A stretch of DNA of 53,417 nucleotides, counting the filler, from Squatina squatina (taxonomy: Eukaryota): the NCBI GenBank assembly GCA_031763465.1. It is 3 parts of 3 records of this genome, joined end to end, with 100 filler letters (N's around TTAATTAATTAA, not from the genome) between each part and the next. Parts side by side here need not be neighbours in the genome. Positions count along the whole stretch, not along the records: positions 1 to 16,387 come from JARFOE010000235.1; 2 more parts are not named here. One strand, written 5' to 3'. Under the pieces are notes generated by a model. That model did not search any database, was not told where the DNA came from, and worked only from the letters and a program-made list of their open reading frames with translations. The translations under genes were made by a program, and so were the position numbers. Numbering within the stretch: the stretch's first letter is position 1; each line of letters begins with the position of its first letter. Below are positions 1-53,417 of this stretch, piece after piece.

Positions 1-349
1 GTCCCTTAAAGTCTAGTATGTAAATATGGTCTGCAGATATTGGTGTGACCTGTACAAGTGATCTTGTGCCAACAAAACAAGACCTATACATAAATTTCAG
101 TAAGTAGTTGCAATGTAGGTAACCATTGTACTTCCACCTTGAGTGTCAGAGTTTGAACCTCTCCCTTAACAAGCACTTGAATTCTGCTGCTCACTGTTAT
201 AAGTTTGTGGTCAGATCTTGTTGCAATACTAGGAAGGCAAGATTAGGCCCACTTGCAAAAGAGGTCCTGTTAGCAGCATAATCATGGAGTTTCAGGACAT
301 TGTATGTCTCTCCCATAGGAATAATAAATTTGGGATTTGGGACACAAGT

Positions 350-528
350 GGAAATGGAAAGGTTAGAGTTGGAATGGGAGGCAAAGTTAGATAATGAGCC
401 ACGTGTAGGTCGGGTTATTCTTGCAGACGGAATGGAGATATTCAACAAAACAGTCACCCATTCTGCATTTGGTGTCCCCAGTATAGAAGTGTTTGTGAAT
501 ATAGGTACACTAGGTTAGATGCAGTACA
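350..528 (-). mobile_element. Decayed Penelope-like retroelement fragment (GIY-YIG endonuclease region)
   Basis: Minus-strand translation across frameshifts gives CTASNLVY / YTGDTKCRMGDCFVEYLHSVCKNNP / DLHVAHY / NFASHSNSNLSI. This matches the Penelope GIY-YIG pattern CxSxNxVY..YIGETKRRLxxRFxEHL..VAxHFN..H. Confidence 0.7.
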
Positions 529-1145
529 TATAACTTGCTGTCTCACATCTAGGAAGTTCAATCTTGCAACCTGATTAATATTCTGTTTGAATTGTACCGC
601 CATTGCATGCTAGCATTCTTGTTGTGATAAGATGTTCATTTTTCAAGATAATTGGTTTCATTGTAAATGCACTGCGGGTTACTGATCCTGAGCAGGACGT
701 TAATAGTTTTTTGAGTATAGATCTTGGGACTAAGCAGCACCATATCACACAGTGTGAGATGAATCCTTCTAGGAAAAAATGCATACAGCACTAAACACTG
801 GGAATAAAGGTCCAAATTCAGTTTATCATTTGCAGTCATTGCTGCACCAAGCAGCTCATTTTTAGCTGCAGATATAACATCTGGCTGAATCCAGTTGTCC
901 AGCTTGACTTTGTGGGTATCGTCACATGAAGTAAGACTAAGTAATCTTTGTTGCACAATGGGAGTTAAAGTATGTCCTCCGATAAGAACATTTCTTTTGG
1001 CCACCTCCATCATGCCGACAGTAACTGAAGCACGAGACTGATTGCAGTCTTATTTGGGACAATATGGATGGGTTTATTTCTTGGCATTGCCAGTTTGTTT
1101 TTGAGAAATCTTGAACTATCTCCATATGAGGTCCAAAGAGAGATG

Positions 1146-1217
1146 TCTCTAGTTAATCCCAAAACCTGTCTCGAGTTAATCCTAAAACTTTTCTCTAGTT
1201 AATCTCAAAATTTATCT
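1146..1217. repeat. Short tandem repeat, three ~23-bp units, ending at a gap
   Basis: tctctagttaatcccaaaacctg / tctcgagttaatcctaaaacttt / tctctagttaatctcaaaattta. Confidence 0.7.
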
Positions 1218-1318
1218 ANNNNNNNNNNNNNNNNNNNNNNNNNNNNNNNNNNNNNNNNNNNNNNNNNNNNNNNNNNNNNNNNNNNNNNNNNNNNNNNNNN
1301 NNNNNNNNNNNNNNNNNN

Positions 1319-1596
1319 CCCTGGTTAGTGATCTCTCTGCTAAGGGAAATAGGACCTGCCGATCCACTCTATCTCGGCCCCTCGTAGTTTTATACACCTC
1401 AATTAGGTCTCCCCTCAGCCTCCTCTGTTCCACAGAGAACAACTCCAGTCTATCCTATCTTTCCTCATAGCTAAAATTCTCCAGTCCTGGCAACATCCTC
1501 GTAAATCTCCTCTGTACCCTCTCTGGTGTAATCACATCTTTCCTGTAATGCGGTGACCTGAACTGTACGCAGCACTCTAGCTGTGGCCGAATAGTG
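1319..1596 (-). mobile_element. CR1-clade LINE, C-terminal ORF2 fragment
   Basis: Translation FSVEQRRLRGDLIEVYKTTRGRDRVDRQVLFPL is the typical CR1 motif FSLExRRLRGDLIEVYK. Confidence 0.9.
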
Positions 1597-1625
1597 TATA
1601 TTCTAAATTAAAAAAACAGAAAAAT

Positions 1626-3383
1626 TTGGAGCAGGAGTTGGACAATGTCTCTGTTGGCTTACAGACAGAACCAAGACCTAACCAAGGACTGCCAGTTATC
1701 CAGAGTCCACCTCCTTCCCCTGCACACCGTGAGCCCACCTACCGATCAAGCTCGCCTCTCAACTCCCACCAAGTTTTTGACTACAGACCAAACCCTTCAA
1801 TCTCCTCCCCGACTCGGCAGGGGTACCAATCTACGTCGCCTTCACTTTCTCCTACTCACCAGAATTCTAATTATCGGCCTAGTCCTCCGCCTACCTCCCC
1901 TGCTCATCAGGGGTCTTCGTATCGCTTTAGCCCACCCACAGTGGGTGGACAAAGCAAAGAATATCAGTCAAGTCCCCCTCCTTCACCATTGCGTAGAGCC
2001 CCACAATACAGAGCCAGTCCTCCTGCAGATAGTATGAGTGTATATAGGCCTCAGTCTGGCTCCCCAGTTCGGTATCAACAAGAACCCACCATAGGTCAGC
2101 TTCCCGGTAGACCAAAGTCTCCTTTATCCAAAATGGCACAAAGACCCTATCAATTATCTCAGCCTCCATCAGGTCTACCCCAACAAGGGCTTAGATTACA
2201 ACCAGCCAAGGCCCAAATTGTACGCACTAACCAACCCAGTTCTGCAGTGCATTCTAGTGCTGTTATACTTGGTGGTGCCTACAACCAGGGGCCCCACTCC
2301 ATGAGCACCAAGCATCAATCGTCTTCAGTTGATATGGCTCCTACTCAAAGCCGCCTGGTTTACCAGCCTGTAATGGGCGGAGTGGTGGCAGACAGCANNN
2401 NNNNNNNNNNNNNNNNNNNNNNNNNNNNNNNNNNNNNNNNNNNNNNNNNNNNNNNNNNNNNNNNNNNNNNNNNNNNNNNNNNNNNNNNNNNNNNNNNNNN
2501 NNNNNNNNNNNNNNNNNNNNNNNNNNNNNNNNNNNNNNNNNNNNNNNNNNNNNNNNNNNAGTCTGCTTCGTATTATCCTGTTTCCCACTCCAAGCACGAA
2601 TTAGATAGGTCCTCTGTACCATCAAGCCAGACTGCATCTCCAGATGTATCTCACATGATCAGGAGGGCGCTCACCGTGAATGCTCCAGAAATTAAACCTC
2701 ACCCACCAACCCCTCGACCACTGCTCCATTCTCAAAGCACTGGCCTTCGATTTTCCCCCTCTAACAATAGCCTTTCTTCAAGCTCCAATGTTGTGTCTTC
2801 ATTCCGACCTTCTGCTTCCATCCAGCAGATGGAGATTCCACTCAAGCCCTCTTATGAAAGCCGATCCTGTGAAGAACAGTCCCCCATCTCTCCAACACAA
2901 GGCTACCCCGGAGATTCTGGTCGCTCCAGGACCACGCCTTTCATGGGGATCATAGATAAAACAGCACGGACACAGCAATACACTCACATGCACCAGCAGA
3001 GCCGGACGTGGGCTGTGTCCTCTGTCGACACTGTCATCACCAGCCCCACTTCCTCTGGGGGGATGTCCCCCCAGTCTGGCTCATATAGTCCACCCCCAGT
3101 CAGTAATATTGCTTTCTTCAATAAGACTAACAATGCCNNNNNNNNCCACCTGATAGAGGATGACATGTGCATCTCCCATGGGAAGCTGACCAATGGATCC
3201 CGGGCAGAGATGTTGGAGAGGGTTAGTCAGGCTCCCTCGTACCCAGATGTGAAGGTGGCTAGAACATTGCCTGTTGCACAGGCATACCAGGACAGCATAT
3301 ATCGGCAGCTTTCCAGAGACTCACGACAAGGGCCAAAGTCACCTTTAAAACCAAAGAGACCGTTCGTAGAGTCAAATGTATAA
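1626..3383 (+). CDS. TANC2: TANC2, 5'-partial terminal coding exon (Pro/Ser-rich C-terminus)
   Basis: Colinear with vertebrate TANC2 as recalled: [64 protein letters not shown] and the C-terminal [13 protein letters not shown]-binding motif. The TTG at 1626 is not a true start. Two internal gaps keep the frame. Confidence 0.95.
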
Positions 3384-6300
3384 AGGGAATCCTCTAGATT
3401 CTAAATCCCATGTTGTGAGCAGGTTTGCAATTAAACTTCTTGCACATGTAGCCACACAGTGCACTGTACAATGAAGCTGCTTCCACTTACGTATGAAATA
3501 AGCCAGAAAAAAACAGTAGTGGGTTCAGTTCTATTCCGTTGCTTAATTATGAGTAGTTTCTAACTTTTCTAACTATTGTACAGAAGTTTAAATGTCAGGG
3601 GGGGAAAAAAAAGGTGAAATGAATATTAAAGTGTGAATGTTTAAGTGACGGATGTTAGACTAATGCGTTATCAGGTCAGTTCACATTTTTACTTTACATA
3701 GGTAGATTAAAAAGTACTTATGGGTAATTTTATTTAGGCTTTTTAAAGAAGTCTGACGCATAAGTTACAATGAGGTGCAGATAATGACATTTATTTTCAA
3801 AAACACTGCTGTGATTTGTACAGCTTGTAATCCGTTTACTATGATTTATATGTAATGGGTGCATTACACAGAACTGTCGGTACGTTTCCAAAACCTCAGA
3901 CACCAATCTGCATTTAATCTCGAGATCAGTTCTCTGCACTAGCATGGGATCAGGANNNNNNNNNNNNNNNNNNNNNNNNNNNNNNNNNNNNNNNNNNNNN
4001 NNNNNNNNNNNNNNNNNNNNNNNNNNNNNNNNNNNNNNNNNNNNNNNNNNNNNNNNNNNNNNNNNNNNNNNNNNNNNNNNNNNNNNNNNNNNNNNNNNNN
4101 NNNNNNNNNNNNNNNNNNNNNNNNNNNNNNNNNNNNNNNNNNNNNNNNNNNNNNNNNNNNNNNNNNNNNNNNNNNNNNNNNNNNNNNNNNNNNNNNNNNN
4201 NNNNNNNNNNNNNNNNNNNNNNNNNNNNNNNNNNNNNNNNNNNNNNNNNNNNNNNNNNNNNNNNNNNNNNNNNNNNNNNNNNNNNNNNNNNNNNNNNNNN
4301 NNNNNNNNNNNNNNNNNNNNNNNNNNNNNNNNNNNNNNNNNNNNNNNNNNNNNNNNNNNNNNNNNNNNNNNNNNNNNNNNNNNNNNNNNNNNNNNNNNNN
4401 NTCCCATCTCACTTGAAAAGAAAACCAGTCATTCTTATCAAAATTTGTTTGCTGTTTTAGTGTTAGCACTGGAACACTTTCAGAATTCACACACAATTTC
4501 TGTCCTACAGCAACTGCAAACATAGTTTCCTTAAAATTTTCAATACTTCTAGTTGCAAAAAAGATTTTGAGAAATGTTCAGTAGCTTGGGGCAGTTCTTG
4601 TTCCCAATATCCTGGAATAAAAGAAATGGAATGTTGTTAATATTTCTGATGGGACTGAAATGTGCTGTCCTCAAGGGAATAATGAGAAAACACACAAATG
4701 CCTGTTAACAGGACTATTATGTTTGTTACCCATGTTATTTAAAATTTTTATTAAATAATCAGATTTGATGGCACTGACCAAAAAGCTTGCCCATTCACGT
4801 TCTAATCCTTCTTTTCCTGCACTGTCTTAGTTTCAACGATGTCACTTTCCTTGTACGATTTAGGATCCAATCCTAGAAATTCCACTTGCACTATCTGATT
4901 AAGACAGAATGAACACCCCAAGCAGAACTAGTCCTGTCTTGGTCCATTGTTCTTCCAATCTAAAAAGATCATAAGTTCAATAGTGTATAAGTCTTAAATC
5001 CGGACTTATGGAACACATTGTACGTGTACTTGAATTAAGTTGAGCTGCTGGACCCTGAATTTGTTCCCAACCTTATTCTGTATAATTTTGTTTTCAATTA
5101 ACTCCTCCCACCCCCCACCGTCTCTTATTTTTATCTCCTTCATTCTAAGCAGAGAATGGGTTGTAGGCACACTGATTTGAAAACTAAGCCAGTTGCTACA
5201 GAATGAACTGGAATAAAATTCATATCTTGGCTAACTTGCTTCTCTGTGATCTTGCCTGTCGGAGGCATTTGTCTTCTGTTTGGCACCACCTCCTCTCCAC
5301 CTAACCAACACCAGAAACTCACTTCGTCAATACTCTTCCATGGTGCATCATCTTCTCTCCATTTATTACCAATGCCAGTTATTTTTAAAACACTCATCTT
5401 TTCATTCACGCCTCACGTTCACTATACTCTCCCTTTCCTTCATTTCTGAATTTCCTTTTCCGAGTGTATGAATTGGTACATTGCCAGACTTCATTTGCGA
5501 GACAGTTTTGCTTTTGCCCTTGTCTCTACTTCACTGCCATGTATTTCTACTAATATTTGGAAATGTCCCCCAAATGCACTTCAGAAAAACAGTTATATGA
5601 AGTCATCTTAGCATTAAAATACACAAGGATAGGCAAAAAAACACACTTAATCTCAATGCGCAGTTTGTTAATTACACCAACACATTATTTCACAAAATAC
5701 TTGTACTGAAAGTTTGCCATCTGTATTTCCTGTATATGAGTGCACTTTATCATTAACCTTTATATACTGGATAGATAATCGTGACTAGTGTTCTCATTAG
5801 GAGATAAACAGTGATCCTTGATGTATTTCACAGAAAAAAAGCAAAATACTAAATTTGTAGCACAAAACAGGTTTGCTGTAAATAAATGCCACACTGTTGG
5901 GCACTAATCCAGCATCCCTCAAACTCTCTTCCTTGGAAACTCCAACAGCGCACAACTTAACTCTCACCTTCACAGTGTATATATTATGCATAAAATAGAA
6001 ATGGTACATGTTACCTGAAAATGCATACAAAATTCAGTCTTTTGCCATGTGCCTATAATATTTTTGTAGTACAGAATTCAAGTGTAGAAACCCACCATTA
6101 CATTGATGAGAGAGGGCATGTAATGTATGCTGATTACACACTGTTGTTTATAAATCTAGATTAGAACAGCACAACTAACATTGAGGATGAGTATTTGGAT
6201 TTGCTGCCTGCAAATTTTATTGGTCTGGACTCTAGGCAAAAGAAACTTGATTTGCAAGAGTTATTGAGTAGAGGGGAGAAAAGGAGAGCTTCCCAAAACT

Positions 6301-8670
6301 GCCAGGGAGATTGATGTTACAGATGGGTAGTCTCCATGGAGCATGGCATAAATTGACTTAAGCAGATGCACATGAAGTGTAGAAGTAGTTACCAACTGTC
6401 AGCACCACAGGCCGGAGAACTATCTGCAATATTACCATTGTGGCAATGCAGAAGAAACAAATTGGAAAAATGCCAGTACCATTTTTCTTAACTCTGACCC
6501 GATCTAAATACACAATAAGGGCCACAGTTTGGGTTATATTCTCAGTAAATCCTAATCATGCCTATTCAGCTTGATTCGGATTTCAAAACATCTTTGGAGC
6601 CCATTATTAATAAAAAGATGGACCAACTGACCAACAGACTAACTGAAAATTTAATTTAGAGTTAAGTTGTGTTGGCTGAATGTTTCCTCTAGCCTGCGTG
6701 CTTTTAACATCACAGGAGCACGCTAATACATCAGTGTCACTGCAACTCTATATTCTTGTTGCCCATATCTCTAGCTAGCTCTACATAGACCAGTTAAGAC
6801 GTAGCATAATTCTTGTTATTGAAGTGAAGATTTACATGCACCTTGGTGAGACCTGCAGTTTGTGCCGAAGAGATAATTGTTACTTTTGTTGGTCCACCTA
6901 GGCTATGTTTCAATAATTATCCAAACTACATAGCTTACTACCAGTATAAACGATGCACTGCTACCACCAGCAGAGCCATGGGAATTACCCCTCAACCGGT
7001 AACTGAAGGAACATTTTATAACTAAAATGTGATCGAATTATACTTTCTGGCCTATTTACAGAATGCTGAATTATGGTTATATAATTTTATAATTTACTCA
7101 ACTTTAATTTATGATGCTTGGCATTAATGTTACTGACAGCTCCTGATTTAAAAGAAATACTCACCCTCAGCAACAATATCTTCACAATATAACGCACATT
7201 CTTCCAGATACTCCAGTGATGTTTTGAAGCACCCTCTTTCACTGAAACAAATTGTGAGGCATTAATGTTTTAACTTCTTGGTTTCTATGGTGCAAGTACA
7301 CTTGAATTAAATTCCATATATATACTTCACATTTATTGGCTTTTAAAGAATGTTAATGGGAGTGTAGTAACCCTTACCTTAGCATATGGATAAGTGACAG
7401 TTGTAAAGTCAAGTCTATATAGACCAACAAAAGGTGTCTTAAAATATGTCAATGAATCACCATGGAGAAACTGGTTAAACCTTGTAATATGCAGCATTGG
7501 AGAGCTACTTGAAACATTCAGGAATTTACTGTTTTAAAAAGTGCCATGATTTGAAAATGTAATTTANNNNNNNNNNNNNNNNNNNNNNNNNNNNNNNNNN
7601 NNNNNNNNNNNNNNNNNNNNNNNNNNNNNNNNNNNNNNNNNNNNNNNNNNNNNNNNNNNNNNNNNNNNNNNNNNNNNNNNNNNNNNNNNNNNNNNNNNNN
7701 NNNNNNNNNNNNNNNNNNNNNNNNNNNNNNNNNNNNNNNNNNNNNNNNNNNNNNNNNNNNNNNNNNNNNNNNNNNNNNNNNNNNNNNNNNNNNNNNNNNN
7801 NNNNNNNNNNNNNNNNNNNNNNNNNNNNNNNNNNNNNNNNNNNNNNNNNNNNNNNNNNNNNNNNNNNNNNNNNNNNNNNNNNNNNNNNNNNNNNNNNNNN
7901 NNNNNNNNNNNNNNNNNNNNNNNNNNNNNNNNNNNNNNNNNNNNNNNNNNNNNNNNNNNNNNNNNNNNNNNNNNNNNNNNNNNNNNNNNNNNNNNNNNNN
8001 NNNNNNNNNNNNNNNNNNNNNNNNNNNNNNNNNNNNNNNNNNNNNNNNNNNNNNNNNNNNNNNNNNNNNNNNNNNNNNNNNNNNNNNNNNNNNNNNNNNN
8101 NNNNNNNNNNNNNNNNNNNNNNNNNNNNNNNNNNNNNNNNNNNNNNNNNNNNNNNNNNNNNNNNNNNNNNNNNNNNNNNNNNNNNNNNNNNNNNNNNNNN
8201 NNNNNNNNNNNNNNNNNNNNNNNNNNNNNNNNNNNNNNNNNNNNNNNNNNNNNNNNNNNNNNNNNNNNNNNNNNNNNNNNNNNNNNNNNNNNNNNNNNNN
8301 NNNNNNNNNNNNNNNNNNNNNNNNNNNNNNNNNNNNNNNNNNNNNNNNNNNNNNNNNNNNNNNNNNNNNNNNNNNNNNNNNNNNNNNNNNNNNNNNNNNN
8401 NNNNNNNNNNNNNNNNNNNNNNNNNNNNNNNNNNNNNNNNNNNNCATATTTTGGATGGAGATTTCTCTTTGCTGTATTGCTTGCTGAGCAGAGTAATATT
8501 GTCTGTACATGTGGGCTGTGCGTTAGTGCAAAAACAAAACAAAAAATTAAACGAATGCTTCTGTTTTTATTTTTCATTTACAGATTGTGATCTGTACAAT
8601 TTACTGTATGAAAATACTGTACCTATTTATAAATGGTTAACACTTCAAATTAAATGAAACACAACTGCCT
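3384..8670 (+). other. TANC2: Probable long TANC2 3'UTR with candidate poly(A) signal ATTAAA at 8649-8654
   Basis: About 5.3 kb of AT-rich sequence follows the stop with no repeat I could recognise. TGTA-rich elements cluster just before the ATTAAA. The end point is inferred. Confidence 0.55.
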
Positions 8671-9311
8671 AACTTTCATTACTGGTTATTTTTGAAATTC
8701 GTATAAAGAGGTATAAATTGTAATCGAGTTAGACATGAAACAAGTGTTGCACCACAGAACAAATTCTACACAATGTGCAAGATAGATGTAAACAAAAGAA
8801 CAGGCTCATTTTCCACAGGGGCAATCTCCTTCTAAGGATTCTTTGTACTCTGAAGTGATCTTCATGTAATCTTGTCTCAAATCCAAGTGTTGCTCAGACC
8901 AGACCCCAGTGGTTTTTCTCTCATAAGCAGCAGGGTTTTGCATCACGTAACCAGTAGGCATAGTTCTGGAAACATTTCTTGTGCATTAGAATTGTCTGAT
9001 TCTGACTTGTGAAGTTCTGACATTGGCATCTGAACACGGTTGAAGTTTTGCTATCACTGCAGTCATCTTATTTTTGTTCAAGCATTTCAGTATGGCTTGC
9101 AGTAGGCTTCAAATATTGCCTTGAGCCTTTTCCCTGAGACGAGATGTTGCATACACCTCTATTTATTGAAGGCCACTCTTTGGGAATAGGTCTTCTACCC
9201 AAATCTAAAAAGCTCTCACTCTCCAGGATAGATGATGATTCGTTTAGCATAGGAGGACTATTGGCCATCCATTTCAAGAGCATTGATCAAGGCAGGTTCT
9301 GTATAATATAG

Positions 9312-10182
9312 TCTTCTCCTTAGGCATCCTCGGGTTCGAGGATGACTTGCTTCCACTCAGGAGTTGTGGGTTCTGAAGTGGCTGAAAAGTCCAATGCGGG
9401 ATCTGCAAACTCAACCACAGGTGGGGCAGGTGGTATTTGGTGGGGCGAGAGGATGGGCTGCTCATGTTTCCGTGCGCTCCTTCCGCTGCCTGCGCTTGCC
9501 CTCCACGTGCTCCTGCCGGAGAAACTCGAAGCGGTTGGTACCTTCACGGATGCTTCTCCATTGCGGGTATTCTTGGGCCATTGATTCCAATGAGTCAGTA
9601 GGGATGTTGCATTTTTTTCAATGAGGCTTTGAGGATGCCCTTGTAGTGTTTCCTCTGCCTTCCTCGGAGGCGTTTGCCATGATGGAGCTCGGAATATAGC
9701 ACTTGTTTCGGGAGTCTTGAATCAGACATGACGTGGATGACGTGACCCACCCATCGCAGTTGGTGGAGCCTGACCAGTGCCTCGATGCTGGGGATGTTGG
9801 CCTGAGAGAGGATGCTGACGTTGATGCATTTATCCTGCCAGTTGATTGGCAGGATTTTGCAGAGGCAGCGTTGATGGTATTTCTTCAGCGCTTTGAGGTG
9901 CCTGTTGTACAGTGACCATGTCTCCGATGCATACAGGAGGGCGGGTATCACTGCTGCCCTGTAGACCATGAGTTTGGTGCCGGATTTGAGGTCTTGGTCT
10001 TCAAATACTCTCTTCCTCAGGGGACCGAAGGCTGTGCTGGCACTGGAGGCAGTGTTGGATTTCGTCATCTATGTCTGCCCTTGATGAGAGGAGGCTCCCA
10101 AGGTATGGGAAGTGTTCCACGTTGTCCAGGGGCTTGCCGTGGATCTTGATATTTGGGGGCTGGTGGTATGTGGCTGGGGCAG
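9312..10182 (-). mobile_element. RTE-clade LINE, 3' part of ORF2 through the 3' end, decayed
   Basis: AFGPLRKRVF..TKLMVYRAAVIPALLYASETW..QLRWVGHV..SRLPKQVLYSEL..GRQRK, then a C-terminal zinc finger TTCPTCG*VCRSRIGLFSHFRTH containing an internal stop. Confidence 0.92.
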
Positions 10183-11185
10183 NNNNNNNNNNNNNNNNNN
10201 NNNNNNNNNNNNNNNNNNNNNNNNNNNNNNNNNNNNNNNNNNNNNNNNNNNNNNNNNNNNNNNNNNNNNNNNNNNNNNNNNNCCTTCAGATTGGTACTAA
10301 TTCAATAAGCATTTCTGTTTGGAGTGATGTTCCCAGTGCAGCGTAACAGAGCAAGTGCCCAACTGCGGACTAAGTGGCCAGGCTCACAATGGGAGAAGAC
10401 TGAGCTTATAAACACACACGCACACATGCATGGATGGTTTATTGATTAAAGCCACATTAAAATGCTATTTCTACATCAGTGTCGTACTGAGATACTGCAA
10501 TTATCATAACCACAATACCCATGAGTAACAAGCCATCAAAGGTTTGCTCATGAATACAATAGCAATGAACTTACTGTCAGCCTTCCACTGCAACTCATAG
10601 ACTGGTTTCAGTGTTCGACATCATTGTTTAAAGTTATGCAGCCATATTCCTTATAGGAGCTACAGGGTGCCCAATAGATACTATATTAAGAGAAATGGTG
10701 CTTTGGAGGACTGATCTGTATAGGTACAGAATGAATGCAAGGTGCTTGGCTTGTGCATATGATTCTTTACACCATGATTTCCTGATCTCAGGTTAAGATG
10801 TCAGGAGGACACAATGAGTGAAGGCTCGACACTTGACTACAGAAAAAGAGGAAAAACTGGAGGTCAAGCCATTCCAGGGTGCTCTTGCACTACTCCCAAT
10901 GGCCGGTCACAGAGAGCCATTGGCAGAGGCCTAGGAGTAGATCACCTGCCTGCTCCCTGGTATGGTGTGATGTGTGGGATGCAAGGACAGAACGAGAGAG
11001 ACAAAAACAAAATAATTTTTAACGGATTAATGAAAGAAATGTGAACATGTTTGCAGTTGAATTGCATGCTGCTGTGATCCAGGCATTCTTATATAGGCAG
11101 TTTATATTATTTTCAGTAGGCACACAGGCAGCTTCAAATGTTTGCCGGCTTTTTGTCACTGCATTTACTTCACAACACTACTCTT

Positions 11186-11540
11186 TCAAGGATGTCCATG
11201 GAGTATTCTCTGTGGTGTGACATTAATACCCGGGCTGAACAAGGGATACAGTGTCTCTGTGAACGTAACTTTGAATGTGTACATGACGTTCATGTGGTCA
11301 GCATTGTAAAAGGAGACCTGCCCGCCTTCGTAGTCAAGGTAAACTCCAATTTTGCTGGGCTTTAACCCTGAAAAGATTACCACACGTGGCGCAGAGTTTG
11401 CCACGTAGTGAGTGTTTTTTTTCTCCATAGTCCATAAACCATCTTGAGGTGATAGCGAGATTGGTGTCTTGCGTTCCACAGACTCTTTGGTCACTCCTAA
11501 GATCCAGTCAGCCTTGCATCCCACAAAGACTTCCCAGTAG
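11186..11540 (-). CDS. TRIM terminal exon, B30.2/PRY-SPRY domain (5' part lost in gap)
   Basis: YWEVFVGCKADWILGVTKESVERK...KIGVYLDYEGGQVSFYNAD..YTF..TFTETLYPLFSP contains the hallmark WEV and LDYE motifs. Stop codon at 11186-11188. Confidence 0.92.
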
Positions 11541-12050
11541 NNNNNNNNNNNNNNNNNNNNNNNNNNNNNNNNNNNNNNNNNNNNNNNNNNNNNNNNNNNN
11601 NNNNNNNNNNNNNNNNNNNNNNNNNNNNNNNNNNNNNNNNTGAAATAAAATTGGGTGAGGGGATGTCAGTGCTGGAATGCTACTGCCACATGTCCCCTGG
11701 CTAAGGGCAGTTAACCCCCTTCCTATCCTCTCCAGTATTTTTGGAGCTGGATGCTTGAGGTGTATGAGACATGACTCATTGGTAAGTTCATCCCCCCACC
11801 ACCTCCCACTTCCCACGTGGAGATATACCCAACTTCCATTATGTCATTTCCCTGACACCGTGATTGAATTTGGGGCCAAGAGAGTCAAAAAAAAAATCAG
11901 AAGTGCACACCGATGTCCTGTTTTTCACAACAGATTCAAGCACCAACCAATTTAAAATTCAAGCAGAGCAATTGACTGTAGTGGGGCGGGGGTGTGTATG
12001 AATAAATGGATGGCTGCCAATTTGCATGACTAGGCTGTAAAATACTTAAC

Positions 12051-12284
12051 CATTAGGAATAGTATGGCATCTTCTTGAATAAGGTCCTCACTGACTGCTT
12101 GAATGGCGTCTGATAATGAAGTAGATTCGAAGGTCAGGTGCATAATGATTTCTTCCAGCACCGTGAAGCGCTGCCAGGCGTCATTGTGGAGCTCCTGCAT
12201 AATATTTTCCTCTTCCATTCTCAGGAACTCATGAAGACGCACAAAGACCCTCCCAATGCGCTGCTCTGTCATTGATACTTCATC
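12051..12284 (-). CDS. TRIM coiled-coil exon (234 bp, phase 0/0)
   Basis: Splice sites ttctag|GATGAA and CTAATG|gttaag. The peptide DEVSMTEQRIGRVFVRLHEFLRMEEE...EDAILFLM has the F-x2-LH-x-FL-x2-EE and terminal FL signature, and the size is typical of this TRIM exon. Confidence 0.85.
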
Positions 12285-12584
12285 CTAGAAAAAGTAACCA
12301 CAACACGTGGTGTTGAACTAGCAAGGTGAAGGAGGGGAGAGCAGGAGAGTGAGAGAAGGAAGGAGGCTAAGAGTGAGAGAGCAGGATTGAAGGAAAGAAG
12401 AGACACCGCAGCCCCTGGTATANNNNNNNNNNNNNNNNNNNNNNNNNNNNNNNNNNNNNNNNNNNNNNNNNNNNNNNNNNNNNNNNNNNNNNNNNNNNNN
12501 NNNNNNNNNNNNNNNNNNNNNNCTGAAATATTGGGCCCATGCTTTTATTATCCCAGATTCCCCTATTATAGCTCCTTATTATAG

Positions 12585-12752
12585 TCTCAGTGGTAACACT
12601 CTCGCCTCTGAGTCAGAAAGTTGTGCGTTCTACTCCCACTCCAGAGACTTGAGCACAAAATCCAGGCTGATACCCGAGTGCAGTACTGAGGAAGTGCTGC
12701 ACTGTAAATCCTGAGCTCATGAAAGGCGCTATATAAATGCAAGTCTTTCTTT
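12585..12752 (+). mobile_element. Internally deleted SacSINE1/DeuSINE-like tRNA-derived SINE
   Basis: A tRNA-like head (ctcagtggtaacactctcgcctctgagtcagaaagttgtgcgttc) is joined directly to the tail gaaaggcgctatataaatgcaagtctttctt. Homologous to the copies at 15357 and 48935. Confidence 0.75.
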
Positions 12753-12788
12753 CCTGTTGGCTCCTCCATTCTACCTTTCCCAAGTTAC

Positions 12789-13301
12789 CTTATAGTATCG
12801 AGCAGCTTCATTGATGGGATAAACTCGATGGTTCTTGTGCTTGTTTGAGTCCCTGCAGATTAGGCAAATTAACTCTTGGTCATCTTCACAAAAGAGCTTC
12901 AGCTTCTCCTTGTGCTGAGGACACATGTCGTAATCCTTGGGGTAAAAGCCAAGTGAAGAGGCATCTGGGCTCAACGACCAAAGAAGCACAATTACAAAAA
13001 TGAGGATGACGAGAAGCAGGAATCCAAAATTATTGTCTCCACTTGACTCGGTTTCTTCCGAGCTGTTCTCTTTCTTTGACTGAAGTATCTCGACCACACA
13101 GGCCAGCGTGCGATTAGTTCTCAGTGTGCCTGAGGAATACTGTCGACACAATGGGCAGATGGATGTCTCCTCCCTGTCCCAATACTCTGTTATACAGGGT
13201 CTGCAGAAGTCATGTTCACACTCTGTGGTGACTGGATCTTTAAATGTATCCAGACATATCGAGCATGAGAACTGGTTTCTGATGTCGTCTTCGACAGACA
13301 T
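12789..13301 (-). CDS. TRIM first coding exon: C3HC4 RING, hydrophobic segment, B-box2 (TRIM35/39/RFP-like class IV)
   Basis: Kozak context gcaccATG. RING CSIC-x11-CEH-x2-CRPC-x12-CPLC. B-box CPQH-x7-CEDD-x4-CLIC-x5-H-x2-H. The exon ends EAARYYK|gtaact at the usual position. Confidence 0.93.
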
Positions 13302-13495
13302 GGTGCGAGTTGAGCTGTGGTAACTTTAGCAGCTTAGTGCTGACTCGCTCTTCCTGCTTCCAGTCTTCCAATTCCANNNNNNNNNNNNNNNNNNNNNNNN
13401 NNNNNNNNNNNNNNNNNNNNNNNNNNNNNNNNNNNNNNNNNNNNNNNNNNNNNNNNNNNNNNNNNNNNNNNNNNNNACTGAGACCACCAAAATCA

Positions 13496-13813
<318 letters not shown>

Positions 13814-14145
13814 TCAGATTACCCACCTGGAAGGATCCCAGGGCAAGATCAAACACCAGCCGGAAGTAGACGTTCAGATGGTCAGGGACAAATACAAAGA
13901 CAATGTAGTTGACCCCAAATAGTGGGATGAGGAGCAGAGTGGACTTGGCCAGTCTCCTTTTAATATAAGAAATGCAACAGTTAATTCAAAACAGTTTTGG
14001 ATCTCACTTGCGGAAGAAATTATTTGACATAAATTAATAAAGAGGCTCTTCAACCTGCTGCACTTCGTCAAATGGGAAAGGAGCCTCCAGGAATGTACCA
14101 ATCAGAGAGGAAGTTACTAATACTTATGTCAAAATATACAGAACA

Positions 14146-14157
14146 GAAAATGAAACT
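14146..14157. promoter_or_regulatory. Candidate interferon-stimulated response element (ISRE) upstream of the TRIM
   Basis: GAAAATGAAACT is an exact match to GAAANNGAAACT, with CCAAT (14098) and GGAAGT nearby. It is separated from the TRIM ATG by one 100-N gap. Confidence 0.5.
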
Positions 14158-14541
14158 CTGAAGGCCTGGCAAAAGTCCACCGCTTTGGATCTCCTCTCTG
14201 CTGATGTCACTAACAGAAGGGGCTTGCTGGGCCCTGGGGTAGCTCCACTTATTTTACAAAGGTCGGCCTCGGAGCTGAGCCAGGGAAGGCCGACCCTGGG
14301 AAAATATCTACCAGTTGGGTTTTTGTGTACTTTGACAGTAGTCCTGGGTTTGGGGAGCTCCTATTTGGGTGCCAGATTGATGTCAAATAGCGTTAATTTT
14401 AATGGATGGAAGATCATGCGGGCCGGGGCGGGGGGGTGCGNNNNNNNNNNNNNNNNNNNNNNNNNNNNNNNNNNNNNNNNNNNNNNNNNNNNNNNNNNNN
14501 NNNNNNNNNNNNNNNNNNNNNNNNNNNNNNNNNNNNNNNNG

Positions 14542-15087
14542 GAGCACGACGAAGAGGAGGGGGAGGAGTAAGTGGAGGAGGAGGAAGTGCAACAGGAAGT
14601 GGAGGAACAGGAAGAGGAAGGGAGGCTACAAAGTAGACATTCCCTTTCTGCCCAGGTTCTACATGATGAAATAATTAATGAGCAATACCAGTAACCTCAA
14701 CCACAAACTCCCCAGTTACCAATTGGCCCACGCTCCTTACTTTTCCTCTATTACTGACTATCACACCACCCTCTTTCCGACAACACAAAAATAAAAACCA
14801 TCAGAAAATGCACATTCCAATTGAAATCCAAATTTATAAGTTCAATCGTGATATCATCACACAAAAATAAACTAATCATCCTTGTGCATTCCTTTAGTGC
14901 CTGTCTTACGTGTGCCTTTGCCTCATCTAGATCTCCTACGATGTTCTTTCCCAGTGGCTGCACCATTGGTGGTGGAGGACTGCTGCATCAATTGAGAAGA
15001 CTGCAGATGGCTTTGGAGGATGACCTCGAGCAACTCTGGGCCTAGAACGTCCGGCTTTAGACTGTACCATCTCTGCATGGGCAGCAG
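14542..15087 (+). mobile_element. Possible PIF/Harbinger transposon fragment (end of transposase ORF plus downstream sequence)
   Basis: 14542-14694 reads EHDEEEGEE*VEEEEVQQEVEEQEEEGR..SAQVLHDEIINEQYQ*, resembling the acidic tract plus terminal helix of HARBI1-type transposases. No catalytic residues are visible. Confidence 0.4.
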
Positions 15088-15356
15088 NNNNNNNNNNNNN
15101 NNNNNNNNNNNNNNNNNNNNNNNNNNNNNNNNNNNNNNNNNNNNNNNNNNNNNNNNNNNNNNNNNNNNNNNNNNNNNNNNNNNNNNNCCTGGGACTTCTA
15201 CAACCAGAAGGACTTCAGGTTGGTTCTCGGCTCATAGAACGTGAAGATGATCAAAAAGAATAGGAACATAGGAATTGCAAGACCAGGGGCTATCTAGTTC
15301 ACCTTCGACCTTCCTGGTAGTCATATGATACAATGCTAATGGAATTGCTGGGTGTC

Positions 15357-15781
15357 AGCTGTGACTCAGTGGGTAGCACTCTGAGGCAGAAGGTTGTGGG
15401 TTCCGGGTCCCACTCCAGGTACCTGAGTACATAATCTAGATTGGCATTTCCGTGCAGTACTGAGTGCTGCATTGTCGGGGGTGTTGTCTCTTGAATGAGA
15501 TGTTAAGCCAAACGTCTGCGTTGTCAGGTGGATGTAAAAGATCCCACTTGAAGAAGAGCTGGGGAGTTCTCCCCGGTGTCCTGGCCAACATTTATCTCTC
15601 AACCAACATCACCAAAACAGAAGGCGTGGTCATTTGTTTCACTACGGTTTGTGGGATCTTGCTGTGCACAAATTGGCTGCCATATTCCCTACATTGTAAC
15701 AGTGTCTAGCTTCAAATGTAATTCATTGGTTGTAAAGCACATTGAGAAGTCCTGAAAGGGTCCATATAAATGCAAGTCTTT
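15357..15781 (+). mobile_element. Near full-length SacSINE1/DeuSINE-like SINE
   Basis: tRNA-like head, a Deu-domain-like core (ggtggatgtaaaagatccc..gaagag..ccccggtgtcctggccaa) and the tail tatataaatgcaagtcttt-type end. Confidence 0.8.
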
Positions 15782-15918
15782 GCATTCATGGGGTGCTATG
15801 CAGTGGTTCTTTATTACCTATTGGTTGTTCAGGAGGTGATCGAGATCAACAAGGAAGGTGTTGGATCCTACTGTGCCGGGCTACTTTAACCAGCTCTTCC
15901 CTCCTTCTGATTTTCCAG

Positions 15919-16142
15919 AATCAAACAGTGCACAACAGTCACTATGGAGCAGCTCTTCACAGTGCACCACGAGATGGGCCACGTGGAATACTACCTTCAG
16001 TACAAGGATCAACCAGTCAGCTTCAGGAGTGGAGCCAACCCAGGCTTCCATGAAGCAATCGGAGACGTGATGGCGCTCTCGGTCTCCACTCCCACGCATT
16101 TGAAGAAAATCGGACTACTGGATAATATCGTGGAGGACGAGG
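15919..16142 (+). CDS. ACE: Angiotensin-converting enzyme internal exon with zinc-binding HEMGH motif (N-domain type)
   Basis: 224-bp exon with ttttccag|A and G|gtaaga. It encodes [69 protein letters not shown] indicates ACE rather than ACE2 (GANEGFHEAVG), and VTMxQL, YYLQ and KIGLLD indicate the N-domain. Confidence 0.95.
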
Positions 16143-16202
16143 GTAAGAGGGATGCTCGCGGTACAGAAAGATGAGTGACAGATCAGGCTCGGGCTTAAGG
16201 AT

Positions 16203-16322
16203 GACGGAAGCAGATCCAATAGTAACTTTCAAAAGGGACTTGGATATGTACCTGAAAAGAAAAACACTTGCAGGGCTACAGGGAAAAAGTAGGAGAGTGG
16301 AACTAATTGGGTAGCTTTTTTC
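16203..16322 (+). mobile_element. CR1-like LINE 3' fragment
   Basis: gaagcagatccaatagtaactttcaaaagggacttggatatgtacctg (EADxIVTFKRDLDMYL) followed by a CR1-type 3'UTR. Confidence 0.7.
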
Positions 16323-16387
16323 AGACGCTTTGCAACTCCGTAAAGTGGAGTAGACGGGGAGAAATTGGCAAGAGGCTCGTTAACCAG

Positions 16388-16487
16388 NNNNNNNNNNNNN
16401 NNNNNNNNNNNNNNNNNNNNNNNNNNNNNNNTTAATTAATTAANNNNNNNNNNNNNNNNNNNNNNNNNNNNNNNNNNNNNNNNNNNN
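16388..16487. other. Artificial assembly spacer N44-TTAATTAATTAA-N44
   Basis: Exactly 100 bp, with a six-frame stop linker at 16432-16443. Identical to the one at 35074. Confidence 0.95.
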
Positions 16488-16488
16488 T

Positions 16489-16640
16489 ACATCCATCTAG
16501 GCGGTGCCTCGGTTTAACGTCGCATCAGAAATACAGCACCTCTGACAGTTCAGCACTCGCTCTGTACTGCACTGGAGTGTCAGCCTAGATTATGTGCTCA
16601 AATCTCTGGAATAGGGCATGAACCCATGACTTTCTGACTG
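16489..16640 (-). mobile_element. 5' half of a SacSINE1/DeuSINE-like SINE
   Basis: The reverse complement matches the head region of the copies at 15357 and 48935. Confidence 0.7.
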
Positions 16641-16940
16641 CTGACAAAAAACAATATCCTCTGATTTCATAGCTTGTTGGTGCTGTCGCTATAATGGCTA
16701 GAACTGCGGTACTGGCCCTTTTTTTAAGGCACCACTGCTAATGGTTAATGAGTTGGGTCAGCACTAAAGGCACCAGTGCCAGTGGCTGAAATGGTTGATG
16801 GGTTGCACCAGGTACTAAATCAGTTGTCACTCCACTAGCGTCTTGACCTTTTTTTGTTCAGTTACAGTTTCTGCTATGTCCACGGATCTTTCCTGTTGCT
16901 TGGTGACTTTGAATAACTGCGATGGCTTTTGTAATCTCAG

Positions 16941-17132
16941 GTGGAACTCTCTATGGAAGACATAGAAACCATTTTGAACACATTGATATACGATGGGAAG
17001 GTGGAGATGACTATCATAGCTGCAAAGGAAGGCACTGTCGGTAGCGTGGATGGACAAATGAAGCTGTATCGAGCAGTTAATCCCATCATCCAGCCCACCG
17101 GCCTGATGCGGACACCTTGTGGGATGTGCCCA
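16941..17132 (+). CDS. POLR3F: RNA polymerase III subunit RPC6, internal exon (192 bp, phase 0/0)
   Basis: Splice sites ctcag|GTG and CCA|gtaagt. Encodes VELSMEDIETILNTLIYDGKVEMTIIAAKEGTVGSVDGQMKLYRAVNPIIQPTGLMRTPCGMCP, which includes the first two cysteines of the C-terminal Fe-S motif. Confidence 0.96.
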
Positions 17133-17514
17133 GTAAGTGTGCCCTCTTCTGGGTTTAGTAGAATGTTGCCTGTTTTAATTGTACTCTGAACATCCAGCTT
17201 ACTCCATCCCACTTGGGAGAGGGAAATGATTGGAGTTGGAGAACTACTGTTACTTTATCAATGCAGAGGATCCTCAACAGCCCAGTACCTTTACATTTAG
17301 CCACTGAATCAGATCAGGCAGATACAATAGTGTACAGTTCTACAGGCCTCAGTTATGCAGGTCATTTAGTCTAAAGATTTTTGTGGTTGATGCATTTCAG
17401 GGAATGAACTTTTTCCTCTTTGCTTTCTGTGCCTCTGTTTGGATTAGTTTGGGAGTTTATTTCTGTGTTACATGATCCATGTTATATATAACACCGTGTG
17501 ATTGATTTGACGAC

Positions 17515-17650
17515 TTATACCTATCTCTAACCTCCTCCAGCTCTGCATTCCTCCAGCTCTGGCCTCTCGTGCATCCCCACTTCCATCGCCCCACATTTGG
17601 CAACCGTGCCTTCAGCCATCTCGAATTTCCTCGCAAGCCTTTCTGTTTCT
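17515..17650 (+). mobile_element. L2 LINE 3' fragment
   Basis: ctctgcattcctccagctctggcctctcgtgcatcccc..ggcaaccgtgccttcagc corresponds to the LRSS..GxRAFS region of L2 ORF2. Confidence 0.65.
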
Positions 17651-17652
17651 CC

Positions 17653-17678
17653 CTCTCTCTCTCTCTCTCTCTCTCTCC
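17653..17678. repeat. (CT)n microsatellite
   Basis: Directly visible. Confidence 0.95.
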
Positions 17679-18864
17679 TCCTATCAGACTCTCCATATAT
17701 TAAGTCTATTTGCAGCTCTCTGGCCAGATGAGCATCGGGTTCCTGCTGCTCTGGCACCACCCAGCGCTACACCCTCAAACTCCCTAACTGGCCTCCCAGA
17801 GCATATATAGCTCTGCTGGTGCTTACAAAGAAGGACACGAGGCACCGTCTGTTCTGGGCTGCTGGCAGGTTGCTCTCCCAGGTCTGCAATGAGAGCAAAG
17901 GAACAACTGTTAAGATTGCAAGGCTTTAGGGCCCACCTTCAGAGCTAAAATTGCAAGACATTGGTGGAAGTGGGGGTGCAAAACAGGCGGTAACGAATTG
18001 CTCACCCCTGATTTTTGTTTCCATTGTTCAATGCTAATNNNNNNNNNNNNNNNNNNNNNNNNNNNNNNNNNNNNNNNNNNNNNNNNNNNNNNNNNNNNNN
18101 NNNNNNNNNNNNNNNNNNNNNNNNNNNNNNNNNNNNNNCTCTATTTGCTGCTAGCCTTTGTTTCCGCTGCCTTCCAATTTTGTTTACTACTTTCTGCCTT
18201 CCATTTCCAGCTTTGTTTCTCTCCCTTCTGAATCCCATCTCAGGTTCCCATCCCCCTGCCAACGACAGGACCAGCAGTGTAGCTCCTTAACCAATGAGAT
18301 GTAGAGATTGAGAAAGAAACATAGGATTGAACAGAGAAGAAGGGTGAATTGGAGTCAAATCAGGTATTGAAGAGAAATGACGGGAGGGCAAGAAAGATTG
18401 GATTAAAAGAGATAGAGAAAAGAGACAGAAAGGAAAAGTAAGAAAAAAAATTAAATTCAATTAAAAAAAAACTCTAACAACAATTTACAACATGTGAGAC
18501 TCAACAGTTTAAAATGCTCCCTTTCTGGGCAGGAGAAATTGATTGGTATTGCATTCACAATTATCATGTTGTTAAAAAGTTACTTAAATTGTTAACTATG
18601 AGCCCTAACTTTCTGTGGTGAGTTTAATGGGTAACTAATGTGTAAATCCAGCAAATTCTTAAAAATAACGAGAAGGCTAACAGCCAGATGCCGTCTGTGT
18701 GAAGCAAATGGTGGAGCAGCGTAAATCGACCAGAAAGTTCTAGAAACTCACAACACACGGTGTATCTCTTAATCCCCTGAATTTGCTGGCCGATTTATGC
18801 ATTATAAATGGTGTGTGTTATTAACAGGCCATTGTTTTTCCAGGTAGACTTGACTCACCTAACC

Positions 18865-19020
18865 ATTATCAGATTGCTGTTTGTGGGACCTTGCTCTGTG
18901 AAAATTAACTGCCGTGTTTCCAACATTACAACAGTGATTGCATTTCAAAAAGTACTACATTGGCTGTGAAGTGCTTTGGGAGGTCCTGAGGACTATAGAA
19001 ATGCAAGTGCTTTCTTATCT
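18865..19020 (+). mobile_element. 3' half of a SacSINE1/DeuSINE-like SINE
   Basis: attgctgtttgtgggaccttgctctgtg..gtgaagtgctttgggaggtcctgagg..aaatgcaagtgctttctt is shared with the other copies. Confidence 0.7.
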
Positions 19021-19446
19021 TTACGCAATAAGAAATAATTAATTGGATGTGAAGCATTTGAACTGTTTCTAAGAGATATGATAAAGTGCTGCATAAATTC
19101 AAGTTCATGTTAATATTCTGTAAGAAGAGTAGGTTTAACTGGCCAAATTTTTCTCATATCAAGCTTCTTATCCTGAAATTGAAATTATTTTTACTTGCCC
19201 ACTGAAAAAAAATTGGAAGCGAAGATGTTTACTGATAAAATGAACAAAAATATCTGCCTATAATTAAATTGCAGCAAGCACCCATAATGACCCACCTATT
19301 GACAGGAAGTAGCAGCACAAAGAAAAGTTACATTCTTTCATGCTGTGAAGAAGTGTAATGTTAATGAACGTTACTTGCCTCAGCTTTTGTTTCCCTTCCT
19401 GCTTTGCGGTATATGGATTAATAATGATAACTGCATTAGTCCAGCG

Positions 19447-19543
19447 TGTCCTTGGCAATAAACACTTCCGACACTTTGATTAAATGTCTCAACCTGCAGC
19501 CTCAGCACTTAATCAGCATAAGAGCCATTTATTGCCAAGGACA
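19447..19543. repeat. Nested inverted repeat (97-bp hairpin), possibly a MER135-like ancient palindromic element
   Basis: Perfect 16-bp arms at 19447-19462 and 19528-19543. Inner arms with 9/10 match at 19477-19486 and 19506-19515. Confidence 0.75.
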
Positions 19544-20854
19544 TTTGGGACAAGTGGCTTAAATGTACCTCCTAAGTAGATACGATGACAGCTTTAGAGC
19601 AGAATAGAAGCCTATGGTTTGTAGGAACTGGCACAGGACAATCGATGCTTAAAAAAAATATCGATTTTTTTTCTTATCTGATCTCCCCTTAACACAGCCA
19701 CATTCAAGTATTTGCCTTAACAATGTCATTCTCGATTGTAAAATTAATTTGCTTATACCTGGGACATTGGAACACATGATGTGACTGAGCTTTCATTATG
19801 TTATTGTCATTTTGCATTTGTATCTAAATTCGATTTTATACTGTACACCTTTTCATGCATCACAAGTTATAATTTGCAACAGATTTTACATTGAAATGTC
19901 ACCTCGAGTCACCTTAAATTAGATTGCGATGGTTTTGTACAAGATTTGTGTGTTGATGGACCTTCACATCTATAAAGGTTGACAGCATTATATGCTGGTA
20001 TATTTTTCTCCTTTAGAAATAAGCATTAAGGTTTTCCCCACAAATAGCACCAGCTCACCAATAACATCAGCTTGCAGCGAGTGCCTTTTAGTGTCGTGAG
20101 AAGATCCCACCTCACTCCACAAATTTGGTTTCAGGCTCAAGCCTGAGTAAGCGTAAGAGTTAGGGGAAGTGACCAAAGACCAAGGTAGGTATTTGAAGGC
20201 TCTTGAAGATGGGGAGAAGAATCTGTAAAGTGGAAGGGTTTAGAATGAGATGGCAGAAGGTCCTGCCACGGAAGTGGAAGGAGGGAGGAACATATGGNNN
20301 NNNNNNNNNNNNNNNNNNNNNNNNNNNNNNNNNNNNNNNNNNNNNNNNNNNNNNNNNNNNNNNNNNNNNNNNNNNNNNNNNNNNNNNNNNNNNNNNNTGC
20401 CCACAGCCAGCCGAACTCTCCATCTGACTGTCTGCCAGGGGGAAACAGATGCTCATCAGGTCTTGCCGTTAATTTTGGCAGGGTCTGCAGGAAACACGTC
20501 CTCCCGGGTTTCCTGACCGCTTCTGAGCCCCACCACCACCCCCATTCTCCCCACCCCCGCACTGCTTCCAATGCACCAAAGGATTAAAATTAAGCCCAAA
20601 ATAAAATCCCTTTAATTTCCCCTACCCCGTTGAATAAACTGCAAGGCTCAATGCAGAGACTATCAATGTAATTAATTTAAATTCTGCAGAGTCCGCTGAG
20701 CTCCCATCCATTTCGATAATGACTGTTCATCAATTTGAGTACAGAAATCTCAAGGTGAATGAGATTCGTGTGTGCTTTCACCTGTACATGGCAACAGAAT
20801 GGATAAGAGTTCCTGATAATAAATAACATAATGGAGCACTATTTGTATAAGATA

Positions 20855-21022
20855 TAGTTGGAAGAGATTTCTGCTCATGCAGTACTGGATGTCAGACAAG
20901 CAGAATGATAATTTAGAGACAGTGGAGAGGTCAAGAGAGGTAGTGGTGAGGTAGAGCTGGGTGTCATCAGCATATATGTGGAAACTAACACTGTGATTTC
21001 GGAGGATGTCATGGAGGGGCAG
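20855..21022 (-). mobile_element. L2 LINE reverse transcriptase fragment
   Basis: MLPLHDILRNHSVSFHIYADDTQLYLTTTSLD..CLSDIQ contains the L2 YADDTQLY motif. Confidence 0.9.
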
Positions 21023-21176
21023 CATAGAATCATAGAAATTTACAGCATGGAAGGAGGCCATTCAGCCCATTGTGTCCACGCCGACTGACAAAGAGCTGTT
21101 CCAGCCTAATCCCACTTTCTGGTTCTTGGTCCGTAGTCTTGTCAGTTAGTGCACTTCAAGTGCACATCCAAGTACT
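21023..21176 (-). mobile_element. CR1/HER1-like 3' end abutting the L2 fragment
   Basis: atagaatcatagaaatttacagcatggaaggaggccattcagccc is the reverse complement of a CR1 tail with a (ttctatga)n terminus. Closely similar to 35957-36175. Confidence 0.85.
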
Positions 21177-23012
21177 NNNNNNNNNNNNNNNNNNNNNNNN
21201 NNNNNNNNNNNNNNNNNNNNNNNNNNNNNNNNNNNNNNNNNNNNNNNNNNNNNNNNNNNNNNNNNNNNNNNNNNNNGCTTAGGAGGAGCATTCCTGCTCC
21301 GCTCAATGCCTGGTGCCAATATCTAATATTTTATTAAGGCTCCTATCTGTTTCGGGCATCCATTTTGAGGCCAGGCTAAAAATTGCGTTGGGTGAGCCTC
21401 AGGTAGCCAATGAGGAGGCAATTTATTTTTTCAGTTTTCAGCATCAGGTCGTGCCATTCTTCAAGTGCAAACGGGGCAGGTGGCAGTTGAAAATCATACC
21501 CCCTGCCATATGTTGTTAAATATGGTCAGTACATGTAACAGTAACTCTGTTTTCTGTTGGTTTTAACCCAATGAGTATGCCGAATTTCCCAAATGGCAAA
21601 CTGTAGCTGCAGAGATTGGTAAAGGTGAAATCACCCATGACCAGTGAGCCACAGCTGACACACCAAAGAGGTTGTTGGCATAGCTTTTCATGGTCCTGCT
21701 CTGGGCCAATGTTCGAATTGGGCCAGCTCTCTTCATGGGCACGTGCTCCTCCCATGTCCGATTTTCCTCTGCGCGTTGCATTTCTGTGATCCACCACCAC
21801 CCACAGCAGGGACAGGGAAAGCTGTCTCATCGATCTTAATCCCCCTCTTAATTCGGGGAATGTCTTCAAAAACTGGGCCTCTGCTTCGTGATTATCGGTT
21901 AACACAACGCCCAATAGATCTGACAAAGGCATTCTATGCTTAAGTTGAACAGGCAAAGGAAACTGTCCCGACGATAAGAGTTCTCCATGAATGTTCTTTC
22001 CCCGATTTGTGAGACATATAGCTCAGAAGCACGGCATGAGTGATAGAATGTCAGTAATGTACTCTCAATGGGACAAGATTATGCTTTCCTTAGATGATTC
22101 ATTTTTTTTTTACACATTTTAAATGTCTTTTGGAATTGGACCAGTAAGTAATAATTCATGGCACTAAATTTGTGTTTTTAATTCCACTGACAATTAATTA
22201 TTTCACTGGGCACAGAAATTGCAGTTTGTAACACAGTTTCTATATTCTGTTGGATGAGAGAAAGAAAGTGTGATTCCATAATCCAGTAGTTCCACAATGC
22301 GTATCATTGGAAATCACAAGCATNNNNNNNNNNNNNNNNNNNNNNNNNNNNNNNNNNNNNNNNNNNNNNNNNNNNNNNNNNNNNNNNNNNNNNNNNNNNN
22401 NNNNNNNNNNNNNNNNNNNNNNNAGAGGCACGCCACTCAGCTCTGACTTTCAGTAGTCAATGGCACTGCTTCCCAAGGAGCAAGACTGTGGAAGAAAGGA
22501 AGCCATCGGAGATGGACCTATTTAAGCCGGGAGCATTCATTTCCGCTGAAACAAGCAAGCCTTTGTTCTCTTGGGCAGTGGGTTTCCCAGTGCATTCAAA
22601 AGTGCTGCTGGAAGCGTTGTGCCTGTGTGGTCAAGGTTACTGCCTGCAACAAGATGGTTACCATGGCAGGGGGAAAGGCTCCATCCAACACTGTCGCTCA
22701 ATTGAATCGCAAAGAGTATGTGTCATCTGTTCAGGTTCAATGGATCTCTGGAAGGACACATTTCTTTTTTATTCTTTTAAACAAAGAATAATTACTTCCC
22801 CTCAGTACTTTGAATCAAAGCGGGCCTCAGCTTTCCAAACACGCTGGTTAATAAAATCCCCTGAATTTGCTCAGTTTAAGAAACAAAACTTGTGAGGGAA
22901 AGGGTGGGTGGTAGGCTAGTGTATAGAGCTCTACTACTCCTTTCAGACTGTCCCTGGTTAAGGCAGATTTTTTCCCCTTTTTTTTACCAAGTTTGGATCG
23001 AGGGATGACTTT

Positions 23013-23311
23013 GGGCCTGAAATTACGATCTCCCCAGGCGGGAACGATGTTCCCACGCACCCGGGGAGACATTGCAAAAGCCGGTTATGGGGCTGTCAAT
23101 CGTAGGCCCGCATAACTGGCATTTGCGATCTCTCCAGAAACCTCTGGAAAGATCCAACGCCGAGGCTGGGAAGACCATCCCCAGCACAGAACTTTGCGAT
23201 ATTTTTGCAACGTTTTCTGTTGGGGATCTCTTGAAATTTCTTACGTTTGTTAAAACCAAGTGTATCTGCTTGGTTTTAACATCGTAAGAAAGGTTTAAAA
23301 AATTTAATTAA
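23013..23311 (+). mobile_element. Probable terminus of a non-autonomous DNA transposon (CpG-rich, hairpin-bearing)
   Basis: Begins gggcctgaaatt with an abrupt rise in CpG content and a hairpin at 23029-23069. It runs into a gap, so the second end is not seen. Confidence 0.4.
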
Positions 23312-24020
23312 NNNNNNNNNNNNNNNNNNNNNNNNNNNNNNNNNNNNNNNNNNNNNNNNNNNNNNNNNNNNNNNNNNNNNNNNNNNNNNNNNNNNNNNNN
23401 NNNNNNNNNNNAGAAGGTCCAAATATTGTGACGGGAAGGTCATCCAGATCTCTCCAGAAGATTGAACAGCCAGTCAATTCAATCTGTCGACAGGAAAGGA
23501 CCCTCTCTGGGCCCATTGGCACACCCTAGGCTGCTCAGATTCCTTCCTGTCTGCAGCTCTTGTCTCCACTCACCCCCCTCTACCGCCCACCCAACTAATT
23601 AGTAGCTTCTCAAGCCCAGCCTAATGAATTATGTTGCAGCATTTAGGATAAATGCTCATTAAAGTGGAGAGGGAAAAAAAAGGTTACTGCTGCTGTCATC
23701 ACCGTCAGCCAATGATAATTCGATACGACCAAACTCTGCTCACATGCAAAAAAGGATGATAAATATTTCATCCCAAATGAATTTTAGATTGAGATTAACT
23801 TGCTCTTGGGAGGAATCAGCTTCCTTAATGTGTCCTGGTTCCAGAAATCAGCAGTAGTTTACAGGCCCCGGCGATTGTTCAACCTCGGCACACCACAGGC
23901 TGTCAGAAGGACAAGACAAANNNNNNNNNNNNNNNNNNNNNNNNNNNNNNNNNNNNNNNNNNNNNNNNNNNNNNNNNNNNNNNNNNNNNNNNNNNNNNNN
24001 NNNNNNNNNNNNNNNNNNNN

Positions 24021-25413
24021 CTGCCAGCTCATTTTTATTCACTTGCGGATCCTTTCATGTACGTACTGGGCAGCTAAGTTTGCATGCGTTTGAGACCTTG
24101 CATTCAGCAAGATGAATGATTTATGAGATGCCAGACAAAATGACCATGAATAAAATAAGGCACTTCTTTCTTTAGACATTTTCCAATCTTAACAATTTGA
24201 CAGAAAAAAAAGGGAAAAAAAAAAGAAAGAAAAAGAGGCTGTTTTGGTCTCCTGTTTTGCTTTGTTCACAACTACCAGGAAATCATTTAATGAAATAAAG
24301 GGTCTCTTTGTTCAGGTTCTGTTTAATACTTGAAAGTATAAAAGACTACATTGTCAAAAATATATTTCTTCTTACCAGCACCCTTGTATAGTAAAAGTAT
24401 CTACTTTTTTGTTCTTTTTGTGGTCTGTTCAATGCACTATGCTTATCTACAATTTCATTACATGTATATAGTAAATAGGCAAGCATGGCTTTACATCCTT
24501 GAGAAAACAAATCTATACAAGGAAGAAAAATAGGATTTAACAATTTGTCCAGTATCGTGACACATAATGCATGGACCTTGTTGTCAAAAGAATTTTAGCA
24601 TCTGATGGATACACTCATTCGTAATACACATTATTACTAATTCAGTCCTCTTTGCATCACCCTTTGTTTCTTGTTCAATTATCTTTCTAACGGCACAAGC
24701 ATTCGTTTAGGAAAATTGTGAACTGGCTGGTTGAGGTCATGAAAGGCTTTGACTTGACATCTATGCCCTTGAGGAGCACAAATGGAATTTTAAAAAATTG
24801 GCCAAATTTTGAACATTGAACTTCATTCAAAACCCCTTCACCGATGACATCACTGACCAAAGGTTCATGCATGATGCATCATCACAACAAAATACATTCA
24901 GGGAACTTGTGACTTCACCATGAGAAAAAAATGTTCTTCAAACTCCCACAGTTACTGCCTTTGTTAATAGCTATTCATAGACATCCATCTCTTGTCTCCT
25001 AGGTGAGGCCTTCTTACCGTTCATTAGGGAGGATCACTAAATGATGATCACTGATGAACAGTGCTGAGGGATGAATTAGACTTTATTGCTTTAGTACTAT
25101 TCAGTGCAGGTTCTAGGACCTCACGATTCACCCAACCAGAAAAACTGAAGCTGGGTAATTTTGTTTTTTTTGTGTGTTGTGTTTTGTTTTCATTGTTAGG
25201 CAGTAAGACGAACGGACAGTGCCTCAGCTCGCTGCACTGAAGACAGGCANNNNNNNNNNNNNNNNNNNNNNNNNNNNNNNNNNNNNNNNNNNNNNNNNNN
25301 NNNNNNNNNNNNNNNNNNNNNNNNNNNNNNNNNNNNNNNNNNNNNNNNNNNNNNNNNNNNNNNNNNNNNNNNNNNNNNNNNNNNNNNNNNNNNNNNNNNN
25401 NNNNNNNNNNNNG
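24021..25413 (-). other. QKI: QKI-5 3'UTR (conserved blocks)
   Basis: Minus-strand blocks tgcctgtcttcagtgcagcgagctgaggcactgtccgttcgtcttac, gcactgaatagtactaaagcaataa, gatgatgcatcatgcatgaacctt and aaagtagatacttttactatacaagggtgctggt match my recollection of the mammalian QKI-5 UTR. Strand and position fit. The distal boundary is uncertain. Confidence 0.75.
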
Positions 25414-25427
25414 TCAGCTGGTGACGA
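25414..25427 (-). CDS. QKI: QKI-5 terminal exon, coding part: (V)VTS*
   Basis: Acceptor ttttcatgttgtcatccag|TC GTC ACC AGC TGA. Phase 1 is compatible with the preceding exon ending CGA G, and it lies immediately upstream of the conserved UTR. Confidence 0.6.
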
Positions 25428-25899
25428 CTGGATGACAACATGAAAAACTAATCACAACTAATAAAACAAGCACTGTAATTCTGACGCACTGATCGACACC
25501 ATCTACAGAGTGCATTCAATCATGACAGCACTGGATCATGATTCGAAGCATGNNNNNNNNNNNNNNNNNNNNNNNNNNNNNNNNNNNNNNNNNNNNNNNN
25601 NNNNNNNNNNNNNNNNNNNNNNNNNNNNATGGAAGAGCTCGAGAAACAGTATTCTTATTAGGAGAATCAGGAGAGGTGCTTGGATCTGCACTGCAATGTC
25701 TGGTGTTCCTCAGTCAGTACGTAGTTGTCAGTACCCGACTGCTATTAAGCATTAGTGTCCTCCCAAGTGCATGCACAAAAAAAAGCAGCTATTAATGATG
25801 GATGTGATTAACTGGTTATTAATAAAGTAGAAATGATTTAAAGAGTTGACAGGACAAATTTAACAAACTATGGGGCAAAACCAAGTTGTTCAATAAAAT

Positions 25900-25905
25900 T
25901 TTATT
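25900..25905 (-). terminator. QKI: Candidate poly(A) signal for the long QKI-6-type 3'UTR
   Basis: AATAAA on the minus strand followed by GU-rich ttggttttg and gtttgtt, about 470 nt before the terminal-exon acceptor. Confidence 0.5.
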
Positions 25906-28169
25906 GCCTTTCAAATCTTCTATTTACAACAATATGAAATTCTTGGCCTCAAAATACAAGCAATTCTAAATTATATGACTAGCAGTGTAGGCTACATCAT
26001 GGGAACTTGGAAGAGGCCAAGTATTTTACTTTATCCAACATATTCCAGTTGAGAGTACTATTGTACACTTATAGGACAGTCTTGTATAAAATGCATTTGC
26101 ATGTAAACACAATAGAAGTCCTGCCGTTTAAAGGTCTACATTTATAAAGCCCTAAAATAGATCCAAAAATAGATGAATTTCTACTTGACACTATAATGCA
26201 CATTTTAAACTACAAACAGCCCTCTTTTTTGAATTTCAATGCTAATACTCTGCAAATACAATAAANNNNNNNNNNNNNNNNNNNNNNNNNNNNNNNNNNN
26301 NNNNNNNNNNNNNNNNNNNNNNNNNNNNNNNNNNNNNNNNNNNNNNNNNNNNNNNNNNNNNNNNNACCACTTTGAAGGTTTTTAGAAATGTGTAGCTTAA
26401 GCAGTGCAGGAATACATGTCAATTTGGCTTTGGATGTCGGAAAAAATTGAAACTGTAGTACAATTGTTAATGTGAAGCCACTCAACCACTGTCTTGTTTT
26501 GTAGATGTGGTAAACTTGTATGCTTTAAATCGATTTTAATGGGAACAAATGCTATTTTTTTCCATTAGTCAGATACGAGCCAAATAAATTAATCACTCTC
26601 CGCATGTGTGCTGCTCGTTTGTGTTCTATGGTTTGGTATGATTCTGCTTTTGGCAATGGAGGTTAAATTACAGTGGTGTAAACCAAAAATGTCAATCATT
26701 GAGTTGGTCACCAAAAGTAGTGGAATAAATGTAACTCTAAATTGTAGTTTTTGATCTGTTTAAGATTCTGTGTATTAACATTAAATGGTGCAAGTATATT
26801 TACAGACTAATAAATCTGAAAATATTTCCTTTGTTTTAAATTTTGAACTCAAGGTGAGCAATATTAATTCTATGGAACAGAACACACTCTTGCTTTTGGC
26901 ACCCATTGTTTGCATTAAGACTTCCCAGAGAAGCTTTAACATAAGTCAGATGTTCAGTCTGCTCTCTCTAGTTTTCCCTAACAGTTGAAGCTTCAACCCA
27001 ATCTTTTATATTTTTTTTTAAAAGCCACCTGTAATACTATTTTCTTTGCAAAAAAATTAAAAATGGAGATGATTACAGTAAAACAAAAGTTCTCAAGTGG
27101 AAAATGATAAGTCACAGCGTTCTGGAACCGTTCTGTTTCTCTTTCTTTCGTTCTCCCATTTGGGATTGGGTCACAATGGTTTATTTAGAAGGCGGCACCT
27201 GGAGACCACAGTCATTTCCATGAAAATGGTAGATGCATTTATTTTCAGCAGAAGTACCTTTTCATTTGTGCACTTGGAGCGGCATCAAATAATTCTAGAT
27301 GTGCCTACAATTCTTTCCACAACAGACGACATATTAGTTTGGATTCTCAGAAGTAAATTATTACAAGCTAGTCTTGGAAGTAACCAGTGACACCTCTGTA
27401 TGGATTTGACTGAAAAACTTCTTCCGTACTGATCGGTTAAAGAAAGCGCTGAGTAAATGCTGTAGCTCATGTCCTCTGGTTTAATTTTTCAGTCCTCTTT
27501 CCATTTGTCTCTCTTAACTAGTTCTGTCTCTTTGCAGTTTTGAAGATTCAGCTTCTGCCTTGAAATTGCAATGTTCCTTTACTATTGTCAGATCATGTAA
27601 TCATTCAGTGGGTAGAGAATGGTTGTTCAAGAAGATCAAATAGACCATGAAACAGGAGGTTTAAAAGCAAGACAACGATCAAATAATGGAAATATGAAAG
27701 AGAATAGAAAATGCTGGCAATGCATAGCAAGTCAGTGGGTCTCAAATTGCTTGCGGACATAATCTGAGTAGTTACGCTTCCCTATCTGCAAAATTCCCAG
27801 CCTGTGTACTCAACAATAGTGACGAGAGTGACTTGAAATTTTTTTCAATTGCTTTATTGCTATTGTTCTACCAAGGCCACAATTCTTGCTTCTTTTCATA
27901 CAACAGACAGACCTTAAAATTTATGCCAAGTTGCTGGATGGGTGAAGATACCGGTCGGGAGAGNNNNNNNNNNNNNNNNNNNNNNNNNNNNNNNNNNNNN
28001 NNNNNNNNNNNNNNNNNNNNNNNNNNNNNNNNNNNNNNNNNNNNNNNNNNNNNNNNNNNNNNNCCCCATAATTTTATACACTTTCCAGCAGATCTCACTG
28101 GATGAGAAGCAGATGCCCAAGTTCATTCTCTCAGGATCCCCCACAACGCATCCCCCACCCCCACCTGAG

Positions 28170-28312
28170 TGGCGCAGTGACCAATTCTAACACCATTGCT
28201 GCTTAGGTGACCTAACTCCGGATGGTACCAGAGGTTGTACCCGCAAGCTTCCTGGCCTGTACGGTTCAGTACCACACCAAGCAGGGCATTAACCCACTGT
28301 GCCGCCATGGAG
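28170..28312 (-). mobile_element. Old tRNA-derived SINE head (UCON3-like by recollection)
   Basis: The reverse complement reads ctccatggcggcacagtgggttaatgccctgcttggtgtggtactgaaccgtacaggccaggaag.., with an A-box-like tggcggcacagtgg and a decayed B box. Confidence 0.45.
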
Positions 28313-29526
28313 TTGGGTGAACATTTTTATTTTAAAATGTGGCTGCACTTCTCTTTTCAAAGCTACATTCCAAAATGTTATATTCTGAAATAAATCGATC
28401 TAATTTACATTTTGATCAAAGCAATACTTCCACCATCTCCCTAAGGAGCCTGTTTCATACATTCACCAGGCGCTCACTGAAATGTTGACGTCAATGGAAA
28501 GTAAAATCAGGTGTATAATGGGCGACTGATCAGATATCACCTGTTTTATGCCATCGACAAAAGTTAAGATACGCCGGTGGGTGTCAATACAAAAGCAGCT
28601 TACAACTAACTTTCACATCTATTTTTGCTTTACTTCAAGTGCTGTTGATTCCTGTTTGTTCAATATTTTTGTTTTAACAGTGAATACTGATGATACAGCC
28701 AGGGAAAGCTGTCTTGGCAGAGTTCCTGAGCCCAGCTACAGCAAAGGAGCTAAATCAGCCGGACCTGTTTGTTACCAATTTAAATCCCTCAAACTGTCAG
28801 GAATGGCGAATGGTCCAAGACTGTTCCCATTATTATAGCATCAGGAGGACAAAGCTATTAAGGACACAGAGAACTGGTAAAGGAATCAACAATAGTGTGA
28901 CATTTAAAGAGATTGTGATAGCGAGACTCCCTCTTGTGGTTTGGTAAAAATAAAATCCCAACTTTTATGGTGAGGCAGGCAATTGATCTTTTGCTTCACC
29001 ATCTCATTAAATCAGGTGTCAGTGCCAGATGTATGCTCTGTTGTAGCAAGGCAGTAACTCTGTGAGTCATGTAACAGAATTTAGGCAATCTAATTACTGC
29101 ACAGCTTTTCCCAAACAGAGGAAATGAAATAAATTATTCAGTGCAAAGTCAAATTTGTGCCATTTCAGCAAGGTAAGGTCGGTGTAATGCTCAATAACAG
29201 CATCCCTTTTGATGGCCTATACATTAGGCTGTATTCATTCACCATGTTATGGACATGGCATCTCATTTATGGACCTCATCCTCCTTAAGGAAAAAATACT
29301 AAATTACAGGATAGAAGAACAGCACATTTGTTCATGTTATGTTAGTGGGCTAAAATAGGAGTGCATTACCCACCGACAGCCATTGCAAGGCCAGGAATTT
29401 GTACTGCATGGAATCAGGCACTGATCCAGCCAACAATATCCAAATACTTTAGCATCCGTTATAATATTTAATACTGTGATGACAATTCTCTCAATGTACC
29501 TGTTAAAAATGGAGGAAGGAGAGAGA

Positions 29527-30457
29527 AGGGAACCATTGAATGCTGCACTGAACCCAGCCAGAGTCAGCACCTTCAGGGGAGGAGAGTGAGGGGAACCAGT
29601 GAGTGTAGAACATGAACCCAGCCAGAGTCAGCTCCTTCAGGGGAGGACAGGGAGGGGAATCAGTGAGTGCAAAACTGAACCCATCCAGAGTCAGCACCTT
29701 CCGGGGAGGAGAGGGTGGGGAACCAGTGAATGTAGAACTGAACCCAGCCAGACTCAGCAACTTCAAGGGAGGAGAGGGAGGGGAACCAGTGAGTGTCGAA
29801 CTGAACCCAGCCAGAGTCAGCTCCTTCAGGGGAGGAGAGGGGAACCAGTGAGTGTAGAACTGAACCCAGCCAGAGTCAGCTCCTTCAGTGGAGGAGAGGG
29901 GAACCATTGAGCATGGAACTCAGCCCAGCCAGAGTCAGCACCTTCAGGGATGGAGAGGGAGGGGAACCAGTGAATGCAGCACTGATCCCAGCCAGAATCA
30001 GCTCCTTCAGGGGAGGACAGGGAGGTGAACCAGTGAGTTTGGAACTGAACCCAGCCAGACTCAGCAACTTCAGGGGAGGAGAGAGAGAGGAAGCAGTGAG
30101 TGCAGAACTGAACCCTTGCCAGAGTCAGCACCTTCAGGGGCGGAGAGGGAGGGGAACCAGTGAGTTTGGAACTGAACCCAGCCAGACTCAGCACCTTCAG
30201 GGGACGAGAGAGAGAGGCGAACCAGTGAGTGTAGAATTGAGCCCAGCCAGAGTCAGCTCCTTCAGGGGAGGAGAGGGGAACCATTGAGCATAGAACTCAG
30301 CCCAGCCAGAGTCAGCACCTTCAGGGATTGAGAGTGAGGGGAACCAGTGAATGCAGCACTGATCCCAGCCAGAATCAGCTCCTTCAGGGGAGGACAGGGA
30401 GGGGAACCAGTGAGTGTAGAACTGAACCCAGCCAGAGTCAGCACCTTCAGGGGCGGA
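29527..30457. repeat. Minisatellite, ~15 units of ~59-65 bp (mode ~63), running into a gap
   Basis: Approximate unit: gggaaccagtgagtgtagaactgaacccagccagagtcagc(a/t)ccttcaggggaggagagggag. Confidence 0.97.
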
Positions 30458-32406
30458 NNNNNNNNNNNNNNNNNNNNNNNNNNNNNNNNNNNNNNNNNNN
30501 NNNNNNNNNNNNNNNNNNNNNNNNNNNNNNNNNNNNNNNNNNNNNNNNNNNNNNNNNCAAAAAATTTGTAAGGATTTTTAAAGGCCACAATATGCTCACA
30601 GAAAACTAAGCACATATATATGATTTTGTCTTTTAAAATATACAGCCGATAAGGGCCAACAAAATGGCTATAATCTCTTTAATCAACCAATACACCTGCT
30701 ACAGATCCTCTGCTCAGTCCAAGGCTTTCAACAGTACACACAGGTTCAGTAACCGTGCAACACAATGTGGAGTATATTCCAATTACTTCAGTCAGTCTGT
30801 CTATCTTGTTATCTGTACCAAATACAATTCTGTAAAGTTACACTGCAGGGTCATTTTCTTAGCCATAAGGAACTATGCACTCATTAACCCATCACCAATC
30901 CTAAATGCTTAGTTAAAAGTAATACATCTAAATCAACTGGAAAATACTTTTTACTGTTGCAAAATGCATGCTTAAGAAACACTTAATCCTATGCAAAGAA
31001 AGAGAACCATCTATCTAAACAACCCAACAGCAGGAATTAAAATAGCCTGTAGAAGACATTATATTGAATACAGAAGTCCCTTAGACCCAATTGGTAGACG
31101 CTGGCTTTAAACAGCAACTGGTCTTGAATAAATTAAGGTCCAAAATGAATGATCGAATACCAAGTAGTAATTTAGGCTTCCAACACAGCATGTAGATGTT
31201 AGATTATCACCTGAATGTGACTACTTAGTGTTACAGATGATAGTAGGGCATCAAAGCATTGGAACAAGGCATGTGAGAGAAAGCTGGCCTTTATTTTGTT
31301 TGTGGCAGGCTCTAGTTTTGCATTGTACTAGGTTTTCCACACCACTGTTTATCCTTCTTCTCCCCATTAAACATAATTTTACATAAAATGTAAAGTGCAC
31401 TTAAAATATAGTACATTTCTNNNNNNNNNNNNNNNNNNNNNNNNNNNNNNNNNNNNNNNNNNNNNNNNNNNNNNNNNNNNNNNNNNNNNNNNNNNNNNNN
31501 NNNNNNNNNNNNNNNNNNNNNNNNNNNNNNNNNNNNNNNNNNNNNNNNNNNNNNNNNNNNNNNNNNNNNNNNNNNNNNNNNNNNNNNNNNNNNNNNNNNN
31601 NNNNNATTAATTAGGTAATAAGTATCTCAACTGTCAAATTTCATGGTGTGTTAGTGAGCCTAAAGTACATTAACTATTTCTTACTAGCTATGTTTTTCCA
31701 CCTGTAGGTCTAAGGGCACACAACTATGGCAACAGTTAGGCTGGGAAAATGAACATTCAGTTTCTTGTTAAGACCTGTTGTGTGAACTACTGGGGGCAAG
31801 AAAACAAGAAGTACTCAGAAATTGCTAACCCTATTCTCATAAGTATAATAGGTCCAATGCAGATTTAAAAACTGCATGGGCCGCTCAACAAGCATCAATA
31901 AAAATCAGGTACAGTATTGTATAAAATTCATTTTCACGTGTAACATTCCACTGAAGATTATAAAGGCACAATTAGGACTTCCTTTCTTTAAGGATTGGTC
32001 CTTTCAGAAGTATAGTTTTAAAAAACCTTTTTGGATTTGAGACTAATTTTTTTTAAATAAATGAATGCATACCCTCCCCTAATATTAAACACACTTTGAC
32101 AGAACACGCACCTCAATGTTCATCAATTTTACCAGGCAGGGAACAGGAACACCAATATTCTCTTTCTCCAGCCAAATATATCTTTCCGTCTAGTGTGAAG
32201 AACTCCCATTCAAAAGTTCTCACAAAGCTTTGCAACAAAAATCTTAAGAGTTGTTGGGCACAGTGGTATTTGGCTGAATAAAAATGGACATAACTGGTCC
32301 TCAGAAATGAGACCATTGGTCAACTCCACCTGATGTGATGTTTCAAAGCAGCACCCTTTCAGTCAACATGTTTAACAAAAAACAATAACTCCAGAACTAA
32401 ACTAAC

Positions 32407-32494
32407 CTCGNNNNNNNNNNTCGGTCTGCGGTCACAACCCTTTGGTAAGGATGGACCCGCATATCGTGCCTTCGAACTTTAGTAGCCACTGCAC
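32407..32494 (-). CDS. QKI: QKI-5-specific exon carrying the nuclear localisation signal
   Basis: aactag|GT GCA GTG GCT ACT AAA GTT CGA AGG CAC.. encodes GAVATKVRRHDMRVHPYQRVVTADR. The donor cgag|gttagt lies beyond a 10-N gap whose flanks overlap by CGA. Confidence 0.93.
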
Positions 32495-33479
32495 CTAGTT
32501 AAATTGCAACATTTCCAACACATGGTTAGAGGAATTTCCTAGGAAGTGATTGGTTAACATATCATTAGCATTTTAACAGCAGATCAAAGGTGGGTTTGCA
32601 TTAGAAATTACTACAAGATATCAGTTAAAAAACAGGTTAAGGCACAGCACCTTCATAACTCGAACTTTTATGCAGAAATTACTAGAGTACAACTGNNNNN
32701 NNNNNNNNNNNNNNNNNNNNNNNNNNNNNNNNNNNNNNNNNNNNNNNNNNNNNNNNNNNNNNNNNNNNNNNNNNNNNNNNNNNNNNNNNNNNNNNTATTT
32801 TGCTTTTGTAATAATGTGGCTGATCAATTGGCCAGAGCTATAAAAGGGGTTCCATGGAAACCACCCACCTCACAGGCTGGCACCAGTGTGACAGACTCCC
32901 CATTACTACTCGCCAGATCCAAAACTAGTTCCTCAACTAGTTCCTCCAGAACCTCCAACAATCTCTACAGTCCACTCTGCTCCGTGCAGCCGAGAAGATA
33001 GGCTCTACCCATTTTACCACCACCAGGGACGGCCACCCCACCTATTGCATTAACTGCTTGATTGGTGACCAAGTCATGCTTAAAAAAAGTTTAAAAAAAG
33101 ATTTTAAAAGTTCTGCAGCAATTGCCTTGATCTACAAAATGCACGCTTAGCTTAGAAGCTGCTAGCTACAATTTGCAATGAATTAGGTGATTTGTAAAGC
33201 AAACACAATATTGGATGAACCCTACACCAAGCAGGCAATGAAATACTCTACATGTGGTTCCTCCGGGATAGATGTGACGAAAATGGTAAGAAGAACACTA
33301 GGCCAGAATTATAATTAATTGACCCAATTGGTGTCCAAATGCGTGCGTGCGTGCACAGACACAATGCTCGTATTTCACTGACAGTCGGGTTGGGCTCATT
33401 TTGTCCATGGCTGCTGTGAAACTAAGCATTTGTTAAAGTTCAGATCTGATGAGGGTTCAGTAACATGGTCCTTGAATTC

Positions 33480-33505
33480 TTAGCCTTTCGTTGGGAAAGC
33501 CATAC
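33480..33505 (-). CDS. QKI: QKI-6-specific terminal exon, coding part GMAFPTKG*
   Basis: cttctttatctttag|GT ATG GCT TTC CCA ACG AAA GGC TAA is identical in peptide to the mammalian QKI-6 tail. Confidence 0.95.
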
Positions 33506-34317
33506 CTAAAGATAAAGAAGGGAATTAGAATTAGTCTGTGGCCTGTTCTTATGCTTTATTTCGAAAAATGTTGGGCAATTGTCATATTAACCCTTTGAGT
33601 ACCAGATGTTCTTTGCAGCATTCAAAACATTGTATAAAGATTTTCCAACATCACCTAGAGAAACATGTTCTGGAAATCATTCACACAGGATATTAAAGGC
33701 AAAACAAGAAGCTTAAAGGGAACCATAGACATTTCTGGAATAGGTGTGATGAAAGGCTGCCAAACTCACCATTTGTAAGGTTAGAGTTTTTGTTTTTGTG
33801 TAGAAATGCCCAGTCCTCAGAGTTAATCTTGGATGACATGGGAACCCTGGGGTATTCTCCAGTTTCTAGGATTTTCTGACAGACTTTGTGTTTCTCAAAT
33901 ACACCCTGCTTAAAGTGGACACTGAAGAGATTTTATTCTATTTGCAGATGTTTTAAATCAATAGTGTGGTGCAGAGCAAGAATGGGCATGTAGCAACAAT
34001 GACAATAAGGTATTTGTCCTTTTAGGCATATATGGATAGAAGATATATATACACATANNNNNNNNNNNNNNNNNNNNNNNNNNNNNNNNNNNNNNNNNNN
34101 NNNNNNNNNNNNNNNNNNNNNNNNNNNNNNNNNNNNNNNNNNNNNNNNNNNNNNNNNNNNNNNNNNNNNNNNNNNNNNNNNNNNNNNNNNNNNNNNNNNN
34201 NNNNNNNNNNNNNNNNNNNNNNNNNNNNNNNNNNNNNNNNNNNNNNNNNNNNNNNNNNNNNNNNNNNNNNNNNNNNNNNNNNNNNNNNNNNNNNNNNNNN
34301 TTTAACAGAATCTTAAA

Positions 34318-34592
34318 TTTTTTTATTCATTCACGGGATACAGGCATCACTAGCAAGGCATTCATTGCCCATCCTTAATTGTCCTTAACTGAATGGCTTG
34401 CTCGGCCATTTCAGAGGAGCTGTTAAGAGTCAACAACATTGCTGTGGGTCTGGAGTCACATGTAGGCCAGACAGGGTAAGGATGACAGATTTCCTTCCCT
34501 AAAAGGACATTAGTGAACCAGAATGGTTTTTACGACAATCTGGTAGTTACATGGTCACTATTACTGATACTGACTTTTTATTCCAGATTTAT
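34318..34592 (-). mobile_element. Chondrichthyan-type SINE in a QKI intron
   Basis: ttttttattcattcacgggat..attgcccatccttaattg..gctgtgggtctggagtcacatgtaggccagac..gatttccttccctaaaaggacattagtgaaccaga has an A-rich 3' end on the minus strand. Recognised as a common shark repeat. Confidence 0.65.
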
Positions 34593-34812
34593 TATGAAAT
34601 GCATTATGAAATTGCAAAGAGTGCTGTAAAGTACATAATATCCTCATCAGTGGCTACACTGTCATTTCAAATGGTTAATTCAAATAGGCTTGTACACTGC
34701 GATCAATTAAAAGTCAAGCTTCAGTAAAATGAAATGAGCCTGAACAGGCTCAAACCGTGAACCAGGATGTTAAACATGTTGTGGAACAGTCACGCTCGAA
34801 AAGGCTCCTTAC

Positions 34813-35073
34813 CTAAAACTCCATTCGGCTCAATGGGATACTCCAGGATGGAAGTAGCTGGTGCCAGTGTGTAAGGATAGTCGTAAGGAGTATAGATTAG
34901 ACCAGCTTCAGGTGCAGAAGGCACTATTGCAGTCGGATGAGGGGACCCATTCGGCATGACTGTTGCTGTTTGAATTTGCCTAATTAGAGGCATAATAGTT
35001 GGACCAGCTGGTGTCGGGGCTCGCAAGGCAGCTGGTGGTAGAACCGACGTGGGCCCTGTAATGATCCGTGGAG
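34813..35073 (-). CDS. QKI: Quaking (KH/STAR RNA-binding protein), last common exon (exon 6), 5'-truncated by the spacer
   Basis: [67 protein letters not shown]|gtaagg. Confidence 0.96.
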
Positions 35074-35173
35074 NNNNNNNNNNNNNNNNNNNNNNNNNNN
35101 NNNNNNNNNNNNNNNNNTTAATTAATTAANNNNNNNNNNNNNNNNNNNNNNNNNNNNNNNNNNNNNNNNNNNN
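35074..35173. other. Artificial assembly spacer N44-TTAATTAATTAA-N44
   Basis: Exactly 100 bp, with the linker at 35118-35129. Confidence 0.95.
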
Positions 35174-35956
35174 TTTCGTCCAGATGCGGTCTTTCTCACC
35201 AGAGTTTATTTTGACTTTATTCCTCTCATAAACATTTACGAGTGCTCACAAAAATAGAGAATTTGTTTATTCAGATTTTGCTCCCCCACTGGTACCGTAA
35301 CATGGCCCGAATACACCGGATGACAAGCAGGTGTTTGGGCCGCACTACAGACTCTTTGGTTTGAGTTTAACTTGGGCACATTTGGCCCCCCCCCGCCCCC
35401 AACCCTCCTAGCGGGTGGGGGAGGTACTTAAACAAGCCAGGAGCTTTCTGATCAAAAAGCTTACGGTGCAGACAGAAGTACTGGCGGTGAAACTAGTCAA
35501 CGCTCCCCCTGAAACATTTCCCTTTTTTTCCGTCACATGTGTCTTTGGGCTTTGAGCCGGAACTCTATGGTGTAAAGGTAAGTATCGAACCCATTCTTGA
35601 ATGAGATCTTACTACTCACAAGGGTAACAGATGCAACCGCCAAGCGACTTTCTCTTGGGCTACAGTTCTAATATTTTCATATCATTTGCATCAGGAAAAC
35701 AAACGCAACAACACAAGGTTCTTTATTTTAGCTCCAGGCTGTACAAAGGGGGTTTACAGTACGGCACACCATCTGTATCTGTGCTCTGTTTTTGAGTCAG
35801 CAAATTAGATATGCATCGGCAGACAGTGACTGTTTTAACTGGCAACAGAGTGAGTATTGTCAACTGAGCTGAAAGCATTTTTAACATACTTTACCCTGAA
35901 CTGTTCAGTGAGGCTGTCCTGACCCAAGTTAAAGGGAAATTTTAGTATAGGGATGT

Positions 35957-36175
35957 ATAGAATGATAGAAATTTATGGCACAGAAGGAGGCCATTTGGCC
36001 CATTGTGTCCGTGCTGGCCCAAAAAGAGCTAACCAGCCTAATCCCACTTTCCAGTTCGCGGTCCGTAGCCCTGTAGGTTACAGCACTTCAAGTGCACATC
36101 CAAGTACTTTTTAAATGTGGTGAGGGTTTCTGCCTCTACCACCCTCTCAGGCAGTGAGTTCCAGACCCCCACCGA
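35957..36175 (-). mobile_element. CR1/HER1-like LINE 3' end
   Basis: atagaatgatagaaatttatggcacagaaggaggccatttggccc..ctctaccaccctctcaggcagtgagttccagac. Confidence 0.85.
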
Positions 36176-37102
36176 CTACCAGTTTTACACCCCGCCCCGT
36201 GATGAAGTCAATGAAAATGGGCATCAGGTCCCGTCAGGGTAAAATTACACTTGAGTAAACTAGGTTTCCCTTTTCCCCAATGATTGGATGTCACGCTACA
36301 TTACAAGACACTCGTGGGCAGTGTTGCCAACACTTANNNNNNNNNNNNNNNNNNNNNNNNNNNNNNNNNNNNNNNNNNNNNNNNNNNNNNNNNNNNNNNN
36401 NNNNNNNNNNNNNNNNNNNNNNNNNNNNNNNNNNNNGGACCAAAGTTGCTAACTCTAGCTGTCATAGCCTGCCAATATGAAGAATGGCCAATGAGGATTG
36501 ATGGTGTTCATGGAATTGGTTCTCTAACAGGAGCCGCTGCCTTCAGGAGAGGAAGGGAGAAAACTGGTGCAAAAATGAACTAGAAATCAAGCTTGTCCTA
36601 ACTGTATATTCCAATAAATACGGTAGTTGTAAGGCTTGCTGTCTGATAGGCCGTAGGGAGTCACCACATGGTCGGCCTGTAACTGTGGAATGCTTTTAAA
36701 CAAACTCTCACTGTAAGCCCATCTGCAAGTAATCATTTCCTACCCAAAGACTATGCACTTTCAAGAAAAAGCACTTACACTGCACACAACAAATTCTACA
36801 TGGTCTCTAGAATAACAATCTTGCCAGCAATTAATAAAGCTTCCCTTGTGGAAGCGAGCTCAGTACTTTCATTCTATGCTCCTTGATTACACCACAGCCC
36901 CAGCAGAACCCCCTCTGATTGCGCAAAGACTGTGAGCCAAAGGTCTGATGTTTTACATCCATTCTGAATCCCAAATAAGTCATCAGATCTCCCTGAGATT
37001 TGNNNNNNNNNNNNNNNNNNNNNNNNNNNNNNNNNNNNNNNNNNNNNNNNNNNNNNNNNNNNNNNNNNNNNNNNNNNNNNNNNNNNNNNNNNNNNNNNNN
37101 NN

Positions 37103-37343
37103 AGGGCCTAATGGCCTACTCCTGTACCTATTTTCTATGTTTCTATGTTTCTATGTGTCAGTGTTTATGCTTCACGTGAGCCACCTCCTACCTTACTTCA
37201 ACTCACCCTATCAGCATATCCTTCAATTCCTTTTTCCCTCACCTACTGATCTAGCTTCCCCTTAAATGCATCTATACTATTCGCCGCAACTACTCCATGT
37301 GGTAGCAAGTTCCACAATCTAACCAGTCTCTGGGTAAAGAAGT
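37103..37343. mobile_element. Two CR1 pieces tail-to-tail: a + strand 3' end with (ttctatgt)n tail and a - strand fragment
   Basis: aatggcctactcctgtacctattttctatgtttctatgtttctatgt, then ctagcttccccttaaatgcatct..ggtagcaagttccacaatctaaccagtctctgggtaaagaag. Confidence 0.7.
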
Positions 37344-37471
37344 GATGACCTGTGGCTTGACCCCTCTTCCCTTGCAGATTGACTTTAAGTGACGTTGAAC
37401 AAATTGAAGTAATCAGATGTCAGTACTTCCTCCAACCAGATAAACATCATATTGAAATTCGGTTTACAAAA

Positions 37472-37492
37472 ACACACACACACACACACACA
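37472..37492. repeat. (CA)n microsatellite
   Basis: Directly visible. Confidence 0.95.
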
Positions 37493-39000
37493 AGTAATGT
37501 CAATTTTACAACTGGAAGCCTACTTTCAGCTAAGAGACGTGAGCAGACAAGTTGTGCCAGCTTACGCAGCTGAGGATGCGTCTCCTGGCCAGAGGGCCCA
37601 ATAGTTAAGTTGTAGAGCTCTTTCCTGTAGATTGACTGCTGGGTGGGGATCCTAAGACAACCTGCCAAACAAATTCACAAGGTCTCAAGTGGATGACTTA
37701 TACATTTCTCAGCCAGACCAGTAGGTGAAGCGTCGTGTGGAAGAACAGGACCACTAGCATTGCCAAGCCAAAAACCAGACAGGGACAAGATGAGGGTGGG
37801 TGGAGGCCATAACTTGAATTCCATTGTTTGCTGTTAATGAGAATTCATTGAAAACTCTACTGATTAATGCTCCACGTGGTAAGGCACAGATACATCGGGG
37901 GAAAAGTTCACTTCTGTTTTGAAAATCAGGCCTTTGGTGTCTGGTTTAGATTTTAGAATGTTTTCAGACACGTCACTCAAAGACAACGCAATCCCAGGAG
38001 TGAGACATTCCACGTCTGAATGAGGGATGAGTGGGAACTTGCTCACTTTGTTCCAGGGTAACGCCGGCGATCATTTGTGTTGCTCATGAGCAATCTGCGG
38101 CACTGACCATGACTTCTTAGCTAGAAAATGATGTTTGCTGTGACGAATGGTGCCAATGGGTGACAGCACACTCCAAATGCTTCATATTAAGCCAGTGTTT
38201 ATCCAATACAGATTGCAAATGAGCAAAAGTAACCCACAATTTTCATTGCAACTTCTCAGTCAGTTGTCTTGCTGTACATGTAGCAGAGTGTTTACTAACG
38301 ATCAACATTCTTAAAAGCAAACAAAAGGCCTGTGGGCCCACAGATCGCCCTACTTCCACCTACCCACCTTCTCGTCATGACCCTCAATCCATTTTGTCTC
38401 CATAAACACATTTGGTTGCCTCTTGAGCCCACCATTTTAATTAGCTTCTCTGTTACACTGTACAACAAATCTGTTATGCTTTGGTTCAAAAAAAAAATCT
38501 GCCTAAACATTTAACTTGTATCCTCTGGTATTTGAACCATGGGAGAAAGTTTGCCTCAAACCAACTATATTCTAAAAGGTTTGTAATATAACCATTCCAA
38601 CGACACGTGTGGGCTGCAGTGTTAAATCCCCGAGGCAAATTTCCTTCACTGAAAAGGTCACGCACTTCAAACCAAAACCACCATCGCTCTAAAATACAGA
38701 GACGTGTTAGAACATTGTTCTTACCCTCCTTCAAAGATCTTAATTCTAGTTGGCTCCAGTCTCTTGGGTGTTGAAGTATCATCTTCATGCTTCTCTCTCC
38801 TTTCTTCTTCCTTTTCTATTTTGCAGACTTCTTTTCTACCATCACCAGAAAGCAGGGAAGGAATATGAATCTATGCAGGAAGATTCGAATTGTATAATTA
38901 GTTTAATTTTGGGCAATATGCTTACCTCTCTCACTCTTCCCTTCCTCTTACAATCTGCGTGCTTTTAAAGTCAAGCTTGGCATCAGCACAAGGAGTCGTC

Positions 39001-39230
39001 GAAAGGGATCTGGGAGTAATAGCAGACTTGCAATGGTCAATGTCCAGACAAATTGGTGAAGCAATTAACAAAAGCTAATAAAATGTTGGGAATTAAAGCC
39101 AGAAGGGTGGAATACAAGTCACCAGATGTTACGCTAAGTGTGGATAATGCATTAGTCAGACCTTACTCGGAGTGTTCAATACTGGACACCAGGCCAGAAA
39201 AAGGATAGACTGCATTCGATAGACTGCAGG
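39001..39230 (+). mobile_element. Decayed CR1 ORF2 fragment
   Basis: ERDLGV..KANKMLG..RVEYKS..ALVRP motifs with frameshifts. Confidence 0.75.
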
Positions 39231-39289
39231 TTTTATACTGGGGAGGGTGCAGGTCGCATAGGACCTTGAGGTTGTAAAAAAGCCAGGTT

Positions 39290-39600
39290 CAGTCTGAGGC
39301 AGTGGCTGGGGAGCGGGGTGGAGTCGTGGTGAGGGTGCTGAGTTTGAGGCCCAAGACAATGGATTTGGCTTTACTGATGTTTAGCTGGAGGAAATTATGG
39401 CTCATCCAAAACTGGATGTTGGACGAGCAATCTGACAGCACAGAGGCGGTGAAAATGTCAAGATAATGGAGAGGCAGAGCTCGATGTCATCAGTGCACAT
39501 GCAGAAGCTGATCGCATATTTGTAGATGATGTTGGCAAAAGGCAGCATGTAGATGAGGAAGAGGAGGAAACCAAGGATGGTTCCATGATGGATTCTCAAG
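39290..39600 (-). mobile_element. Decayed L2 reverse transcriptase fragment
   Basis: HGTILGFLLFLIYMLPFANIIYKYAISFCMCTDDIELCLS is a degenerate form of QGSILGPLLFLIYMLP..YADDTQLY. Confidence 0.8.
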
Positions 39601-40120
39601 GTAAACTTTGTCTGACCAGGAAGAAAAGTCATTGTTAATTTTCCTTTGGCTATTTAAGAGTGGAGGAACAAGAAAAGAAAATTTGGTCCATCAAGTTGCC
39701 TCTGCTCACCCCCCAGTCCCTTCCACAGATCTGTTGTGACAAAAATCAGCTGAAAGAGGAACTTTAAAAGGTTGACTAAGCTGAAGATGATCATTGCTTC
39801 AACCAAACCAACATCTTGGATATCTAGCAGACTAATTGTCAATAAGCTGAGGGAGATGACAATCTGGATAGATCCTTGAGACTTTAACAGAGCTATAAGG
39901 AGATCACTATCCAATGCACACTGAGTAAATCTTACCACAAGAAAGTATTCAGTATTTTGGATGGAATGACTTTTTTTTAATGCAGTCCTGGAAGAAGAGA
40001 GTACGACAGAAAGATTTCAGTACAGGCAAGACTTCATGCAATAGATGGGCTTACAGGAGCAAAGGTTGTTGTAGGTAACATATTGGTGTATAGTGAAGGT
40101 GACATCAGATGTAATAATTG

Positions 40121-40374
40121 AATAGAATCATAGAATGGTTACAGCACTGAAGGAGGCCATTCGGCCCGTCAAGCCCATGCCGGCTCTCTGCAAGAGCACT
40201 TCAGCTAGTCTCACTCCCCGCCCTTTTCCTGTAGCCCTGCAAATTTTGTTCCTTCAGGTACTTATCCAACTCCCTTTTGAAAGCCACAATTGAGTCTGCC
40301 TCCACCACCCTTTCAGGCAATGCATTCCCGATCCCAACCACTCGCTGTGTAAAAAAGATTTTCCTCATGTCACC
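40121..40374 (-). mobile_element. CR1/HER1-like LINE 3' end
   Basis: atagaatcatagaatggttacagcactgaaggaggccattcggccc..caaccactcgctgtgtaaaaaagattttcctcatgtc. Confidence 0.85.
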
Positions 40375-40781
40375 TGATAAATAGGCTCCTCTACCACTCT
40401 TACATTACTGTCAATGAATTAAAATACTTTAGATTCCACTCTGTAGTAAACTTGAATCCTCACACTTGGTACTCTACATCTTGCAATTTAAGCTTTGAGG
40501 GCTAGAAATTCATCTCNNNNNNNNNNNNNNNNNNNNNNNNNNNNNNNNNNNNNNNNNNNNNNNNNNNNNNNNNNNNNNNNNNNNNNNNNNNNNNNNNNNN
40601 NNNNNNNNNNNNNNNNNNNNNNNNNNNNNNNNNNNNNNNNNNNNNNNNNNNNNNNNNNNNNNNNNNNNNNNNNNNNNNNNNNNNNNNNNNNNNNNNNNNN
40701 NNNNNNNNNNNNNNNNNNNNNNNNNNNNNNNNNNNNNNNNNNNNNNNNNNNNNNNNNNNNNNNNNNNNNNNNNNNNNNNNN

Positions 40782-43700
40782 GATGCACCAACTGGCGTAC
40801 ACAGAAGAGCTTCGGTCAGTTTGCTGCACAGGATTTGGCTTGGTGTATTTCAAGTAGCACCAACTGACATCAGTGGTTGTGTGAAGGCTCGAGAAGTGTA
40901 GGACCTGTTGGACATCGCTAACGTCCGTGACGAGAAAGGTGCTGGGCTTCACGGGGCTGGGGCTGGTGCTTGGCTCGGGTAAAGTGCTGGAGCTGAGTTG
41001 CTGAAGCTCTTGCAAGTGCAGAGGGGATCTCTCTCGGACCGTCTCCTGGGAATCTTCTTTCTTCACTGGGCCGAGAGGCATTTTACTTCTGTACTGATGT
41101 CCCGACCACTGCTTGTATTTCTCCGAAGGCCCAGGTGACTGCAGGGAGGACTGTAGGAGGGACAGAGTTTGCTTTGAACCAGAATCCCATTCTTGGGAGG
41201 TTTGAGTAGACGATGCCTTTGATTCAGCTGGGTGCTGTCTTGCCGGCTGAGGTTTCTGCAGTCTTGCAGTGTCCTCCGCCCTTGAATGTATTGCACTTAA
41301 ATGTTTAACTGGCTCAGTGCTCTCTTCTGATTCCTCTTCAATCTCTTCCTCCTTCACACGTTTTTGTTGCTGGGTCTCCATCGTCAGTTCTAAGCTACCT
41401 GCTGGAGACAACATCCGTTTGCTTCCGCCAATGGTAGACGGATAACTATCTGTTCCGTAAGTGCCCTCTGTTGGTGATGCAAGTGGTATATAACCCTTTC
41501 TTTCTGTCATGGGTAATGGTATTCTTAAGTATGGCGATTGGAACAAATCTCTGTGGTGGCCAGCAATCATCTGTGCCAAGTCGAGCCCTATCCCGTGCAT
41601 TGCCGCAGTACACACAAGGGTGCCTTTGGGCCTGCTGTCTTCCACTCTGCAGATGACCACTGTAGAAGGGCTTTCTGCCGACTGCGTCACCAACATTTGA
41701 GACAGAGTAGTGTACATTGGGCTCCCGTAGGTTGGCATGTGGGCCTGGACCCTGACGGGCACCACAAGTGATACCACAGNNNGCAGAGGCTCAGGAAATT
41801 CAGTAATTGAGGGCTGCGAGGCTGACAATGACACGGTGCCTGTGGATGGAACAGCGGAAGAATGGGCAGTGCTGGCTGCACCGTACTCGGACTGCGAGTG
41901 AAAAGGCGGTGAGCGAGAGGGAACGCGGATTGGGGGAGACAGATGGGACGGGTGCTTCTGCTCCCCGAAATGACCACCGGCTTCTGCCTGCAACTGAAAG
42001 GCAAGCTGTGAGTGCACTGGCAGGAAGATGGCTTGAGAAGCGGAGGTGGGAGCTGGCCGCTGCATGTGCAGGAGCGAAGAAGGATGAACTGGCAACTCCA
42101 CTGGCTGTGGTAGAAGCTGCTGTCCAACCTGGAGTTGCGTTTGCCTAAGGGGCAGCTGCGGCGATGAAAACAGAGGATATGGGACGTGAGGCACAGGCAT
42201 GGGAGTTGAAAGCACCTCTGGCATCCCCGGCGATGAAAGCAGTGACGATATCTGCCCTTGCTGCTGAAGGAGATGCTGACCTGGAAAAGCAGGGAGCTGC
42301 TGCGGCAAGTATTGCTTATGTTGCGGCACAGCTTGTGGTAATGGCTGCTGAAATACCTGGAAGGCCTCGATTGGTGGCTGGGTGTAAAACACTTGGGTCG
42401 CATCAGACTGCGGTTGCAAATCACTCGGCTGGCAGGAATGAGGCAACGAAGGAGGGGGAGAATGATAGTGAGAACTTGGACCATGAACAGAAGATTTACC
42501 TAAAGCGTGTGCTTGCTCATGTTTCTCTTGCCTTGCACCGGATTTGGGGTCTTGCTCAGATTCGGCGTACCCGCTGAGTGAAGTCTGGCGAACCAGGAAA
42601 CACCTTCTCCTTTCTTTCAAAGGGGAGAGGAGCTTAGGGCCCGAGGATGACTCAGAGGACAAACTGCCATAATCAAAAGACTTGCTGCGCACTTCAGGCG
42701 CTTCAGAAGGCTGTTGCCCGCTGGAGGCTTGTTCCGATGAGGACCGCCTCATTTCACGTTGGTGGTGGTAGTGACTGGGTACAGTCAGCATGTGCGAGCC
42801 CAGAGGCCTAGTGTGGATCTCGGATGGCTGCCCGGCAAGTTCCTTTAACGAGGTAGCTTCCGGCTTACAGTGCTCCTCCCTTTCAAATGATGCCGAGCGA
42901 CTCGAACCGTGGGAGATACTACTTTCTTGACTTGGGCTTCTCGTCAGCGTGACCGACTCGAAGCTCGATTCGCCCGAAGACTGCGACATTTCAGCCAAGC
43001 GCAGTCTCTTCTTTTTCGGCGGGAGCTTCTCTGTTGGAAACTGCGAAAGAGTTTGACTCCTCTGTGGCCATTGGAATTCTTCAGGTGGTTTTTCTGGCTC
43101 TTTAGCGCTCGCTTCTTTCTCCCTCTCTAATTTATCCGGCTCTTCCGTTACAAGGATTTCAGGTACCTGGATTTTCCGTTGGCGGACTAATCGGGCTTGT
43201 AAGGGATGATGATGATGGTGGTGATGACGAGAATGCTGAGAGACTGGTTGCCAAGTTCCAGTTGGTTCTACGTCACCTGTTTGTGAAGGATACTCGACTG
43301 ACAGGTTTTCTTGTGAACTCACACTGCTAAGGTGCTCTAGAGATTCTGATTTTTCAAAAGAACTGGGCCTGCTCAACGTGTTGGTGTGTTGGATGACGGA
43401 AATTTCCTTTCCANNNNNNNNNNNNNNNNNNNNNNNNNNNNNNNNNNNNNNNNNNNNNNNNNNNNNNNNNNNNNNNNNNNNNNNNNNNNNNNNNNNNNNN
43501 NNNNNNNNNNNNNNNNNNNNNNNNNNNNNNNNNNNNNNNNNNNNNNNNNNNNNNNNNNNNNNNNNNNNNNNNNNNNNNNNNNNNNNNNNNNNNNNNNNNN
43601 NNNNNNNNNNNNNNNNNNNNNNNNNNNNNNNNNNNNNNNNNNNNNNNNNNNNNNNNNNNNNNNNNNNNNNNNNNNNNNNNNNNNNNNNNNNNNNNNNNNN

Positions 43701-45754
43701 NNNNNNNNNNNNNNNNNNNNNNNNNNNNNNNNNNNNNNNNNNNNNNNNNNNNNNNNNNNNNNNNNNNNNNNNNACATCATGAGGTAGAGCCCTATGTTCT
43801 GCTTCCCGAGGAACGTGCGCCAGGTAGGGCCGGGATCTCGGTGCGTGCAATTCTGAGCAGTAATATTTCTTATGGGTTTCGTAGTTGTTCCGTTTCCGGT
43901 ACCGGGCCCCACAGATGTCACATTCATACATCAATCCTTTCACCCGTGGGCCTTTCTTGGTCTTTTTGGTGGGGTCGGACTCAGCAGGTTCTTGTTCTTC
44001 GCCAGGCCTGCTTGGCAGCGCCTGCGTCTCTTTCCCTGAATAACCACCTTCCTCCGTCTGATACTCCATCCCCGCAGGCAACTCAATTGCTTTTTGTCTC
44101 TTCAGCATGCGGTGGTGAGATATCAGCCCATGACTGAAGACCTGGTCGGGCTCCGTCATTCTATCGTCGAACGAGTAGCTTCCCTTGAACGCTGGCGGGA
44201 AACAGGTGCTACTTGCAGAAGGCATGGAGTTGCTTCTCATCAGAGGCACTGTTTCGGTGGCACTATGGACATGGTGGACCGCTGAGAATGTATGCCTGCT
44301 TGGATCTGAGCTCATGCTACTGGAGCCCAGTGACTTCAGGTCGAACTGAAAAGAATCTCTGGAGGTACTTGGCTTTGGAGACTCAATGCTACCGCGTCTG
44401 GATAATGAGGTCCTGCGAGGCTTGACGCTGTCGATCTGGCTGGTGTCCACCACTGCTTCGTTAATGGTGATGAGCTTGGTGATGTGTTCAATAACATTTT
44501 GTTCCATTTGGGCTTTAGGCACGGAAAATGAAAGTGCTCCAGGCTTGTCTTCAGAGGTCATCTGCGGCGCCCTCTGAGTCGCACTTGCCGCTATCATGGA
44601 TGTTCTCTGACCGTATCGACCATACTTTCCGAGAATAATCTCGGCGTAAGACTTTGCGCTCGTCTGCGGAGGACTGATTTGCAGCTCCGCACTTTCTGAC
44701 CGGGAGAAGTAACCCGACTCCGTGCTCCCTTTGCTCCCAGGGCTCAGAAACGTCTGGGACTGTTCGTCAGCTAACGCCTTCCTCCTCTCGCTGAGCCGCA
44801 GTGCTAGTTTTTGCTTAATAGTGTGCGAGTCTTCTGGCTTGTGGCTGAAGGAGAGGTCAAGGGAGGATTCCGAAACCTGTGAACCTTCGTCGAGAGACGG
44901 AGTTTCACTTGGCTGAGCTAACATACAGGCCGCTTGCCTTGGACTCGATTCCTGTGCACCAAATGAACTAGAGCCTGGAATGTGCTTATGTTTGGACGGC
45001 AGGTCGAGCGAGTGACCCGACATCCCAGAAGTCTCGTCTTCTGAATCTGTGCTTTCATCTCCTTCTGTATGCTCCTCGGGTTCGTCCCCACTGAGCTTCT
45101 CCATTTCTAGACTGGAGGTGCTTGTAAATGCCTCTCCTTTTGTGCCCGAGACCAGCCCTGCTTTGAGTTTATGAGCGTGAGATTTCCTATGTTTGTACAA
45201 ATTGCTTTTCGTCTTGAAAGAGAACCCACATGAATGGCAAGGGTAGGGGCGCTCACCTGTATGTGACCTGATGTGTTTTTGAAGCACGCTGGGCTTAGCG
45301 CAAGGTCGACTGCAGAACTGGCAAATGTACTTGCCGGGCTTTTGAGGCTTCTTGTCCTTTCTGGGCGCCTCCTCTTGTTTCAAAGTAACCTGAGTGGTAT
45401 GGTGGCCATAAACAGGTTGGGCAGACTGGGGGTCCTCTTTGGGAATGATGGGGGCACGGGAGGGAAGAAGGTGTCCATGTGAGTGAAGCCCGGAGTGTAT
45501 GAAAGGCCCGGAGGCAACAGGCCCCCTTGGGTCAAACAGCTGCCACGATCGTCTCTCAAGAGCGAGTTCTGGTTTTACCGCGGCCATGAATGCTGGTGGC
45601 ATGGGTTGTTGCAGGAGCTGCGGCGAGGCGTGGTGTGACTGCTCGTAGGAATAAGCGCTGGTGTGCTTTGGCTGGTCCGGTGTCGGGGCCTGTTGGTGAG
45701 CGCGCTCCGGGGGAATCTGCAGCGGTCCTGAAAAACACGGCTGGGACGGGATGA
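40782..45754 (-). CDS. HIVEP3: HIVEP3 (Schnurri-3), giant first coding exon, partial at both ends
   Basis: [58 protein letters not shown] (C2H2 pair), [31 protein letters not shown], the CCHC finger [24 protein letters not shown], and [27 protein letters not shown] and QRSQTL favour HIVEP3 over HIVEP1/2. Confidence 0.93.
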
Positions 45755-47333
45755 NNNNNNNNNNNNNNNNNNNNNNNNNNNNNNNNNNNNNNNNNNNNNN
45801 NNNNNNNNNNNNNNNNNNNNNNNNNNNNNNNNNNNNNNNNNNNNNNNNNNNNNNCTGATCATTTAAAAAGTCATGCTCCTTGTTCAAAGCCAATGCTGCT
45901 TTAAAAGGTGCCATCACCAACATACTTAATGCACAGAGTATCCAGTCTGCTCTGACATTTCTCATGTTCAAAGGCTCTCACGCTTTGCAGGGCAGAAAGA
46001 AAAGCTTTCAGCTCCTAAGCAACTAATGTTAAGGAAACACTAGAAAGCTTATTCAGCTGGGGGGGGGGGCAGCTTCTGCCTCCAAGGCAAATGAGAAAAT
46101 TGCAGATTAACTACCAGTTTTATTACTTACAGGAACAGGCTGAAACAGAGATCTGATCTCAATGCGGAAACAGCGTGTGTTAATATTTACACACCGTCAC
46201 GCTTCTACAGTACTTTAAAGCAGGCTCCACATCAATCTTGAGTATTAACTGACTGACACGGCACAACCACAGAGTGACATTTGCACATGAGAGAGAAAGA
46301 GCGAGAGAAATCAAGAAAAGGAACAGATAAAATCCTTTGCAGTCTGACCCACCNNNNNNNNNNATCATCTTGAATCCCCCCCCACTCTCTGCTATCTCGA
46401 TTCTGTCTCTGCAGTTCTGCACGATACAGCAGTCCATGAGGTGGGAACATGACAACAAGATACTGACACGGTTTGGTAGTAAAGTTATTTCAGTGCACCT
46501 TATTTGGTCTGTGATGTAAGAGGAAGTTCTGCAGTCAGTGCTGCCTCCTTTTTCCATTCACTACAACATTTCCTGTTGTCATTAGTTTTTTTGCAGCNNN
46601 NNNNNNNNNNNNNNNNNNNNNNNNNNNNNNNNNNNNNNNNNNNNNNNNNNNNNNNNNNNNNNNNNNNNNNNNNNNNNNNNNNNNNNNNNNNNNNNNNTCT
46701 TCAAGTACTGCTGTGGAGTTTTAGTAAAGTTAGCAAGCAGCTTGGTTTTCGGTGGAAAGTTTCATTATTGCATGCTACTGAAATTCAGATCGCTGGAAAT
46801 TCAGTCGAGTGTTAGAATTAACTTATCGTGACTGAACTTTAGTAACACCACTGGAGTCAGGTCGACAACATGACACAGCAATACTGGACTCCTGTCTCCC
46901 GGGTTTCACTTGAAGCCTTCACTACTTCAAAAAAAAAAATTCTTTTTGGAACAATCTTTTTTTTATTAATACCTGTCCCAGAAAAATTGCTTTTCCAAAT
47001 TAATTCTACCCCTGGAAATTTAAGGGCACAGGCACATTATGGGGAAAACCCCCCAGCAGGAAGCCTTCTGATGGATAAGATGCAGAGCCTCACTTGGTTC
47101 ACTCGGTGAATGAGCTACTGGCTGAGAAACTCACTTTCCTGCCTACTACCAGGTGAGTAAATCAGTGCCAAAAGCTACAAATCTGCTCGCGTTGTCAGCC
47201 ATCTGGATTTGTTTAACCGAAGGAACACACACTGGGCCACTTGGACAAAGGTCGAGCTTTCGAATGACTTGTTCATTTCCTCTGCGCTAAGTACTGCATT
47301 TTTATGTCTACCACACAGCAGCGGTGAAACATC

Positions 47334-47873
47334 TTTGACAGCGCCTCCCAAATCCACAACCTCTACCACCGAACACAAGGGCAGCAGGTGCATGGGAACA
47401 TCACCACCTCCACAATTAAGTGGCCATTAAAGCGTGATGGAATACTCTCCACTTGCCGGGATGAGTGCAGCTCCAACAGCACTCAAGAAAATCGACAAAA
47501 TCCACGGCAAAGCAACCCACTTGATGGGCACCCCACCGATCACCTTTAACATTCACTCCCTCCACCACCGGCGCACCGTGGCTGCAGTGTGTACCATCCA
47601 CAAGATGCACTGCAGCAGCTCTCCAAGGCTTCTTCGGCAGCACCTCCTAAAACCCGCGATTTCCACCACATAGAAGGACAAGGGCAGCAAGTGCATGGGA
47701 ACACCATCACCTTCAAATTCGAAGCCACACACCATCCTGACTTGGACATATATCACTGTTCCTTCATCATCGCTGGGTCAAAATCTCGGATCTCCCGGCC
47801 TAACTGCAGTGTGGGAGCACATTCACCACACAGACTGCAGCGGTTCAAGAGGAAGGCCCACCATCACCTTCTC
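47334..47873 (+). mobile_element. CR1-group LINE ORF2 C-terminal fragment, preceded by a short second piece of the same family
   Basis: VMEYSPLAGMSAAPTALKKIDKIHGKATHLMG..IHSLHHRRTVAAVCTIHKMHC. 47334-47412 repeats the sequence at about 47631-47712. Confidence 0.8.
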
Positions 47874-48419
47874 ANNNNNNNNNNNNNNNNNNNNNNNNNN
47901 NNNNNNNNNNNNNNNNNNNNNNNNNNNNNNNNNNNNNNNNNNNNNNNNNNNNNNNNNNNNNNNNNNNNNNNNNNCCATGTTGGTTTGGCTCTGTCCCATA
48001 TCAGTCAGTGCCTTTATCCACTGAGTCATTGGAAAAGCTTCATGTTTTATTTTTAAACCAGTCCTAGATACTGTTAAATGTGAATTATGGTTTTGTGGTT
48101 TTATTAATGTACATCTGTGAGCATTTTACAGAAATACTGAGTACTTATAAAATATTCAGCAGGATTCCCATTCATAAGCCAGCAGGACTCCTTAAACATC
48201 GAATCTGTAATACTACAGACATTCCTGCCATAAATATTGTTGCAACCAGAGGAATAGTGGCTATCTGAGGGTGATTATATAGCACCAATAGTGGATATCT
48301 TGCTCTGCCCCGTCAGCCACTTCGCTTTCTGAAGTGCTTCGCTCATGAGTTACGTAAGATTGCCAAATCCTCTGATCAGAAGAGGATCTTACCTTTTCTA
48401 TCCAGAAACAAAATGATGG

Positions 48420-48650
48420 TTTGCCCCATCACAGCATCCAAGGTTTTAGCCTCCACTATCCTATACAGTGAAGTACAAGTATTGATCACCCTTTGAGTGA
48501 AGAATTCCCTGATGCTACTCCTAAAGTAGTTTTTCACCAGTTTGAATCTACGCTCCCTTGTTCTGCTGTCGAGCCTAGCTTGACCTTCTGCACTGAATTT
48601 TACTTTTCTATGTAGATATTTGAATACCCCAATATAACTCCACAAAGTCC
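48420..48650 (-). mobile_element. Decayed CR1 3' ORF2 fragment
   Basis: RTRERRFKLVK..REFFTQRVINTCTSL..IVEAKTL matches CR1 RTRGHxxKL..FFxQRVVNxWNxL..VVEA. Confidence 0.75.
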
Positions 48651-48934
48651 CCTTCTCAGCTGCCTCCTTTCACCAAAAACACCTTGTCCTTAATATAGAA
48701 AAACACCCAAAGGCACTTTACAGAGGGAAAAATGAAAAGGAACAGATACTGAGCCATGGTGGAAGAGTTAGGTGGGTTTTCAAAAACTTGGTTGAGATGG
48801 TGGGTTTTAAGCAGGCTTTCACAGGTGGACAGAGAATAACAGAGCCAGAGGAGTTCAGAGAAAAGGGGCAAGGTGGCTCGAGCCTCTACTACCAATGGTG
48901 GGACAAAGGGGGGGTGACCATGGGTGGTGTGGTC

Positions 48935-49362
48935 GGAGTCAGATGTTTGTGGATTCAAATCCCACAACAGAGACTTGAGCACAAAATCGAGGTTGGCACT
49001 CCTAGTCCAGTGCTGAGGGAGTGCTGCAGCACTGCCAGAGGTGCCGTCACTCAGATGAGACATTAAACCAAGGCTCCGTTTGCCCTCGCAGGTGGACGTA
49101 AATAATCCCATGGCACTATTTCAAAGAATAGCAGGGGAGGTCTACCCGGTGTCCTGGCCAATATTTATCCCTCAACCAACGTCACTAAAAACAACTCGTC
49201 ATGAATACAATGCTGCTTGTGGGACCTTGCTGTGCACAAATTGGCTGCTGCGTTTTCTGCATTATAACAGTGCACTTCAAACGTACTTCATTAGCCGAGA
49301 AGTGTTTTGGGATGTCCTGAGGTCAGGAAAGGCGATGCATAAATGCAAATCTTTCCTTCCCT
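48935..49362 (+). mobile_element. Near full-length SacSINE1/DeuSINE-like SINE
   Basis: Core ggtggacgtaaataatcccatggcactatttcaaagaatagcaggggaggtctacccggtgtcctggccaa and tail gaaaggcgatgcataaatgcaaatcttt. Confidence 0.8.
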
Positions 49363-50796
49363 TTTTTTATAATTCAATATTCTGATACTGGGGAATCAGC
49401 CTTGTCTCATCATTGGATAATTACATCTCGCTCCTCTTCAGTTCTTCATTCACGAGTCCTTGTATTTTTAGCCAATATTCAAGGGGTGGCATCCTTTTAT
49501 TGTCATTGTTTGGCAGTGGAACCATTAACACTGTGCTGCCATAGTAACAAGAAGCGAATTACAATAAACCAATTATTTTCAATGATGCACCCTAGTCAGG
49601 GCCGTTATGTTCACTTTGGATTAGCCGAGCAGATNNNNNNNNNNNNNNNNNNNNNNNNNNNNNNNNNNNNNNNNNNNNNNNNNNNNNNNNNNNNNNNNNN
49701 NNNNNNNNNNNNNNNNNNNNNNNNNNNNNNNNNNGGATTAGTGAGAAAGCTGGCTCTGATACGAATGCTCTGTGCGTTATATGACTCAAAATCACAATCA
49801 CAATCACAAAGCCTCTTTTTTTTCTTTTCAGTGTGCCTTATTACTTTCCACTCTCTTCCATTTCATGTTTTTCTGGCTCTCGATGAAGAAAAACCCTATT
49901 TAAAATGTGTAGCACACGTTAAATGTGCCACCCACGGCAAACTGCTGGAATACTCACCTCCAGTGTAAATACTCAAAGCTGGCCTGGCAAGAGGCCGAGA
50001 GCCAAACACCACCTTTTCTGTTCAGCTTGAAGCACAGCCTCTTGTGGAGCTTCCAAAAGATCAACAGAATGCGGCCATCTAGTTACACTCGGGTCAGAAA
50101 AGTCAGCATGGCACACGATACGCTGCATCACCATTATGGGACTTGAAACTGCACAAAAATAATCCAGTCACTTTTCTTTTGTTTCCCGACTTGCTCCCTT
50201 TCTTTCCCAAAAGGGAAAATCTCAAGCTGAGATACGGTTTGTAGAACCATAGAATGATGCTCTTCTTCAAAATAGTTCTGTGGGATCATTTACCCACGCT
50301 GATTAAACTTTACAATGTGCACAAATCTAGGCTGACCCTTCGGCGGAGTAGAGAAGGAGAAAAAGCCTGCATTTATATCGTGCTTNNNNNNNNNNNNNNN
50401 NNNNNNNNNNNNNNNNNNNNNNNNNNNNNNNNNNNNNNNNNNNNNNNNNNNNNNNNNNNNNNNNNNNNNNNNNNNNNNNNNNNNNCATATCGGGCAAGGA
50501 CAGGATCAGATTCAGCTGTGCTGTTCTCACACTTGAAGTACAGGGTGAGGTACCAGAAGGCTCCTGGCCCCATGGGCCCTCCAATACCCCAGCGGGACTC
50601 CCTGCCGGCAGGAGAGGGAAGGGGATATATTAAAAAAAACTGAATGGAAATGAGTGACAGGAGAAGAGTTTGCATGAATGAGGCAGTGTAATCATTGAGC
50701 TCAAGGTCACAGCCCGGTTACGACCAGTTCAATTCAACCCAGTTTGCACAGAGGCAGAACAGAGACTGCAACCAATCTTAGCCTGCCTCAAAGCCA

Positions 50797-50877
50797 GGTG
50801 TCAGGGTCAAATGTCAGAGCCCGGTGTTAGGGTCAAATGTCACGGCTGGTGTCAGGGTCAGGTGTCAGGGTAAAGGG
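50797..50877. repeat. Short degenerate tandem repeat (ggtgtcagggtca core)
   Basis: The core occurs four times with variable spacing. Confidence 0.7.
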
Positions 50878-51454
50878 CCTGTTTACGTTGCTTAATCAGT
50901 GTCTGTGTGTGTGTGGGGATTTACCACACCACAACAGCAATAACGGTAAGTGAAAACGACTGATATTGCAGGANNNNNNNNNNTATCGTCATGCTGGTGT
51001 TTCTGGAAATAATTTCTCCTTTGCCAGGTCACCTCAATCTGCCACTTAGCAACAATAATCTGTGGTGCAGAATGTAAAACAGCAGGGGCGCAGAAACCAG
51101 TCTCACAGTGACTGACAGCGGAAATCCTGAAATATTCACAATCAACTGTGCACGGCTTCAATAAGAAGCGTATGGACACTCTGATCCAGTGAATCCCTCA
51201 ATTCAACACAATCTCAATGGATCCTGCAAAGCAGAGTGCGAGTGGTCAACTTTCATAGACTAGTGGGATTCTGGCGCCTGTGGGATCCCCCCCCCCCCTC
51301 AGTCTGGAGGTGCGGCCTAAGCAGGCCAACATTAAAAAAAACCCCGGCAATCTGTCTGCTTACGATGCTCTGTACACATCTAGCCAGAAGCACTCTGCTG
51401 CAGGAAGGCAGAAGGTAACAGGACATGTCCGTCACATTTGGAAATGGTCCTTAC

Positions 51455-51710
51455 CTGCGCTTCAGTTCTTGATAAAAGCTCCTGCTCCCACATCCTTTTC
51501 TCTCTCTAAAGTGCCGTTCTGGACTACGCCTGATATTTCTGTTGACTTCAGCCTGCTGATTACAACACAGCAGTGCAAAACCATTCCAAACTGCCAAATG
51601 TGTTTGGAGGCTTGCGCTGTGCATCCTGGTGCCAGCAACACTACAAACCCAAAGACAACCTTAAAGAAGGCCTTAGGGAGCAATGAAGAGCCTCTTAAGC
51701 CTGTATGTAA
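51455..51710 (-). other. Candidate non-coding 5' exon of HIVEP3
   Basis: Acceptor ctcattcttatccag| and donor GCAG|gtaagg on the HIVEP3 strand, upstream of the coding exon. Splice-site evidence only. Confidence 0.3.
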
Positions 51711-53417
51711 CTGGATAAGAATGAGGCTCGGTGCATTACATCACAAAAGAAAATACAGTAACACTGAGGCAGTGTTTGCAGTGTTTATCCAGTACTGGGA
51801 GCTGCTCGCAACTCAGCCACACAGAGTAGACTGCCAAAGCTACACTGATTCAGCAACTGCACTCAGTGACTCGGCAGGGGTGGAAAAAGCCATTATGTGA
51901 CGGTAAACAAAAATAATCAGCTTTGATTATCTACTATCTCGAGAAGTTGTAAAAATGTCGCGGGACCTTTTAGCAACCAGAAGCCACGCCGAGGAAGCAG
52001 CGGATTCAGCACCTTCGTATTAAACTACTGATTTCTGTCAGGTTTGCGACATTTTATTGTGAATAAGTAATGTCGACTTCTACTGGATGTTTTAAAAAAT
52101 AAATTCAGAAATAGCTGAAAGACTAAGTTATGAAAAAGTATAGGCTGGATACAGATCACTGCTGCCGATATTAGCGGATGAACGTTCGATGCATTCATAT
52201 GACATTCCGCTGTCCTTTATTTCTAACAGAGACGCTAACACTTCAATTACACAGGCTAAAACCCTGATCAGAATTGCGGACAAAGCACTGGCACACAGAT
52301 GTAGGATGGATTCATCTGCTAATGTTAGAGACAGTCATCTACAGCCTCTTGGGCACGATTTCCAAACTGGTGAGTTTCAACGGTGAATATTTGTTAACAT
52401 TGATCAGTTGGTCTGTTTGTCAGAAATGTATTTGGAGTAATATCCATTCATAAAATCTTTAAATTGACATTTCATGTTGTAAAATGGGCCACTGTCACAA
52501 AAGGGAGCTAAGGAACAGTTTAATATTCACCCGTCACGCTGATTGCCATCAGAGTAAACTTTGCACACATTTTATTGTCACAGCAAAGGAGCCGATGCAA
52601 CAATGGTTAAGGTGAAAGCCAAGTAGAAACAACCAGTCCAGGCAGCGAATCTTGTAGAATAACAGAATAATAAAGGAGTGGTTAAAACTGCAGCATTTTC
52701 ATTTAAGGACATTAAGGAAAAGTTTTGGATCACTGTGTGCCTAGTCAGGATGCCAAATCAAAANNNNNNNNNNNNNNNNNNNNNNNNNNNNNNNNNNNNN
52801 NNNNNNNNNNNNNNNNNNNNNNNNNNNNNNNNNNNNNNNNNNNNNNNNNNNNNNNNNNNNNNNNNNNNNNNNNNNNNNNNNNNNNNNNNNNNNNNNNNNN
52901 NNNNNNNNNNNNNNNNNAGTGATTCCGTGTCTGGAGTCGGTCAGTTGTTGCTGATGTCTGCACTTTACACTGAAACCGGCCAGGATCATATGATCAGACT
53001 CAAGGATGTTCAGCAGGGAACAAGGCACAGCCTTTAAATCTGCAATAGGCTAACACAGACCCTGATGCCTTTTATATCACCAGGGTGCCAGTGGAAGGGG
53101 ACGGAGAGGAAAAGAAAGAGGATTGTTTTTTTGATGCTCCCCTTATTTCTATTGTTCTCATTGCATGATTCTTGGCCCCTCTGCCTTTTTTCTTTAAATA
53201 TATGACCCGTGCCATTTTCCTTACCTATATAAGACTGTCTTATCTTCCTCGGCTCTTTTCCTTCCAATTGTTTTGTTTCATTCTTCCAAAGGCTGGTTTC
53301 CGTTTACCACTGAAGTTCCCTTTAATGTAGTCAGTCACCCTGATGAGTTCGGAGTCAGCAAACTGCAGATTAGTTTTGTGCTTTTCCTGTAATTTTTTAT
53401 TTCGCCCTGCTTATTCT

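Follow-up and report, generated by a model that had tools for sequence, protein, structure and literature searches.

The angel shark Squatina squatina carries a real, conserved and apparently undescribed gene: a class IV TRIM, with RING, B-box2, coiled coil and PRY-SPRY, that is predicted to be membrane-anchored and is most likely receptor-like. It lies in a stretch of 53,417 nucleotides, referred to here as the window, and its principal features are as follows.

12789..13301, minus strand: coding exon 1, 171 codons, with the RING, a post-RING helix, a TM-like insertion and B-box2 (translation, Pfam, and spliced contigs X1, X2 and X3)
13146..13265, minus strand: C3HC4 RING, residues 13-52 (Pfam E 2.9e-12)
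13029..13070, minus strand: acidic spacer with sequon N79, residues 78-91, predicted to be disordered and little conserved at 57% mean identity (alignment and model)
12972..13028, minus strand: 19-residue hydrophobic, non-amphipathic segment FGFLLLVILIFVIVLLWSL, residues 92-110, a predicted transmembrane helix (90% mean identity in orthologues)
12924..12971, minus strand: conserved post-TM stretch, residues 111-126, whose first Lys/Arg is K122 (alignment)
12813..12935, minus strand: B-box type 2, Pfam match at residues 123-163, ligands all intact (Pfam E 4.2e-12)
12051..12284, minus strand: exon 3 of 234 nt, encoding coiled coil and identical to Heptranchias (P0031) at 75 of 78 residues (alignment, spliced contigs)
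11186..11540, minus strand: 3' part of the last exon, SPRY and stop codon (Pfam SPRY E 5.1e-19)

A first-pass annotation had placed a transmembrane-like segment between RING and B-box within one gap-free exon, with intact zinc ligands and normal Kozak and donor contexts, and translation and Pfam scans bear this out. Exon 1 (13301..12789, minus strand) is 513 nt with zero N and encodes 171 amino acids; all eight RING and all eight B-box zinc-ligand positions are present, the ATG has an A at -3 and an in-frame stop nine codons upstream, and the donor site reads AAG/GTAACT. The segment is preceded by EETESSGDNN and followed by SPDASS. On the usual Kyte-Doolittle (KD) scale its mean is 3.11, and of the 37,482 19-mers free of stops in the window's six frames no other reaches 3.0. 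Its hydrophobicity is uniform, its hydrophobic moment is 0.08 and it has no central Pro or Gly, and a single membrane pass therefore fits. In the post-TM stretch, P112, A114 and S/T116 match a putative signal-peptidase-like (-5,-3,-1) pattern. Pfam scans gave no Ig or PA family, and the protein begins with the RING.

Of this gene, the window shows no more than exons 1 and 3 and the 3' portion of the last exon; these lie on three contigs with 100-N gaps between them, and the PRY half of the last exon falls in the N gap at 11541-11640. The full architecture is taken from orthologues and from spliced contigs of a relative, and not from the window alone; both PRY and SPRY are matched by Pfam in the orthologues P0031 and P0009. 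Contigs X1 and X3 (3,021 and 3,040 nt; two studies, one related species), which are presumed to be RNA, span 12789-13303 gap-free with 33 differences to the window, and continue after exon 1 with 95 letters absent from the window, the exon at 12051-12285, 311 more letters, and the SPRY part. Because they are without the window's introns they represent spliced forms, and the segment is thus present in spliced contigs of a related species, joined to the coiled-coil and SPRY exons. Two skate proteins, each complete at 507 aa, lie on contigs as short as 2,488 and 2,440 nt, which also points to transcripts. Removal of the segment by splicing was considered and rejected, as exon positions 151-276 upstream of it hold no donor-like GT[AG]AG, GTAA or GTGA and the contigs are gap-free over the exon; rare isoforms may skip it. 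Also rejected were an assembly or frame artefact, the segment being found again in 16 species and in the spliced contigs, and an overlapping plus-strand gene, since there are stops in all three plus frames.

We note some further properties of this locus. The window has 43 N runs, many of exactly 100, and its short contigs are often centred on exons, so that gene order and distances cannot be trusted as synteny. A repeat in intron 1 (window 12590-12750) has matches in numerous contigs of each of the four runs and is probably a SINE-like element. In the window SPRY (11189-11539, minus strand), 8 of 117 residues are found in none of 17 orthologues, compared with 1 of 78 in exon 3, and four of these novel residues lie within the last ten (F492V, L495Q, V500G and N501H); a relaxed or shifted B30.2 in Squatina and assembly errors are both possible.

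A first protein search gave 25 matches among 263 candidates, 12 of them at 87-99% identity across the whole of exon 1, from sharks, skates, rays, a sawfish and Callorhinchus; the window exon itself is identical to that of Heptranchias at 170 of 171 residues. An orthologue is present in 17 species, with exon 1 modelled in 16 (the Rhincodon model begins after it), and the segment is retained in all 16, including the chimaera Callorhinchus. Its KD mean is 2.83-3.33 in these 16 orthologues and 2.51 in a stingray paralogue, and the best hydrophobic window of every full-length orthologue starts at residues 90-92. The RING zinc ligands are invariant in 16 of 16 orthologues together with I15, L17, W41, P50 and R53, which we take to be E2-docking residues, as are all eight B-box ligand positions. 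Mean identity among ten full-length orthologues is 96% in the RING, 94% in the post-RING helix, 57% in the acidic spacer, 90% in the TM segment, 90% in the post-TM stretch, 91% in the B-box, 73% in the coiled coil and 72% in PRY-SPRY. Within and after the segment, V103-S109, S111, P112, A114, S115 and L117 are invariant in all 16 and position 116 is S or T only; the N-terminal half of the segment tolerates Ser, seen in 4 of 16 species, and the paralogue has Asn/Ser there. As aligned, the constancy of the segment's C-terminal half and of the residues after it is greater than an anchor alone would need.

The stingray paralogue (P0015 and P0038, from Hemitrygon and Hypanus) keeps the RING, the TM segment and N198, and has lost B30.2 and acquired H130R in the B-box. 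Retention of RING and TM with loss of B30.2 suggests that the RING and anchor are the retained core, and the paralogue may serve as a decoy or act as a membrane ligase on its own. Its B-box is degenerate, its coiled coil is present, and it sits on a long branch in the tree. An alternative Callorhinchus model in UniRef (P0014) is missing the residues from RING to TM and retains the TM; an isoform or an artefact of gene prediction could explain it.

The segment lies in an insertion of ~37 residues. Compared with TRIM21 (5olm), residues 10-85 align with 16-91 and residues 125-163 with 93-131, leaving residues 86-124 in the place of one TRIM21 residue. The RING-B-box linker is 74 aa long here, compared with a median of 37 aa for 104 linkers of the closest other TRIMs among the matches listed, in which the highest KD is 0.51. 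A wider comparison set was drawn from the best 150 of 8,564 representative-search matches, the best 120 of 566 profile-search matches and two further searches; in it the maximum linker KD is 1.43 (281 linkers, 243 of 263 non-orthogroup proteins, best matches listed), and none of these 281 RING-B-box linkers of other TRIMs has a segment of such hydrophobicity. Among the examined sequences, then, the insertion is confined to the chondrichthyan clade, although a distant TRIM may have gained an anchor independently, given that the set contains only best-ranked matches. A search of the ESM Atlas returned only generic TRIM clusters, with values of <0.8 for the linker.

A careful 34-row tree supports the clade at 100/100, with a stem of 0.74, short inner branches and Callorhinchus basal. 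No sister group was resolved in this tree or in a 64-row quick tree; rows were hand-picked from search matches, among which bony-vertebrate TRIMs were few. One teleost protein (P0120), with a polar linker of similar length, was tried as an orthologue and rejected, as it falls outside the clade, in a group with other shark TRIMs and a protein from Megalops. The orthologues carry automatic names such as 'A33-like', 'nuclear factor 7-like' and 'TRIM39-like'.

AlphaFold2 modelling of the orthologue P0031 with a 119-row alignment (mean pLDDT 83.5, pTM 0.52) predicts normal TRIM domains, the coiled coil being a helix at 163-271, and fold matches to TRIM72, TRIM20, TRIM21 PRY-SPRY and butyrophilin B30.2. 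Residues 92-109 form a lone helix of moderate confidence with disordered linkers on both sides; the helix is isolated and straight, and the other domains are well folded.

Our preferred reading, held tentatively and at close to an even chance, is that the segment is an uncleaved type II single-pass anchor, with the RING cytosolic and the B-box, coiled coil and B30.2 luminal or extracellular, in agreement with the receptor-like, single-pass alternative raised in the first-pass annotation. The evidence comes in part from sequons, in an alignment of 17 orthologues and one paralogue. N198 and N348 (Heptranchias numbering) are both present in 17 of 17 covering rows; among 90 control TRIMs they occur in 2 and 3, respectively, although these controls are mostly from one expanded shark clade and so are not independent. 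In the window, N gaps stand in the place of both sites, which are visible only in orthologues. Their columns are mostly K and D in the controls, and the X and S/T positions of the sequons vary. N198 stands for a Lys at a polar coiled-coil position, and N348 sits in a turn between two strands of the AlphaFold2 model. A further sequon, N491, is found in 10 of 17, compared with 4 of 90 controls. Among lineage-specific Asn columns (172-500) the sequon columns are invariant in 2 of 2 cases and the others in 0 of 9 (Fisher p 0.018), and column shuffling gives p 0.004 (172-500) and 0.014 (111-500); these tests are post hoc, having been chosen after the alignment was seen, significance is gone at a 75% conservation threshold (p 0.25-0.34), and two B-box Asn residues that lie in no sequon are invariant as well. 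The mean number of Cys residues after the B-box is ~1.2, compared with 3.3 in the controls, and no basic residue occurs within 11 residues after the segment in the 18 sequences listed. The retention of RING ligands and docking residues indicates that the RING probably acts in the cytosol. The available part of PMC2139883, citing Denzer 1995, states that a stably folded N-terminal domain impedes N-terminal translocation, and PMC8379923, in the portion accessible to us, that a zinc finger stops translocation.

Several observations run counter to type II, and some of them favour the opposite, type III orientation, in which the RING would be luminal and the B-box, coiled coil and B30.2 cytosolic as in butyrophilins, giving a membrane sensor or scaffold whose RING is no ligase. 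The invariance of all eight B-box ligands is awkward in an oxidising lumen, and an intact B-box would suit type III. Sequons also precede the segment: N63 in 17 of 17, compared with 0 of 90 controls, and N79 in 13 of 15. However, an N63-type sequon is also found in 24 of 291 post-RING motifs of other TRIMs. Shuffling of these RING-side sequons gives p 0.11-0.18. The 15 residues before the segment have a net charge of 0 to -4, negative in most species, and this acidic N-flank, with a C minus N charge difference that lies between 0 and +2 for 14 of 16 orthologues (+2 in the window), points the same way, as does the strong hydrophobicity, since long, very hydrophobic segments favour N-terminal translocation (PMC2139883, in the part available). 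Butyrophilin structures, by their titles, have B30.2 in the cytosol. We nonetheless regard type III as rather unlikely: the folded zinc domain would impede translocation (the same accessible parts of PMC8379923 and PMC2139883), the invariant RING docking residues would be pointless in the lumen, there is no basic cluster after the segment, and stingrays gain a Lys two residues before it.

A tether held in one leaflet of the ER, a lipid droplet or another organelle, monotopic or re-entrant, would leave all domains of an otherwise normal TRIM in the cytosol and both intact zinc domains in a reducing compartment. The polar residues tolerated in the N-terminal half, Ser in 4 of 16 orthologues and Asn/Ser in the paralogue, fit such a tether, which we consider unlikely because the segment has 19 residues with a moment of 0.08, no central Pro or Gly and one straight predicted helix, and because the invariant sequons N198 and N348 would be left unexplained. 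It is distinctly unlikely that a type II protein is cut by signal peptidase after S116, leaving a RING-TM ligase stub and releasing a B-box/coiled-coil/B30.2 glycoprotein. The downstream sequons support this equally well, and it would account for the invariance of V103-S109, S111, P112, A114, S115 and L117 and the restriction of 116 to S/T; small residues at -3 and -1 are retained in the paralogue, albeit with -2 turned to Asp, and there is a PRY-SPRY protein in a secretion, ohanin, which was purified from venom (PMC12730704, accessible part). Against cleavage, the hydrophobic stretch usually measures 7-15 residues in a cleaved signal and 19-27 in an anchor (PMC2139883, available part), compared with 17-19 here, and the segment sits 91 residues from the protein start. 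Highly improbable is a soluble protein in which the segment is buried in a partner or oligomer and never enters a membrane; an identity of 90% exceeds the need of hydrophobicity alone and suggests a specific contact, but the segment has a KD of 3.1 over 19 residues and no hydrophilic face, and the model shows no packing partner, only disordered linkers around the segment. As a separate observation, a paper on stingray venom glands names 'vespryn/ohanin' matches without sequences in its accessible part (PMC4768133), and no connection to the TRIM gene can be drawn from it.

With the type II reading, a mechanism can be proposed. The RING would fold on zinc during translation and become untranslocatable, so that the chain downstream of the segment would enter the ER and receive N-glycans at N198 and N348 (Heptranchias numbering). 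The coiled coil would build the usual antiparallel TRIM dimer in the lumen, spacing two anchors and their RINGs apart, and such dimers would cluster when B30.2 binds a multivalent ligand in the lumen or outside the cell. RINGs of neighbouring dimers, which are predicted ligases with intact docking residues, would then pair in the cytosol and ubiquitinate the protein itself or a membrane neighbour, leading to sorting, degradation or signalling. In TRIM21, clustering on a target pairs RINGs and activates the ligase, and the RING is inhibited by the B-box (bioRxiv 10.1101/2020.07.28.225359, available part); here the membrane would also lift that inhibition, as the B-box could not reach the RING. 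The scenario as a whole is plausible, although its chance falls somewhat short of even: in an ancestral cartilaginous fish, the insertion of ~37 residues into exon 1 would have made a cytosolic TRIM into a transmembrane receptor-ligase, with a glycosylated B30.2 sensing a luminal or extracellular ligand and clustering activating the cytosolic RING, and the protein would have stayed near-unchanged since the chimaera-shark split.

The gene had been labelled a candidate immune ligase, and the immune label is unsupported. In the searches there is one slow-evolving gene per species (matches listed), the stingray paralogue excepted, forming a single clade apart from the expanded A33-like TRIM cluster, and in five of five species the two are on different contigs; the sizes of the gene and A33-like contigs are 106.7 and 163.5 Mb in Scyliorhinus canicula, 47.2 and 96.3 Mb in Cetorhinus, 111.7 and 140.6 Mb in Mustelus, 37.8 and 21.1 Mb in Heptranchias, and 41.8 and 31.9 Mb in Stegostoma. 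A single-copy, slow-evolving gene outside the cluster is not the pattern of a virus-driven family, and while an immune role is not indicated by these data, the gene may have one.

The first-pass annotation also raised an origin of the segment by micro-inversion of a polar linker. The antisense peptide QRPKKHNYKNEDDEKQESK is real and lies in a short stop-bounded frame, but the proposed origin was rejected, because the similarity of QRPKKHNYKNEDDEKQESK to 91 canonical linkers is no better than that of codon shuffles (p 0.70 for the mean, 0.37 for the best). Compared with random synonymous recoding p is 0.06 and 0.05. Both comparisons are weak after long divergence. The middle base is T in 16 of 19 segment codons, which forces the antisense to be polar.

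Several other features were seen in the window. On the plus strand there is an exon of the angiotensin-converting-enzyme family at 15911-16171 (Pfam Peptidase_M2, E 1.2e-39), an RNA polymerase III Rpc34 exon at 16935-17186 (Pfam E 2.3e-13), and a long proline/serine-rich frame at 1581-3383, which has no Pfam match over 1581-2396 and ends in ESNV, resembling a PDZ-binding tail. On the minus strand, a very long exon with C2H2 fingers at 40488-45977 is presumably HIVEP-like, and one at 34790-35125 we assume to be of the QKI family; neither has a Pfam match in the parts scanned. Tandem repeats at 29500-30600 are seen as recurring peptides in several frames.

TRIM ligases are known to act as sensors in the cytosol or the nucleus. 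If the type II reading is true, an old and fixed TRIM with a membrane between its sensor and its ligase would represent a new type of receptor and a natural counterpart of a membrane-crossing Trim-Away, and would offer a direct test of B-box and B30.2 function in the secretory pathway. Any topology would be of note, giving a luminal zinc finger, an unusual 19-residue monotopic anchor, or a protein cut in two. Among the sequences examined, the gene is also an innovation specific to the cartilaginous-fish lineage, strongly constrained and hidden by automatic names.

The domain order is shared with class IV TRIMs such as TRIM21, TRIM72/MG53, TRIM39 and the A33/nuclear factor 7-like proteins, and TRIM21 RING-B-box is the best PDB sequence match of exon 1; the nearest named relatives outside the clade are at 31-37% identity (best 120 of 566 matches). 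The short polar RING-B-box linker of soluble class IV members, a typical trait and not a formal criterion of the class, is replaced here. TRIM13 and TRIM59 of class XI are likewise membrane-anchored TRIM ligases, although these have a C-terminal anchor, a wholly cytosolic RBCC and no B30.2, whereas here the best hydrophobic window starts at residues 90-92 and B30.2 is present. RNF43, ZNRF3 and RNF128/GRAIL are type I proteins with a signal peptide, a PA ectodomain and a C-terminal RING-H2; if the type II reading holds, the likeness is of a ligand part outside, a RING inside and one pass, and the difference is of a type II protein whose C3HC4 RING is N-terminal and whose ectodomain is a B30.2 carried by a coiled coil. 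The butyrophilins BTN2A1 and BTN3A1 have a TM followed by a coiled coil and B30.2 as here, and butyrophilins have Ig ectodomains, a signal peptide, a cytosolic B30.2 and no RING or B-box. Neither a signal peptide nor the Ig or PA ectodomain of the butyrophilins and PA-TM-RING proteins was found in the protein described here.

We found no description of a RING-TM-B-box-CC-B30.2 architecture or gene in the open literature, to which, with few subscription papers, the search extended, and the accessible parts of PMC10445537, PMC8005608, PMC4768133 and PMC12730704 contain nothing on it. The novelty claimed at first thus stands for the architecture in the literature searched, but a partial precedent, zebrafish btr31, had been missed. 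That gene derives from class IV TRIMs and has a predicted TM between RING and B30.2 (Boudinot et al. 2011, PMC3137616, available part, as for what follows), and the publication of btr31 means that a membrane between these domains is not wholly unprecedented. Its authors note that the membrane would part the RING from B30.2, with consequences unknown; it has no B-boxes or coiled coil, its TM is on a separate inserted exon, it is a recent duplicate of btr32, and its function is unknown. By comparison with that description, the gene reported here has an intact B-box and coiled coil, carries its TM inside exon 1, and is common to holocephalans and elasmobranchs, and we infer that the TM segments of btr31 and of the chondrichthyan gene had independent origins.
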